NCBI GenBank assembly: GCA_019358915.1
Contig: JAHHIM010000006.1
Coordinates: 32,001 to 96,000, forward strand
Reading direction: 5' to 3'
DNA from: Trichormus sp. ATA11-4-KO1
GTDB taxonomy: Bacteria > Cyanobacteriota > Cyanobacteriia > Cyanobacteriales > Nostocaceae
Length of the DNA: 64,000 nt
The position numbers were made by a program, and so were the translations under genes. The notes below the pieces were generated by a model that saw only the letters and a list, made by a program, of their open reading frames with translations, was not told the DNA's origin and made no database searches. Positions 1 through 64,000 of this stretch are shown in pieces (positions within the stretch are counted from its first letter, which is position 1; each line of letters begins with the position of its first letter).

Positions 1-720
1 CCGCCAGAGGAAGCGATCGCCTACCTCAAACAAATCTTGCGGGATATGTTAGATGAGCCGTTGAAAAAATCCCCAAGCCCTAGTTTTACACCAGAAAAAG
101 CAACTTTGAATATTTGGTTAATTACTGGGGTCAATGGGGCTGGGAAAACCACGACCATTGGTAAAATTTCTCACCTAGCTAAACAATCTGGTTATAAATG
201 CTTGATTGGTGCAGCCGACACTTTTCGCGCTGCGGCTGTAGAACAGGTAAAGGTTTGGGGCACAAGAAGCGGTGTAGAAGTAATTGCCAATCCCGGTAAA
301 AATACAGATCCGGCTGCCGTGGTATTTGATGCGATCGCCGCAGCTCAAGCACGAGAAACAGAATTACTGCTGATAGATACAGCCGGGCGTCTGCAAAACA
401 AGAAAAACTTAATGGATGAACTCAGTAAAATTCGCCGAATCATTGACAAAAAAGCCCCTAATGCCAAAATAGAGTCGCTGTTGGTTTTAGATGCCACTTT
501 AGGTCAAAATGGATTGCGGCAAGCTGAAGTCTTCTCTCAAGCAGCCCAACTCAGTGGTGTGGTCTTAACCAAACTAGATGGCACAGCTAAAGGCGGCGTT
601 GCCCTTGCGGTTGTACAACAACTGGGTTTGCCCATTCGCTTTATTGGTGCTGGCGAAGGAATTGAAGATTTGCGGCCTTTTTCTAGCTATGAGTTTGTCG
701 AAGCTCTATTGAGTGGCTAG
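1..720 (+). CDS. ftsY: Signal recognition particle receptor FtsY (5' truncated by window edge)
   Basis: GVNGAGKTTT P-loop, DTFRAAA, DTAGR and TKLDGTAKGG motifs of SRP GTPases. Confidence 0.96.
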   Translation, partial: PPEEAIAYLKQILRDMLDEPLKKSPSPSFTPEKATLNIWLITGVNGAGKTTTIGKISHLAKQSGYKCLIGAADTFRAAAVEQVKVWGTRSGVEVIANPGKNTDPAAVVFDAIAAAQARETELLLIDTAGRLQNKKNLMDELSKIRRIIDKKAPNAKIESLLVLDATLGQNGLRQAEVFSQAAQLSGVVLTKLDGTAKGGVALAVVQQLGLPIRFIGAGEGIEDLRPFSSYEFVEALLSG

Positions 721-1212
721 TTGAAAAGTTTTTAGTTAAGATTTCTTCTGGGAAAGAGGAACAGGAAATAGAAAATTCTGTTCCCTGTGCCCTGTTCCCG
801 ATCCTCTTCTTCGATGAGGTGATACCTTGACAGGGTTACACCTTAGTCTTATCAGTACCAGTGGGAGGTCTGAACACATCACAAAATTATTTTGTTGACA
901 AAGGATTTTTTTAGGTTTAAAGATGTATGATTTGCTAATTAACTATGAAAAAATTAAAGGCTTTTTTTGGTTATGACAAAAATTGCTGATTTTTACCGAG
1001 TAGTTTTTGACTAAACAGACATTAATGAAAATTTTTCTATTTAGCCATAAATCTAATCAGCAAATGCAATACTCATATCCAGTTATGTCTTACGTCTTTT
1101 TACTCTTGCTAAAGTGGCAAATCTTGTCCCAATATGATTTAGCAATACCAAAAAAACAAAAGTTATAAGTAATCTAAGTCTGCCAATATCAAGTGCAATA
1201 ATACCTCTGCCT

Positions 1213-2595
1213 GTGTCTCAACTGCCCTCTCAACCCACTGATAGTAATAGTAGTGCTACGACGGATGTCACACCAGTCGTGGCACTGAAAGAACTCGTGG
1301 CGCGGCTACATCGGGAACAGAACAAAATCCAAGATTTGCTAAGTTCTTTAGGATTTGCCCTCAGAAGCTTCAATAATTTGAACCAATTTTTGGAGCTGAT
1401 CCCACTGATGGCAACAAGAGTAACAGATGCAGATGGTAGTGCTTTGTTCCTCTATAAACCTAACGGTCAAATTAGGTTAGAGCAGCTACACTGGCAGGAT
1501 AGTCGCCAGCGTAAGAACATCCGTAAAGCCCTAGAAACAGCCAGTAGTCAAATTACGTTGATGTCCAATACAGCCCCGCTAACGACAGCGACAGGGATGT
1601 TGGATGACCAAATGCACCGTTACTTAGGCCCTGATGTGCAAATCTTTGGCACGGCGATTCTGGTGAAGCATACAGAACGGGGATGGCTTTATGTGTTAAG
1701 TCGTGATCCAGAATATACCTGGACAGAAACCAGGCAAAAGCTAGTTAGATTGGTGGCAGATCAAACGGCGGTAGCAATTGAAAACGATGAACTAGCAGTA
1801 GAACTCAGGAAAAAAGAACGCCTCGACCAAGAATTAGAAATTGGCGCAGAAATTCAACGGCGACTTTTGCCTCGTCAATGTCCAATTATTCCTGGTGCCT
1901 CTCTGGCTGCACGCTGTAAACCAGCCAATCGCGTTGGTGGAGATTACTACGACTTTATTCCCACCAATCACAATCAAATTCAGCCAAGTAAAACTGGTCA
2001 GGAAACTGGGCGCTGGAGTTTGGTAATTGGGGATGTAATGGGTAAAGGTGTCCCCGCCGGGCTGATTATGACCATGATGCGGGGAATGCTACGAGGAGAG
2101 GTGTTGCATGGTAATTCCCCATGTGGAATTCTGCAAAATTTGAATCGAGTCATGTACGCGGATTTGGAGAATTCCCACCGTTTTGTCACACTATTTTATT
2201 CTGAATATAATCCCCTCAATCGAGTTTTGTCTTACAGTAATGCAGCACATAACCCTCCTTTGTGGTGGCACGCAGCTACGAAAACTATCACCCGCTTGGA
2301 TACTTTGGGAATGTTGATTGGTTTAGATGCCAACAGCCAATATGAAGATGCCCAGGCACAGTTAGAGCCTGGGGATACAGTAATTTATTATACAGATGGT
2401 TTGACTGATGCGGCGGCTGCCAGTGGCGATCGCTTCGACGAAGAAAACTTTGTTGCGGCTTTTCATGCGGCTTGTAGGTATTGTAGCGGCCCACAAGAAA
2501 TTGTGGATTACCTGTTTGACCAAGTTTTGCAATTCATCGGTACTGAGAAGCAAAACACCGATGATATGACATTAGTTGTCCTGAAAATTCAATAG
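1213..2595 (+). CDS. GAF + PP2C/SpoIIE (RsbU-like) Ser/Thr phosphatase
   Basis: VGGDYYD, IGDVMGKG, YTDGLTD and DDMT motifs; N-terminal GAF-like region; GTG start. Confidence 0.9.
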   Translation: MSQLPSQPTDSNSSATTDVTPVVALKELVARLHREQNKIQDLLSSLGFALRSFNNLNQFLELIPLMATRVTDADGSALFLYKPNGQIRLEQLHWQDSRQRKNIRKALETASSQITLMSNTAPLTTATGMLDDQMHRYLGPDVQIFGTAILVKHTERGWLYVLSRDPEYTWTETRQKLVRLVADQTAVAIENDELAVELRKKERLDQELEIGAEIQRRLLPRQCPIIPGASLAARCKPANRVGGDYYDFIPTNHNQIQPSKTGQETGRWSLVIGDVMGKGVPAGLIMTMMRGMLRGEVLHGNSPCGILQNLNRVMYADLENSHRFVTLFYSEYNPLNRVLSYSNAAHNPPLWWHAATKTITRLDTLGMLIGLDANSQYEDAQAQLEPGDTVIYYTDGLTDAAAASGDRFDEENFVAAFHAACRYCSGPQEIVDYLFDQVLQFIGTEKQNTDDMTLVVLKIQ

Positions 2596-2614
2596 TTGGT
2601 GGGATTAAATTTGC

Positions 2615-2664
2615 TTGTAGCGAGGAATTTAGGTCTATTTTGAGGACTAAAGTCCTCACTACAA
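2615..2664. repeat. REP-like palindromic repeat TTGTAG..GAGGACTAAAGTCCTCACTACAA; related copies at 18529-18552 and 27431-27481
   Basis: Inverted ends TTGTAG/CTACAA with internal GAGGAC-TAAA-GTCCTC hairpin, between convergent genes; motif recurs twice more. Confidence 0.7.
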
Positions 2665-2668
2665 ACAT

Positions 2669-4870
2669 TTAAACTGCCGTCATTTCCAGTTCTGAATGAG
2701 ATAAAGCACCAAAAAAGTCATAGCGATCGAGTGCTTCTAAAATTCCCCAGGCATACTGTCCTTGGGCAAAGTAAATTTGTGGATAGCCACGCAACCTTTC
2801 AATTTCTTGGCTGTAGTTGCCCACCACCACAGCTAGGGTGTTCCCAGCCAGCATGGATTCATCATTCCCTGATGCACCTGCTACCAAAAATCGTTTGATT
2901 GGTAATCCCCATTTCAAGGCACAATAACGAATAGCATCTCCTTTGGAAGCCCGAATAGGTAACAAATCAAGATACATATTATGGCTGTAAATTCCTTTGA
3001 CATGCAGCCTACGCCGTCGCAGATGACGCATGATTTCCTTGAAGCTGACAGATTTTGCTTCATCGATAAAGTAGCTAAGTTTAAACTTACCTTGGGCTTC
3101 CGGGGGTTGCAGCATCACTCCCGGTAGTTCTTCCATCGCTTGACGAACAGCATCAGCGTTCCAATGGTAACTAATGTGTCTTTGCCAGTTCGTATCTGGT
3201 ACTACCTGAGGTCCATAATAAATTTCGCTACCTGCTGAGACAATTAGCAAGTCTGGCCTGGGGAATTGCCATTCTTCTAACATCTGTAAGGAACTTTCCA
3301 GGTTACGCCCGGTAGCAATTCCCACTCCGGTTGAGTGACCTTCATTATGCAATCGCTCAATCAGTTTGTGTAGAGCTTCTTGGTCGCCTAATAAAGTATT
3401 ATCGATTTCGCAAACCAGAAAACGATCTGCGGTTGGTAAGCGATTTTGGTCGGGGATGTTCCAATCAGGTAAATCGGTTGCTAAAGCTTTTGGTAGGGGG
3501 CTGAGTACAGATTTAACTCGTCGTTGTGGTAATTGCTGCACCTGTTCCAGATAGCGTTCTACATGACTATCCCAAGAAAAATTCTCTCGGACTCTATCCA
3601 ATCCATTCGTAGACCAACGCTGCCATTGTTCAGTATCAGTTAGGGCTGTCCGCAGTGCATCTTGAATCTGTTGAATATCGAGTGGGTCAATTAACATCCC
3701 ATTATCGCAAGCCGCTAGGATATCTCGCGGTCCACCATCTGATGTAGCGATAATTGGTACACCGCAGGCGGTAGCTTCAATCAAGGTCAAACCAAATGGT
3801 TCAGTTAATGCCGGATTGATAAAAACTCCCCGTGTTTTTGCCAATAATCGATATAGTTCAGGAACTTCATCGGATTTGTGGTGTTTGGGGTAGGCAACGT
3901 ACCCATAAAGGTCGTAGCGGTCTATTAACTGGAAGATTTCTGTGAGTACCTGGCGCGGGCCTGATTCCATCGTAGTGATGTCATCTCGGTTACCTAAGAC
4001 AAGAACTAAGTTCGCTAAGTGACGCAACTGTGGATCTTCACCATAGGCTTTAACGAGAGTGCCGACATTTTTCCGCATCGCCGGGCGAGAAAGTGCCATA
4101 ATTATTGGCTTTTGAGGATTTTTGAGAAATCTTTGCAAATCCTCATAAATGGGTGGTTCCTGCCAATTTTTAGGAACAGGGTAAAAGTTTTTGAGTGCTA
4201 CCCCAGGAGGAATGACAACCATGCGATTTGGCTGATAGTGGTCGTAAACGCCATACTGCTGGGTGACTTCTTGATGAGTACTGGCGATAACTAATGCTGC
4301 ACTCGCCAATGTGTTTTCTTCGGCTTCAATTCGTGTACTAATATGAAAATTACTTTCAATGGTTTCCCGTTTGGTTCCCTGCTCTAACAGTCGTTGTTGT
4401 TTGATCCGTCCGAGAGAGTGACCAGTATGCACCAGTGGAACACCTAACCAACCGGCGACTCGACAACCCACATATCCAGCATCGGCATAATGGCTATGAA
4501 TTACATGGGGTAATTTTCCCACCTGACGCAGATGTTTGAGTAACTCATCTGCAAAGTTATCTAAATGTGGCCAGAGAACTTCTTTGCGGAGATAGCGACG
4601 TGGCCCGCAGTTAAGGCGAATAATTTGGGCTTTGTCAGAAAGAACTTCTACGGGTTGGGCGTAGTCGGAGCTAACTTTGGGATCGTTGACTAAACGGGTT
4701 ACCAGGTCTACACGTTCTACTTCTGGGTGTGCGGCTAAGGCTTCAGCGAGTTCTAGGACATATTTAATTTGTCCGCCCGTGTCAGCATCTCGTCCTAATT
4801 CTAAATTTTTACCCCGGATTAAGCCGTGAACGCTAACTAGTAGAATATACAACCCTGGGCTATTTGACAT
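2669..4870 (-). CDS. sps: Sucrose-phosphate synthase (GT4 domain + C-terminal SPP-like HAD domain)
   Basis: HGLIRG..ELGRDADTGGQIKYV, HSHYADA and EPFGLTLIEA motifs; C-terminal HAD-like domain. Confidence 0.93.
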   Translation of the reverse strand: MSNSPGLYILLVSVHGLIRGKNLELGRDADTGGQIKYVLELAEALAAHPEVERVDLVTRLVNDPKVSSDYAQPVEVLSDKAQIIRLNCGPRRYLRKEVLWPHLDNFADELLKHLRQVGKLPHVIHSHYADAGYVGCRVAGWLGVPLVHTGHSLGRIKQQRLLEQGTKRETIESNFHISTRIEAEENTLASAALVIASTHQEVTQQYGVYDHYQPNRMVVIPPGVALKNFYPVPKNWQEPPIYEDLQRFLKNPQKPIIMALSRPAMRKNVGTLVKAYGEDPQLRHLANLVLVLGNRDDITTMESGPRQVLTEIFQLIDRYDLYGYVAYPKHHKSDEVPELYRLLAKTRGVFINPALTEPFGLTLIEATACGVPIIATSDGGPRDILAACDNGMLIDPLDIQQIQDALRTALTDTEQWQRWSTNGLDRVRENFSWDSHVERYLEQVQQLPQRRVKSVLSPLPKALATDLPDWNIPDQNRLPTADRFLVCEIDNTLLGDQEALHKLIERLHNEGHSTGVGIATGRNLESSLQMLEEWQFPRPDLLIVSAGSEIYYGPQVVPDTNWQRHISYHWNADAVRQAMEELPGVMLQPPEAQGKFKLSYFIDEAKSVSFKEIMRHLRRRRLHVKGIYSHNMYLDLLPIRASKGDAIRYCALKWGLPIKRFLVAGASGNDESMLAGNTLAVVVGNYSQEIERLRGYPQIYFAQGQYAWGILEALDRYDFFGALSHSELEMTAV

Positions 4871-5105
4871 TTTGCATTCCTCAATTTTACTGCATTACAG
4901 CCCGGGAACAGCTTCTCATACACATAGCTGTTGACCGCTACAGATTAGTAAAAAAAATTATGCTGATGTTTACAGATTATAAAACAAATGCGCCAAATTA
5001 TAACAGCTATATTAAAGGCGCGACAGTAGCGCATCAAAAAGCCCAAGGGTAAGGTAAAAGATGAAAGTGTCTTAAGAGTTACAGTATCTTTAGCTTCATC
5101 TCTGC

Positions 5106-5138
5106 AAAAAGGCGATTGTTCTTTGATGAACAATCGCC
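5106..5138 (-). terminator. Rho-independent terminator downstream of the methyltransferase
   Basis: GGCGATTGTTC/GAACAATCGCC stem followed by T-run on the minus strand. Confidence 0.7.
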
Positions 5139-5144
5139 AAAGCT

Positions 5145-5828
5145 TCATTTACGTTCAAGCAATAAAAAAGCGCATTTGACTGGCATTGCTCCCCAACTGA
5201 TGTTAATTTCTTGACAAACCTCGGAATTAAAACCTGCTTTGTCTATAAGTTGGTAAATATGAGCCAAATCACACATCTCGTAGTCAACAGCTAACAATAT
5301 ATGCCCATCTTCAGCCAAACGATTATTACAATCTGCTAAAAATTGTGTCAGATATTTATAATCTGGATCAAAACCAGCTCGAAATTTTACCTCATCAATT
5401 CCGCCAGGATTTTCTTTAAAAAATGGGATATTCCAAAAAATAATATCAAATTGTCCTTCTGGGACGTTCTCAAATAAACTACCTTGGTAAATATCACACT
5501 CTACACCCCACCATAAAGCATTAGCTTTGGCATTCAAGGCAGCCATCGGAGCAATATCTGAGGCACTGGCTACTACTCCCTTCATTTTGGCAACTGTTAA
5601 GATAGCGGCACCAGTACCCATGCCCATTTCAAATACTCGGCATTGATTCTTGCTTTGCAGACAATTATTTGCTAATCCTTCGATTAATTCGGAAATTGTA
5701 GGAGTATTGTAAGTTGGCGGAAAAACTGTAGGCAATACAATTACCTCACTACCACGAAAATCAAAAATCCCATAGGGACTTTGATTAATGTATTCTTTGC
5801 CTATTTTAGCCAGTTCTAATTTATCCAT
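5145..5828 (-). CDS. HemK-like class I SAM-dependent methyltransferase
   Basis: Motif I EMGMGTGA, SDI, GSLFE and NPPY-like WNIPF; ATG at 5828 preferred over TTG at 5855. Confidence 0.8.
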   Translation of the reverse strand: MDKLELAKIGKEYINQSPYGIFDFRGSEVIVLPTVFPPTYNTPTISELIEGLANNCLQSKNQCRVFEMGMGTGAAILTVAKMKGVVASASDIAPMAALNAKANALWWGVECDIYQGSLFENVPEGQFDIIFWNIPFFKENPGGIDEVKFRAGFDPDYKYLTQFLADCNNRLAEDGHILLAVDYEMCDLAHIYQLIDKAGFNSEVCQEINISWGAMPVKCAFLLLERK

Positions 5829-6408
5829 TTTCACGATCCAAATACCGAATTTCAATTGTAAACAAAAGTAGCTATTTTAACTAAGTACAACACAAATTGG
5901 AATGGCAATAAGAGCAATTAAATGAGTCACTTACTTGCTAAACATCTAATTTTCAGTTTGTTAACGCCAGCAATATGCAAAGAACCACTATGTATTTTTT
6001 GAGATTACTTTGAATATCTCAAGACAATGAACTAATTATAAGCATATACACTGATTTTTGTTCAAAAAGGGATACAAAAAAATTGAAACTTCACTGAATC
6101 TTGATAAATCAACCCAAGCGATCACCTGGGTTGGAGTACAGCCCATCGTGCATTTGTGCATCGATCATCTTGACTTTTATCAGTTTATGTGGGGCGTTTG
6201 GGGGAGTATACTATTTCTTACCTTTGCTATTTGTACTAAACCTACTGGGATTAGATGAAATTAAAATCACTGACAAAGCTAAATTACAGGTTTTTTGTCT
6301 AGGCTGATTCTGATAAGTTAGTAAACTAAATAACTGGCAATGCTTTCCAGGCTTCCTGAATCGGCGGGATGTTGATGAAAGTAAGCACAATTGATTAAAT
6401 ATAAACTT

Positions 6409-8259
6409 ATGGCGCTCATAGTTCAAAAATACGGTGGTACATCTGTCGGTTCAGTAGAACGTATTCAAGCTGTTGCACAGCGTGTTTATCAGACTGTAAA
6501 AGCAGGAAACTCTCTGGTAGTAGTGGTTTCCGCAATGGGCAAAACCACCGATGGACTCGTCAAAATAGCTAATGAAATTTCTCCAAATCCCAACCGTCGG
6601 GAAATGGATATGCTGCTTTCTACTGGTGAGCAAGTCACCATTGCCTTGGTAAGTATGGCATTGCAAGAAATTGGACAGCCAGCAATTTCTATGACTGGCG
6701 CTCAAGTAGGAATTGTCACCGAAGCTGAACATACCCGCGCCCGAATTTTGCACATTGAAACTAATCGCCTGAGTCGCCATATTCATCAAGGGAAGGTAGT
6801 TGTAGTAGCTGGATTTCAAGGCATATCCAGCCTTAGAGATATGGAAATTACCACATTAGGTCGCGGTGGTTCCGACACATCAGCAGTGGCTCTAGCTGCG
6901 GCATTGCAGGCAGACTTTTGTGAAATTTATACAGATGTACCAGGGATTTTAACTACAGATCCCCGCTTGGTTCCCGAAGCCCAGTTGATGGATGAAATCA
7001 CCTGCAATGAAATGCTAGAACTGGCAAGCTTAGGAGCAAAAGTACTGCATCCCCGCGCAGTGGAAATTGCCCGCAACTATGGTGTTCCCCTAGTGGTGAG
7101 GTCTAGTTGGACAGATGCTGCTGGGACTTGGGTCAGATCACCCAAACACCAAGAGCGATCGCTAGTGAATTTAGAAATCGCCCGTCCCGTAGATAATGTA
7201 GAATTTGACACAGACCAAGCAAAGGTGGCACTGTTGCGCGTACCCGATAAACCAGGAGTCGCCGCCAAGTTATTTGGGGAAATATCCCGGCAAGGTGTAG
7301 ACGTAGATTTAATTATTCAATCAATCCACGAAGGTAATAGTAACGACATTGCTTTTACCGTCACCACACCAATATTAAAGCGGGCAGAAGCAGTAGCAGC
7401 AGCGATCGCCCCAGCACTGAGGAGTCAATCTCACCCTAAATCTGACGAAGCAGAAGTGATGGTAGAACAGAACATTGCTAAAGTCAGTATTGCTGGCGCA
7501 GGCATGATTGGCCGTCCTGGAGTAGCAGCCAAAATGTTTGCCACCTTAGCGGAAGCAGAAGTAAACATCCAGATGATTTCCACCAGTGAAGTCAAAGTCA
7601 GTTGTGTAGTAGATGCAACAGAATGCGATCGCGCCGTTGCTGCATTGCGTAAAGCCTTTGAGATTGAAGCAGATAAGGGGACAAGGGGACAAGGAAGACA
7701 AAAAGAAACTTTCTACACTCAGCACTCAGCACTTAGCACTCAGCACTCACCCCCCCCCGTTCGTGGCGTTGCTTTAGATATGAACCAAGCACGTCTAGCC
7801 ATTCGCCAAGTACCAGATCGGTCGGGGATGGCGGCGAGATTGTTTGGACTATTAGCACAGCACAACATCAGCGTTGACATGATCATTCAATCTCAACGCT
7901 GTCGCATAGTTGATGGGATTCCCAGACGCGATATTGCCTTCACAGTCTCGCGGATAGATGGGGAAAGTACACAAAAAATACTCACCCAAGTAGCAGCAGA
8001 ATTAGGATGGGGTGAAGTTGTGTTAGATAATGCGATCGCTAAGGTCAGTATTGTTGGTGCAGGGATGGTAGGACAGCCAGGTATTGCCGCTAAAATGTTT
8101 GAAGCTTTAGCCCAACACCAAATTAATATTCAAATGATTGCTACCTCAGAAATCAAAATTAGCTGTGTTGTGGCACAAGAACAAGGTGTTAAAGCTTTGC
8201 AATTGATTCACGCTGCTTTTGGGCTAGCTGGGAGCGAAAAATTTATAATACCAGCTTAG
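6409..8259 (+). CDS. lysC: Aspartate kinase, cyanobacterial type with four ACT domains
   Basis: VQKYGGTSV, VVSAMG and TTLGRGGSD motifs; duplicated ACT pairs; start at MALIVQK. Confidence 0.96.
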   Translation: MALIVQKYGGTSVGSVERIQAVAQRVYQTVKAGNSLVVVVSAMGKTTDGLVKIANEISPNPNRREMDMLLSTGEQVTIALVSMALQEIGQPAISMTGAQVGIVTEAEHTRARILHIETNRLSRHIHQGKVVVVAGFQGISSLRDMEITTLGRGGSDTSAVALAAALQADFCEIYTDVPGILTTDPRLVPEAQLMDEITCNEMLELASLGAKVLHPRAVEIARNYGVPLVVRSSWTDAAGTWVRSPKHQERSLVNLEIARPVDNVEFDTDQAKVALLRVPDKPGVAAKLFGEISRQGVDVDLIIQSIHEGNSNDIAFTVTTPILKRAEAVAAAIAPALRSQSHPKSDEAEVMVEQNIAKVSIAGAGMIGRPGVAAKMFATLAEAEVNIQMISTSEVKVSCVVDATECDRAVAALRKAFEIEADKGTRGQGRQKETFYTQHSALSTQHSPPPVRGVALDMNQARLAIRQVPDRSGMAARLFGLLAQHNISVDMIIQSQRCRIVDGIPRRDIAFTVSRIDGESTQKILTQVAAELGWGEVVLDNAIAKVSIVGAGMVGQPGIAAKMFEALAQHQINIQMIATSEIKISCVVAQEQGVKALQLIHAAFGLAGSEKFIIPA

Positions 8260-8355
8260 TTGGGAATAGGGAATGTGGGGGAAAGAACTTATATTAGTAA
8301 TCTCCTCTGCTCCCTTGTCCCCACTCCCCTTGTCCCCACTCCCCACTCCCCAGTG
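8260..8355. repeat. STRR-type short tandem repeats (GGGAAT.. / TCCCCAC, CCTTGTC)
   Basis: Visible heptamer-like tandem runs, G-rich then C-rich. Confidence 0.75.
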
Positions 8356-8422
8356 ATTCAGACTACAATTCTTGTAACGAATCTGGCAATAGGGTGTTAT
8401 AAGTAGGATCACTGAGGAATTT

Positions 8423-10492
8423 ATGAATGGTCAAATTCTGGATGCACGTTATCAAATCCTGAAAGTCCTGAATGTGGACGAGGTGATACAAACTTATTTA
8501 GTTGAAGATGCTATCCTTCCGGGTAGCCAGTTTGTAGTAAAGCAGCTACATCCTGCTAGTGATCATCTCCATGATTTAACAGGTCTGCAAAGCTTATTTG
8601 CAGATGAAGCAAAAACCTTACAGCAACTAGGTCAAGAATATGACCAAATTCAAAAGCTGGTTGCTTATTTTGAAGAAAATAAAGAATTTTATTTAGTCCA
8701 AGAATTCATTAATGGTAATAATTTAACCGAGGAAATTCTACTAGGAACACCTTTAACAGAAGAAGAGGTAATTAGTTTTTTATCAGAAGTATTAGCAATT
8801 TTGGAATTTGTCCATAGTCGTGGAGTAATTCACCGGGACATTAAACCAGCAAATATTATTCGTCGAGAGTCAGATAAGAAGTTAGTTTTGGTTGACTTTG
8901 GTGCTGTTCAGGAAGTTGTCACGACGATAGTTGGTAATCTTGAATATGTGCCAGTGGAACAATTGCGTGGTGAACCCCAATATAATAGCGATATATATGC
9001 TTTAGGTATAGTTGCGATCGCGGCACTTATCGGCCTACCCGCAAACGAAATATCTAGATTACAAAATCAAAAAAGTTTGCTGACTGGTGAAATCGTTTGG
9101 CATGATAAAAATATCAAAGTCAGTAGACAACTAGCAAAAATTATTAACAAAATGGTGCGCTTTGATTACCGTAAGCGCTACCAATCTGTCACTGAGGTTT
9201 TAAATGACCTACAGGAGTTAACAACTGATAAACATCCCCAGCCAAAACAGAATCAGATAAAAATTTGGCTAATTATGGCAGGGATAGCCAGCTGTATCAC
9301 AATTGGTTTGGTAACATGGTTTTTCCAGTCATCTCAACCTGTAGTGACTGCGGTGAATTCTGAGCAACTATACCAAGAGGGAGTGAGAAAATATCAAGCA
9401 GGAAAGTATCAAGCAGCAGTTGATGATTTCACTCAGGCTATTGAACTCGATCCCCAAAATGCACTAGCCTACAATAAACGAGGTAATGCATTTTATCAGT
9501 TAGGAAACTATCAGCAAGCACAAGCAGACTCTAGCAAAGCAATTTCGCTGAATCCTCAAAATGCCAATGCATATTATGACCGAGGATTTTCATTATATGA
9601 ATTAGGCAAATACAAAGAAGCGATCGCTGATTATACCAAAGCAATTGAATTAAATGCTAAGAATGCCTACGCATACTATGGACGGGGTTTAGCTCGTGTA
9701 CAGATGAAGGATAATAAAGGAGCAAACGCAGATTTTAGTACAGCGATCAGACTGCAACCTGACTATACTGAAGCCTATTTGCAAAGAGGTATTCTCCGCC
9801 GTCGCCTCAAAATTCAAAAAACAGCAATGCAAGATTTTGAAGCAATAATTAATCTTGATGCCAATGATGCTAGACCTTATTATCAAATAGGTTTAATCCA
9901 CGCTAGCAATAATCAAAAATACGCAGCTATTAGAGAATATACCCAAGCAATTAATCGCAATCCTAATTATGCAGCAGCTTATCTTAATCGAGGTGATCTG
10001 TATAGTGAAATGGGGTATAGACTAGAAGCTAATGAAGATTACAATACAGTTTTACAGTTAAATCCTCAGTGGGCAGCAGCTTATAATCATAGAGGTATGC
10101 ACCGCTTTTCCTTTGGCAATTATCAAGGGGCTATTGAAGATCATACCAAAGCCATCGAACTTAATTCCAAAGATGCTGCGGCTTACAACAACCGTGGTAA
10201 TGTTAATCTCCAACTGGGAAACCATCAAGCGGCCCATGAAGATTACTCTCAGGCGATCGCTATTAATTCTAAATATGGTTTAGCCTATTATAATCGCGGT
10301 GTAACTCGCACAAGACAAGGAAATAAACAAGGTGCGATCGCAGATTTTAAACAAGCGGTAAGGCTATTTCAACAAACAGGACAAAGAGAAAGTCTAAAAG
10401 ATGCACAACGGGAACTTAACTTATTGCAAAATAGACCAACACCTGTTACCACACCTAGTCCTATACCTAGTCCTACACGTAGAAGGAGATAA
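8423..10492 (+). CDS. Ser/Thr protein kinase-like domain + TM helix + TPR repeats
   Basis: VVK, HRDIKPAN and DFG motifs; hydrophobic segment; about ten AY..RG TPR units. Confidence 0.9.
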   Translation: MNGQILDARYQILKVLNVDEVIQTYLVEDAILPGSQFVVKQLHPASDHLHDLTGLQSLFADEAKTLQQLGQEYDQIQKLVAYFEENKEFYLVQEFINGNNLTEEILLGTPLTEEEVISFLSEVLAILEFVHSRGVIHRDIKPANIIRRESDKKLVLVDFGAVQEVVTTIVGNLEYVPVEQLRGEPQYNSDIYALGIVAIAALIGLPANEISRLQNQKSLLTGEIVWHDKNIKVSRQLAKIINKMVRFDYRKRYQSVTEVLNDLQELTTDKHPQPKQNQIKIWLIMAGIASCITIGLVTWFFQSSQPVVTAVNSEQLYQEGVRKYQAGKYQAAVDDFTQAIELDPQNALAYNKRGNAFYQLGNYQQAQADSSKAISLNPQNANAYYDRGFSLYELGKYKEAIADYTKAIELNAKNAYAYYGRGLARVQMKDNKGANADFSTAIRLQPDYTEAYLQRGILRRRLKIQKTAMQDFEAIINLDANDARPYYQIGLIHASNNQKYAAIREYTQAINRNPNYAAAYLNRGDLYSEMGYRLEANEDYNTVLQLNPQWAAAYNHRGMHRFSFGNYQGAIEDHTKAIELNSKDAAAYNNRGNVNLQLGNHQAAHEDYSQAIAINSKYGLAYYNRGVTRTRQGNKQGAIADFKQAVRLFQQTGQRESLKDAQRELNLLQNRPTPVTTPSPIPSPTRRRR

Positions 10493-10500
10493 AAATTCAA

Positions 10501-11139
10501 CTATAACTGACAAATTGCTTTGAGAACTTGCAGTAACTCAATTGCAGAAGTAACGTGAGTTATATCTAGTTTTGGTATTAATTGATAAATTGGCGGATTA
10601 CCTTGCTGCATATAGACGAATTGGTAATCCATACCATTGGTAGTCAAACCCCAAACGGATGTTTGATGTTCTAGGCTTGCATAGGCATAGGTAAGTAATT
10701 GTGGTAATCCTTCCAAAGCGTTAATACTACTGTTTTTAGATTCAATTACTAAGATCCAAAATGGTGTATTGATTGTTTTTTCTTGTAACTTATTAACAGC
10801 TAATATATCCATCCGTCCTTTGATGTTTGTATCTTCATCTTCAACGGAAATTTCAGCAACATTTTCTTCTAAAGTAATCTTAATATTAGGCTGATAAAAG
10901 CCAGCTAACTTCATTAAGGGTGCGAGGAAGAGAAATTTGATTTGTCCTTCCGAAATTTTGCCATCCGCATAGTATTCGCGAAAAATATGACTGATTAATT
11001 CTACTTCTTGTATCTCAAATTCTGATAGAGATTCTAGGGATAGTAAAGATGTAATTGAGTCATTCAACTGTTCTGAAAATTTTAACAGTCGCTGAACATC
11101 TTTTAGTCTGAGGTTGCTTGCATCTAAGGTAGTAGTCAT
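10501..11139 (-). CDS. Restriction-endonuclease-fold protein (HsdR N-terminal-like, cyanobacterial family)
   Basis: SE..IK, GRMD and VIESK PD-(D/E)xK motif; PQLLTY and TNG. Confidence 0.75.
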   Translation of the reverse strand: MTTTLDASNLRLKDVQRLLKFSEQLNDSITSLLSLESLSEFEIQEVELISHIFREYYADGKISEGQIKFLFLAPLMKLAGFYQPNIKITLEENVAEISVEDEDTNIKGRMDILAVNKLQEKTINTPFWILVIESKNSSINALEGLPQLLTYAYASLEHQTSVWGLTTNGMDYQFVYMQQGNPPIYQLIPKLDITHVTSAIELLQVLKAICQL

Positions 11140-11146
11140 TTATTGA

Positions 11147-11923
11147 TTACTCTAAATCTGGTTCCATACCAAACGATAACTTCGTTAAGCTACGCTGACG
11201 CAATTGTTCTATCAACCGTTCTTTCTGCCGTTTTTCTTGTTCAGCACGTAGCCTTTCCGCCTCTGTAGGAGTCAAAACCCAATTACCTGTACTGTCATAC
11301 CAACGTAACCAAGGCTGCTGAATATTTTGATAATTTCCTTGCCAAACTCCTAAACCTAATCCTATTTCTGGTATCCAAAAACGAGAATTTGATAAACTCA
11401 CTTCTGTATAACTACCGCCATCTAATTTAAACATTCTAAATTCATATTTATAGCGGTCAAAAATAGCGTAATAAGGAATCCTTAAAATCTGTTCACAGAC
11501 TTCCCATTTTGTTGGGGGTTTTGCCACATCTCGCAAAGTTTGTCCTAAGTCTTCTCTTTCAGTCCCCGGTGAAAGTAATTCCACGATAATAAACGGACTA
11601 ATTCCTTCTTGCCAAATTACATAACTTAAGCGTAAATCCCCATTTTTGTACAGAGGAGAAACATCCACAGCCACAAACCAATCTGGTCTTTTGTACCATG
11701 TAGGATGATTCGGGTCATAATACAAATTCATGTCACTAGCGGTAAATATTTTGTCGCTAGGATAACTTGGGGAGTGAAAAGTTTCGTCTAATAAGCGGGG
11801 TTGTAATAAATGAAACTGATCGGGCAAGCCAGGTTCCTCTGGATCTTCACTCTTGAGATCATACATGGTAGGTAACACTTCTTGGGGAGAACGGGGCGGA
11901 TCAGTTTGATACATGGAAAACAA
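11147..11923 (-). CDS. Uma2 (DUF820) family endonuclease-fold protein
   Basis: LPTMYDL.SE, RPDWF, VELLSPGT and WLRWYD motifs. Confidence 0.88.
   Translation of the reverse strand: MFSMYQTDPPRSPQEVLPTMYDLKSEDPEEPGLPDQFHLLQPRLLDETFHSPSYPSDKIFTASDMNLYYDPNHPTWYKRPDWFVAVDVSPLYKNGDLRLSYVIWQEGISPFIIVELLSPGTEREDLGQTLRDVAKPPTKWEVCEQILRIPYYAIFDRYKYEFRMFKLDGGSYTEVSLSNSRFWIPEIGLGLGVWQGNYQNIQQPWLRWYDSTGNWVLTPTEAERLRAEQEKRQKERLIEQLRQRSLTKLSFGMEPDLE
11178..11198 (-). mobile_element. 21-nt SDR5-like small dispersed repeat inserted in a HIP1 site
   Basis: Minus strand reads TTGCG|TCAGCGTAGCTTAACGAAGTT|ATCGTTT, a 21-nt insert splitting GCG/ATCG(T). Confidence 0.75.
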
Positions 11924-12068
11924 TCCTGTAGAAGTCCTGACTCTATTATGAAACTTCTGCGTTCTCAGCGCCTCTGCGGTGAGATAATTCTTTCCTGACT
12001 TGTTGCGAATCTTTAATTAATTGATACACTTGTCATTCATTAGCCATTAGCCCAGTTAACCAGCGCCT

Positions 12069-15000
12069 ATGGTGCACGTCAAGCGCGTGGAACTTACTAA
12101 CTTCAAATCCTTCGGCGGTACTACTTCAGTCCCTCTACTGCCGGGGTTTACTGTCATTTCAGGGCCAAATGGTTCGGGTAAATCGAATATTTTAGATGCG
12201 TTGCTATTTTGCTTGGGACTTTCCAGTTCTAAGGGAATGCGGGCCGATCGCCTACCAGATTTGGTAAATAATACTCAAACGGCTAAGGGACGTGCTGCGA
12301 TTGAGGCTAGTGTGACGGTGACGTTTGATTTGTCGGATGAAGTCTCACGCAGAGACGCAGAGGCAAGCCACCTCTGTGCGGGGGTTCCCCCCGTTGAGGA
12401 GAGTGGCGCGCAGAGTGAGGAAGAAGAGACTCCCCACTCCCCAACTGAATGGAGTGTGACTAGAAGGTTGCGGGTGACTCACCAAGGGACTTATACGTCA
12501 AATTACTATATCAATGGTTCGCCTTGTACTTTGACGGAGTTGCACGAGGAACTCAGTAATCTGCGGATTTATCCCGAAGGTTATAACGTGGTGCTACAAG
12601 GAGATGTCACTAGTATTATCTCGATGAATGCTAGGGAAAGGCGAGAAATTATTGATGAGTTGGCAGGGGTGGCGGCGTTTGATCGCAAGATTAATCAAGC
12701 GAAAAAAACTTTAGATGAGGTAAAGGATAAGGAAGATAGCTGTCGGATTATTGAGACGGAATTAACTGCACAGCGCGAGCGCTTGTCTCAAGATCGGGCA
12801 AAAGCAGAAAAATATCAAAAACTCCGCACGGAATTTTTAGACAAGCAATCTTGGGAGGCGGTTTTATCTTGGCGATCGCTACAAGCACAGCAGGAAAAGT
12901 TGGTGGGGGAAATTCAAGCAGGCGATCGCTCTTTTGCTGAACTGACTACTCAACTGACAACCCTCAATACAGCAATTGCTGAGAAAACTGCTGAACTGGA
13001 GGAACTCAATGCTCATGTGAAAGCTTTGGGTGAAGAGGAACTGTTGGCGGTACAATCTACTCTGGCGACTCAAGAGGTGGAACGGAAGCAACTCCAGCGT
13101 CAACAAACGGAATTACAATCGGCTATCCAGGAAACTGTCAAGCGCTTGGCGCAAACTGATCAAGAAATTCAACAACACCAGCATTCTCTAAGCGAAATTG
13201 CCCAAACACAAGTTGTTGAACAGCAATCTATTATTTACTGTCAGCAGCAAAGAAATGAAGCCCAACAAGCTTTAGAGGCTTCGCGGTCAGCCGCAGCAGC
13301 CATCGCCTCGGCTTCGGAAGCTTGGGTACAGCAACAAACGGCATTCAACCGTCAAATCGAAACTTTACTACAAACTCTGGAACCGCAGCGTACAGAACAA
13401 GCACAACTTAGGGAACGCAATCACCAACTCCAACAACTTATCCAAGAACAAACTCAGCTAATTGCCACTTTAGAACCCCAATTAACAGAAAAACAAGCTG
13501 AATGTAGTCGCGTAGAAACGGAATTTAACGCTTCTAGTGAACCCATCCAAAATTTAGCGGAAAATCTCTCAGCGACAGAACAAGAACTGCAAATCCAACA
13601 AGAAACCCAAAAGCGTCTGTTGCACGAACAAAGGGAAAAACAGCGCCAGTTAGATAAATTAGAGGCGCAAGCCCAAGCCCAGCAAGAGGTACAGGGAACT
13701 CAAGCCAGTAAAGTTATTTTACAATCGGGACTGCCTGGACTTTGTGGTTTAGTTGTACAGTTAGGACGAGTGGAACCTCGTTACCAATTAGCTTTGGAAA
13801 TTGCTGCCGGCGGGCGCTTGGGGCATATTGTGGTAGAAGATGACAGTGTAGCCGCAGCCGGGATTGAATTACTCAAACAAAAACGGGCGGGGAGGGCAAC
13901 TTTTTTACCGTTAACTAAAATTCGTGCTAGCAAATTTACCCAAGATGCCACGTTACGTTATGCTAACGGGTTTGTTAATTATGCCGTGAATTTAATTGAG
14001 TGCGATCGCCGTTATAAAGATGTTTTTAATTATGTTTTTGGAAACACAGTTGTATTTACCAGTCTCCAACAGGCGCGGCAAAATTTAGGACTATACCGCA
14101 TTGTTACCCTAGATGGGGAATTGTTAGAAACCAGTGGGGCGATGACTGGCGGTAGCACTAGCCAGCGTTCTTCTTTACGGTTTGGTAAGAACGAAACAGC
14201 AGAATCTGAGGAAGTAGCCAGTTTGAAAACTCGCTTGCTAGACATTGAGCGAATTTTAGAACGTTGCACTGAAGCGATCGCCTCTTTATCAGCCAGAACG
14301 AAACAAAATACCCAAGCACTCACAGAAGCACGACAAGCGCGGCGCGAACAGCAATTGCAATTGGAACAGTTACAGAAAGATATTAAGGGTTTGACGGCGC
14401 AATTAGAAAACACGCGATCGCAACTTGCCCAAAACAGTGAAAAAATCACCACCGCCCAATCCCGTTTGTCAGTTTTGGATCGGGAATTACCAGGGCAAGA
14501 AAGTGAATTGCAACAATTGCGACAAGCTTTAGCAGAGTTGGAAGCATCCCAAACTCCCAGTGAATGGCAACAAATCCAAGCAACCATTAAAAAACAAGAG
14601 CAACAATTACAACAAAAAGAAAGTGAGTTACGAGATGCTGAACAAAGATTAAAAAATTTAGAAAATCAGCAACAGCGATTACAAGAGAAAATTCAAGAAG
14701 CTGAACAAAGAATTACCCAATATCAGCATGAGCAAGAAAGCCAACAAAATCAACTAAATTCTCTAGCAAATCAGCATTCAGGACTCAGCACTCAAATAGC
14801 CGAAATTAAGGCGAATTTGAGTCAAATGGAACAAAATTTAGGCGCAGAAAAACAAAAACGCGACGCTACAGAACAAGAAGTGCGATCGCAGCTTTTACGT
14901 CAACAACAATTGCAATGGGAAATCCAAAAACTCCAAGAAACCCAAGAGAAGCGGCGGGAAGATTTGGCAGGATTACAAAACCAATTGCGGGATACAGGCG

Positions 15001-15704
15001 CAGAATTGCCGAATCCTTTGCCAGAAGTGCCAAATCAAGTAGATTTAGCAGAATTACAGAAAGAATTACGCAGCCTTGCCAAACGTTTACAGGCGATGGA
15101 ACCTGTGAATATGTTGGCTTTGGAAGAATACGAACGCACCCAAAACCGTCTCCAAGAACTAACGCAAAAATTGCAAACATTAGAAGGAGAACGCACCGAA
15201 TTACTTTTAAGAATTGAAAACTTTACGACTTTACGACAACTTGCTTTTAAAGAAGCTTTTGATGCTGTTAATGAAAACTTTCAATCAATTTTTGCCACCC
15301 TTTCTGATGGTGATGGCTATCTGCAACTCGAAAATCCCGAAGATCCCTTTAGCAGTGGATTGAATTTAGTCGCACATCCCAAAGGTAAACCCGTACAGCG
15401 TCTAGCTTCCATGTCCGGGGGCGAAAAATCACTCACAGCCTTAAGTTTTATTTTTGCCCTACAACGCTACCGTCCCTCGCCATTTTATGCATTTGATGAA
15501 GTAGATATGTTTTTAGATGGGGCAAACGTAGAGCGATTAGCTAGAATGATTAAACAACAGGCACAACAAGCACAATTTATAGTTGTGAGTTTGCGTCGTC
15601 CGATGATAGAATCAGCCGAACGCACCATTGGCGTTACTCAAGCACGAGGAGCTTACACTCAAGTTTTGGGTATTAAATTACAATCATCCAATACATCTGC
15701 TTGA
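12069..15704 (+). CDS. smc: Chromosome segregation protein SMC
   Basis: NFKSF, GPNGSGKSN, hinge GRATFLPL, MSGGEKS and FDEVD motifs; long coiled coils. Confidence 0.97.
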   Translation: MVHVKRVELTNFKSFGGTTSVPLLPGFTVISGPNGSGKSNILDALLFCLGLSSSKGMRADRLPDLVNNTQTAKGRAAIEASVTVTFDLSDEVSRRDAEASHLCAGVPPVEESGAQSEEEETPHSPTEWSVTRRLRVTHQGTYTSNYYINGSPCTLTELHEELSNLRIYPEGYNVVLQGDVTSIISMNARERREIIDELAGVAAFDRKINQAKKTLDEVKDKEDSCRIIETELTAQRERLSQDRAKAEKYQKLRTEFLDKQSWEAVLSWRSLQAQQEKLVGEIQAGDRSFAELTTQLTTLNTAIAEKTAELEELNAHVKALGEEELLAVQSTLATQEVERKQLQRQQTELQSAIQETVKRLAQTDQEIQQHQHSLSEIAQTQVVEQQSIIYCQQQRNEAQQALEASRSAAAAIASASEAWVQQQTAFNRQIETLLQTLEPQRTEQAQLRERNHQLQQLIQEQTQLIATLEPQLTEKQAECSRVETEFNASSEPIQNLAENLSATEQELQIQQETQKRLLHEQREKQRQLDKLEAQAQAQQEVQGTQASKVILQSGLPGLCGLVVQLGRVEPRYQLALEIAAGGRLGHIVVEDDSVAAAGIELLKQKRAGRATFLPLTKIRASKFTQDATLRYANGFVNYAVNLIECDRRYKDVFNYVFGNTVVFTSLQQARQNLGLYRIVTLDGELLETSGAMTGGSTSQRSSLRFGKNETAESEEVASLKTRLLDIERILERCTEAIASLSARTKQNTQALTEARQARREQQLQLEQLQKDIKGLTAQLENTRSQLAQNSEKITTAQSRLSVLDRELPGQESELQQLRQALAELEASQTPSEWQQIQATIKKQEQQLQQKESELRDAEQRLKNLENQQQRLQEKIQEAEQRITQYQHEQESQQNQLNSLANQHSGLSTQIAEIKANLSQMEQNLGAEKQKRDATEQEVRSQLLRQQQLQWEIQKLQETQEKRREDLAGLQNQLRDTGAELPNPLPEVPNQVDLAELQKELRSLAKRLQAMEPVNMLALEEYERTQNRLQELTQKLQTLEGERTELLLRIENFTTLRQLAFKEAFDAVNENFQSIFATLSDGDGYLQLENPEDPFSSGLNLVAHPKGKPVQRLASMSGGEKSLTALSFIFALQRYRPSPFYAFDEVDMFLDGANVERLARMIKQQAQQAQFIVVSLRRPMIESAERTIGVTQARGAYTQVLGIKLQSSNTSA
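12365..12409 (+). mobile_element. 45-nt small repeat (AAGCCA...TGGCGC) inserted in frame within smc; relatives at 16847-16888 and about 50044-50079
   Basis: Same ends and central GGG-TT-CCC hairpin at two loci, both inserted at GC|GC of a CTCACGCA(G/A)A.. repeat. Confidence 0.7.
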
Positions 15705-15762
15705 GTTTTTGTTAATAATAGTGTATAGATAAACCGGATTCGAGATCAGGACTCGGTATAGA

Positions 15763-16746
15763 ATGACCTCTGAACAGATAATTAGGCGTTCCGACATATT
15801 GAACACCCAGGTGATTACCCGCGACAACGGTAAGCGGCTAGGGATCGTGAATCAGGTCTGGGTTGATATTGATCAAAGAGAGGTTGTGGCTCTTGGTTTA
15901 CGAGACAGCCTGATCTCTATTTCTGGTCTGCCGCGCTATATGTACCTCAGCACCATCAACCAAATAGGTGATGTAATTCTGGTTGATAACGAAGATGTCA
16001 TTGAAGATATCGAAGTTGAAACCCTCAGTAACCTGATTAACTGGGAAGTAATTACAGAAACAGGTGAAGTATTAGGTAGAGTGCGCGGCTTTAAGTTCGA
16101 TGGCGAAACTGGTAAAATTCATTCCATAGTCATTGCTTCTTTGGGATTACCCCAAATTCCCGACCAGTTTCTCAGTACCTACGAGTTTTCCGTGGATGAA
16201 ATCGTCAGCACTGGCCCCAGCAGGTTGATTGTCTTTGAGGGAGCCGAAGAACGGGTGAACCAGTTAACTGTTGGTGTGCTGGAACGCTTAGGCATCGGTA
16301 AAGCACCGTGGGAAAGAGAAGCAGAAGAAGAATACGGCTACACTCCTCGCACAGTTGCACCAGCCAATCAACTACCAAGTGGAGTACCATTGCAGCCACC
16401 TAAGCCTAGAGTCCGCGCTCCTGAACCCGTAGTGGAGGAAGAATGGACTGAAGACTATGTGGAAGAAGAAATTCCACAGCGTCAGGTGATGAAGGCAAGG
16501 CAGTACGAATCCATTCAATACGAAGAAGACGAGGAAGAAGATAACTGGAGTGAAGCCACAGGTAGAGATAGGTATCAAGAACCAAGATATGAATCCCCGC
16601 CCTACAGCAAGCCTTATGCTGACGAGTATGATGATTACGACGACGTAGAAGGCGATGCTTGGGAGGATGCACCACCCCAACCAGTAAATATTCCTAAAAA
16701 AGTCAAGGAAAGACAGCCAGAATACGAAGAAGAAGGCGGATATTAG
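15763..16746 (+). CDS. PRC-barrel domain protein with acidic C-terminal tail
   Basis: Two PRC-barrel repeats (VITRDNGKRLG; VITETGEVLG); D/E/Y-rich tail; follows smc as in other cyanobacteria. Confidence 0.85.
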   Translation: MTSEQIIRRSDILNTQVITRDNGKRLGIVNQVWVDIDQREVVALGLRDSLISISGLPRYMYLSTINQIGDVILVDNEDVIEDIEVETLSNLINWEVITETGEVLGRVRGFKFDGETGKIHSIVIASLGLPQIPDQFLSTYEFSVDEIVSTGPSRLIVFEGAEERVNQLTVGVLERLGIGKAPWEREAEEEYGYTPRTVAPANQLPSGVPLQPPKPRVRAPEPVVEEEWTEDYVEEEIPQRQVMKARQYESIQYEEDEEEDNWSEATGRDRYQEPRYESPPYSKPYADEYDDYDDVEGDAWEDAPPQPVNIPKKVKERQPEYEEEGGY

Positions 16747-16748
16747 GA

Positions 16749-16778
16749 TAATTCGTAATTCGTAATTCGTAATTCGTA
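16749..16778. repeat. Heptamer tandem repeat (TAATTCG)x4
   Basis: taattcgtaattcgtaattcgtaattcgta read directly. Confidence 0.9.
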
Positions 16779-16930
16779 AACCCTCTTCCTCTTATCCATG
16801 TGGAAGGGGGTTTGAAATTAAAGGCGTTTTAGTCTCACGCAAAAGCAAGCCAGTGCGTTCGGGTTACCCGACTTGTAGCAACTGGCGCGCAAAGGCGCAA
16901 AGAATTAAGATTTAAAGAAATGTAATTCAG

Positions 16931-17626
16931 GTGCATAACACAATTTCGATTATTATTCCCACGTTTAACGAAGCGAGAAATATTCAAGCTGCGATCGCTT
17001 GTACTCAACCCAGTAGCAATGTAGAAGTAATTGTAGTGGATGGTGGCTCACAAGATGACACTGTCAGCATAGCTGAGTCATTGGGTGTAAAAGTTATTTC
17101 ATCCTCTCCTGGTCGTGCTAGTCAAATGAATGCGGGTGCTATGGCTGCAAGTGGGGAAATTTTGTTGTTTCTCCATGCAGATACACAACTGCCGCCTGAG
17201 TATGATGTAATGATTCGTACAGCATTACCACAACCAGGGATTGTGGCTGGTGCCTTTGCCTTGCGGATTGATGCCTCTGTTTTAGCTTTGCGATGGATAG
17301 AATGGGGAGTAAATTGGCGATCGCATTTTTGCCAAATGCCTTATGGGGATCAAGCAATTTTCTTAAAAAAAGCGGTATTTCAACAAATTGGCAGGTTTCC
17401 TGAGTTGCCGATTCTGGAAGACTTTGAACTGATGCGTCGTTTAAAACGTACTGGTAGAATTGTCATACTTCCCATACCAGTTATTACTTCGGCTCGGAGA
17501 TGGTTGCAAAAGGGGGTTTTGCAAACTACCATACTTAACCAAATAGCTATTATTGCTTATTTCCTCGGTGTTTCACCTGAGCGTATTCGCAGCTGGTATC
17601 GCCGGGAAAAATTTAGAAAGCTTTAA
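16931..17626 (+). CDS. GT2 glycosyltransferase, TIGR04283-like (arsenosugar/rSAM-associated family)
   Basis: ISIIIPTFNE, VVDGGSQD, GRASQMNAGA, LFLHADT, PYGDQAIF and TSARRW motifs. Confidence 0.85.
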   Translation: MHNTISIIIPTFNEARNIQAAIACTQPSSNVEVIVVDGGSQDDTVSIAESLGVKVISSSPGRASQMNAGAMAASGEILLFLHADTQLPPEYDVMIRTALPQPGIVAGAFALRIDASVLALRWIEWGVNWRSHFCQMPYGDQAIFLKKAVFQQIGRFPELPILEDFELMRRLKRTGRIVILPIPVITSARRWLQKGVLQTTILNQIAIIAYFLGVSPERIRSWYRREKFRKL

Positions 17627-17707
17627 GCTGGGTAAGCGCTATTCTAAATTAATTCAAATTTTTAATTTTTACTGGTATCGCCGGGAAAAATTTAGGAAGC
17701 TTTAAGC
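17593..17707 (+). repeat. 36-bp direct repeat (17593-17628 and 17672-17707, one mismatch) duplicating the 3' end of the glycosyltransferase
   Basis: CTGGTATCGCCGGGAAAAATTTAG(A/G)AAGCTTTAAGC occurs twice, with a 43-bp AT-rich spacer. Confidence 0.9.
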
Positions 17708-17769
17708 GGCTTCTCATATAAGTGTCATATCTTGGTTGCAGATAGCGATTAAAAACTCAGGTAAGTTGC

Positions 17770-18510
17770 ATGGTGCAAAAACCCAAGCCTCGATTAAATG
17801 GCAAACTCAAATTATTACTATGTAGTTGTGTAATTGCTGTTTTAATCATTGCTGCTCAATACTTTCAAGTTCAAGAAGTTTTATATAATTCCATTATTTG
17901 GGTACGAAATCTGGGGATTTTAGGCCCAATTGCTTATATTATCATTTATAACTTGGCGACATTACTGTTTATACCAGGTTCTCTCTTAACACTAAAAGGT
18001 GGTTGCTTATTTGGCATTTTTTGGGGTTCTATTTATGTGTTAATTGCAGCAATTATCGGCGCGATTTTAGCTTTTGTTCTGGGGCGCTACCTTTCGCGTG
18101 ACTGGGTTTACCGCCAGATTAACAAACATCCTAAATTTAAAGCGATTAATTTAGCAGTTGCTAAAGAGGGATGGAAAATTGTCTTGCTAACGCGTTTATG
18201 TCCGATATTTCCGTTTAACTTATTAAATTATGCTTTTGGAGTCACACAGGTTTCTCTCAAAGATTACATTCTAGGTTCATTTGGCATTGTTCCCGGTACA
18301 GTTATGTACGTTTATATGGGTTCCCTAGCTGGTGATTTCGCTATGCTGGATCGCAATTATCAGCCAACTAATCCCGAAACTCAAATCTGGCAATGGGTGA
18401 TGCAAGTGATTGGGTTAATTGCTACAGTTGCTGTAACGATTTATGTCACAAGAATTGCTCAAAAAGCTCTGGCTGAGAGTATGGTAAATGATGAAAATAT
18501 AAATAACTAA
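17770..18510 (+). CDS. TVP38/TMEM64 (DedA/SNARE-associated) membrane protein
   Basis: PGSLLTL.GG..FG and LLTRL.P.FPFNLLNYAFG motifs. Confidence 0.9.
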   Translation: MVQKPKPRLNGKLKLLLCSCVIAVLIIAAQYFQVQEVLYNSIIWVRNLGILGPIAYIIIYNLATLLFIPGSLLTLKGGCLFGIFWGSIYVLIAAIIGAILAFVLGRYLSRDWVYRQINKHPKFKAINLAVAKEGWKIVLLTRLCPIFPFNLLNYAFGVTQVSLKDYILGSFGIVPGTVMYVYMGSLAGDFAMLDRNYQPTNPETQIWQWVMQVIGLIATVAVTIYVTRIAQKALAESMVNDENINN

Positions 18511-18592
18511 AAATAATTAGTAAATAAATGAGGACTAAAGTTTTTACTACAAACTAAAAAATAATTTTAATCGGCGTATTTTTCTGTTATTT

Positions 18593-19369
18593 ATGAAATA
18601 TTTACAGGCTATGAAAAAACAACTTTTACTAAATTCAAAATTGTTGAAACAGAGTTTATTTACATTCGTGGGAATAGCGATCGCCCTCTGGCTCAACACA
18701 GATATGGCCTGGGCCCAAGAATCTGTGAATGCCAATTCTTTCAATCCCCAAGAAGTTTTCCGCAGTGCTTTGCAATGGATTGATAGCCTGGGAACAGTAG
18801 GAGCGATCGCTTTTATGGGACTTTACATTATTGCTACCGTCGCTTTCTTACCAGGCTCCATTTTGACTTTAGGTGCTGGAGTTGTCTTTGGTGTAGTTTG
18901 GGGTTCCCTTTACGTGTTCATTGGTGCCACCCTAGGTGCTACAGCCGCTTTTCTTGTGGGACGTTATTTAGCTAGGGGCTGGGTTGCACGTAAAATCGCC
19001 GATAACAAAAAATTTGCGGCTATTGACCAAGCTGTTGGCAGAGAAGGATTAAAAATTGTTTTGTTAACGAGACTGTCTCCTGTATTTCCTTTTAATTTAT
19101 TGAACTATGCTTTTGGCATTACAGGAGTTTCACTCAAAGATTATTTTATTGGCTCCGTGGGGATGATTCCAGGGACAATTATGTATGTTTATATCGGTTC
19201 CTTAGCTGGAAACTTAGCCATGATTGGGACTGATGCTCAACCTACCAATCCCACAGTGCAATGGATAATTCGGATTGTGGGTTTTCTAGCAACAGTCGCC
19301 GTGACAATTTATGTCACCCGCATTGCCCGGAAAGCTTTAGAAGAAGAGGTGGGGACAGGGGAGGGATAG
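18593..19369 (+). CDS. TVP38/TMEM64 (DedA/SNARE-associated) membrane protein, second paralogue
   Basis: PGSILTLGAG and LLTRLSPVFPFNLLNYAFG motifs; start may be 18611. Confidence 0.9.
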   Translation: MKYLQAMKKQLLLNSKLLKQSLFTFVGIAIALWLNTDMAWAQESVNANSFNPQEVFRSALQWIDSLGTVGAIAFMGLYIIATVAFLPGSILTLGAGVVFGVVWGSLYVFIGATLGATAAFLVGRYLARGWVARKIADNKKFAAIDQAVGREGLKIVLLTRLSPVFPFNLLNYAFGITGVSLKDYFIGSVGMIPGTIMYVYIGSLAGNLAMIGTDAQPTNPTVQWIIRIVGFLATVAVTIYVTRIARKALEEEVGTGEG

Positions 19370-19461
19370 GGAGACAAGGGGACAAGGAGAAAATAACGAA
19401 AATACTTTCTCATCTCCCCATCCCCCCATCCCCCACACTCCCAATTAAAGAGGAATCACTA

Positions 19462-21009
19462 ATGTCCAATTCAGAATTAGAAAGAGTCATTGTTCATCCG
19501 GTGGATGAATATAACCAAAAATTGGTTTCCTACGTGCATCCACCAAATTGGGTAAATCCCCAACCTGCTGATTGTTACGACTTGGTAGTAATTGGCGCTG
19601 GTACGGCAGGATTAGTCGTGGCGGCGGGTGCAGCTGGTCTAGATTTGGGTTTAAAAGTGGCATTGATTGAAAAGCATCTCATGGGTGGAGATTGCTTAAA
19701 TGTAGGTTGTGTACCATCTAAAACCATGATCCGGTCTTCTCGCGTGGTTGGCGAACTGTGGAATGCCCCAGACCTGGGAATTAATATTCCTCAACAGATT
19801 GATGTTGATTTTCCCGCAGTTATGGCACGGATGCGGCGGGTTAGGGCTGGTATTAGTCATCATGACTCGGCTGAACGCTTTCAAAATTTGGGGGTTGATG
19901 TCTTCTTGGGTAACGGTCGGTTTGCTAGTAAAAATACTGTGGAAGTTGCCAATAAAACCCTCAAGTTTAAAAAAGCGGTAATTGCCACTGGTGCTAGGGC
20001 TGTACGACCTGCGATTTCGGGCATTGAAGCGGCGGGTTACCTGACTAATGAAACGGTTTTTTCTCTCACACAACGACCGGAACGCTTAGCGGTGATTGGT
20101 GGTGGCCCCATTGGTTGCGAATTAGCGCAAACTTTCCGGCGGTTGGGTTGTGAGGTGGTAATTTTCCATCGTGGTTCACATCTTCTCAATAAAGAAGATG
20201 CTGACGCGGCGGAGATTGTCCAAAGTGTTTTGATTAAAGAAGGAATTCGCTTGGTTTTGAACTGCCAGTTAGAAGAAGTGGCAACTGTCACCGATGGTAA
20301 GCGGCTTGACTTCTCTGCTAATGGTCACCGCGATTCTGTGACTGTAGATGAAATTTTAGCAGGTGCAGGACGTGCGCCGAATGTGGAAGGATTGAATTTA
20401 GATATAGTGGGGGTAGAGTACGACCAGCGCCGGGGTGTGAAGGTGAATGATTACCTCCAGACGACAAATCCCCAAATTTATGCGGCTGGTGATATCTGCA
20501 TGGATTGGAAGTTTACCCACGCAGCTGATGCGGCGGCGCGGATTGTCATTAAAAATACCCTGTTTTCACCCTTTGGCTTAGGACGTTCTAAACTTAGTAG
20601 TCTGGTAATGCCTTGGGTGACATATACTGACCCAGAGATTGCCCATGTGGGAATGTACGAACACGAAGCACAGAAATTGGGCATTGATGTGAGTACAATT
20701 AAGATTCCCTTTAGTAGTGTAGACCGAGCGATCGCTGATCATGAAGAATCAGGATTTTTGAAAATCCATCATAAAAAAGGATCTGATGAAATTATCGGTG
20801 CTACTATTGTCGCCAGTCATGGAGGTGAGATAATCTCGGAAGTGACGACCGCAATTGTGAATAAAATAGGTTTGAGTAAGTTAAGTAGTGTGATTCATCC
20901 TTACCCAACTCAAGCTGAAGCGATTAAGAAGGCGGCAGATGCTTATCGCCGCACACTCCTGACACCGCGCACTAAAAAAATCTTGGGATTTTTGACCAAG
21001 TTTTCTTGA
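19462..21009 (+). CDS. Flavoprotein disulfide reductase (mercuric-reductase-like/DLDH-like)
   Basis: GAGTAG, GGDCLNVGCVPSK redox pair, GGGPIG and HPYPTQAE; start set at MSNSELE after GAGG RBS, upstream part of the ORF is STRR-derived. Confidence 0.88.
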   Translation: MSNSELERVIVHPVDEYNQKLVSYVHPPNWVNPQPADCYDLVVIGAGTAGLVVAAGAAGLDLGLKVALIEKHLMGGDCLNVGCVPSKTMIRSSRVVGELWNAPDLGINIPQQIDVDFPAVMARMRRVRAGISHHDSAERFQNLGVDVFLGNGRFASKNTVEVANKTLKFKKAVIATGARAVRPAISGIEAAGYLTNETVFSLTQRPERLAVIGGGPIGCELAQTFRRLGCEVVIFHRGSHLLNKEDADAAEIVQSVLIKEGIRLVLNCQLEEVATVTDGKRLDFSANGHRDSVTVDEILAGAGRAPNVEGLNLDIVGVEYDQRRGVKVNDYLQTTNPQIYAAGDICMDWKFTHAADAAARIVIKNTLFSPFGLGRSKLSSLVMPWVTYTDPEIAHVGMYEHEAQKLGIDVSTIKIPFSSVDRAIADHEESGFLKIHHKKGSDEIIGATIVASHGGEIISEVTTAIVNKIGLSKLSSVIHPYPTQAEAIKKAADAYRRTLLTPRTKKILGFLTKFS

Positions 21010-21146
21010 TCTTGGCATAGCTAGAAGCTACTTTTTCAACGCTAGCCTGGAAAGTAGAAAAAATTACAAGTTTGAGGTTACACATTACCACTTTCCCCTA
21101 GACTAAGGGCAGCAAACTTGTTCAAACTGGCTGAGGAAAGTAGACT

Positions 21147-22547
21147 TTGACTGAAAAAAACAATTTAAACTCTACCCTCCATAATGTCACACGCAGAGAA
21201 TTGCGAGATTTAGTGCGGACTCAGCTGCAAATGCTGCTAGAAGCGGGAGATTTGCAGGGGGCAAAAGCTATTCTCGTACCTGTGCAGCCTGCGGATATTG
21301 CTGAGGCAATTGAAGGTTTACCCGAAGCGATGCACGCTTTGGCTTTTCGCTTACTTTCTAAGGCTGAGGCTATTGAGGTTTATGAATATCTCGACTACAG
21401 CGTTCAAGAACATTTAATTGAGGAACTTAGAAGTCAGGATGTCCGCGACATTGTAGATAGAATGTCCCCAGATGACCGAGCGAGATTATTTGATGAATTA
21501 CCAGCAAAAGTTGTCAATCGCTTACTAGAACAATTGAGTCCGGCGGAACGTCAAGCTACAGCCCAACTCTTGGGTTATGAAGCTGACACCGCCGGGCGCA
21601 TCATGACGCCAGAGTTAATTTATCTTAAAGAAAATTTTACAGTATCTCAGGCATTAGAGCGGATTCGTAGCCTTGCTAATGCCAGTGAGATGATTTACTA
21701 CCTTTACGTGACTGATGCCGCTAGACGCTTGACAGGAATTGTCTCATTGCGGGAATTGGTAATATCTCAACCTGAACAAACGATTGGCGAAATTATGACT
21801 CGTGATGTGGTATTCGTCCATACGGATACAGATCAAGAAGAAGTAGCCAGATTAATTCAAAGATATGACTTTCTCGCTGTGCCTGTGGTGGATCGTGAAC
21901 AGCGTCTGGTGGGTATCGTCACCGTCGATGATGTGATTGATATTCTGCAACGGGAAACCACCGAGGATATCTACGCTCTAGGTGGTGGTGTACAGTCCGA
22001 TGGTGACAACTATTTTCAAATGAGTTTATTACAAGTCGCCCGTAAACGGGTGGTGTGGTTGTTTGTCTTACTGATAACTAATACAGTTACTGGCACAATT
22101 ATTAAGTCGCAGGAAGATATCTTAACAAAAGTAGTAGTCCTAACAGCATTTATTCCTTTGCTGACAGGTACTGGCGGTAATGTGGGCGCTCAATCTTCCA
22201 CGGTGGTAATTCGGGGGATGAACACTGATGAAATTCGCTCGCTTGGCACGTTGCAGGTAATTGGCCGGGAGGCGATCGCTGGGGCATTTTTGGGAATAAT
22301 GTTAGGCAGTATTGCCACCATCTGGGCTTTCTTTCTACAAGGAAACTTACAAGTAGCGATCGCCGTAGGTACTAGTCTGGTAGCTATCTCTATTTTGGCT
22401 TCTGTCTCCGGTTCAGCACTGCCATTTTTATTCCGCTTTTTGCGCTTAGATCCAGCATTAATGTCAGCACCGTTTATTACTACAGCCGTTGATGTACTGG
22501 GTGTTTTAATTTACTTTAATTTGGCGCGGGTAATTTTAAGATTGTGA
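21147..22547 (+). CDS. mgtE: Magnesium transporter MgtE
   Basis: N-domain, CBS pair, GGNVGAQ and DPALMSAPFITTAVD motifs. Confidence 0.95.
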   Translation: MTEKNNLNSTLHNVTRRELRDLVRTQLQMLLEAGDLQGAKAILVPVQPADIAEAIEGLPEAMHALAFRLLSKAEAIEVYEYLDYSVQEHLIEELRSQDVRDIVDRMSPDDRARLFDELPAKVVNRLLEQLSPAERQATAQLLGYEADTAGRIMTPELIYLKENFTVSQALERIRSLANASEMIYYLYVTDAARRLTGIVSLRELVISQPEQTIGEIMTRDVVFVHTDTDQEEVARLIQRYDFLAVPVVDREQRLVGIVTVDDVIDILQRETTEDIYALGGGVQSDGDNYFQMSLLQVARKRVVWLFVLLITNTVTGTIIKSQEDILTKVVVLTAFIPLLTGTGGNVGAQSSTVVIRGMNTDEIRSLGTLQVIGREAIAGAFLGIMLGSIATIWAFFLQGNLQVAIAVGTSLVAISILASVSGSALPFLFRFLRLDPALMSAPFITTAVDVLGVLIYFNLARVILRL

Positions 22548-22594
22548 GTTAAACATTTTTTTATTTTAAAACTCCTCACTTCTCACCTGAATTT

Positions 22595-22852
22595 TTACAA
22601 TTCTGAAGCCGTATCTGGGGCAACAATTTCTCCCGTACCTAATTCCAGTAACATATCCTGGTCAGTAATCAATTCATTGAGTTCTTTAACTTGTAAATTC
22701 ATTTTTTCACAAGCATGTCTCAGTTCTCCTGCAAAAGTATTGATATCATCACCATAGCCACATTGGTAAGCAGCAGTTTCAATTCCCTGCTTGGCATTTG
22801 CTCTGGCACAATCCACTAGTTCAGTGCCATGCAATGGTTTTGGAGATGTCAT
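22595..22852 (-). CDS. Conserved-looking small hypothetical protein
   Basis: 85-aa ORF with ATG start filling an intergenic gap; no recognisable domain. Confidence 0.65.
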   Translation of the reverse strand: MTSPKPLHGTELVDCARANAKQGIETAAYQCGYGDDINTFAGELRHACEKMNLQVKELNELITDQDMLLELGTGEIVAPDTASEL

Positions 22853-23004
22853 AAGTTGTATTTGTAATTTACTACGTATTCGTCGGTAGCTAGATTAGCA
22901 GTTATTCAGTATTAGTGCATCCATCCTATGGAAGACTAATATAAATTCGTAATTCTAAGATGTGTCAGATTTAATCTGGAAGTTATGGCCAAAAACTTCA
23001 CCAA

Positions 23005-23175
23005 ACTCAGCGCTGAGCGCTGAGTGAAATGAAGAGTGCTGAGTTGAAAGTGCTGAGTGCTGAGTTAAAAGACCGCCCATACTTCGACAGGCTTAGTGAC
23101 CACAAGGAGCGGGGCATTTACCGAGTGCGAAAGTTTTTCCTTCCTCTTGTTATTACTCTCAGCACTCAGCACTTT
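23005..23175. repeat. STRR array (TGCTGAG/CTCAGCA) containing nested palindromic elements
   Basis: Tandem GTGCTGA units; ACCGCCCAT..GAGCGGGGC element with ACTTCGACAGGCTTAGTGACC inside. Confidence 0.75.
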
Positions 23176-23179
23176 TCAT

Positions 23180-24034
23180 TTAGCCGTTAATTACTTCTCC
23201 ACCATTGGGATGTAGTACTTGACCAGACATATAAGAAGCGTCATCGGAAGCTAAAAAAACATAGCTGGGTGCAACTTCTTCCGGTTGTCCAGGTCTTTGC
23301 ATTGGCACTTGTTTACCAAAAGTTGCAACTTTATCTGCGGGGAAAGTTGAAGGAATTAAGGGTGTCCAAATCGGGCCTGGTGCTACGGCATTAACGCGAA
23401 TTCCTTTGGATACTAAATTTTGGGATAAGGAGCGAGTAAAGGCGACAATTGCGCCTTTTGTAGAAGAATAATCAAGTAATTGAGGATTACCTTTATAAGC
23501 TGTGACTGATGTGCTGTTAATGATGGAACTACCTTCTTTTAAGTATTTCATCGCTGCTTTAGTCAGGTAAAACATTGAGAAAATATTAGTACGGAAAGTC
23601 CGCTCTAGTTGTTCTTTACTGATTTCTTCAATGCTTTGTTTAGGATGTTGTTCCGCAGCATTATTAATCAAAATATCTAGTTTGCCAAATTCATCTACAG
23701 TTTGCTGTACACTTTGTTGACAAAAGGTTTCATCAGTAATATCACCTGCTATAGTTACCGCACGCCGTCCTTGTTTTTCGACCAAATGTTTTGTTTCTTT
23801 AGCATCATCGTGTTCCTTCAGGTAAACAATCGCCACATCTGCGCCTTCTTTGGCAAAGGCGATCGCGACAGCACGACCAATACCACTATCTCCACCTGTA
23901 ATTAATGCTACTTTATCTTGTAATTTGCCGCTACCTCGATACTGAGCATCATCAGCCTGAGGCTTTGGCTTCATTTCTGATTCTTTACCTGGTGGTTCTT
24001 GTTGCTGTGGTGGTTGTAAGATTTCTTCTGGCAT
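23180..24034 (-). CDS. SDR-family oxidoreductase (general-stress YhdF/YghA-like)
   Basis: TGGDSGIG, NNAA, YSSTK and GQVLHPNGG motifs; Q/P-rich N-terminus. Confidence 0.92.
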   Translation of the reverse strand: MPEEILQPPQQQEPPGKESEMKPKPQADDAQYRGSGKLQDKVALITGGDSGIGRAVAIAFAKEGADVAIVYLKEHDDAKETKHLVEKQGRRAVTIAGDITDETFCQQSVQQTVDEFGKLDILINNAAEQHPKQSIEEISKEQLERTFRTNIFSMFYLTKAAMKYLKEGSSIINSTSVTAYKGNPQLLDYSSTKGAIVAFTRSLSQNLVSKGIRVNAVAPGPIWTPLIPSTFPADKVATFGKQVPMQRPGQPEEVAPSYVFLASDDASYMSGQVLHPNGGEVING

Positions 24035-24089
24035 AGTAGGATTTTTCCTGTGAATTGATTACTTAAAACAACTGACAAATTCCTAAAAA

Positions 24090-24123
24090 TAAACCTTGGA
24101 TTGATAATTCAATCCAAGGTTTA
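24090..24123 (-). terminator. Perfect hairpin with T-tail on the minus strand, upstream of the SDR gene
   Basis: TAAACCTTGGATTGA-taat-TCAATCCAAGGTTTA. Confidence 0.7.
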
Positions 24124-24159
24124 ATTTATGCTTTAATTCCCAACTTACAATTTGCAAGT

Positions 24160-24225
24160 TCAGGCATTTTTACCCCGGATGTAAGCCGAACGTACTAATT
24201 GAAGGCAATAGTACGCGACCGACAT
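24160..24225 (-). CDS. Candidate 21-aa small ORF MSVAYYCLQLVRSAYIRGKNA
   Basis: GAGGA-taaaa-ATG ribosome-binding site; followed by a terminator hairpin. Confidence 0.35.
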   Translation of the reverse strand: MSVAYYCLQLVRSAYIRGKNA

Positions 24226-24436
24226 TTTTATCCTCACACCTGACACACGCTCTTAATCTGACCACTGAAAACAAGTACACAACTCTCTTGGGATGTCAGG
24301 ATTTCTCCTGTGCATCTGCTTCCAAGTTAACTATTTAAGTTAATTAAATTTATCGTTCTTTAGATGGAAAGACAAATCAGGTTGACTCAACCTAAAGACG
24401 TAAAACCAATTAATAATAAATCAAGTAATTTTATAA

Positions 24437-24850
24437 TTATCTTAGTCGTAGATACTCAATTTTGATACAGGCATCCATGACTACATTCAGCCCCGCATCT
24501 AGGGCTGTTTGTGCTGATGCTGAATCGACAATGCCCAATTGTGTCCACAAAGTTTTGGCATTAATAGCGATAGCGGCTTCAACAATTTCTGGTAAGTACT
24601 CAGAACGACGAAAAATATTGACAATATCCACTGCTTGTGTAATTTCACTGAGGTTAGCATAGCAACGCTGATTGTCAATTACTTTGACTAATGGATTAAC
24701 AGGATAGACAGTGTAACCAGCACTCCGCAAAAATTGGGCAATTTGATAACTAGTGCGATCGCTTTTATCAGAATGACCCACAACAGCGATAGTTTTAGCT
24801 TGAGTTAACACATCGCGCATGGCGTTATCATCTTCTTTAAGATTAAGCAT
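24437..24850 (-). CDS. CoA-binding protein (YccU-like)
   Basis: IAVVG.S, YPVNP, VDIVNIFRRSE, W.QLGI and D.CIKIE motifs. Confidence 0.9.
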   Translation of the reverse strand: MLNLKEDDNAMRDVLTQAKTIAVVGHSDKSDRTSYQIAQFLRSAGYTVYPVNPLVKVIDNQRCYANLSEITQAVDIVNIFRRSEYLPEIVEAAIAINAKTLWTQLGIVDSASAQTALDAGLNVVMDACIKIEYLRLR

Positions 24851-24935
24851 CTAAAGTATGGGAGTAGGGGATTAAGAGGATAAGAGGACAAGGGGATTGG
24901 GAGATTGGCAGAATAACTAATGACTAACTAATTTT

Positions 24936-25598
24936 ATGGCAAATCAAACACTGGGACTCGAACCACGGCTATATGAATATTTACTGTCAGTATCTTTGCG
25001 TGAACCAGAAATCCTGACCCAACTAAGGCAAGAAACAGCACAGCATCCAATGGGTGGGATGCAGATTGCTCCCGAACAGGGGCAGTTTATGGCGTTGCTA
25101 GTACAATTAATTGGGGCTAAGAAAACTTTAGAAGTAGGTGTATTTACGGGCTATAGTTCCCTAGCGGTGGCTTTGGCGTTACCTCCAGAAGGTAAAATCA
25201 TCGCCTGTGATGTTAGTGACGAGTTTACAGCGATCGCGCGGCGTTATTGGCAACAAGCAGGGGTGGCAAATAAAATTGACCTACATATTGCCCCAGCAAT
25301 AGAGACTTTAGATCAGTTACTGGCCGCAGGTGAGGCAGAAACCTTTGATTTTGCCTTCATTGATGCTGATAAGAGTAGCTATGACAGTTATTATGAGCGA
25401 TCGCTGCAACTAGTGCGTCCAGGAGGATTAATTGTGATCGATAATGTTCTGTGGTCAGGCAGAGTTGCAGACCCCGAAGTCCAAGATAATCGCACCACCA
25501 AGATTCGTGCCTTAAATGAGAAACTACACCAAGACCAACGAATTAGCCTCAGTTTAGTGCCAATTGCTGATGGCTTAACCCTGGTGCGGAAGCATTAA
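24936..25598 (+). CDS. Cation-dependent O-methyltransferase (Methyltransf_3; CCoAOMT/TrmR family)
   Basis: MQI.PEQGQF, LEVGVFTGYS, FDFAFIDADK and DNVLWSG motifs. Confidence 0.9.
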   Translation: MANQTLGLEPRLYEYLLSVSLREPEILTQLRQETAQHPMGGMQIAPEQGQFMALLVQLIGAKKTLEVGVFTGYSSLAVALALPPEGKIIACDVSDEFTAIARRYWQQAGVANKIDLHIAPAIETLDQLLAAGEAETFDFAFIDADKSSYDSYYERSLQLVRPGGLIVIDNVLWSGRVADPEVQDNRTTKIRALNEKLHQDQRISLSLVPIADGLTLVRKH

Positions 25599-25665
25599 AT
25601 TTTTAACTCATAAGTAGCCATCAGCAACTGCGTACACAAAAATGCATGTAAAGAGAGACTGGTTT

Positions 25666-26577
25666 TCACTCAGCACTCAGGAAAGAAGCACTTTTTAATT
25701 GATACTGTCGCCATTTTTCCTGCTGACGCACTCTTTTTTCCTCAGTCAGACTATCAAAACAGTAAGCACAAGAAATCCCTTCTTCATACTTGGGAGATGC
25801 CTTATCTGCCTCGGAAATCGGTCTGCCACAACAAAAGCACAACTCATGGCTACCTGACTCTAAGCCATGACGCACAGCGACCCGTTCGTCAAAGACAAAA
25901 CATTCACCTTGCCAGAGGCTTTCATCTGCTGGCACTTCCTCCAAATACTTGAGAATACCGCCTTTGAGGTGATAAACCTCTGCAAAACCTTGAGATAACA
26001 TAAATGATGAAGCTTTTTCACAACGAATCCCGCCAGTACAAAACAAAGCGACTTTTTTATGTTGATTTGGGTTGAGGTTTTGACTTACATATTCTGGAAA
26101 TTCTCGAAATGAGTTAGTTTGGGGATTTTGTGCCCTTTTGAAAGTACCGATATTCACCTCATAATCATTACGGGTGTCAATCACAGTTACTTCTGGGTCA
26201 GAAATTAAATCATTCCATTCCTGAGGACTGATATAAGTACCAACCTGCTGATTCGGGTCAACTTCCGGCAAACCCATAGTAACAATTTCTGGTTTCAACC
26301 GCACCTTCATCCGTTCAAACGGTTGCGTCTCTGTATAGGACTCTTTATGTTCTAAGTCTGCCAAACACGGATCAGAACGCAAAAAAGTCAGAACTGAGTC
26401 AACAGCCTGACGTGAACCTGCGATCGTGCCGTTAATACCTTCTGCTGCCAACAAAATTGTCCCCTTGACACCTTGTGCTTGGCAGTAAGACAGCAGGGGT
26501 TCTTGTTTTTCAGCAAAATTGGGCAGCCTCACAAATTTATAAAGTGCTGCAACCACTTGGATATTTTCTGGCTTCAT
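25666..26577 (-). CDS. trhO: O2-dependent tRNA uridine(34) hydroxylase TrhO (UPF0176 rhodanese)
   Basis: [23 protein letters not shown] and GECFVFDER motifs. Confidence 0.9.
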
Positions 26578-26649
26578 CTCTTGAAAAACGGTATAATATT
26601 GATTAAAATAACTAAGGCAACTTTAAGTTACCTACCTTTTTTATTCTAT

Positions 26650-26722
26650 GGGGGTTTAGCTCAGTTGGTAGAGCGCCTGCTTTGCAAGCAGGATGTCAGC
26701 AGTTCGAGTCTGCTAATCTCCA
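26650..26722 (+). tRNA. tRNA-Ala (anticodon UGC), CCA not encoded
   Basis: GGGGGTT..AATCTCCA acceptor with G3:U70, D-arm TAGCTCAGTTGGTAGAGC, anticodon arm CCTGC-TTTGCAA-GCAGG, T-arm AGCAG-TTCGAGT-CTGCT. Confidence 0.96.
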
Positions 26723-27348
26723 CTTTCAAATACTACAGAAAGATTATTCGCGGGCATTTGGTAAGTTGCTTTGAGTTTCAGGTTTTGGGCACTAGCTGCT
26801 GCCACTACATCCTCTAAGTTACGCACACCCCACTCAGGATTTTTCGCCCTTGAAGACTGATCAAAAGCGATATTACTTGGTGCGGTATGTTCTCCGTTTT
26901 GTTTGAACGGCCCGTATAAATAAAGGATGCCACCCGGAGGTAAAATTCGACCAGCACCGGCCATTAGCCCCAAACAGGCTGACCAAGGTGAAATATGAAT
27001 CATATTAATGTTGACTATAGCTACAATGGGTGAGTAAAGTGATGCATCTTCCTCTACTGGCCAGACTGGCGTACTCGCATCAAGTTCCAAAGGTGGATAA
27101 AGATTATCGGATGGACATTGTTCAGCCCAGGCGATGATGCTAGCTCGTAATTGCGGATTTTGATCAGAAGGTAGCCATTGAAGAGGGCTGAGGCGTGGAG
27201 CAAAAAATACTGCGTGTTCTCCTGTACCACTTGCTACTTCTAAGATAGTGCCATTCTTAGGCAGTACTTGTAAAAGCACCTCCAGGATGGGTTCACGATT
27301 GCGTTGTGTTGCTGGCGCGAATTGTCGCGTGTCTTCTGGTGTGTTCAT
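26713..27348 (-). CDS. DUF938 (METTL26-like) SAM-dependent methyltransferase
   Basis: APAT.RNREPIL, LEVASGTGEH, NMIHISPW and MPANN motifs. Confidence 0.9.
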   Translation of the reverse strand: MNTPEDTRQFAPATQRNREPILEVLLQVLPKNGTILEVASGTGEHAVFFAPRLSPLQWLPSDQNPQLRASIIAWAEQCPSDNLYPPLELDASTPVWPVEEDASLYSPIVAIVNINMIHISPWSACLGLMAGAGRILPPGGILYLYGPFKQNGEHTAPSNIAFDQSSRAKNPEWGVRNLEDVVAAASAQNLKLKATYQMPANNLSVVFESGD

Positions 27349-27513
27349 AGACAGATTTATCTGTGTTTCAGTAAGTAGCCGAGACTAAATCAAACTATGT
27401 ATTTTGTCGTGTAGAATCATGAAAATTCGCTTGTAGTCAGGACTTTAGTCCTTATTTAATGGTTAAAGCTATTCACTACAAATCTTCATTAAAACATACT
27501 CTGGAGCAGTAAT

Positions 27514-28926
27514 TTGCCTAGATCAATTCACTCTACCCAACCACCACTCAAATTTATTCCCCAACGTTTTCACCCACTTGTACTGCAAATTTTCCGGTGG
27601 TTAGCGCCTGTTGTACTACGTTTCCGGACTAGACCTTGGTTACCTGCTGGGATTGTCCAGATTGAAGCTAAAAATGTTGAGACATTAACCAAACTCTATC
27701 AACAATTCCAGGCTGGTAAAATTCGCTTTTTGATTGCCTTTCGTCATCCAGAGGTGGAAGATCCCCTCTGTATGTTGTACTTGCTTTCCTACATTTTGCC
27801 CAAGGTTGCCCGTCAGCAAGGTATTAAACTGCAAGAACCAATTCACAGTTACTTTCTTTATGATCGGGGGATGACTATTTGGGCTGGAAATTGGCTAGGG
27901 TGGCTATTTTCTTTAATTGGAGGTGTGCCAATTCGTCGGGGAAGGCGACTAGATAGACAAGCTATCCAAACAGCAAGGGAGTTGTTTGCTAATGGTGAAA
28001 TGCCGATCGCAGTGGCTCCCGAAGGAGGTAATAATGGTCATAGTGGCGTTGTTAGCCCTTTAGAACCCGGTGTTGCCCAACTTGGTTTCTGGTGTGTTGA
28101 AGACTTACAAAAAGCTAATCGTTCCGAGAATGTTTTGATTGTACCAGTTGGCATCCAGTATCACTATGTTGAGCCACCTTGGTCAAAGCTGAATTGGCTA
28201 TTGAGTAAATTAGAAGCTGATAGCGGCTTGCAACCAATTGACCAATCTGCGTTTAATAAACGGGAAGAAATATACTCTCAACGTATCTGTTGTTTGGGTG
28301 AATATCTCATTACCGAAATGGAAGAGTTTTATCGCCGCTTTTATCATCAAAACCTACCTAAAACCATCACTACAGATGAATCTGCCAGTCCGAATGAAAT
28401 TTTAATTGCCAGACTGCATCGTTTAATGGATCAGGCTTTACAAGTTGCTGAACAATACTTTGGACTTCAGGCGCAAGGAAATTTTATTGACCGTTGTCGT
28501 CGCTTAGAAGAAGCTGGTTGGAATTACATTTACCGGGATGACATCCCAGACATCAACGCTTTACCACCCTTCAAACGTGGATTAGCAGACTGGATCGCCG
28601 AAGAAGCAGACTTACGAATGCGCCACATGCGAATAGTGGAAAGTTTTGTCGCAGTTACAGCCAACTATCTTCAAGCACAACCAACTGCTGACAGATTCGC
28701 CGAGACAGCTTTGCTGATGTTTGATATGCTTTCCCGAATTCAAGATACAACATTACTAGGGCGACCGCGTTTAGGTTTGCGAGAAGCGCAAATCACCATA
28801 GGCGAACCAATTTCGGTGACTGAACGCTGGGCTAATTCTCAAGGCGATCGCCATGCAACTCGTCAGGCTACCAGCGATTTGACAAAAGACTTACAAATCG
28901 TTTTGGAGGAGATGATTGATAATTAA
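27514..28926 (+). CDS. PlsC-family acyltransferase (long cyanobacterial type)
   Basis: RHPEVED (HX4D) and APEG motifs; TTG start. Confidence 0.8.
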   Translation: MPRSIHSTQPPLKFIPQRFHPLVLQIFRWLAPVVLRFRTRPWLPAGIVQIEAKNVETLTKLYQQFQAGKIRFLIAFRHPEVEDPLCMLYLLSYILPKVARQQGIKLQEPIHSYFLYDRGMTIWAGNWLGWLFSLIGGVPIRRGRRLDRQAIQTARELFANGEMPIAVAPEGGNNGHSGVVSPLEPGVAQLGFWCVEDLQKANRSENVLIVPVGIQYHYVEPPWSKLNWLLSKLEADSGLQPIDQSAFNKREEIYSQRICCLGEYLITEMEEFYRRFYHQNLPKTITTDESASPNEILIARLHRLMDQALQVAEQYFGLQAQGNFIDRCRRLEEAGWNYIYRDDIPDINALPPFKRGLADWIAEEADLRMRHMRIVESFVAVTANYLQAQPTADRFAETALLMFDMLSRIQDTTLLGRPRLGLREAQITIGEPISVTERWANSQGDRHATRQATSDLTKDLQIVLEEMIDN

Positions 28927-28943
28927 TCAAAATTAATGACGAA

Positions 28944-29177
28944 TTAGTCATCTAAATCCGTGTCTGAGTCGTCATCGTCATGATCGTAAGGGATATCATC
29001 TAGATCGATCATTTCTGATATTTCTTCTACTTGACTTAAAAGCTGAGATTCTTGAGGTTCACGCTCTATGAGGCGACCATTTGATTTTAGCCATTCTAGT
29101 AAAATAAACTCATTACTTGTACGAATTACAGTGGCTCGTTGGTTACGAGGTGCTTCACTCAAAGGACCGTTAGGCAT
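28944..29177 (-). CDS. DUF3134-like small protein
   Basis: PL.E.PRNQRA.VI..LLEWLKSNGRLI.R pattern and acidic tail; ATG at 29177, alternative GTG at 29189. Confidence 0.7.
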   Translation of the reverse strand: MPNGPLSEAPRNQRATVIRTSNEFILLEWLKSNGRLIEREPQESQLLSQVEEISEMIDLDDIPYDHDDDDSDTDLDD

Positions 29178-29365
29178 ACAAAAACTCACTTTAAATTAGG
29201 AAAACTAGAGTTAGCTAAAAAGCTTGGGCGATCGCATAGCTGAAAGTAAATAGCATTAGGCTTTTGCCTAGTCAAGACTAGCTTTTAAGCAAGTCATACT
29301 ACAGCATTCATTTAATGGAACGCTTATCCGAATCACGTATCTTAGGATTTGCAATGATTTCTCAA

Positions 29366-29580
29366 CTGGCATTTCCTAGTTACATTGGCTACAATGCCAG
29401 CATAATCACCCCCATCGGATATGATGGAGTAATGTATCTGAGCAGTAGAGGCAATTACGCCTACTCATCATTGATTGCCTGAAGCTTAGGGCTGTATGCC
29501 GTTGGTTGTTATTTGTTGTCAGGTGAGTCCGCGCCTGGATCTGCTTCGTCAGTAGAAATTGCATGGGAAAACCCTGACAA
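29366..29580 (-). ncRNA. Candidate structured RNA or long 5' leader
   Basis: TATGAT -10 box at 29585-29590, four successive stems, CA-rich linker, no convincing ORF. Confidence 0.35.
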
Positions 29581-29608
29581 GTGAATCATACCCTAAGTAT
29601 AAATCAGC

Positions 29609-29638
29609 TTGACAAAGAAATATTAATATTAATATAAT
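29609..29638 (+). promoter_or_regulatory. Sigma70-type promoter, probably for prfB
   Basis: TTGACA-N18-TATAAT. Confidence 0.65.
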
Positions 29639-29817
29639 TCCCATCTTTTCTTTATAAAGCTTTGTCGTGCAGCAATTCGTCTTGTTGCTCAAAGCTTAAT
29701 CACACAGGTTTTGTAACTTATACCAACAGTGCAGGAGAATTTGCCCAACTCCAGCTAAAATCAAAAAGAAATAAACTACTAATATCCATCCAAAGCGCTC
29801 TATAGTTAGCAAGCACT

Positions 29818-30940
29818 ATGGAAATTCTCGAACTCAAACGCGAAATCGAAACATTGTCCGGTCGTCTGGGTAAAGCCCAGGACTATCTTTGACGTACCTG
29901 CACTTACCGCCAAAATTCAAGACCTAGAACAAATTGCTGCACAGCCAGAATTATGGGAAGACCAAACCCAAGCCCAAAAAACCCTGCAAGAACTCAACGA
30001 CCTCAAAGCCCACCTCCAGCAATATGGTCAGTGGCGAGCCAATCTAGAAGATACTAAGGCAGTGGTTGAGCTATTGGAGTTAGAAACCGATGAGGCTCTA
30101 TTGCAAGAAGCGTCATCTACGGTTACCAAGCTCAATCGAGAACTTGACCAGTGGGAATTACAACAATTACTTTCTGGCCCCTATGACATGGAAGGAGCAG
30201 TGTTGACAATTAACGCTGGTGCTGGGGGTACGGATGCCCAAGACTGGGCTTTTATGCTGATGCGGATGTATACCCGTTGGGCAGAAGCTCACGGCTACAA
30301 GGTCAGTTTAGCCGAAGAATCAGAGGGTGATGAAGCTGGCATCAAATCGGCAACTCTGGAAATTACTGGCCGCTATGCCTATGGTTACCTGCGATCAGAA
30401 ACAGGCACACATCGCTTGGTGCGGATTTCACCTTTCAATGCTAATGGCAAGCGACAAACCAGTTTTGCGGGAGTGGAAGTGATGCCGCAGTTAGATAACT
30501 CTGTGCAACTAGACATTCCAGAAAAGGATTTGGAAGTCACCACATCCAGGGCTGGTGGTAAAGGTGGGCAGAATGTCAACAAAGTAGAAACAGCTGTCAG
30601 AATTGTGCATATTCCCACGGGTATTGCTGTACGTTGTACAGAAGAACGCTCTCAGCTGCAAAATAAAGAGAAAGCCCTCGCCCGTCTCAAAGCCAAACTA
30701 CTAGTTATCGCTAGAGAACAAAAAGCCCAAGAAATTGCGCAAATTCGCGGTGATATGGTGGAAGCTTCCTGGGGCAACCAAATCCGTAACTATGTGTTTC
30801 ACCCTTACCAAATGGTAAAAGATTTGCGGACAAACACAGAAACAACGGCGATCGCGGATGTGATGAACGGCGACCTCGATTCGTTTATCCAAGCCTATCT
30901 GCGGCAAGAAAACCAGCTAGTAGAAAGTACTCCCGTCTGA
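29818..30940 (+). CDS. prfB: Peptide chain release factor 2 with programmed +1 frameshift (CTT TGA C at 29887-29893)
   Basis: 24-codon [17 protein letters not shown], then +1 frame continuing to SPF and GGQ motifs; AGG upstream of slippery site. Confidence 0.96.
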
Positions 30941-31091
30941 TAGAACATAGATAACAGGTAATGGGTATAGGCGTTTTGTTCAGTATCTATCCCCTTTACC
31001 TGTTTCCTCTCTGCAAAATGGGCAAAATGGCAATAGAAGCCTAGGTAAGCTGTTACATTGATAGATATAAAACATTTTGTGTCAAATTATT

Positions 31092-31247
31092 ATGAACAAC
31101 TCACCGGCAACGGAACCTAAACCAAGCTACGTCAAACTTGCCATGCGAAATATGGTGCGTAAGGGTGGTACTTCCATGAAACATTTTGCTCTGACAACTG
31201 TCGGGCTTTTAGCTGTTCTCGTGGGTCTAGCTTATTTAACTCGCTGA
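31092..31247 (+). CDS. DUF3285 small membrane protein (51 aa, missed by the ORF track)
   Basis: Translates to MNNSPATEPKPSYVKLAMRNMVRKGGTSMKHFALTTVGLLAVLVGLAYLTR; lies between prfB and ybeY. Confidence 0.88.
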   Translation: MNNSPATEPKPSYVKLAMRNMVRKGGTSMKHFALTTVGLLAVLVGLAYLTR

Positions 31248-31288
31248 CGACAAACCATAACCCAAAGCGTGAGGAGAGTTTTTAGCTG

Positions 31289-31816
31289 GTGCGAGTTGAA
31301 TTAGATGTACAGGATTTGTTTTACGAATTGTCCCCAACAGCAGCAACAAATTTTGGGGAAAATGATGTGCGAGTTGCTCCTGAAACTTGGGAAGACTGGT
31401 TCGGTCAATGGTTGGAAAATCTACAGCCTGGTCTGCCGCTAGCACCAAGTTATGAAATCGGGCTACGTTTGACAGACGACGCAGAAATTCAGTCACTAAA
31501 TGCTCAATATCGTCATCAAAATAAACCAACGGACGTTTTAGCCTTTGCAGCATTAGAGGTAAATTGTCCTCAAAGTCCGGAAATGGCAACTGCGCCTTTG
31601 TATCTAGGTGATATTGTTGTTTCGGTAAATACTGCTCAACATCAAGCTCAACAGCAGGGACATAGTTTACCAACTGAGCTGGCCTGGTTAGCCTCTCACG
31701 GATTACTGCATTTGTTGGGTTGGGATCATCCAAATGAAGAGGAATTGAGGAAAATGCTCAAGCAGCAAGTAAAATTACTGAAGACAATCGGTATTGATAT
31801 TGACATAGAATATTAA
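31289..31816 (+). CDS. ybeY: rRNA maturation endoribonuclease YbeY
   Basis: LN..YR....PTDVL.F, LGDIV and HGLLHLLGWDH motifs. Confidence 0.95.
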   Translation: MRVELDVQDLFYELSPTAATNFGENDVRVAPETWEDWFGQWLENLQPGLPLAPSYEIGLRLTDDAEIQSLNAQYRHQNKPTDVLAFAALEVNCPQSPEMATAPLYLGDIVVSVNTAQHQAQQQGHSLPTELAWLASHGLLHLLGWDHPNEEELRKMLKQQVKLLKTIGIDIDIEY

Positions 31817-31937
31817 GGATTCTTTAGGTCTGTAAGTGTTTATAATACTTCTGTAGAAAATTGCGTCAAAAGCAGATTGCATCATTATAATTGGTGAAAT
31901 TCCTCTGTAATTACCCTATTGTTCTATTTTTAAGCTT

Positions 31938-32393
31938 ATGTCACAACAAGTTTCCCCTCCACCCACACCAAACTGCTTACCAACGCTGATAAATAAGGAA
32001 CGGGAACTTTCCTGGCAAGTAGCCTCTAGTTTATTCATTAGCTTTAAATATGCTTGGGCAGGAATCAGCTATAGTTTTCAAACTCAACGCAACTTTCGCA
32101 TTCACATAAGTGTTTGTGCTTTAGCGATCGCCTTAAGCATTTTCTTACATCTGCCAGCAGTGGAAATTGCTGTTATTGGTATAACTAGCGGTTTGGTTTT
32201 GGCGCTGGAGTTAATCAATACAGCGATCGAATCTCTTGTGGACTTAACTGTAAAACAGACATATCACGATTTAGCAAAAATAGCCAAAGATTGCGCTGCT
32301 GGTGCTGTACTTGTCTCTGCTTTGGTAGCAGTGCTGGTTGCTGGCACGCTCTTGCTTCCGCCTTTGGTAATTTTAATTATGTCAAATTTTTAG
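31938..32393 (+). CDS. dgkA: Diacylglycerol/undecaprenol kinase (DgkA family)
   Basis: SFKYAW.G, ELINTAIE..VD and AKD.AAGAV motifs. Confidence 0.9.
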   Translation: MSQQVSPPPTPNCLPTLINKERELSWQVASSLFISFKYAWAGISYSFQTQRNFRIHISVCALAIALSIFLHLPAVEIAVIGITSGLVLALELINTAIESLVDLTVKQTYHDLAKIAKDCAAGAVLVSALVAVLVAGTLLLPPLVILIMSNF

Positions 32394-32585
32394 ATTTGCT
32401 TGCTGATGCCACCTTGTCTGATAAGATTTTGAAATGTTTCCTAGATGGTGACCTCAGGCAAAAAAAATATATGTCTGCTATCAGCAGAGAAATTTTTTTT
32501 AATTAATCACAATGACCTTCACAGCAATTCTCATCTGGTAACAATTAAATATAGTATGAGTAATAGAAACCAGGAGTTATAGGCT

Positions 32586-33185
32586 GTGATTATAGTTATC
32601 GATAATTACGACAGCTTTACATATAATTTGGTGCAGTATCTGGGAGAACTAGCAGCAGAGTTTCCTGTAGCATCGGATATTCAAGTTTTTCGCAACGACA
32701 AAATATCAGTAGATGAAATTCGCGCCTTAAATCCTGAGGTAATAGTCATTTCTCCTGGACCCGGCCGCCCAGAAGATGCCGGAATATCCCTAGATTTGAT
32801 TGCACAACTAGGTCATAACTTTCCCATTTTGGGTGTATGTTTGGGACATCAAAGCATTGGGCAAGTATTTGGTGGTAAAATCGTCTCTGCTCCAGAGTTA
32901 ATGCATGGTAAAACTTCTCAGGTATCTCACACAGGAGTAGGTGTTTTCCAGGGATTAGTAAATCCTCTGGTCGCAACCAGATATCACAGTCTGGTAATTG
33001 ACCGTGAAACTTGCCCTGAAGTATTAGAAATCACTGCTTGGGTTGAAGATGGCACAATTATGGGAGTGCGACATCGGAACTATCCCCACATTCAGGGCGT
33101 CCAGTTTCATCCAGAGAGTGTCCTTACATCTTCAGGAAAACAGTTGCTGCGAAACTTTCTGGAACAATTACAGTTAAGAGAGTGA
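32586..33185 (+). CDS. trpG: Anthranilate/aminodeoxychorismate synthase component II (glutamine amidotransferase; trpG or pabA)
   Basis: IDNYDSF, SPGPG, GVCLGHQ, RYHSL and QFHPES motifs. Confidence 0.9.
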
Positions 33186-33955
33186 TCATGAAACGACGAC
33201 AGTTGATGGGCTATGCTGGAGCAGGGTTAGTTACAGCTCTGGTTACTACATTGGGTTCCCACCGAAAAGCTGACGCACAATCTAGCGGTTTATCAGTTCA
33301 GTGGTTGGGTCATACTTGCTTTCTATTTACTGGTGGCGGAGTAAAAATTCTCGTTAATCCATTTCAGACTATTGGTTGCACAGCTGGTTATCGTCCACCC
33401 AAAGTTGTGGCAGATTTAGTACTGATTAGTAGTCAATTGCTGGATGAAGGTGCGGTGGATGGACTACCAGGAAATCCTAAGCTAGTATATGCACCGGGCG
33501 TTTATGAATTCCAAGGTATTAAGTTACAGGGAATTCCCATAGATCACGATCGCAAAGGTGGTAGACAGTTCGGCATAAACACCGCTTGGAGTTGGCAGCA
33601 AGGGGGAATTAATATCCTACACCTAGGAGGAGCTGCTGCACCTATTTCCATTGAGCAAAAAATCCTCATGGGACGTCCAGATGTGGCGTTAATACCTGTG
33701 GGAGGTAGTGCCAAAGCATACAACGCTCAAGAAGCCAAGCAAGCGGCTGAAGTATTAAATCCTCAGATAATCATTCCCACTCATTACCGCACACAAGCGG
33801 CTGATGCTGCTGCATGTGATATTTCGCCACTGGATGACTTTTTGACTTTGATGCAGGGCATGACAGTACGTCGTAGTAATAGTGATAGTATTGCCATTAG
33901 CTCTGGTAATTTACCAGAAAATAGTGTAATTCAAGTTTTAAGTTACAAGTTTTAA
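33182..33955 (+). CDS. Metallo-beta-lactamase-fold protein with Tat signal
   Basis: MKRRQLM twin-arginine leader; WLGHTCF, IPVGG and IIPTHY motifs. Confidence 0.8.
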
Positions 33956-34011
33956 AGAAACACGTATAAACTAAAAACCTACATTGATGATTGCAGTGAG
34001 TATAGGTAGTC

Positions 34012-34120
34012 AGCCCTTTTGACGAAATTTTAGAATTTCCACCTTTGTGGTTTAAAAGTTATTTTTCTACCACTAAGACACTAAGACACCAAGAAAAATA
34101 CATGACACCCTAAAAGGGCT
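34012..34120. mobile_element. MITE-like element with AGCCCTTTT/AAAAGGGCT ends
   Basis: 9-bp terminal inverted repeats around (CACTAAGA)-type internal repeats, between convergent genes. Confidence 0.45.
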
Positions 34121-34135
34121 AATGTAGATAGTTTA

Positions 34136-34987
34136 CTATTTTCTTTGAGGAATGACATTCCTGATGCCGCTTTTACAGCTAGTATCACCTTTGTAACGAG
34201 GGATGATATGAATGCTAGTGTGCATAATATTTTGACCAGCTTCTCGATTAATATTCATGCCTATATTAAAGCCATCAGGGTCAAATTCTGCCTTGAGAAT
34301 TTCTTGTACTTTGTTCACCATAAACCAGCAGGCAGATTGCTCTTTTAATGGTAGATCAAAGTAGTTACTAACATGACGTTTAGGTATAACTAAAATATGT
34401 CCTTTACTTATAGGGTAGCCATCAAAAATAGCATAGGCTGTTGCTGATTCAGTTAATAATTTGAGATTTTTATGGGGATTACAAAATATACAGTAATTAG
34501 ATGTATGCCGTTGCTGATTATAATGAACATACTGATATAATTCTCGATGCTCATCTAAATAAATTGAATTAAATGGCAGTTTAACAATACATTGATATGT
34601 AGGTTTTTTATGAATATAATGTTCTCGAAACCCTACTTTTTTGATATCTCTTCTCACGGCATAGTAAGCTTTACCTCCTGGTTTCAATAAATGTGATATT
34701 TGCATCAGCACATTAGCTTGTTCTTCAGAAAATAAAACATTTAAAACGTAAAAACAAATGATTGTATCAAACTTATCTTGAGGATATTGGGGAAAATAAT
34801 AAGGGTCGTAGCCTGTAATATCGCAGCCTTTTTGATGTAATAATTTAAAATCATTACCAAAGCCACAACCAAAATCTAGTATTTTACCTTGCAGCAGATT
34901 TTGATTTAATAAAAATTGTGCAGGGAATGACAAGTAATTTCTTTCTATTGCTGTGAGATGATTGAATTGATTTTTTTGCTGTTTCAT
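34136..34987 (-). CDS. Bifunctional class I methyltransferase / HIT-domain protein
   Basis: ILDFGCGFG, YDPYY and YVLNV; then CIFC, YP.SKGH, GFNIG.N...AGQ and HTSIHIIPR. Confidence 0.85.
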   Translation of the reverse strand: MKQQKNQFNHLTAIERNYLSFPAQFLLNQNLLQGKILDFGCGFGNDFKLLHQKGCDITGYDPYYFPQYPQDKFDTIICFYVLNVLFSEEQANVLMQISHLLKPGGKAYYAVRRDIKKVGFREHYIHKKPTYQCIVKLPFNSIYLDEHRELYQYVHYNQQRHTSNYCIFCNPHKNLKLLTESATAYAIFDGYPISKGHILVIPKRHVSNYFDLPLKEQSACWFMVNKVQEILKAEFDPDGFNIGMNINREAGQNIMHTSIHIIPRYKGDTSCKSGIRNVIPQRK

Positions 34988-35115
34988 TTTCCCCTGTCTT
35001 CAGGTGCATCTCGTTCTAACCAAACCATCTGGAGATTGGCTTCTCTGCTTTTTTAGGTAGCTATAGTTAATGATTTTGCTCATATCTTCAGGCGATCGCA
35101 TCAGCATCAACACTT

Positions 35116-35160
35116 AAAAAGATCCCCGACTTCTTGAAGAAGTCGGGGATCTGAGTCTCT
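35116..35160. repeat. Palindromic repeat AGATCCCCGAC..GTCGGGGATCT; second copy is the core of the element at 49850-49952
   Basis: Near-identical palindrome plus GAG.CTCT tail at 49881-49921. Confidence 0.8.
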
Positions 35161-35526
35161 TGAGTACTATATCTATTTTGGGAAACGTATATATACACAC
35201 AGACAACAAACTATAAATTAAAATAAAGAAATTTGTTTTTTCCCTATCCTAGATAATAGAATAAGAATCGTAACTGGAGATACAGATATTTGATTTGTCA
35301 TTCTATCTACCTCATATTTACGAGTAAGTGAGTACAACTTAATATATTGCAAAATAACTTGCCTAATTCGCTGCAAAGACTTACAGGTAAAGTTTTTTGT
35401 AGTGAGTACAGAAATTCTTAACCCTCTACCCAAAAAAAACTAGTACCCCCATTGTGAAACACTAGCACCCCTACCCCAAGATAAATTTTAAATTTCTGTT
35501 AAATAAGGATTTTAAGGTGTGAGTAC
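35161..35526 (+). promoter_or_regulatory. nif-type promoter region with four TGAGTAC boxes (putative CnfR/PatB sites)
   Basis: TGAGTAC at 35161, 35329, 35403 and 35520 upstream of nifP; TGAGTATA at 37283 upstream of nifV. Confidence 0.7.
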
Positions 35527-35636
35527 AGCCTTAATTAATCCAATAAATCCAATCGATATTGGATGTACTGTCCAGTTGGGAGCCACCTGATATAAGCATA
35601 AAAATAGCACATGGCTCCTTTAACCAGACACTACCG

Positions 35637-36404
35637 ATGCAACAGTCATTAAACAGTATCAAAAATACCAAGACTGCAATCATGCCGGATTCTCCAAAGA
35701 CATCGCTGCTGGCAAATTTACTCTGTGGCAGTTTTTTGGAGCCATTATTGAGTGATTTTCAGATCATCTTTGAACGTGATCCAGCCGCACGTAATTGGCT
35801 AGAAGTAATGTTTTGCTACCCTGGATTGCACGCACTTTGTTTGCATCGTCTCGCCCATTGGTTGCACCATCGGGGAGTGGGTTTTATCCCGCGTTTGATT
35901 TCACACTGGGGTCGGTTTTTCACAGGAATTGAAATTCACCCAGGTGCGAAGATTGGCAAGGGTGTGTTTATCGACCATGGGATGGGCGTTGTGATTGGTG
36001 AAACTGCCATCGTGGGAGACTATACACTGATTTACCAGGGTGTCACCCTTGGCGGAACTGGCAAAGAAAGTGGTAAGCGTCATCCCACACTAGGTAAAAA
36101 CGTTGTGGTGGGTGCAGGTGCAAAAGTGTTGGGTAATATTCAAATTAGCGATCGCGTCCGCATTGGTGCAGGTTCAATTGTTTTGCGCGATGTCCCCCCA
36201 GATTCTACCGTCGTCGGGATTCCGGGGCGAATTATCTCCCATAAACAAAGCACCAACCTCTGTCCCCTAGAACACGGAAAGCTTCCCGACGAGCAAGCAA
36301 CTGTCATTAGTTCTTTGCTTTCCCGCATTGAACAATTAGAACAACAACTGCAATCCCTGAATATGCAACCCCAGGACAAAGAACTTGTGACAAAGGATCA
36401 TTAA
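35637..36404 (+). CDS. cysE: Serine O-acetyltransferase (nif-associated, NifP)
   Basis: [27 protein letters not shown] and GKRHPT; next to nifV; ATG start chosen at 35637. Confidence 0.93.
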
Positions 36405-36406
36405 CT

Positions 36407-36652
36407 ATGTACTCATCTAATAGTTTTGACCCCTCAGAAGATCAAGTTTTGCAGATTCCTTTAGGCGATCGCTGGCGAATTTGTCATCGTTTGCAAGAGT
36501 TGATGATTCCCTGTTCTTGTCACACTGATGGTTCTTTGCGAGTACAGGTAAATAATTTACTGGAAGTGATTTTGATTCGCAGTACCGTGAAGCAATTTCT
36601 CGCTTCTCGTCATGAATTAGTTGAGTGGCTAGAGCGTTGCTGGGATTTATAA
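36407..36652 (+). CDS. Asr1405/Asl0597-family small protein
   Basis: DRWRI.HRLQELMIPC.C...G.LRV and LV.WLERCW pattern; nif context. Confidence 0.8.
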   Translation: MYSSNSFDPSEDQVLQIPLGDRWRICHRLQELMIPCSCHTDGSLRVQVNNLLEVILIRSTVKQFLASRHELVEWLERCWDL

Positions 36653-36792
36653 GTGCTTCTAAAAGTGCTGAGTGCTGAGTCAGAAGATGTGCAGTATATC
36701 AACTCCTTCTCTGCGTGAGACAAATAAATATTCCTCCAAGAGGTTGAAAATTGTTGACTTATTTACCCAATCAATAAATTGAAATTCCCACT

Positions 36793-36990
36793 ATGGCAAC
36801 CTGTAGCAGTGAGATAAAATTCATTAATTTTTTACATAAAGAACTCGAACTTACAAATGCAGATATTGCTGTAGCGTTACGACACCGTGACATTGATAAT
36901 GGCCCCTTACCAATGCTTCTTTGGCAATATGGCCTAGTTAACTTAGAGCAACTAGAACGAATTTTAGATTGGCTAGATGACCAACATTAG
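36793..36990 (+). CDS. DUF2949 family protein
   Basis: FL..EL.L....I..ALR and LPMLLWQYGLV.LEQL..I.DWL pattern. Confidence 0.85.
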   Translation: MATCSSEIKFINFLHKELELTNADIAVALRHRDIDNGPLPMLLWQYGLVNLEQLERILDWLDDQH

Positions 36991-37072
36991 CAGATTTTAA
37001 ATTTGCTTTGAGAGCGTTCTCTTGCTTACACAACAACGAGTCAACAACTTGTAATTCTACGAGGATAATTCC

Positions 37073-37192
37073 ATGATTGTTACCTTAATGGCTGGATTTG
37101 GTATCTTGCTTTTTTCGGGTTTTGCTAATAGCTATATTAGCTATCTGTTACTCGAAAAAACTTTGCCTAGCAACGGTAAAAATAATTTCTAA
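37073..37192 (+). CDS. Candidate 39-aa single-TM protein inside the nif satellite cluster (missed by the ORF track)
   Basis: GAGGA RBS 7 nt before ATG; MIVTLMAGFGILLFSGFANSYISYLLLEKTLPSNGKNNF. Confidence 0.55.
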   Translation: MIVTLMAGFGILLFSGFANSYISYLLLEKTLPSNGKNNF

Positions 37193-37405
37193 ATTATACC
37201 CACATTTGGTTTTCTGTCATACAGATGTGATATTGGTATTTGGCTAATATTAAAGAATCATGAAGATGAACTATTAATTCTGTGAGTATATAGCATTTAC
37301 CATTCATCATTCAGCATTTGTATTAGGCATTTACCATTACCAGAAATGGGAAATCGGCTCACAAAGCATATTAAGTAATAAAGATTCCTAAGAGGGATGT
37401 TTGAG

Positions 37406-38536
37406 ATGAATGAAATCTTAATTAATGACACTACATTACGTGATGGCGAACAAGCCGCAGGTGTTGCTTTTACCTTTGAAGAGAAAATAGCGATCGCTAA
37501 ATTTCTTGATGCCATTGGTGTTCCGGAATTGGAAGTGGGAATTCCCGCAATGGGTGAGGCAGAAACTCACGCCATATTAGCAATTTCTGACTTGGGTTTG
37601 CAAGCAAGATTGTTGGGTTGGAATCGCGCTGTCATTTCTGATATCAAAGCTTCCATTACCTGTGGTCTGAAACGAGTGCATATTGCTATTCCTGTTTCTG
37701 GCATTCAAATCGCTGCTAAATTTCATGGACAATGGCGGGTAAGTTTGCAAAAACTCAAAGATTGTATCAGCTTCGCCGTTGATCAAGGTCTTTGGGTGGC
37801 AGTAGGCGGCGAAGATTCCTCTAGAGCTGATCCCAATTTTCTCTTGGATGTAGCACTTTATGCTCAAGAATGGGGCGCATCACGGTTTCGCTTCTGCGAC
37901 ACTGTAGGTGTCCTCGACCCCTTTAGCACCTACGCCAAAGTTAAAGGATTAGTTGCAGCTTTGTCAATTCCCCTAGAAATTCATACCCACAACGATTTTG
38001 GTTTAGCCACAGCCAACGCCTTAGCTGGGATCAAAGCTGGAGCTGCATCTGTAAATACCACCGTTAACGGGTTAGGTGAACGCGCGGGAAATGCCGCTTT
38101 AGAAGAAGTTGTCATGTCAATCAAACGCATCTATGGCGTTGATTTGGGTATTGACACGCCGCGTTTGTTGGAACTATCTCAACTGGTAGCTGCGGCCTCA
38201 AATTCTCATGTACCACCTTGGAAAGCAATTGTTGGTGAAAATACCTTTGCTCATGAATCGGGAATTCATGCTCACGGCGTACTACAAAACCCCATCACCT
38301 ACGAACCATTTGCCCCTGAAGAGGTAGGTTGGGAACGACGTTTAGTAGTGGGTAAGCATTCAGGAAGGCATTTAGTTACCAGTTTGCTACAGCAACACGG
38401 CATTTTTCTTAACCCTGAAGAAACCCAATCTGTGTTGGATGCAGTACGTCAACAGTCAGTCAAGCAAAAACGCAATTTGACAGTAGAAGAACTTTTGAAC
38501 TTGGTAAAAGAACAGAGGTATTCTCATGCAACGTGA
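37406..38536 (+). CDS. nifV: Homocitrate synthase
   Basis: [23 protein letters not shown] and AHESGIH; overlaps nifZ; alternative start 37397. Confidence 0.95.
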
Positions 38537-38792
38537 TGAATTAGAGTTGAATTTGCCACCTGTTTTTGAAATTGGGCAAAAAGTCAGAATTCGCAAACTG
38601 ATCAAAAATGATGGTACATTTCCCGGTCAAGAAATCGGGGCAGTTTTAGCGAAAAAAGGAGATATTGGCTACATTGCAAGTATAGGTACATTTTTACAGA
38701 ATTCCTATATTTATGCCGTACATTTTTTAGATACAGGGTTCGTCGTTGGTTGTCGGAAAAAAGAACTAGAATCTGTTGAGGAGAATTCATGA
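38526..38792 (+). CDS. nifZ: Nitrogen fixation protein NifZ
   Basis: IKNDGTFPG...G..L...G..GY and YAVHF....VVGCR..EL motifs. Confidence 0.95.
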
Positions 38793-38992
38793 AAGTAATG
38801 CTAAGGATGAATGATGCCGGAAATTTGGTTGCCTACGTTGCCAAAAAAGACCTTGAAGAAGAAGTAGTCAAACAAACAGATGGGAATGAGGGAAAAATTC
38901 TCACCTTAGCAAATGGTTGGGAGTTAGAATTTCGTGAATTGCCAGACGTAGCAAACTTACCCCTAACTGTAGAAGCTAAACGCCTTGCATAA
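38789..38992 (+). CDS. nifT: Nitrogen fixation protein NifT/FixU
   Basis: MKVMLR, YVAKKDLEE, LANGW and LPLTVEA; ATGA overlap with nifZ. Confidence 0.95.
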   Translation: MKVMLRMNDAGNLVAYVAKKDLEEEVVKQTDGNEGKILTLANGWELEFRELPDVANLPLTVEAKRLA

Positions 38993-39107
38993 CAAGAGTG
39001 CTGAGTGCTGAGTTTTGAGTGTGGAGTGATGAGTTAAAGAAAGTTATGATTCAAAACTCCTAACTCCTAACTTTTAATTCCTAAATTCTATTTATCTTGA
39101 CTCGAAC

Positions 39108-39662
39108 ATGGGTAATAAATATCTGACGTTATCGGAATTGAATCTTGAGGGACAGTTCTTAGGTTTTGTTGGTGATAAGCCAGGGAAATATAAATACTTG
39201 CAATTGGAAATCTCATCAGGAAATGTCCAAATTAAGCTTCCTAAAGAGTTGCGCCGGACTTTGATTTCATCTTTAATACCTGGTGAGCCAATTAGCGTTT
39301 GTGGTATCAGTAAATTGAATCCGCATACAGGTAAAATTAAACTCAAAGCTTATCGGGTAAATTCAATTGATAGTTGCCAAGATCAGAATTTACCATCTTC
39401 ATCTCAAGCAAAGATCATGGTGTGTCAAAAAGCTGGTTGCCTCAAGCGGGGTGGTAAAGGTTTATTGTCAGACTTAGAAAAGACTTTATGCGATCGCGGT
39501 TTGTTGGATCAAGTCAAAATTGAGCGCACTGGTTGCCAAAAACGCTGTAGCAGCGCTCCCAACTGCATTTTACAGCTTGGGAAAAAGAAATACAAAAAAG
39601 TTAATCCAGAGGCGATCGCATCGCTGTTGGAAAATCACTTACATAATTTAGGTCTTGACTAA
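39108..39662 (+). CDS. Thioredoxin-like [2Fe-2S] ferredoxin domain protein (nif-associated)
   Basis: VCQKAGCLKRG and TGCQKRC..AP cysteine pattern. Confidence 0.82.
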   Translation: MGNKYLTLSELNLEGQFLGFVGDKPGKYKYLQLEISSGNVQIKLPKELRRTLISSLIPGEPISVCGISKLNPHTGKIKLKAYRVNSIDSCQDQNLPSSSQAKIMVCQKAGCLKRGGKGLLSDLEKTLCDRGLLDQVKIERTGCQKRCSSAPNCILQLGKKKYKKVNPEAIASLLENHLHNLGLD

Positions 39663-39732
39663 TCAACGGGAGGTCATGATTTGACGTTTCACGTTATCAG
39701 GAAAAGTCTTATGTGACCTCCTTTGTGATGAT

Positions 39733-40203
39733 TTAATTCAAAATTTCTGTTAACTTTGCCAATAAACTATTTGCTAAGTTTAATAGCCTCTCATTATCTA
39801 TATCAACATTTTCATTCTCACCAGCTAGTAGATTTCTTACAATAGATAACCTGTCATCCACTTCAGGAATTCTCCAACACTCTTCTAGGTTGACTGCTAA
39901 ATCAAACAGGGTAAGGGGCGTTTTTTCTTCAGAGGCTTGGTCTTTTAAATGCTGCCTTATCCTTACAGCTATATCATCATCACTTACTAAAAATTCTTTA
40001 ATCGCATCTAATAGCTGATTACCTAAAATTTCATCATGTCCCCAAGTTTCTAACCAATCTCCATTAGCATCTTCAACGTATAAATTAACAAAATCTACTC
40101 CGTAAGTTAGCCAGTCATGCTGCATTTTTCTCGCTGTTGCTAAAGCTTGAGTAAATGCATCTACTGAATTTTCGTAGCTGTTAGTTTGTTGTCGGTTAGC
40201 CAT
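39733..40203 (-). CDS. Hypothetical acidic protein
   Basis: 156-aa ORF, no recognised domain. Confidence 0.65.
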   Translation of the reverse strand: MANRQQTNSYENSVDAFTQALATARKMQHDWLTYGVDFVNLYVEDANGDWLETWGHDEILGNQLLDAIKEFLVSDDDIAVRIRQHLKDQASEEKTPLTLFDLAVNLEECWRIPEVDDRLSIVRNLLAGENENVDIDNERLLNLANSLLAKLTEILN

Positions 40204-40230
40204 ATAAGCTGTGATGAGCAGATAAGTATG

Positions 40231-40354
40231 TAAGTAGGTGGGTGGGAAAATTTATCGCTAAGATAAGGCAGAAGGCAGAAGGCAGAAGGGAAGAGGGTTT
40301 TAAGCTGATTCATTTTTCTTTACATAGTTGATTTTATTTGTGCCTACCTACTTA
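40231..40354 (+). mobile_element. MITE copy 1 (TAAGTAGGT...ACCTACTTA, 124 bp)
   Basis: Terminal inverted repeats; near-identical to 43545-43675 (inverted) and 59872-60095. Confidence 0.88.
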
Positions 40355-40394
40355 GGGCCAAACAAAAATCTTGAATATTTAATTGTTCAAAGCA

Positions 40395-41087
40395 TTAAGA
40401 AAATTTCAAATACTTGCCACCAGAAAGACAATCACTGTTATACATTGCTATGTTGACCAACTGCTTAATATAATTGGCATTTTTAGGATTGTAACTTAAA
40501 AATAATCCTCTTTCTATTTCCCATGAGTGCAGTGTGTTTTGCCAATAATGATACTTTTGATGATTAAATTCTTCAGATACACTGGTAACTTGAATGCATA
40601 GTGGTTTTGCTTGATGACTACTAACAATTAAATCTGTTGCCATTGAAAGGTCGGCGATATAACGCTGCCAAACACTGCCTTCACGTTGGACAATATCTTG
40701 AGCTATAGCTTTAATGATATCATCATCTCCTTGATTAAATTCTCCTGCCATCAGTTTTTGTTTCCAAATATAAAACTTGGAATCAGTTGCATTTATCCAT
40801 TTAGGAAAGAGATAACTATACCAATATCTTTCATTAGGCGTCATTTGCTCAAACTTTGCTGTTTGTTCTTCTTCCGAAGGTAATGATTTAATAATCAGCC
40901 AAATGGTAGAATCTGTAATCACCTCTAGGAGAAAAGCCAGAACAAAAGGCTTAGCAGTCAGGGAACCAGGCTTAATATTTTTTACCCAGCGATTAATTTC
41001 ACTCAATTTTTTAGCCAAGTTAGTGTCTATCGAGGAGGCTTGCTCGATGAGGGACTTTAGTTGCTCCTTGATCTCTTGTGCTTGCAA
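40395..41087 (-). CDS. Hypothetical protein, possible C-terminal PD-(D/E)xK-like nuclease fold
   Basis: 230-aa ORF; D...TDLIV.....LCIQVT...K pattern. Confidence 0.6.
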   Translation of the reverse strand: MQAQEIKEQLKSLIEQASSIDTNLAKKLSEINRWVKNIKPGSLTAKPFVLAFLLEVITDSTIWLIIKSLPSEEEQTAKFEQMTPNERYWYSYLFPKWINATDSKFYIWKQKLMAGEFNQGDDDIIKAIAQDIVQREGSVWQRYIADLSMATDLIVSSHQAKPLCIQVTSVSEEFNHQKYHYWQNTLHSWEIERGLFLSYNPKNANYIKQLVNIAMYNSDCLSGGKYLKFS

Positions 41088-41340
41088 ACGACACCCTACT
41101 TTCAGTAACTAACTCTTGGTTGAATTATTTATAACTAATTAGACTGATATATATCTTTGTTAACAGAAAAAATTAATCTTTTCATTGTGTACGCTACTCT
41201 AAAAGATTTACATAAATATAACTGCTACCTTAGTAGCATAAAATAATTTTAAGCTAATTGCCATACTAGTACAGCCAAACAGCCTAGTAACTCAGTATAA
41301 CAGTCTTGCGACTTCCGTGTTTTTCGTTTGTTAGGAGTGT

Positions 41341-41362
41341 ACTTCGACTGCGCTCAGTAACC
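41341..41362 (+). repeat. SDR-type small repeat ACTTCGACTGCGCTCAGTAACC; relatives at 23081-23101 and about 63248-63270 (inverted)
   Basis: Shared CTTCGAC....CT(C/T)AG core at three loci, each within or beside another repeat. Confidence 0.7.
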
Positions 41363-41568
41363 AGGGAGTTGGGAATGGGAAAATAGTATAAGTTATTTCT
41401 CCTGTGCATAATTCCAGGGTGCTACTGGTGGGTTTTCAAGCTTGCTGTACTATCTTGTAAACTGAGTAACTTAAGTAATTTCTGCCCAGCTTAATGAAAA
41501 TCTAAATCTGCTTGGGACAAATCCGCTAACAATAGTTTTCAGCAACAATACTGGTCACGGTCATCACT

Positions 41569-43539
41569 ATGTCTCAACCAACTATAGAATCAATCCTACA
41601 AGAGAAGCGCTTATTCCATCCCTCTGATAAATTCTCCCAAAATGCTCATATTAAAAGCTTGGCAGACTATCAGCGTCTCTACGATCAAGCGAAAGCAGAC
41701 CCGCAGCAGTTTTGGGCTAATTTGGCAGAAACAGAATTAGCATGGTTCCAAAAATGGGATACGGTACTAGATTGGCAACCACCTTTTGCTAAGTGGTTTG
41801 TTGGCGGAAAAATTAACATTTCTTACAATTGCCTGGATAGACACCTCACTACTTGGCGCAAAAATAAAGCAGCGTTGATTTGGGAAGGAGAACCAGGAGA
41901 TTCCCGGACTCTCACTTATGCCCAACTGCATCGCGAAGTTTGCCAGTTTGCCAATGTGCTGAAGCAATTGGGAGTCAAAAAGGGCGATCGCATCGGTATT
42001 TATATGCCGATGATTCCGGAAGCAGCGATCGCTATGTTAGCCTGTGCGAGAATTGGCGCACCCCACAGCGTAGTATTTGGTGGTTTTAGTGCCGAAGCTT
42101 TGCGCGATCGCTTGAACGATGCTGAAGCTAAATTGGTAATTACTGCCGATGGTGGTTGGCGCAAAGATGCGATCGTTCCTCTCAAAGTCCAGGTAGATAA
42201 AGCCTTAGCTGATAACACTGTCCCCACAGTCAAAAATGTTCTTGTGGTACAGCGTACAAATCAAGATACTCACATGGAACCGGGACGCGACCATTGGTGG
42301 CACGATTTGCAAAAAGGCGTATCAGCTGATTGTCCGGCTGAACCAATGGACAGCGAAGATATGCTGTTTGTTCTCTACACTTCGGGTAGCACCGGCAAAC
42401 CGAAGGGCGTTGTTCATACCACTGGTGGTTATAACTTATATACTCACATGACCACTAAGTGGATATTTGACCTCCAAGATACAGATGTTTACTGGTGTAC
42501 TGCCGATATCGGTTGGATTACTGGTCATAGTTACATAGTCTACGGGCCACTTTCCAACGGTGCTACAACTTTGATGTACGAAGGTGCGCCCCGTGCCTCT
42601 AATCCTGGCTGTACGTGGGATATTATTGAAAAACACGGTGTTAATATTTTTTATACTGCACCTACGGCAATTCGGGCATTTATTAAGATGGGTGAACACC
42701 ATCCGAAAACACGCAATCTATCTTCACTGCGTTTATTGGGAACCGTCGGCGAACCAATTAACCCAGAAGCTTGGATGTGGTATCACAAAGTAATTGGTGG
42801 TGAACGCTGCCCAATTGTTGATACTTGGTGGCAAACAGAAACTGGCGGGATTATGATTACACCATTACCGGGGGCAATTTCCACTAAACCAGGCTCAGCA
42901 ACTCGTCCTTTCCCTGGGATTATTGCAGATATCGTTGATTTAGAAGGCAACACCGTACCCGAAAACGAAGGCGGTTATCTGGCGGTGCGTTATCCTTGGC
43001 CAGGTATGATGCGAACAGTCTACGGTGATCCAGAACGCTTCCGCCGTACTTATTGGGAACATATCCCCCCCAAAGATGGTAACTATACTTACTTTGCTGG
43101 TGATGGTGCTAGAAGAGACGAAGATGGCTACTTCTGGGTAATGGGTCGTGTAGATGATGTATTAAATGTATCAGGACACAGGCTCGGAACTATGGAAGTA
43201 GAATCTGCTTTAGTTTCTCACCCAGCTGTAGCAGAAGCGGCGGTAGTGGGTAAGCCGGATGAACTCAAGGGTGAGGAAGTAGTTGCTTTTGTGACTTTAG
43301 AAGGCACATATCAAGCTAGTGAAGAATTGAGTAAAGAACTCAAGCAGCACGTTGTCAAAGAAATTGGGGCGATCGCTCGTCCGGGAGAAATTCGCTTTAC
43401 AGATGCTTTACCGAAAACGCGATCGGGTAAGATTATGCGGCGGTTGTTACGGAATCTTGCATCTGGACAAGAGGTATCTGGTGATACTTCCACTTTGGAG
43501 GATCGCAGTGTTTTAGATAAGTTGCGAGAAGGCGTTTAA
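41569..43539 (+). CDS. acs: Acetyl-CoA synthetase
   Basis: [20 protein letters not shown] and [11 protein letters not shown] motifs. Confidence 0.97.
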
Positions 43540-43544
43540 ACAAT

Positions 43545-43675
43545 TAAGTAGGTAGGCACAAATAAAATCAACTATGTAAAGAAAAATGAATCAGCTTAAA
43601 ACCCTCTTCGCTTCTGCCTCCTGCCTTCTGCCTTCTGCCTTATCCTAGCGATAAATTTTTCCACCCACCTACTTA
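43545..43675 (-). mobile_element. MITE copy 2 (inverted, 131 bp, one extra heptamer unit)
   Basis: Reverse complement of 40231-40354. Confidence 0.88.
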
Positions 43676-43879
43676 GATATGGGGTGTATTGGCAACAATT
43701 AGCATACCGCAATCATTAACTTTATAGGGTGGGTTAAATTGCCTACCCTATATTGTGTGAATAGAATAAAAGAACTCAATAATCAATAAATATCTAATAT
43801 TATTTCACTAATTAATAGCTGGTATGATAGTAAGAGTAATTTAATATAAACGAGTATCAGCATAGAGGTATTAAAAGCG

Positions 43880-44554
43880 ATGAAACTGAAGAGCCGAATG
43901 AAGTATGCGTTTATTCCAACTCTTAGCAGCATAACGCTGGGTATCATCACTACAACTGGTATATCATCAGTGTTAGCGTTACCTGGAAAAGTTGGTTTAC
44001 ATTCTGCCGATCAGTTAAACAGCAAAAAACAAGTAATAGCACAGTTTCAAGGTACAGAGCAAGAAGAGCGATCGCAACTTCTGCAACAAGCCAATACTTT
44101 ATCCAGTCAGGGAAAATTCGCCGACGCGGAAGAAAATTTACGCAAATTGATTAAAAAATTTCCTAAATACTCTTTTGGACATTTTGAATTGGGAAACGTA
44201 CTTTTTCGTCAAGATAAGTCGGAAGAGGCTATTAGCGCTTACCGAGAAGCTATTCGCCTCAATTCCAACCATGCACTAGCTTACAATGGTATCGGTCTTG
44301 TTTATGCTAGCCAAAATCGCTGGGAAGAAGCCATTACAGAATATCAGAAAGCTTTAGAAATTAATCCTAATTATGGCGATGCACTGGCTAATTCGGCACT
44401 GGCACTTTTGCAAACAAATAAACGTAATGAGGCACTAGCTTCTTTAGAAAAAGCTTTAAACATTTTCAAATCCCAAAGCAGAAATGAAAAAGTCTATCAA
44501 ATTGAACAACTTTTACAGCAAATAAAAACTTCAGATGATCCTGCTATTTCGTAA
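43880..44554 (+). CDS. Exported TPR-repeat protein
   Basis: Signal-like N-terminus; four TPR units. Confidence 0.82.
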   Translation: MKLKSRMKYAFIPTLSSITLGIITTTGISSVLALPGKVGLHSADQLNSKKQVIAQFQGTEQEERSQLLQQANTLSSQGKFADAEENLRKLIKKFPKYSFGHFELGNVLFRQDKSEEAISAYREAIRLNSNHALAYNGIGLVYASQNRWEEAITEYQKALEINPNYGDALANSALALLQTNKRNEALASLEKALNIFKSQSRNEKVYQIEQLLQQIKTSDDPAIS

Positions 44555-44614
44555 AAATTATATTACTAGTGTTCTACTCTATGAATTGAATTCTTCAGTA
44601 AATTATATACCCAA

Positions 44615-44735
44615 TTATCGCAATCCGATTTGATTCATGAAATTACTTGTTTAGCTGACTGCCATTTAATCCAATGTGAATTCGATGAACCTCATCCCAA
44701 CCCCTCTCCGACACGGCTACGGTGTATACACAAGT
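44615..44735. mobile_element. Cluster of MITE/IS-end fragments, including GCTACGGTGTA(T/C)ACACAAG also found at 55636-55654
   Basis: 19-bp motif shared with the site right after the cobM stop; GCAATCCGATTTGA and ACCTCATCCCAACCCCTCTCC fragments. Confidence 0.5.
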
Positions 44736-45051
44736 CCACCCTGAGCGAGTTTCCAGTCTAAAAAGATAGACTCAAATTGCCGTAAACCGCCTCACGTTAA
44801 TCTATGTGACTACGGCTATAAAAATTACTTAGTCTAACAGAGGTGGATTATGTACGATTGGATGCATAGTTCAATAGAGCAAGCGATTAGTGTCTTTCAA
44901 GAATTTTCTCTTGATTGGAAATTCGCTTTCAATAATCACCCAAATTAATCCCTGAAAAGCTTGGAGAAAGTCGTATTCCCCAGCCCATAATAAAAATACC
45001 GGACTCAGAGAGATGCCGGCAATTTTAAAAATTGACTAATAATTAGTGAAT

Positions 45052-45426
45052 TTAATGAATTCTTTCTTTCATTAATTGTTCTTCTAAAGCAGCAATCCGG
45101 TTGTATGCTGCCGTCAATTGTGCTGTTAGTCGTTGTATTTGAATTTCTGGTGTTAAGTTCTGATCTCCACTTTGCCGATTCATGTCTAAAGACATGCCAT
45201 CTGTCAATACATCCTTGTGTTCCATTTCTGGATTAAAACTGATGTGTCCTTTTAACTGGTAGCCGCCTATATCACTATTTTCTACATAATTACTCTTGGC
45301 TTGTGTATTTGCTAAAGAGCACTCTGAGAAAGCTTGAGCGACTTTGCCGTCAAGTTGCTCAATTACCTGGTAGAGGGCATCCAGTTTCTGACTCAAAGTC
45401 AAGATTTGTTTTTGTAATGGCTCCAT
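45052..45426 (-). CDS. Conserved cyanobacterial coiled-coil hypothetical protein
   Basis: C-terminal PEIQIQRLTAQLTAAYNRIAALEEQL coiled coil. Confidence 0.75.
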   Translation of the reverse strand: MEPLQKQILTLSQKLDALYQVIEQLDGKVAQAFSECSLANTQAKSNYVENSDIGGYQLKGHISFNPEMEHKDVLTDGMSLDMNRQSGDQNLTPEIQIQRLTAQLTAAYNRIAALEEQLMKERIH

Positions 45427-45720
45427 TTAATACCCTCGTCCGCATATTTTCTCTATGTTATTCAATTTACTGGTGATCTTAACTATACTTATGAATTATT
45501 TAATTTTTTAAATATTTTGTCGAAACATGATATTTAAATATTTACTTATAAATGTAACTCAATATTTTTTATGAGTATTACTCATGAGTATTTTCGAGAA
45601 AAGTTAAGTCATTAGCAGTCATTTTCAGAAAAATCCTTTAAAGTTAGTCAATAAGTTGATTTGACAGCAATATCCAAAAAATATAGCTAAATAAGCACCT
45701 AAGCACACAACTATATATAT

Positions 45721-46920
45721 ATGTATAATCCCAAATCCCCAATTCCCAATCTCCAATCGATAAATCGACGGTCTTTTCTGTTGGGTGCAGGTGGACTGGC
45801 ACTTTCGCAACTACTGGTTGGGTGTGGTGGTAGCAACCAGACAAAATTAAATGTACAGCTATTAAAAGGTTCTATCCCCAGTCAGGTAGTTAGTCAGTTT
45901 CGCCAAAGTTTGCAGCAACGGGTAAATTTAAAGTTTGTCCCTGTCGAGCAGATAGAGAATTTATTTAAGCAATTGCAAGGTTGGCAGGAGAAATCAAAAA
46001 CTACTGATTACCAAGTGTGGACTCGCTTCTTACCGTTTGGGCAATCTGAGACAGTTGCAGCATCTGACTTAATGACATTAGGAGATTACTGGCTCAAAGC
46101 GGCAATTGAGCAGAAACTAATTCAACCACTGACAGAGCGAGAGGTCAAACAATTAAAACAGTGGTCTGCTTTGGATGAAAGATGGCAGCAACTAGTAACG
46201 CGCAATAATCAAGGCGATGTGGATACGCAGGGAGAAGTTTGGGCTGCTCCTTACCGTTGGGGGAGTACGGTGATTGTTTATCACCGGGAAAAATTCCAGA
46301 GATTGGGTTGGACACCACAGGATTGGAGTGATTTGTGGCGAGATGAATTGCGATCGCAAATTTCTTTACTGAATCAACCCAGAGAAGTGATTGGTCTGGT
46401 TTTAAAAAAGCTAGGAAAATCTTACAATACAGACAATCTGGACACAGTGCCAGACTTGGAAAAGGAACTACGGACATTAAACCAACAGGTAAAATTTTAC
46501 AGTTCCCATAACTACCTAGAACCTCTAATTATTGGAGACACTTGGCTAGCAGTTGGTTGGTCAAGTGACATCATGCCAGTTTTAGCACGTTATCCCCAAT
46601 TTACCGCCGTTATCCCGAAATCAGGAACAGCAATTTGGGCAGACTTGTGGGTACGCCCCGCAGGCGTTACTCAAGAGGCTGTGTCATCTCAATGGATTGA
46701 TTTTTGTTGGCAACCGAACATTTCTAAACAAATCGCTTTGCTAACTAAAAGTAATTCGCCAATTTTCCCTGAGATTCTTGCTTCTGACATCCAGGAACCA
46801 TTTAGACGTTTATTACAGAGTAACCGTGAAGTCTTCGACAAAAGCGAATTTTTGCTTTCCTTGCCTCCATCAGCCATCGAGCAATATGAGTCTTTATTCG
46901 CCAAAATTAAGCAAGAATAA
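45721..46920 (+). CDS. ABC transporter substrate-binding lipoprotein (PotD/PotF-like), Tat-exported
   Basis: NRRSFLLG, lipobox LVGC, PYRWG, W.DLW and GTAIWAD; true start uncertain because the N-terminus is STRR-derived. Confidence 0.82.
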   Translation: MYNPKSPIPNLQSINRRSFLLGAGGLALSQLLVGCGGSNQTKLNVQLLKGSIPSQVVSQFRQSLQQRVNLKFVPVEQIENLFKQLQGWQEKSKTTDYQVWTRFLPFGQSETVAASDLMTLGDYWLKAAIEQKLIQPLTEREVKQLKQWSALDERWQQLVTRNNQGDVDTQGEVWAAPYRWGSTVIVYHREKFQRLGWTPQDWSDLWRDELRSQISLLNQPREVIGLVLKKLGKSYNTDNLDTVPDLEKELRTLNQQVKFYSSHNYLEPLIIGDTWLAVGWSSDIMPVLARYPQFTAVIPKSGTAIWADLWVRPAGVTQEAVSSQWIDFCWQPNISKQIALLTKSNSPIFPEILASDIQEPFRRLLQSNREVFDKSEFLLSLPPSAIEQYESLFAKIKQE

Positions 46921-46936
46921 GCATGAGGAAATTTTT

Positions 46937-47575
46937 CTAAAGAGAGCGCAACAACCCTAACCTATTCTGAGTATTCATCTGAATGCGGCATGATGTTGGA
47001 CTTGTATTAAAGTTACAGGTGTAGGTTGCCAAAAGGTCTCGTTGATAATTGAAAACCCGAACATTATACCCATCCGTTCTGGCGCTGTTACCCAAGCGAT
47101 TCACGAAGTCGTAGCGGTCTAGATAGTCTAACAAGCTCCAAATTTGCTGATTTACGATTAAATCTACTCGGCCGGGTTCATTCTCAGATACTGGATATGC
47201 GATCCAGTTATCCAACAGCTTATTTTCGGAGTTTTCTTTTTCCCACCATAAACTGGGTGTAGTTAATCCTTCTGGGTCAATGGTATTGGCTGTAACTACA
47301 GTACCGTTTGGCTGAGTCAATAAAGCCAATTCCAAAGGAGCATCCGAAGGCGATGGGACTGGGGGTGTTTTTGCTAATGAGTGTGAGACTGGTAAAAGCG
47401 CAATCGTACTCAGACTAATAGTTAAGTAGGTGAAATTAAAAAAAGATAAAACAGACCTAACCCCCGAAAGCAGAAAGCGGGAGTCCCAGCTTTTCGCCTG
47501 ATAGAAATTTAATTTAGTTGAGTGATTTAGTAAGGGGAGCGATGTTTTGCGACCAGGTAGTTTGTGTCTCAGCAT
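46937..47575 (-). CDS. Hypothetical exported protein
   Basis: TTPSLWW and R.DFVNRLG..AR..GYNVRVFN; real start probably downstream of 47575. Confidence 0.7.
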   Translation of the reverse strand: MLRHKLPGRKTSLPLLNHSTKLNFYQAKSWDSRFLLSGVRSVLSFFNFTYLTISLSTIALLPVSHSLAKTPPVPSPSDAPLELALLTQPNGTVVTANTIDPEGLTTPSLWWEKENSENKLLDNWIAYPVSENEPGRVDLIVNQQIWSLLDYLDRYDFVNRLGNSARTDGYNVRVFNYQRDLLATYTCNFNTSPTSCRIQMNTQNRLGLLRSL

Positions 47576-47662
47576 AAACGAATACCATTTTCGATTTTGG
47601 ATTAATCTCCAATTCGCTCATAAATTACGGGTAATGCAATTTACAACATATTAATAATTTAC

Positions 47663-48511
47663 CTAAATAATTGCTGTTTGTGTGTGAGCAACTTTAAAGG
47701 CCAGGATGCGGAGTCTTTTATAGTCCGCCGTCCAAGTACCCTCACTATACAGTGTCGGTTTTAGGGACTGCTCTACCTGACGAATGACTTGTGTTTGCTG
47801 GTCAACAGATAATCCTGCTAAAAAATTACTAGCGAACATTTGTAGCCAGTTTGCCATACCTGCTTGTTTCTCTGCTAGGGAGGTGGGACGGGCAAATAGG
47901 ATGGCATAAGTGACATCAAAGCCTTGCTGTTCTAGCAGTGTAGAGTATTCGCCAATACTAGGAAAATACCAAGGATTCAATGGTTCTGCGACGATACCAA
48001 CTACCTTTAAAGCAGTGTACAAAGCCTGGGCGATCGCCTGTATATTTCCCTTACCACCAAACTCGGCGACAAAACGTCCTCCTGGTTTAAGCGCTTGATA
48101 TACGCAAGCGATCGCGGACTCTGGTTCTTTTACCCAGTGCAAAGTCGCGTTGGAAAATACCGCATCTAATGGCTGATCTACCTGAAAGTCTTTAGCATCA
48201 GCAATATCAAACAATAAATGAGGATAGTTTTGTTTAGCCTTTTCAATCATCGCGGGTGCGCTATCGATTCCCATAACTTTAGCGCCAGTCAAAGCAATTT
48301 TTTCGGTAAGTTGTCCCGTACCACAACCCAGATCCAAAATATATTCTCCTGGTTTGGGGTTGAGCAATTTCAGCAAATCTTCGCCATATTGCCAGACAAA
48401 GGCGTGCTTATCTTGATATAAGTCACTATCCCATAGTTCAGGAGATTGAAGAGAGAATTGGGGGTTTTGAGAGAAATCACTTGTCATTAGGCTGAGAGGT
48501 CTGGGAAACAT
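47663..48511 (-). CDS. Class I SAM methyltransferase (trans-aconitate MT-like)
   Basis: ILDLGCGTG, DAVFSNATLHW, EFGG.GN and ADY.RLR motifs. Confidence 0.88.
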   Translation of the reverse strand: MFPRPLSLMTSDFSQNPQFSLQSPELWDSDLYQDKHAFVWQYGEDLLKLLNPKPGEYILDLGCGTGQLTEKIALTGAKVMGIDSAPAMIEKAKQNYPHLLFDIADAKDFQVDQPLDAVFSNATLHWVKEPESAIACVYQALKPGGRFVAEFGGKGNIQAIAQALYTALKVVGIVAEPLNPWYFPSIGEYSTLLEQQGFDVTYAILFARPTSLAEKQAGMANWLQMFASNFLAGLSVDQQTQVIRQVEQSLKPTLYSEGTWTADYKRLRILAFKVAHTQTAII

Positions 48512-48583
48512 GAGTATTGTGAACAGACTTATTGTGATGCAGTAGTTATCCTGATGGCAACAATGAAATTATCAGACTAATCC

Positions 48584-48790
48584 ATGACACCTCAAGAATT
48601 TTTAGAAAATTTGGCAACAGCAGGAACAGATCCCGAAAAACTCATGGTTGTTGCTCAATACCTGGAAACAACGGCGATGGACAATGCAACTACCCCAAAA
48701 TGGCGCAGCATTCCTTACAGTTCCGAAATTGAAATGGCGCTGAATAATCTGGCGTTTCATCTAGAAATACTCGCCGAAACAGGAAATTAA
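48584..48790 (+). CDS. Small hypothetical protein
   Basis: 68-aa ORF with protein-like composition. Confidence 0.6.
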   Translation: MTPQEFLENLATAGTDPEKLMVVAQYLETTAMDNATTPKWRSIPYSSEIEMALNNLAFHLEILAETGN

Positions 48791-48800
48791 TTAGGCTGAT

Positions 48801-48992
48801 TTAATTGCCTTGTTGTATCCACTCTCGCGCCGCTTTTTCGGCCGCTTCAGGCGTATAGTAAAGTTTGCCCTCACCAAAAACTGTTCCACCAGGACTAATC
48901 AACCGAAATTCCCAGCAATCAGCCTCAGTATAAAACACAGATAGGGTAACGTTATCAATGCCAACAACTAAGTGAATCTTGATAGTATTCAT
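48801..48992 (-). CDS. Small protein resembling DUF1508/YegP domain
   Basis: WEFRLISPGGTVFGEGKLYYTPEAAEKA resembles W.FRL...NG.....GE.Y.T...A. Confidence 0.55.
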   Translation of the reverse strand: MNTIKIHLVVGIDNVTLSVFYTEADCWEFRLISPGGTVFGEGKLYYTPEAAEKAAREWIQQGN

Positions 48993-49467
48993 TAGTGGTA
49001 TCTCAACGTTTACCCCTTTTTTATCATTTTTAATATAGAAATATTATGTTTATGCGATCGCGCATTCCAAATATCACCAGCTATAAATCATACAAATTTT
49101 GGTTTTTCAGGAACTTTTATGGAGCATTCACAGAAAAGTGCCAGTTTAATAAACTGCGTAATCTAAAATTACTAAAGTTACGAAAGCCATACCTAAGTCT
49201 TTTAATTAACTTGAGTTTATTATTTTGGTTTATGACTATCTAAATCTACTAATACCGCCAAGTAATTTCCTTGTCCTTTGACCAATGCTATTTCATCTAT
49301 CCCTAACTTTTTTTTACCTGCTACCGAAAGAACCAGAAAACACATGCTCTTTTACTATGGAGATGTAGTTCTTGCTGCCGAGGTGCCGAAGACTGCAATA
49401 CCCCGAAGTCCAACATTGAAACCCACTGTCTGTTCGAGTTAGTAGTGGAGGACAAAATATTTTTATG

Positions 49468-49638
49468 AAAAAAAGAGTGAGAGGAGGCATACCAATCGCC
49501 TCTAGTCTCTCACTCTGGCATTTGCCACTGTAGAGCGCTCAGGAATATGTAGAGACGCTGCCCTTTATTTAGGGGGCTAACTGTATGTCAATGACAACGC
49601 CTATACACATCTAATATTCCTGGTGCGACAAATGCCAA
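49468..49638 (-). ncRNA. Candidate structured small RNA (three-way junction plus terminator)
   Basis: Stems GGCATTTG/CAAATGCC and CAGGAATAT/ATATTCCTG, two inner hairpins, then AGAGTGAGAG/CTCTCACTCT stem and T-run. Confidence 0.55.
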
Positions 49639-49849
49639 GCCTGATTATTGATGTTTATTTGCTAAAAAGAATAATCTACAAATTAATGGTAGATATAGCT
49701 TTTTTGTCAATAAATTTGGTTGATTATGCCTGATAACAAAACCTTTGGAGTTGTTTATTTTTTATAATTTAACTCAGTTGAATTCAGCTTGGTTGCCATT
49801 TTGGCAGGTTTTTAGATTTTATAATTTTTATTTATTAGCTTTTAAAAGC

Positions 49850-49952
49850 TATAGCAATCCTAAATGAGTCACGAACAAAAAGATCCCCGAATTCTTCGAG
49901 AATTCGGGGATCTGAGCCTCTCACTGTTTGCAAATCAAATAGGATTGCTATA
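49850..49952. mobile_element. MITE with TATAGCAATCCT/AGGATTGCTATA ends
   Basis: 12-bp perfect terminal inverted repeats; internal palindrome shared with 35116-35160. Confidence 0.8.
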
Positions 49953-49983
49953 TTTCTCATATCCTTAAGTAACTAACGGGACT

Positions 49984-50043
49984 TAGAGGATGTTTGTAAA
50001 TTATCCATTTATATTCGTCCAAAACTTTTCAAACACCCTCTTA
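49984..50043. mobile_element. Short MITE-like element (AGAGGATGTTTG...CAAACACCCTCT)
   Basis: Imperfect terminal inverted repeats flanked by TA/TTA. Confidence 0.6.
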
Positions 50044-50084
50044 GCACGGTCTTGGGGGTTTCCCATGAGCAACTAGCGTAAATC

Positions 50085-50121
50085 AGTAAAAATGATACGT
50101 AATTTACGTATCATTTTTACT
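50085..50121. terminator. Long perfect hairpin downstream of the 50161-50805 gene
   Basis: AGTAAAAATGATACGTAA-t-TTACGTATCATTTTTACT. Confidence 0.6.
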
Positions 50122-50160
50122 TAAAAGCTCGATTTCAAAGGTTTTTGTTTTACAGTTATA

Positions 50161-50805
50161 TTAATACTTCTGTAAAATTGCAGACAAAGAACTCTGTTTA
50201 CGAATATCCATCAAATCCGCCAAAGATTCTTTCCTTTGATCCAGTGGATGCCTATGATCTGGTGGTAGAACCGTCACTAGAGTCCTTGATTTAGCTCGCA
50301 TTTGGTTAATGGGCTTCAGTGGTTGCATCGGCACAAAAACTGGCGGACTCTTTAAAGTCATTGGCTCCCATTTTTCACGACTGCTTGGTTTCAAGGGTAT
50401 CGGCTGACGATCGCGTTTGATCGGTTTGCGAACTTTTTGACGCTGGTTGGGATGGTTGAGTAACCGGACAATGATGAAGCAACCACTTGCACAACTGAGG
50501 GCGATCGCCGCTACCATCCATAAAGGTGTGGCATTACTATTCTCAGAGGACGTTGTGATTGGTTTTTCAACTACGGCGGGAATTTCTTCTAGTTCTGCAT
50601 TGTCCCCACTGCCAGCGTAACCCAAGCTATACAAAGCTAAAGCAGCAGATCCAAGAAGCATTGTTAACAAACCAGCTAACAAAAGTCCAGGATGGTGTGT
50701 AAGCAGATAGATAAAAATGTTCGAGCTACCCATTACTCCTGACTTATCATTTGTCAGTTCCGTTACTTGGGTTGGCTCATACTGTACGCTCTGACTATGT
50801 TCCAT
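50161..50805 (-). CDS. Hypothetical membrane protein (2 TM)
   Basis: Two hydrophobic segments; C-terminal VTVLP....HPLD...SLADLMDIRK pattern. Confidence 0.75.
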   Translation of the reverse strand: MEHSQSVQYEPTQVTELTNDKSGVMGSSNIFIYLLTHHPGLLLAGLLTMLLGSAALALYSLGYAGSGDNAELEEIPAVVEKPITTSSENSNATPLWMVAAIALSCASGCFIIVRLLNHPNQRQKVRKPIKRDRQPIPLKPSSREKWEPMTLKSPPVFVPMQPLKPINQMRAKSRTLVTVLPPDHRHPLDQRKESLADLMDIRKQSSLSAILQKY

Positions 50806-50972
50806 GATTACTTTCAGATTTGTACCCCTCTAGCCCACGATTGTACTTGAGGAGTTAGCTATCAGGTATCCGTAGCCAGATTTCGGAATCTAGTAGCTTT
50901 TTTTTGGGAACGTAGGCTACTAAATCCGATATTTTTGCTAAAATCGCTGCTTTTAGTGAATCGTTAATTTGA

Positions 50973-52046
50973 CTATGATTTCGATTTGTTACCAGAATGC
51001 CTTTCTAAAGCTAGTTGAATTAACCGATCTACTAATTCTGGAAAGGGTATTCCACTGTAAGCCCAGAGTTGGGGGTACATACTAGTAGCAGTAAAGCCTG
51101 GTAAGGTGTTGATTTCATTAATCAATACTTCCCCAGTAGCTTCCACGTAGAAAAAGTCTACTCTTGCTAATCCCGCAGCATCAACAGCTGTAAAGGCTTG
51201 CAATGCCATATCTTGAATTTGGCGGCTGATGGCATCGGGGATGGATGCAGGAATCAGTAAATCTGCTCTCCCGGCGGTATATTTGGTTTCGTAATCATAA
51301 AAATCGCTATCAAAGGTAATCTCACCTACGATAGAGGCTTTAGTTTGCTCATTACCTAATACGGCACATTCTACTTCCCTAGCAACTACGCCTGCTTCCA
51401 CAATTAACCGTCGGTCATAACTAGCAGCATTATCTAAAGCCGCTTCTAATTCTTGGCGCGATCGCACTTTGGCGATACCCACTGATGAACCTAAGTTAGC
51501 AGGTTTGACAAAACAGGGATAACCCAAGTTTGCCTCAATTTCGTCACACAGTTTAGGAAACACACAAGGATTTGACCAAACTTGCGCTCTCGTTAACGCC
51601 TGATATTTCACCTGGGGTAATCCTGCTTGCTCAAATGCCGTTTTCATGGCAATTTTATCCATACCCATTGCTGAACCTAACACCCCAGAACCAACAAAAG
51701 GAACTTGCATCAAAGTAAGCAATCCCTGAATAGTACCATCTTCACCATTAGGGCCGTGGAGAATGGGAAACCAAACATCTACTGCGGTGACTTGAGGAGG
51801 TGATTGCCAAAGGCCAAGGGTGGAAGTTTGAGCTTCTAGGTACGGGATACCAGATTCTAAAACCTTTTGGGGTACTTCTCCTGCTAACCAATTTCCATTT
51901 TGTTGGATATAAAAAGGTAGGATTTCGTACTTACTAGCATTTTGCTCTGCACTTAAGGCTTTAGCGATCGCTCTTGCTGAACTAATGGAAACTTCATGTT
52001 CCCCAGAACGCCCACCAAATAGCAATCCCACCCGTAGCTTATTCAT
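50973..52046 (-). CDS. ddl: D-alanine--D-alanine ligase
   Basis: [29 protein letters not shown] and NEINTLPG motifs. Confidence 0.97.
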
Positions 52047-52185
52047 CTTTAGTACCTCTACACTCCCAACGCAGATAGCGTATCACATCAGTGCTGAGTA
52101 ATTAATTCCCCTTTGTCTCACATAAAAGAGATAGGGGGAAACTTATATTTAGTCATTTCCCCTTGTCCTCCCCTCACTCGTCAAC

Positions 52186-52854
52186 TTACTTCTTCTTAGA
52201 AGAATAAGAATTACGCTGTGGTGGGACATCTTGTCGTAATTGTTGCCGTCCATTAGTAATAATACGTAACATATCTTTGAGGTCTTGCTCGATACCTTCG
52301 AGGACACTATCAGCGTATTCATCAGCGCCATTTTCAATATCTTGAGCTTGGGCGATCGCTGTTTGTCGCATGTCTTCCAACTCTTGTAGACAAGCACGCC
52401 GCTTATGATCAATTTCGGTGAGGGTTTCTTGCATCATTGCCTCACACTCTTGTTGCACTTGTCGCCGCAACTGTTCAGCTTCCCGCTCTGCCTGTCTGAT
52501 AATATCGCTTTCAGCTAAAATTTGCGCTCTTTTGGCTTGAGCTGCCTCAATTACTTGCTGTCCATATTCTTCAGCTTCCAACAGAACTTCTTGCTTTTGT
52601 TCCAAGATGGCAGCTGCTTCCTGAAACAGCGATGGCAATGAAAGCCTGATAAAATCAAGCTGTTCTAATAACCTCTCTTCATCTACTAATGTGCGTCCTG
52701 TTAGCGGAACGCGAAAACCATAGAGAATTAATTCCTCTAAGCGGTTGAGTTCCTGTTGAATATCTACGCTTCCCGTTCCGTTGGGATACTCGTGAGAGGG
52801 GGGATAGCTTCCGTTGTAATTGGGTTCGCCATTGGAGAGTTGTGGTTGTAGCAT
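52186..52854 (-). CDS. DivIVA-like coiled-coil cell-division protein (Cdv3-like)
   Basis: Coiled coil with GAD.YAD..L motif directly downstream of coaD. Confidence 0.72.
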
Positions 52855-53315
52855 TTGTATATATCTAGGGCAATTTCCTGAGGAACAAGATGATCAACAG
52901 ATCCGCCAAACCTTGCAATCTCTTTTACCACACTACTACTTAAAAAACTATACTCATTTGAGGTTGCAAGAAAAACTGTTTCAATTTGAGTAGAAATAGT
53001 TTTATTAGTATGAGCCATCTGTAGCTCTACCTCAAAGTCAGAAATTGCCCGTAAACCCCGTAACAAAACCTGTGCTTGTCGTTTTTGGGCATAGTTGACA
53101 GTCAGACCGTCAAAACCGTCCACTTCTACATTCGTTAGATGTCTAGTGGTGAGACGAATCTGTTCTAGTCTTTGCTGCACAGTAAACAGTGGTACTTTGT
53201 TAGGATTTCGGAGAACAGCAACAATCACCTGGTCAAACAGCCGACTCCCACGCTGAATGATGTCAAGGTGACCTAAAGTAATAGGGTCAAAGCTACCAGG
53301 ATAAATAGCAATCAC
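52764..53315 (-). CDS. coaD: Phosphopantetheine adenylyltransferase
   Basis: [20 protein letters not shown] and SSS.VKE motifs. Confidence 0.96.
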
Positions 53316-53387
53316 AAGATTTTCAATGTAACAAAGCTACTCAGGTAAGTATAGGGCATGGGACAGAGAAGAGGCAGGGGGGCAGGG

Positions 53388-53560
53388 CAGGGCTGTTTCA
53401 TTCGCTTGTGTTAGAGATTTGTCAAGAGGATAATCTCACGCAAAGGCGCAAAGACGCAAAGAAAAATCAGGTATTTCGGACTGAAGATGCCAAAATTTTT
53501 GGTCTTAATTGTGGATTTGCCCTTGCAATTTTAACCCTTTTAGGGAACGAATCAGCCCTG
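53388..53560. mobile_element. MITE (CAGGGCTGTTTCATTC...GAACGAATCAGCCCTG) inserted in a GGGGGCA repeat array
   Basis: 16-bp imperfect terminal inverted repeats, GGG on both flanks; internal CTCACGCAAAGGCGCAAAG repeat. Confidence 0.7.
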
Positions 53561-53757
53561 GGGGGCAGGGGGGCAGGACAGTGGTAATTTAATTTTTGGA
53601 GTTACCTAACATAAGTTTTTTCTCCTCCGCTCCCCATCTCCCCATCCCCCCATCTCCCCACTCCCCAGCAAAACCTGCTCTAATTGATAAAGCCCCTTTC
53701 CGTCATGGGGTTGACAGATAATAACAATTAATAATGTCGTCAACTAGGTAGTTTTGC

Positions 53758-54624
53758 ATGGTACTGGATTTTTCCACTTTGCCTTTGGCGTTTCAATTTA
53801 CTTCTCCGGGCCCAGTTTTGGTAGATATAGGGCCAATAAGTATTCGCTGGTATGGCTTGTTGATTGCCACAGCTGTGTTAATCGGCGTTAGCCTTTCCCA
53901 GTATCTGGCCAAACGCCGTAACGTTAATCCAGAATTGCTGAGTGATTTGTCAATTTGGCTGGTGATTGGGGCAATTCCCGCAGCGCGTCTTTATTATGTT
54001 TTGTTTCAGTGGTCAGAATACTCCCAGCACCCAGAGCGAATTATCGCTATTTGGCAAGGAGGTATTGCCATTCACGGTGCAATTCTCGGTGGTATTTTGG
54101 CGGCTGTAATCTTTGCCAAACTGAAGCAGATTTCTTTTTGGCAACTGGCTGATTTAGTGGCTCCTTCGCTGATTTTAGGGCAGGCGATCGGCCGTTGGGG
54201 AAATTTCTTTAACTCTGAAGCTTTTGGTCGTCCTACTAATTTACCTTGGAAGCTATATATTCCACCGGAACATCGCCCTGCTGAGTTAGCTAATTTTGAA
54301 TACTTCCATCCCACTTTCCTCTACGAATCTCTGTGGAATTTAATGGTATTTGCCTTGCTCATAACTTTATTTTTTCGGGGTTTATCTGGCAAGCCACGCC
54401 TGCGCTTAGGTACACTATTTTTGGTTTACTTGGCAACCTACAGCTTAGGCCGTCTATGGATTGAAGGTTTTCGCATTGATAGTCTGATGCTGGGACCACT
54501 GCGAATAGCACAAGTCGTGAGTTTCACAGGCATTATTTTAGGATTAGCTGGTTTAGCTTGGCTTTACTTACGTAAGCGTCCTTTACCTGATGTGGTTTCT
54601 CAGCCGATGATAAGTGACAGTTGA
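53758..54624 (+). CDS. lgt: Prolipoprotein diacylglyceryl transferase
   Basis: [22 protein letters not shown] and HPTFLYE motifs. Confidence 0.96.
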
Positions 54625-54853
54625 CAGGAGAAGAGTATTTTTATCAGTTCTTTTCCCTCGGCACCGCATCTCTTCTACTCAAAAATAAAAAATGCCCCAG
54701 AGTATTCTCTAGGGCTTAACCAGGGTGCATCTACCATTAATCTCTACTAGAGATAGAGGGTTAATCCGGAAAGATACTGAGAGAATACTAAAAAAATTTT
54801 TTGAGGATTTTTCTGCCTACAGGAAATTACGTAAGCAATCTAAAAATGTGTAT

Positions 54854-55636
54854 ATGAAAAATAATTTAGCTTCCCAGCAGTCAGCAGTTTACATTGTGGG
54901 AGCAGGCCCCGGAGATCCAGATTTATTAACAGTCAAAGCGCAGAAACTCCTGGCTGTTGCAGATGTCGTTTTATTTGCTGATTCCTTAGTACCAGAGCAG
55001 ATTTTACACCTTTGCCGACAAGATGCGGAAATTATTCGGACTGCGAATAAAACTTTAGAAGAGATTCTCGCACTGATGATAGAACGGGTGCGATCGCATA
55101 AATCTGTAGTTCGTCTCCATTCAGGTGATCCCAGTCTTTACAGCGCAGTCCATGAGCAAATGCGTCTTTTGGCAGAAGCTAATATTCCCTTTGAAGTCAT
55201 ACCAGGTATTAGCGCTTTTCAAGCCGCAGCCGCCAAACTCAAAATAGAGTTGACTATCCCCAGCTTAGTCCAGACTATCATCCTGACGCGCATCAGTGGA
55301 CGTACAGAAGTTCCCCCCAATGAAGAATTAGCCACCTTGGCGGCACATCAAGCGAGTCTTTGTCTTTATCTCAGTGCGCGTCATGTCGAAAATGCCCAAG
55401 CCAAACTCTTGGAACACTACCCAGCAGAAACACCTATCGCCATTTGCTTTCGCCTCGGATGGCCTGATGAAAAAATTCGGGTTGTTCCCCTCAACCAAAT
55501 GGCAGAATGTACACATCAAGAAAAGCTGATTCGTACTACACTTTATCTCATCAGTCCAGCACTTACACCAGCCACAGAGCGATCGCGTTTATATCATCCA
55601 GAACATAGTCATCTGTTTCGTTCCTCTCATCATTAG
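54854..55636 (+). CDS. cobM: Precorrin-4 C11-methyltransferase
   Basis: VGAGPGDPDL, RLHSGDPS.Y.A..EQ and QTIILTR; start set at MKNNLAS. Confidence 0.9.
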   Translation: MKNNLASQQSAVYIVGAGPGDPDLLTVKAQKLLAVADVVLFADSLVPEQILHLCRQDAEIIRTANKTLEEILALMIERVRSHKSVVRLHSGDPSLYSAVHEQMRLLAEANIPFEVIPGISAFQAAAAKLKIELTIPSLVQTIILTRISGRTEVPPNEELATLAAHQASLCLYLSARHVENAQAKLLEHYPAETPIAICFRLGWPDEKIRVVPLNQMAECTHQEKLIRTTLYLISPALTPATERSRLYHPEHSHLFRSSHH

Positions 55637-56264
55637 CTACGGTGTACACACAAGGAAATTTCTCAGTTTGTATTTATCCCGCCTCCCAATTCATTGGGAG
55701 TTTCATAGCAAAATTCCACTAAACTGGACTGAATTTAAAAAGTTACTTATTAAGTAAAAAGACAATTAATTGAGGGTATGTAAAATACTTATTTTCGATA
55801 TAGGTTATTCTAATAATTCTCATCAACATGCCTAAGAGGTCGTTAAAAAAGGGTATCTCTATGCCATATTGAAAGCAGCATAGCAAAGTGAAATACTCAG
55901 TATATCTGCAAAAGCCCAGATTATTTGCTCCACTGAGAATGACACAATTATACCCTCTGGGACTTTTCAAAAATTCTCTAATGTGCAGCAATATAAATAT
56001 TTTTTTATTTAAATAAAACCTGTATTCAATCATCTCAATAATTGAGGTAAAAATTTTTAATAAATAACTCAAAAAATATATTCACCATACAAATTGGCTT
56101 TAAAACTGAATATAAAGTGTTAACATTTATAAATAAACATGAGTGAATGATTTCACTGAATGTTACTAAAAAGACGGAATCAATCAAAGATTTCACATTT
56201 TTTAGGATCAAACTAATAAATCACAAAATTTACAGTTGAGCAATAGCCTAAAGACATAAATTCA

Positions 56265-59200
56265 ATGTTAAATCGTTTGAAGATGGGAACCAAAATTGGT
56301 GCAGGTTTTGCCATGAGTCTGGCAATACTAGCTACAATTGGTATCATCTCTTATCAAAGCACTAATGAACTAATTGCAACTTCGCGCAAAGAAAAACATA
56401 CCTATCAGGTGCTAAGTCAGCTGGAGGCACTGGAATCTCAACTGATATACGCTGAGACGGGACAAAGGGGTTATATCATTACTGGAGAACAGCGCTATCT
56501 GGAACCTTATAACGCTACCTCGATATTGCTGGCTCAAACAGTTAAAGAACTTAAAGAATTAACAGTAGATAATCCTCAGCAGCAGCGTCGGCTTGATAGG
56601 TTGCAGCCAATGATCAGCGAGAGAATGGCTGTAATGCAACAAATAATTAATTTGCGCCAAAGCCAAGGCTGGGAAGCTGCTCAGAAGGCTATCCTGACAG
56701 ATGAGGGCAAGCAACTAAGGAATGAAATCCAAAGAATCATCCAGGAAATGGAAGATGAGGAGAATGTACTGCTCAAACAACGCTCTGAACAGGCACAAGT
56801 GGCAGCAGGGCGAACTATTAACAGCATTACTTATAGTATTCCTTTAGTTTCTCTGATCCTAGTTTTGATTGGATTCCTATTGACCCACCATATCTCCACA
56901 CCACTAAAACAATTTTCTGATACGGCGGAAAAAATTGCCGATGGTAATTTATCAGTCAGCTTACCAAATAGCGATCGCCAGGATGAAATTGGCGTGCTGA
57001 CGCGAACCTTGAATCAGATGATTGCTAATCTGCAAAATATTACTCAAAAAAATTACGAGCAAAATTGGTTCAACTCTCATTTAGCTGAGTTTACTCAGAT
57101 GCTTCAGGGACAGCGCCATCTCAAAAGTGTGTCTCAAATGATCTTGTCGAATCTGGCACCATTAGTTGGCGCGCAGCAAGGCGTTTTCTATTTAATGGAC
57201 TCGACTGAAGACCAGCCTGTACTAAAACTTTTAAGTAGTTATGCTTATCAAGAACGTAAACACCTAGCAAATCGGTTTCGCTTAGGTGAGGGATTGGTGG
57301 GACAATGCGCCCTCGAAAAACAAAGAATTCTTTTAACTGAAGTACCAAGCGACTACATCCGCATTCATTCTGGTTTAGGCGAAGCTGTACCATTAAATCT
57401 CATTGTGTTGCCTGTCCTATTTGAGAACGAGGTAACTGCCGTGATTGAACTTGCTTCTTTGCAGAAATTTAGTAATCTGCATTTGCAATTTTTAGAGCAA
57501 TTCAGCGAAATCATCGGCGTATTTTTGAATAATATTGCTGCCAATGAACAAACTCAGCAGTTGCTAGAAGAGTCTCAGGCTTTAACAGAAGAACTCAAAC
57601 AAAGCAATCAACTTTTAGAACAGCAGACACACGAATTAGAAGCATCACAATTACTGCTAAAGCAGCAACAAGAGGAATTGAAGCAGTCTAACGAAGAATT
57701 ACAGCAGCTAAATGAGGAATTAGAAGAAAAAGCGGAATTGTTAGAAGTGCAAAATCGGGAAGTTGCCCGGAAAAATCAGGAGGTTGAGCGAGCGAGGCAA
57801 TCTTTGGCAGAAAAAGCCGAACAATTGGCTTTGTCTTCCAAATATAAATCAGAATTCTTGGCGAATATGTCTCATGAATTGCGAACGCCACTCAATAGCT
57901 TGTTAATTTTAGCCAGACTGCTGGCAGATAATTCTGAAGGTCATTTGACAGACAAGCAAGTAGAGTACAGCCAAACAATCTACTCTGCTGGGACGGATTT
58001 GCTGGAGTTAATTAATGACATATTAGATTTGGCAAAAATTGAGTCAGGAAGTCTTTCCGTAGAGATTGAGCAAATCACCTTCGCAGACTTGCAGGCATCT
58101 CTCAAGCGGACTTTCAGTCAAATTGCCCAGGATAAAGGACTCAGTTTTACAACTGAACTAGATGACAACTTGCCGGATGCCATTTCTAACGACTCCAAAC
58201 GCTTGCAACAAATACTCAAAAATCTGTTGGCTAATGCTTTTAAGTTTACCGAACAGGGAGGAGTAAAATTCCAAATTGGCATGGCTGAAGATACTGATCA
58301 AAACGGTAGTCCCATGATTGCTTTTACAGTCACCGATACAGGTATTGGGATTCCCGTTGAGAAACAGAAGATTATTTTTGAAGCATTTCAGCAAGCAGAC
58401 GGAACTACTAGCCGTAAATATGGGGGAACTGGCTTAGGCTTGTCCATCAGCCGCGAACTAGCTCAATTGTTGGGTGGGAGAATTGAATTATTCAGCCAAG
58501 CAGGACAGGGAAGTACTTTTACTCTCTACCTACCGCAGACTTACACTGGCAATCAACAAACAGTTGTTCAGGAACAAAGCAGCACAAGAGAAATTCCCTC
58601 CTTACCCGCCACCCCTCCAACAAAGTTACCCCCCGCTTACTCTAATGACATCCCCGACGATCGCGAAAAAATTCAACCAGGCGATCGCGTCTTGCTAATT
58701 GTCGAAGATGATGAGAAATTTGCCCGCATCTTCCTAGAAATCGCCCGTCAACAGGGTTTTAAAGTCATCGTCGCCCTGCAAAGCAAACAAGGTTTAGCTC
58801 TAGCACAACAATTTAAACCCGATGCCATTACCCTAGATATCCATATGCCAGATATGGACGGTTGGACAATGCTGGATCGTCTCAAGCATGATCCCGAAAC
58901 CAGACATATTCCCGTCCATATCCTGTCTGTGGACGACAGAGAGCAACGGGGGTTACAGCTAGGAGCAATTACTTACCTACAAAAACCCATATCTCCAGAA
59001 GATATCAGTCAAGCATTGACCGAAATTAAAGGCTTTATTGAGCGTAAGGTAAAAAATCTCCTCATCATAGAAGATGACCCCGTACAAGCCCAAAGTATTA
59101 TTGAATTGATCGGTAATAGTGATGTCCAAAGTACAGCAGTGAGTACAGGAGCCGAAGCACTAGCAATTTTGCAATCACAGCGATTTGACTGTATGGTGCT

Positions 59201-59855
59201 GGATTTAGGTTTACCTGATATGAGTGGTTTAGAACTGATTGAGCAGATTAAGCAAAAATCCAGCCTCTTGAAACTGCCAATCATTGTTTACACTGGCAAA
59301 GAATTAACCAGGCAAGAAGACACCCAATTAAGAAGACTAGCAGAGACAATTATTATCAAGAATGTGCGATCGCCAGAGCGTTTATTCGATGAAACTGCCT
59401 TGTTCCTCCATCGAGTACAAGCAAATTTACCCCAACCGAAGCGCCAGATATTAGAGCAACTGCGGCAAACAGATCCGGTACTGGCTGATCGCAAAATTCT
59501 CATTGTGGATGATGACTTGCGCAATATCTTTGCTATTACCAGCTTCTTAGAAAGCTATCAAATGGAAGTATTATTTGCCGAAAATGGCAGAGATGGCATT
59601 GAAATACTCCAAGCTAACCCCGACATTAATGCTGTGTTAATGGATATCATGATGCCAGAAATGGATGGTTATGAAACCACCCGTGCCATCCGCCAGCAAG
59701 AGCAATTCCGCTCATTACCGATTGTTGCTTTAACAGCTAAAGCCATGTCTGGCGATCGCCAAAAGTGCATTGAGGCAGGTGCTTCTGACTACATCAGCAA
59801 ACCTGTAGATACTGAGCAACTACTTTCTCTGCTCAGGGTGTGGCTGTATCGGTAA
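56265..59855 (+). CDS. Hybrid histidine kinase (CHASE3-HAMP-GAF-coiled coil-HisKA-HATPase-3xREC)
   Basis: ETGQRGY..TG...YL.PY (CHASE3), DEIG.L (HAMP), MSHELRTPL, GGTGLGL; three receiver domains. Confidence 0.93.
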   Translation: MLNRLKMGTKIGAGFAMSLAILATIGIISYQSTNELIATSRKEKHTYQVLSQLEALESQLIYAETGQRGYIITGEQRYLEPYNATSILLAQTVKELKELTVDNPQQQRRLDRLQPMISERMAVMQQIINLRQSQGWEAAQKAILTDEGKQLRNEIQRIIQEMEDEENVLLKQRSEQAQVAAGRTINSITYSIPLVSLILVLIGFLLTHHISTPLKQFSDTAEKIADGNLSVSLPNSDRQDEIGVLTRTLNQMIANLQNITQKNYEQNWFNSHLAEFTQMLQGQRHLKSVSQMILSNLAPLVGAQQGVFYLMDSTEDQPVLKLLSSYAYQERKHLANRFRLGEGLVGQCALEKQRILLTEVPSDYIRIHSGLGEAVPLNLIVLPVLFENEVTAVIELASLQKFSNLHLQFLEQFSEIIGVFLNNIAANEQTQQLLEESQALTEELKQSNQLLEQQTHELEASQLLLKQQQEELKQSNEELQQLNEELEEKAELLEVQNREVARKNQEVERARQSLAEKAEQLALSSKYKSEFLANMSHELRTPLNSLLILARLLADNSEGHLTDKQVEYSQTIYSAGTDLLELINDILDLAKIESGSLSVEIEQITFADLQASLKRTFSQIAQDKGLSFTTELDDNLPDAISNDSKRLQQILKNLLANAFKFTEQGGVKFQIGMAEDTDQNGSPMIAFTVTDTGIGIPVEKQKIIFEAFQQADGTTSRKYGGTGLGLSISRELAQLLGGRIELFSQAGQGSTFTLYLPQTYTGNQQTVVQEQSSTREIPSLPATPPTKLPPAYSNDIPDDREKIQPGDRVLLIVEDDEKFARIFLEIARQQGFKVIVALQSKQGLALAQQFKPDAITLDIHMPDMDGWTMLDRLKHDPETRHIPVHILSVDDREQRGLQLGAITYLQKPISPEDISQALTEIKGFIERKVKNLLIIEDDPVQAQSIIELIGNSDVQSTAVSTGAEALAILQSQRFDCMVLDLGLPDMSGLELIEQIKQKSSLLKLPIIVYTGKELTRQEDTQLRRLAETIIIKNVRSPERLFDETALFLHRVQANLPQPKRQILEQLRQTDPVLADRKILIVDDDLRNIFAITSFLESYQMEVLFAENGRDGIEILQANPDINAVLMDIMMPEMDGYETTRAIRQQEQFRSLPIVALTAKAMSGDRQKCIEAGASDYISKPVDTEQLLSLLRVWLYR

Positions 59856-59871
59856 TTGGGACTTTTACAAC

Positions 59872-60095
59872 TAAGTAGGTGGGTGGGAAAATTTATCGCT
59901 AGGATAAGGCAGAAGGCAGTCCCAATGAAACGAGTTTCACAGCCAAGTATGAAAGAGAGACTAGAAGCTAGAGACTGGAATTTTTACTCAGCACTTTCAA
60001 GTCAGAAGGCAGAAGGCAGGAGGCAGAAGGGAAGAGGGTTTTAAGCTGATTCATTTTTCTTTACATAGTTGATTTTATTTGTGCCTACCTACTTA
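59872..60095 (+). mobile_element. MITE copy 3 (224 bp) with internal insertion at about 59920-60002
   Basis: Same ends and body as 40231-40354 plus an extra segment inside the GGCAGAA array. Confidence 0.88.
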
Positions 60096-61598
60096 ATGTT
60101 GCGGCAAATCTTTCACAGCCGGTCCATGCAGCACTGTACCGTCATAGCTGAAACGAGAACCATGACAGGGACAGTCCCAACTCTTTTCGGCACTGTTCCA
60201 AGCCACAATACAACCTAAGTGCGGACAAACAGCGCTCACTGCGTGAATTTCTCCTTGTTCATCCCGATAGGCAGCTGTTTGCTTACCGTTAATTGTGACC
60301 AATTTTCCTTCACCATTTACCACATCGTCCACAGAATTACCCCATCCTTGGAGGCGATCGCTCACCCAACGTGTTCCCACATCTAGGTTTTGCTTAATTC
60401 CTTCTGTGGTCACAAACGGCGTGGCGCGAGTAGCATCATATAACTCAGTCCCAGGATTTTTGATGCCCAAAATCTGGTCTGCTAGCAGCATTCCCGACAT
60501 CGTGCCTTTTGTCATCCCCCACAGGCTAAACCCAGTTGCTACATAAATATGTTGGTTGAACGGAGTCAAATTACCAATGTAGGGTAACTGATCAAAGGAA
60601 ACCATGTCTTGGGTTGACCAACGATATGCAAACGATTCAATCCCAAATCGAGAGCGGGCAAATTCTTCTAAGTCCAAGTATTTTTCTTCAGTCTTAGTCA
60701 CAGTCCCAACTTTATGTCCGCCGCCACCCACAAGTAGCAGCAAACCATCTGCGTGAGGCGTAGTGCGAATTGAATAGTATTTTTCACCAATTCCAATAAA
60801 CATCCCCTCTGGTGCTTGCGATCGCTCAATTCGTGCCCCAATAATGTAAGAACGTTGAGGATAAGTTTTGGCAAAGAATAAGCCTTGGTCGAGGATGGGC
60901 AGATTGGTGGCAATAATCACATCTTTGGCTTTAATAGTTCCCTTGTCTGTGATCACTTGACAAATTTTATCTTCTTCTACCTTCAGCACTCGTGTATTTT
61001 CAAATACATGGCTACCTTCACCAGGGATGCGATTGACGAGGTGCAACAAGTATTTGCGTGAATGAAATTGAGCTTGGTTGTCAAATTTGATTGCACCAGC
61101 AACAGGAAAAGGCAACGAAGTTTCACTGACAAAGGAGGCAGGTAAGCCCAGTTTAGTAGCAGCCTCCACCTCTTGTTGAATCCGACTTAGTTGCTCTGGA
61201 GATTCTGTAAAAGTATAGGCACTCTGGCGGCTAAAGTCACAATCTATTTGTTCTTCCTCAACGAAAGCTGCTACACGCTCTATTGCGGCTTGGTTGGAAT
61301 TTGCGTAAATCTGCGCCTTATCTTCGCCAAATTTGGCAATTAGATCAGCATAAATTAATTGGTGCAGAGAAGTAACTTTGGCAGTTGTATGACCGCTAAC
61401 GCCTGTTGATATCTGCTTTGACTCAATGAGCGCCACAGTTTTGCCAGCACGTTTTAACAATGTGGCAGCAGTTATACCCACAATACCCGCTCCCGTGATC
61501 GCCACATCTACCGTGACATCATGCGCTGGCGATGGAAAGTGAGTTTCCGGCGTTGAGTCAATCCAAAAAGAAATGGGTTTTCCAGGTATATAAGTCAT
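60093..61598 (-). CDS. FAD-dependent oxidoreductase with C-terminal Rieske domain (YhfW-like)
   Basis: GAGIVG and SGHTTAK; CPHLGC...[11 protein letters not shown]ieske motif. Confidence 0.92.
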
Positions 61599-61834
61599 GG
61601 TTATATGCAGAAAGTTTTACTTTATCTGTGACTTTATTTGGCAGAGATACTACTCCAGATAAAGTACTTATTCAGATGATTTTCATCACTAAGTTAGACG
61701 ATTTATTAATTTAAAAAAACTATCTATGGGATAATAGGTATTTACCCCTTGAAGGATATTTATTTGGGTCGAGAGATGGAAAAATCAAAATATTTAATAT
61801 TCGTTTAAATGTTCATTAGATAGGTATAAATAAG

Positions 61835-62665
61835 ATGATTCTGCCCAAACCTACTTTGGAGGATATCGAAATACAGTTGCTCTTGCAGGGGATGTACCAG
61901 TACTATGGTTATGATTTCCGTAATTATGCTCTCTCTTCTCTCAAGCGCCGCATTCGGAACTTTATACACTTAGAGGGGTTAAGCAATATTTCCGCATTGC
62001 AAGAGCGCTTACTTCACGATCGCACCTGTCTAGAAAGATTTTTGTTGGCTGTGACGGTGAATGTTACATCCATGTTTCGCGACCCTAGCTTTTATCTCGC
62101 CTTCAGAAATCAAGTAATCCCAATGTTGCGCACCTATCCTTTTATTCGCATTTGGCACGCTGGATGTTCGAGTGGTGAAGAAGTTTACTCCATGGCGATT
62201 TTATTACAAGAAGAAAACCTGTACCACCGTTGCCGGATATATGCCACCGACACAAACGAGAAGGTACTAAAAAACGCCAAGAGCGGCATTTTTCCTCTGC
62301 GAATGATGCAAGAATATACTCAGCTTTACCTGAAATCAGGCGGTAAACAAGCTTTTTCCAAATACTACACTGCGGCTTATGACAATGCTATATTTCAAGC
62401 CTCCCTGAAAGAAAATATCATTTTTGCCCAGCATAATCTGGTAACGGACAGTTCTTTTAATGAATTTAATGTCATACTTTGTCGAAACGTTCTCATATAT
62501 TTTAATCAGATACTTCAAAAGCAAGTACATGAACTATTTTATAACAGTTTATGTACCTTTGGCATCTTAGGTTTAGGTCGGCAAGAATCAATCAAATTCA
62601 CTGCCTATGAAGATTATTATGATGAAATCGCCAAGGGTGAGAAGCTTTACCGGAGGCTAAATTAA
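61835..62665 (+). CDS. cheR: CheR-type protein-glutamate O-methyltransferase
   Basis: GYDF..Y, T.MFRD, IWHAGCSSGEEVYS and CRNVLIYF motifs. Confidence 0.92.
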   Translation: MILPKPTLEDIEIQLLLQGMYQYYGYDFRNYALSSLKRRIRNFIHLEGLSNISALQERLLHDRTCLERFLLAVTVNVTSMFRDPSFYLAFRNQVIPMLRTYPFIRIWHAGCSSGEEVYSMAILLQEENLYHRCRIYATDTNEKVLKNAKSGIFPLRMMQEYTQLYLKSGGKQAFSKYYTAAYDNAIFQASLKENIIFAQHNLVTDSSFNEFNVILCRNVLIYFNQILQKQVHELFYNSLCTFGILGLGRQESIKFTAYEDYYDEIAKGEKLYRRLN

Positions 62666-63243
62666 TGTCTTTTAAAATTGTGCTGATTGGGACTTCTTTA
62701 GGGGGATTATCGGCACTCAAAATTATCCTAGGAAATTTACCAGCAGACTTTTTGGTACCAATTGTAATTGTGCAACATCGTCACAAAAACTCAGATAACA
62801 CACTGGAGGCATTATTACAAGAACAAACATTTTTACCAATTAAAGAAGTTGAAGATAAAGATAAAATACTACCAGGAAATGTCTACCTAGCTCCAGCAGA
62901 TTATCACCTACTAATTGAACCAGGTTATTTTGCTCTCTCTACAGATGAGCCTGTTTCCTATGCTCGACCATCAATTGATGTGCTGTTTGAATCGGCAGCT
63001 GATATCTATGCTGAACAAGTCATTGGTGTTATATTGACAGGGGCAAATCACGATGGCACGCAAGGTTTGAAAAAAATAAAAGCGCGGGGAGGAATTACTA
63101 TTGTGCAGGAACCAGCCACAGCTGAAAGCTCGATCATGCCACAAGCAGCAATTTCTGCTGTTACAGTAGATTGGATTTTATCACTTGCGGAAATTGCCAA
63201 CCTACTGAAAGTGCTGAGTGCTACTGAAAGTGCTGAGTGCTGA
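62665..63243 (+). CDS. cheB: CheB-type methylesterase lacking a receiver domain
   Basis: GTSLGG, VQH, RPSIDVLF and LTGAN.DG catalytic motifs. Confidence 0.92.
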   Translation: MSFKIVLIGTSLGGLSALKIILGNLPADFLVPIVIVQHRHKNSDNTLEALLQEQTFLPIKEVEDKDKILPGNVYLAPADYHLLIEPGYFALSTDEPVSYARPSIDVLFESAADIYAEQVIGVILTGANHDGTQGLKKIKARGGITIVQEPATAESSIMPQAAISAVTVDWILSLAEIANLLKVLSATESAEC

Positions 63244-63397
63244 GTGCGCTCCTGAGCGAAGTCGAAGGAGAGTGCTAAGTGAAATTTCTACTAAGCAAGC
63301 ATAAAATGCTTATAGCTTAGAAGTAGAAAGGGTCTGGCGTGTCATAATAATTCAAGCAATCCGCTTTTGAAAGGATTGCAACCAAGCATTGAGCGAA

Positions 63398-64000
63398 ATG
63401 AACTTCATGCAGGCGGAACTAAAAGTCAACATCCTCTTGGTGGATGATAAGCTGGAAAATCTCATAGCACTAGAGGCAATATTGGAGAGACTAGGAGCCA
63501 AACTAGTCAAAGCTACTTCTGGAGAGGAAGCTTTAAGGTCTTTATTGCATCAGGACTTTGCAGTAATTTTGCTGGATGTGCAAATGCCAGGGATCGATGG
63601 CTTTGAAACTGCTACCCTAATTCGCAGTCGGGGGCGATCGCGCCACACGCCGATTATCTTTCTCACCGCCTTTAGCAGTAGCAACCAAATGCTGTTCAAA
63701 GGTTATGCCTTGGGTGCAGTTGATTATCTACTCAAACCCATAGACACTAATATATTGACATCTAAAGTTACAGTATTTGTTGAATTATTTAAGAAAACAC
63801 AAGCAATCGAGCAACAGGCAGCTCAACTTACAGCCATCAATGCTGAACTGAGGCAAAGTGAAGAGCGGTTTCGTTCACTGAGTACTTGTTCACCAATTGG
63901 CATTTTTGAGACCGATACTCAAGGGCGCTGTAAGTATACTAATCCTTGCTATCAGGAAATTTGTGGCTGGAGTTTGGCAGAAAGTTTAGAAAAGTCGTGG
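63398..64000 (+). CDS. Response-regulator/PAS hybrid sensor protein (3' truncated by window edge; not in the ORF track)
   Basis: Reads MNFMQAELKVNILLVDDKLENL...LLDVQMPGIDG...PIIFLTA...GAVDYLLKP, then SEERFRSL..PIGIFETD..G..Y.NP (PAS start). Confidence 0.9.
   Translation, partial: MNFMQAELKVNILLVDDKLENLIALEAILERLGAKLVKATSGEEALRSLLHQDFAVILLDVQMPGIDGFETATLIRSRGRSRHTPIIFLTAFSSSNQMLFKGYALGAVDYLLKPIDTNILTSKVTVFVELFKKTQAIEQQAAQLTAINAELRQSEERFRSLSTCSPIGIFETDTQGRCKYTNPCYQEICGWSLAESLEKSW

Follow-up and report, generated by a model that had tools for sequence, protein, structure and literature searches.

The minus strand of the window (the whole 64,000-nucleotide stretch of Trichormus sp. ATA11-4-KO1 DNA that was analysed) holds at 49468-49649 a member of a new sRNA-type RNA family, absent from Rfam 15. 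Among the cyanobacteria examined, nearly all that form heterocysts have the RNA and no others do. The locus is probably a stand-alone gene for a conserved, structured non-coding RNA with an intrinsic terminator, which would act in trans as a regulatory sRNA and be switched by a factor predicted to bind at a palindrome. A stand-alone minus-strand sRNA with its own terminator had been proposed in a sequence-only reading of the locus, and conservation, covariation and strand asymmetry agree with that proposal. The features of the locus are listed by window position.

49468..49474, minus strand: terminator U-run, 7 U (from sequence; T-run retained in the 52-sequence alignment)
49468..49649, minus strand: conserved core of the RNA gene, AATAAT box through U-run (covariance model R1 and BLASTN)
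49475..49515, minus strand: terminator hairpin, GAGUGAGAG / CUCUCACUC with an inner stem and a loop containing UUGGUAUGC (covariation)
49517..49528, minus strand: P1 3' arm, GUGGCAAAUGCC, pairs with 49625-49636
49540..49548, minus strand: P2 3' arm, AUAUUCCUG, pairs with 49614-49622
49553..49562, minus strand: P3 3' arm, GGCAGCGUCU, pairs with 49593-49602
49563..49592, minus strand: apical loop of about 30 nt, columns T71-A85 invariant or at least 90% conserved
49593..49602, minus strand: P3 5' arm, AGGCGUUGUC, pairs with 49553-49562
49614..49622, minus strand: P2 5' arm, CAGGAAUAU, pairs with 49540-49548
49625..49636, minus strand: P1 5' arm, GGCAUUUGUCGC, pairs with 49517-49528
49644..49649, minus strand: proximal -10-like box, AATAAT, 9 nt before the P1 core (CAUUUG); A1, A5 and T6 at least 90% conserved
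49650..49726, minus strand: spacer or leader, variable in sequence and length, poorly alignable across genera
49727..49759, minus strand: conserved block, consensus AGAUAAACGACUUCAAGGGUGUUGUUAUCAGGG, predicted 5' end of a longer transcript (BLASTN, anchored profile and alignment)
49766..49771, minus strand: distal -10-like box, TAAATT, at a fixed spacing from the palindrome
49794..49806, no strand assigned: palindrome TGCCA-N3-TGGCA, predicted transcription-factor site, exact in 123 of the 137 copies with enough upstream DNA to be counted
49881..49913, minus strand: terminator of the upstream 214-aa gene, a 15-pair hairpin followed by a T-run, which separates that gene from the RNA unit

Covariance model R1 matched the window's genome (G000) on the minus strand of contig C6 at 81468-81649 (window 49468-49649), with a score of 185.9 bits and an E-value of 3.9e-39. 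In other genera, BLASTN homology to the RNA element ended exactly at the end of the U-run, at 49468; in BLASTN of relatives, 49357-49460 was common to a same-genus genome only. The locus had been described as an extensively pairing block in a gap without a convincing ORF, and both parts of the description held up. The 191-nt stretch folded at -66.2 kcal/mol on the minus strand (z -4.71, with none of 200 shuffles as good), and the plus-strand fold also beat its shuffles (z -4.42). No ORF longer than 65 aa was found between 48992 and 50161. No reading frame was conserved in place or phase across 52 sequences, where the longest sense ORFs measured 3-42 aa and shifted in position, and an ATG frame ending at the TAA of the apical loop occurred in only 8. 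A small-protein gene was ruled out because these sequences have no conserved frame.

The RNA was assigned to the minus strand because G-U pairs are numerous in the minus sense only and because R1 scores differ widely between strands. UG was counted in 26 of 52 sequences at pair 61/99 and GU in 19 of 52 at pair 55/108. Full-length R1 matches scored 140.8-203.2 bits in the sense orientation versus 26.0-42.7 bits on the opposite strand, in a comparison that took in 88 of the 152 loci.

Covariation was counted on alignment A2, in which 52 sequences less than 90% identical were aligned with MAFFT without reference to structure and given an RNAalifold consensus. Two of the 54 representatives were omitted: L104:1706-1892, and L014:1136-1328 with its 12-nt insertion. 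Three helices, P1, P2 and P3, stack into a single long hairpin in the conserved fold, and the intrinsic terminator follows. Standard pairs filled 96.8% of 1805 cells, versus 43.6-49.9% when the 3' partners were slid by 1-3 columns. Changes on both sides were recorded at 20 of 35 pairs, in 137 cells, and none of 500 column shuffles reached the observed value on any of five measures. When the consensus was extended to 46 pairs, 92.1% of cells paired and 25 of the pairs showed changes on both sides.

P1 (helix 1) has 10 pairs that were 98.5% paired, 5 of them with both-side changes; its extension pairs are weaker. The 3 core pairs of P2 were 100% paired and 2 changed on both sides, while the 8-pair version was 90.6% paired. 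P3 (helices 3 and 4) has 10 pairs, of which 9 changed on both sides. The terminator begins 1-6 nt past P1 in the 52-sequence alignment. Its arms, 49515-49507 and 49483-49475, form helix 5 (9 pairs, 99.6% paired, 3 changed on both sides), and its inner stem has 3 well-supported pairs, with AU in 26 and GC in 23 sequences at pair 178/193. The hairpin and U7 at the 3' end are conserved with compensatory changes.

Every pairing that had been named from this single locus is present in the sequence at the positions given. GGCATTTG (49517-24) pairs with CAAATGCC (49629-36), CAGGAATAT (49540-48) pairs with ATATTCCTG (49614-22), and the stem AGAGTGAGAG (49474-83) / CTCTCACTCT (49507-16) leads on the minus strand into 7 U (49474-49468). 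The three-way junction drawn inside these helices is not supported. Its two inner hairpins (GCCC..GGGGC and TGTAT..ATACA) are not conserved; the inner helix is formed by AGGCGUUGUC and GGCAGCGUCU, and the C-run is unpaired.

Three unpaired motifs are near-invariant. The 14-nt UUAGCCCCCUAAAU lies within the apical loop at 49567-49580 (minus), CGCUNCAG lies in the 3' internal loop, and UUGGUAUGC lies in the terminator loop, where letters T159, A160, G162 and C163 are invariant. The C-run of the apical loop is unpaired across relatives and is invariant even where no GGG stands opposite. Diverged paralogues retain CCCCCCUAA of this loop.

R1 was searched against genomes of the window's family, Nostocaceae, and of its relatives. 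Within the family, R1 had matches in 145 of the 151 genomes, representing 65 of the 68 genera; together with the 20 covarying pairs, this bears out the conservation and covariation that had been named as checks on the original reading. An order-wide sample contained 7 family genomes, all of them positive, and 143 genomes belonging to 37 other families, all of them negative. In a phylum-wide sample, R1 matched 15 of the 17 family genomes but nothing in the 133 genomes of 28 further families. BLASTN gave the same picture: 33 of 36 further genomes from this GTDB family had the element, and none did among 24 genomes that stood for one other family of the order each. R1 detected the element in one (G026) of the three family genomes that BLASTN had missed, and not in the other two (G004 and G005). 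A pattern scan with the terminator region over one genome per prokaryote species returned at least 119 stretches. Among the matches listed were Nostoc, Nodularia, Dolichospermum, Anabaena, Cylindrospermum, Scytonema, Fischerella, Stigonema, Mastigocoleus, Calothrix, Umezakia and similar genera, and also three MAGs labelled Leptolyngbyaceae or Chroococcales, one of which has Nostocaceae synteny. No match was found in 2.9 million viral contigs.

All 149 loci collected hold a full-length copy, and 177 copies were counted in total. The positive genomes comprised 93 with a single match and 52 with two or more, to a maximum of 9; some carry tandem arrays of up to 9 copies. The window's genome has a single copy.

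The RNA was compared with known families. At Rfam 15 gathering thresholds, the whole window gave only a tRNA (26650-26722) and NsiR1 (54686-54736). With permissive filters and E up to 10, the region 49000-50200 gave 11 weak matches, none overlapping 49468-49650. The earlier statement that the locus is none of the common RNAs is therefore upheld by the Rfam search. 6S RNA (RF00013) was rejected, the genome's copy being elsewhere at C10:128274-128457 (113.5 bits) and no 6S match occurring here at E up to 10. The two RNAs are alike in length and in having a long irregular hairpin, but in place of a central bubble the new RNA has a large loop at its apex, and its terminator hairpin stands apart.

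Identity with NsiR1 (RF02399) was also rejected. Its sole match in the window lies 5 kb off, and the two RNAs have no similarity in sequence or model. Both are small, non-coding and confined to heterocyst-forming cyanobacteria, and both have a terminator and a promoter of their own, the latter predicted for the new RNA. NsiR1 is described in two papers as forming tandem direct-repeat arrays with a promoter for each unit (PMC3610870, PMC9045159), and the new RNA likewise occurs in tandem arrays. NsiR1 is about 60 nt long with a simple fold, whereas the core of the new RNA measures 180 nt and contains three covarying helices; most genomes have one or two matches to the new RNA and not twelve. 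The motif upstream of the new RNA is TGCCA-N3-TGGCA, whereas NsiR1 depends on HetR, according to PMC9045159. In Yfr1, a conserved single-stranded CACUCCUCACACC between helices is taken as the functional region (PMC4734099). Yfr1 and the new RNA share an invariant unpaired stretch and a Rho-independent terminator, but Yfr1 is about 55-65 nt long, phylum-wide and has a different motif, while the new RNA is three times longer and confined to one family.

Published sRNA sets were searched for an earlier description. Table S3 of Brenes-Alvarez et al. 2016 (PMC4734099) lists 327 predicted sRNAs of Nostoc sp. PCC 7120, each with a start site and a Rho-independent terminator conserved among heterocystous strains; some are 169-344 nt long and clade-only. 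Sixteen specific motif strings (from the loop, terminator arms and loop, palindrome and leader) had no match in these 327 sequences, a result to be read with the fact that PCC 7120 itself may or may not carry the RNA. The short string CCCCCTAAA had four matches in Table S3, all in unrelated sequences. The available text on the Nodularia CCY9414 transcriptome (PMC3610870) names only tmRNA, 6S, ffs, rnpB, Yfr2 and NsiR3. A search of the published literature by motif and description found no such RNA, which may nevertheless stand among the 409 novel conserved cyanobacterial structures of PMC12873609.

Upstream of the core, BLASTN homology resumes at 49729-49826 in most loci. On the minus strand the unit runs from an A-run through the palindrome, 21 nt, TAAATT, 0-4 variable nt, the conserved block, the spacer and an AU-rich stretch ending in AATAAT to the core. 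The palindrome lies 99-249 nt from the core, most often 184-189 nt, and the 0-4 nt of length variation is found only downstream of TAAATT. In an ungapped, palindrome-anchored profile of 116 distinct sequences, information within TAAATT was highest at hexamer positions 1, 2, 5 and 6. The AATAAT box, noted earlier as -10-like on the minus strand, is present and conserved in relatives, and had moderate information content in a right-anchored profile of 123 sequences. The conserved unit takes in about 170 nt more on the upstream side, where the palindrome lies together with a second -10-like box that is better conserved than the first; the RNA may therefore measure about 290 nt here and not 170.

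The spacer forms lineage-specific hairpins, with a mean z of -1.7 against mononucleotide shuffles and 40 of 77 sequences below -1.5. In an 11-sequence Nostoc subgroup, too similar for covariation, one-sided changes in the leader keep minus-sense G-U pairs and 1 of 40 pairs changed on both sides. The leader is likely to be transcribed in the same sense as the core. Alifold of the conserved upstream block found the palindrome alone on either strand.

The whole unit (palindrome, -10-like box, leader, core and terminator) has been duplicated into tandem arrays and second loci, and each unit of a 9-copy array carries its own palindrome. Diverged paralogues at second loci in three genomes (G015, G022 and G148) keep the palindrome, TAAATT, the C-run loop and the terminator, and have TAAAAT or TAGAAT at the position of the proximal box. 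The palindrome occurs 26 times genome-wide versus about 3.5 occurrences expected from base composition. One other site, at C55:313118, repeats the layout of A-run, palindrome and TTAAAT. These extra sites hint at a small regulon.

Gene neighbourhoods were counted over 108 loci of at least 2 kb each. In the window, ddl (50973-52046) and the 214-aa gene (50161-50805) precede the RNA, both on the minus strand. The same-strand upstream gene is a homologue of the 214-aa protein in 50 of the 108 loci, and a D-Ala-D-Ala ligase gene stands beyond that homologue in 12. The 214-aa protein is proline-rich and a predicted membrane protein; neither it nor two small ORFs (63 and 68 aa) matched a Pfam or NCBIfam family. 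Downstream, a convergent alpha/beta hydrolase gene was found in 64 of the 108 loci, at a median distance of 110 nt. In the window's genome the hydrolase is on another contig and synteny breaks directly past the RNA element. Since the upstream gene has a terminator at 49913-49881 and homology ends at the U-run, the RNA is neither a 3' extension of the 214-aa gene nor the leader of a gene downstream. A cis-regulatory leader was ruled out because the neighbour past the U-run is the convergent gene, another copy (in arrays) or DNA unshared outside the genus. For the same reasons, and because homology ends at 49468, the earlier suggestion of a riboswitch controlling read-through into 49320-49460 is not supported.

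The proposed mechanism is as follows. Transcription would start near 49759, about 7 nt past TAAATT, for an RNA that measures about 290 nt at this locus and about 330 nt in most genomes, or near 49637, past AATAAT, for an RNA of about 170 nt. The distal start, the proximal start or both may be used, and the sequence data fit either. The palindrome, whose centre falls near -41 of the distal start, would bind an activator or a repressor. The working surface would be UUAGCCCCCUAAAU, single-stranded in the apical loop and most likely a seed for pairing with mRNAs; the terminator loop UUGGUAUGC may contribute to this surface. In Firmicutes, the multicopy sRNAs LhrC and RsaE use C-rich loop seeds (UCCC) that pair with ribosome-binding sites, and they have tandem genes and a stress-regulator site upstream. 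C-rich loops, tandem copies and an upstream site are shared with the new RNA; organisms and sequences are unrelated, and the analogy is functional only. Pairing of CCCCC with the usual GGAGG ribosome-binding sequence needs a mismatch. In a crude scan of a single genome for possible targets, 9-mers complementary to the loop gave 611 matches genome-wide, a result at chance level, without pattern and uninformative unless backed by conservation across genomes. Regulation in trans through the C-rich apical loop would be the most likely mechanism; it is held loosely, a protein-bound RNA fitting the three loops about as well.

Two conserved loops and an internal loop fit a protein- or ligand-bound RNA as well as a pairing RNA, and two of the alternatives build on this. 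In one, the RNA is a scaffold, a sponge or part of an RNP, and a protein instead of mRNAs recognises the apical, terminator and internal loops. We give it a modest chance of being right. The near-invariance of UUAGCCCCCUAAAU, CGCUNCAG and UUGGUAUGC and their retention in paralogues exceed the need of a single seed, the loop-complement scan gave no target, and the family is nearly universal with usually one or two matches per genome. However, no partner gene is linked to the locus, the neighbours being ddl, a membrane protein of no known family and the convergent hydrolase. Up to 9 tandem copies also speak against it, since tandem amplification with regulated-looking promoters is more typical of stress-induced pairing sRNAs. 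In the other alternative, which we hold to be distinctly improbable, P1-P3 are a riboswitch-like aptamer that sets the terminator and hence antisense read-through into the convergent hydrolase, or the amount of the short RNA. The close approach of the terminator to P1, the highly conserved internal and apical loops and the nearby convergent gene would suit such a sensor. Two alternative pairings would suit it as well: the P2 3' arm (UAUUCCUG) can pair on paper with the terminator 5' arm, and about 12 of 52 sequences allow the segment 5' of P3 to pair instead with the apical loop. These pairings, however, show no covariation beyond G-U, and a comparison of matched with mismatched partners was not significant (270 of 2000 permutations). 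The element is also without a same-strand downstream gene, is followed in arrays by a full unit with its own promoter-like block, and is intact in the window's genome, where the hydrolase lies on another contig; it has no multi-helix junction and no proven pseudoknot. A wider reading joins sensor and trans-regulator: a clade-defining RNA of the multicellular, heterocyst-forming cyanobacteria would have arisen with the family and been retained in almost all its members, under a dedicated factor at TGCCA-N3-TGGCA, a site that seems to recur elsewhere in the genome; P1-P3 would detect a ligand or protein and thereby choose whether transcription terminates or reads through. As a whole it is speculative and rather unlikely.

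The remaining alternatives concern the unit itself. The locus might comprise two divergent small genes, the 170-nt core running leftward from AATAAT and a plus-strand RNA of about 100 nt that covers 49727-49759 and ends at the palindrome (49793-49807) and a T-run. On the plus strand, TTGCCATTTTGGCAG followed by GTTTTT does score as terminator-like, by which the palindrome may not need to be a protein site; the A-run before the palindrome (a T-run after it on the plus strand) is conserved, and the distance from palindrome to core is variable. Yet no conserved plus-strand -10 box stands ahead of the block, while the minus-strand TAAATT keeps a fixed spacing and a -10-like information pattern, and the one-sided leader changes preserve G-U pairs of the minus sense. 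Past its 5 invariant pairs, the palindrome stem pairs inconsistently on either strand and has no covariation, a pattern more in keeping with a DNA site than with an RNA stem. Two divergent genes are on this evidence very unlikely. That the element is a mobile or selfish repeat (MITE-like or a satellite) with no function of its own is hardly credible. Tandem arrays in some genomes and the synteny break right past the element in the window's genome would agree with it. Against it, most positive genomes have a single match, the position past ddl and the 214-aa gene is conserved, extra matches are in tandem or at one extra locus, terminal inverted repeats were not seen, the helices covary around invariant loops, and viral contigs have no match. 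A MITE had been raised as an alternative when the locus was first read; the single copy in the window's genome shows that the element is not one.

A stand-alone gene for a trans-acting sRNA under a predicted operator remains the preferred reading. Work on multicellularity in bacteria and on oxygen-tolerant nitrogen fixation has its main model in the heterocyst-forming cyanobacteria, and the clade-specific sRNAs NsiR1, NsiR3, NsiR8 and NsiR9 each opened part of the regulation of these organisms. The new RNA matches those four in its spread across the clade (145 of 151 genomes) and is far more structured, its covarying pairs numbering 20-25. It also carries three near-invariant unpaired motifs and a sharply defined candidate operator. 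Being absent both from Rfam 15 and from one genome-wide sRNA prediction for the clade (PMC4734099), it is a ready-made experimental target. Model R1, the mapped coordinates, the palindrome and the two size predictions, about 170 and about 290-330 nt, offer direct handles for such work.

The terminator of the candidate RNA (window 49468) is the exact point at which synteny with relatives breaks, leftwards. In most relatives, genes for an alpha/beta hydrolase and a small membrane protein lie downstream of the RNA, convergent with it; in the Trichormus genome this pair is found on a different contig (C55:261014-262475). The segment at window 49357-49460 is common only to the same-genus genome. 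Features upstream of the RNA and within its core were located as follows, together with a nearby NsiR1 match.

54686-54736, minus strand: NsiR1 (RF02399), single match, 52.1 bits
50161-50805, minus strand: 214-aa proline-rich predicted membrane protein, conserved upstream neighbour of the RNA
50085-50121: second palindrome, AGTAAAAATGATACGTAATTTACGTATCATTTTTACT, with Rfam matches at noise level only
49881-49913, minus strand: first palindrome, 15 pairs and a T-run, scoring as the terminator of the 214-aa gene
Approximately 49603-49619 and 49581-49592: complementary segments of the core (columns 37-53 and 63-79 of alignment A2)

The gene for the 214-aa protein, which had no family match in Pfam or NCBIfam, adjoins ddl in an arrangement conserved within Nostocaceae, and both palindromes downstream of it are long and perfect. 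The NsiR1 match sits 5 kb from the RNA, with the lgt gene on one side and a tetrapyrrole methylase ORF on the other; no further copies forming an array were detected within the 64-kb window at the gathering threshold.

Within the core, about 12 of the 52 sequences of A2 show complementarity between the segment 5' of P3, the innermost of three stacked helices, and the 5' portion of the apical loop. Lineage-specific versions include UGUGUA/UACACA, UGCGUA/UACGCA and UAUGUAUA/UAUACAUA. The two segments may form a pseudoknot or an alternative helix, but a partner-swap test of this complementarity was not significant.

Second loci in three genomes (L153, L154 and L155 in G015, G148 and G022, respectively; 121-131 bits) constitute a diverged paralogue class of the RNA, with UUACCCCCCUAAUU as the loop and TAAAAT or TAGAAT as the proximal, -10-like box. 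These copies share the TGCCA-N3-TGGCA palindrome and the terminator with the main class. Nine matches to the covariance model were obtained in another genome, G020, where eight full RNA units are arranged in tandem with a period of ~570 nt (L157, C1:9072800-9079000). Every unit carries its own palindrome, and a ninth palindrome is present at one end of the array, where the leader is more typical.

Genome-wide, the palindrome TGCCA-N3-TGGCA, a predicted control site at window 49794-49806, upstream of the core, occurs 26 times in the Trichormus genome, against ~3.5 occurrences expected from base composition. Several of these sites lie in AT-rich intergenic DNA. At C55:313118, on the edge of a ~1.25-kb stretch lacking any ORF of at least 70 aa, the whole arrangement of A-run, palindrome and TTAAAT is repeated. 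The TGCCA-N3-TGGCA sites of this genome may constitute a small regulon.
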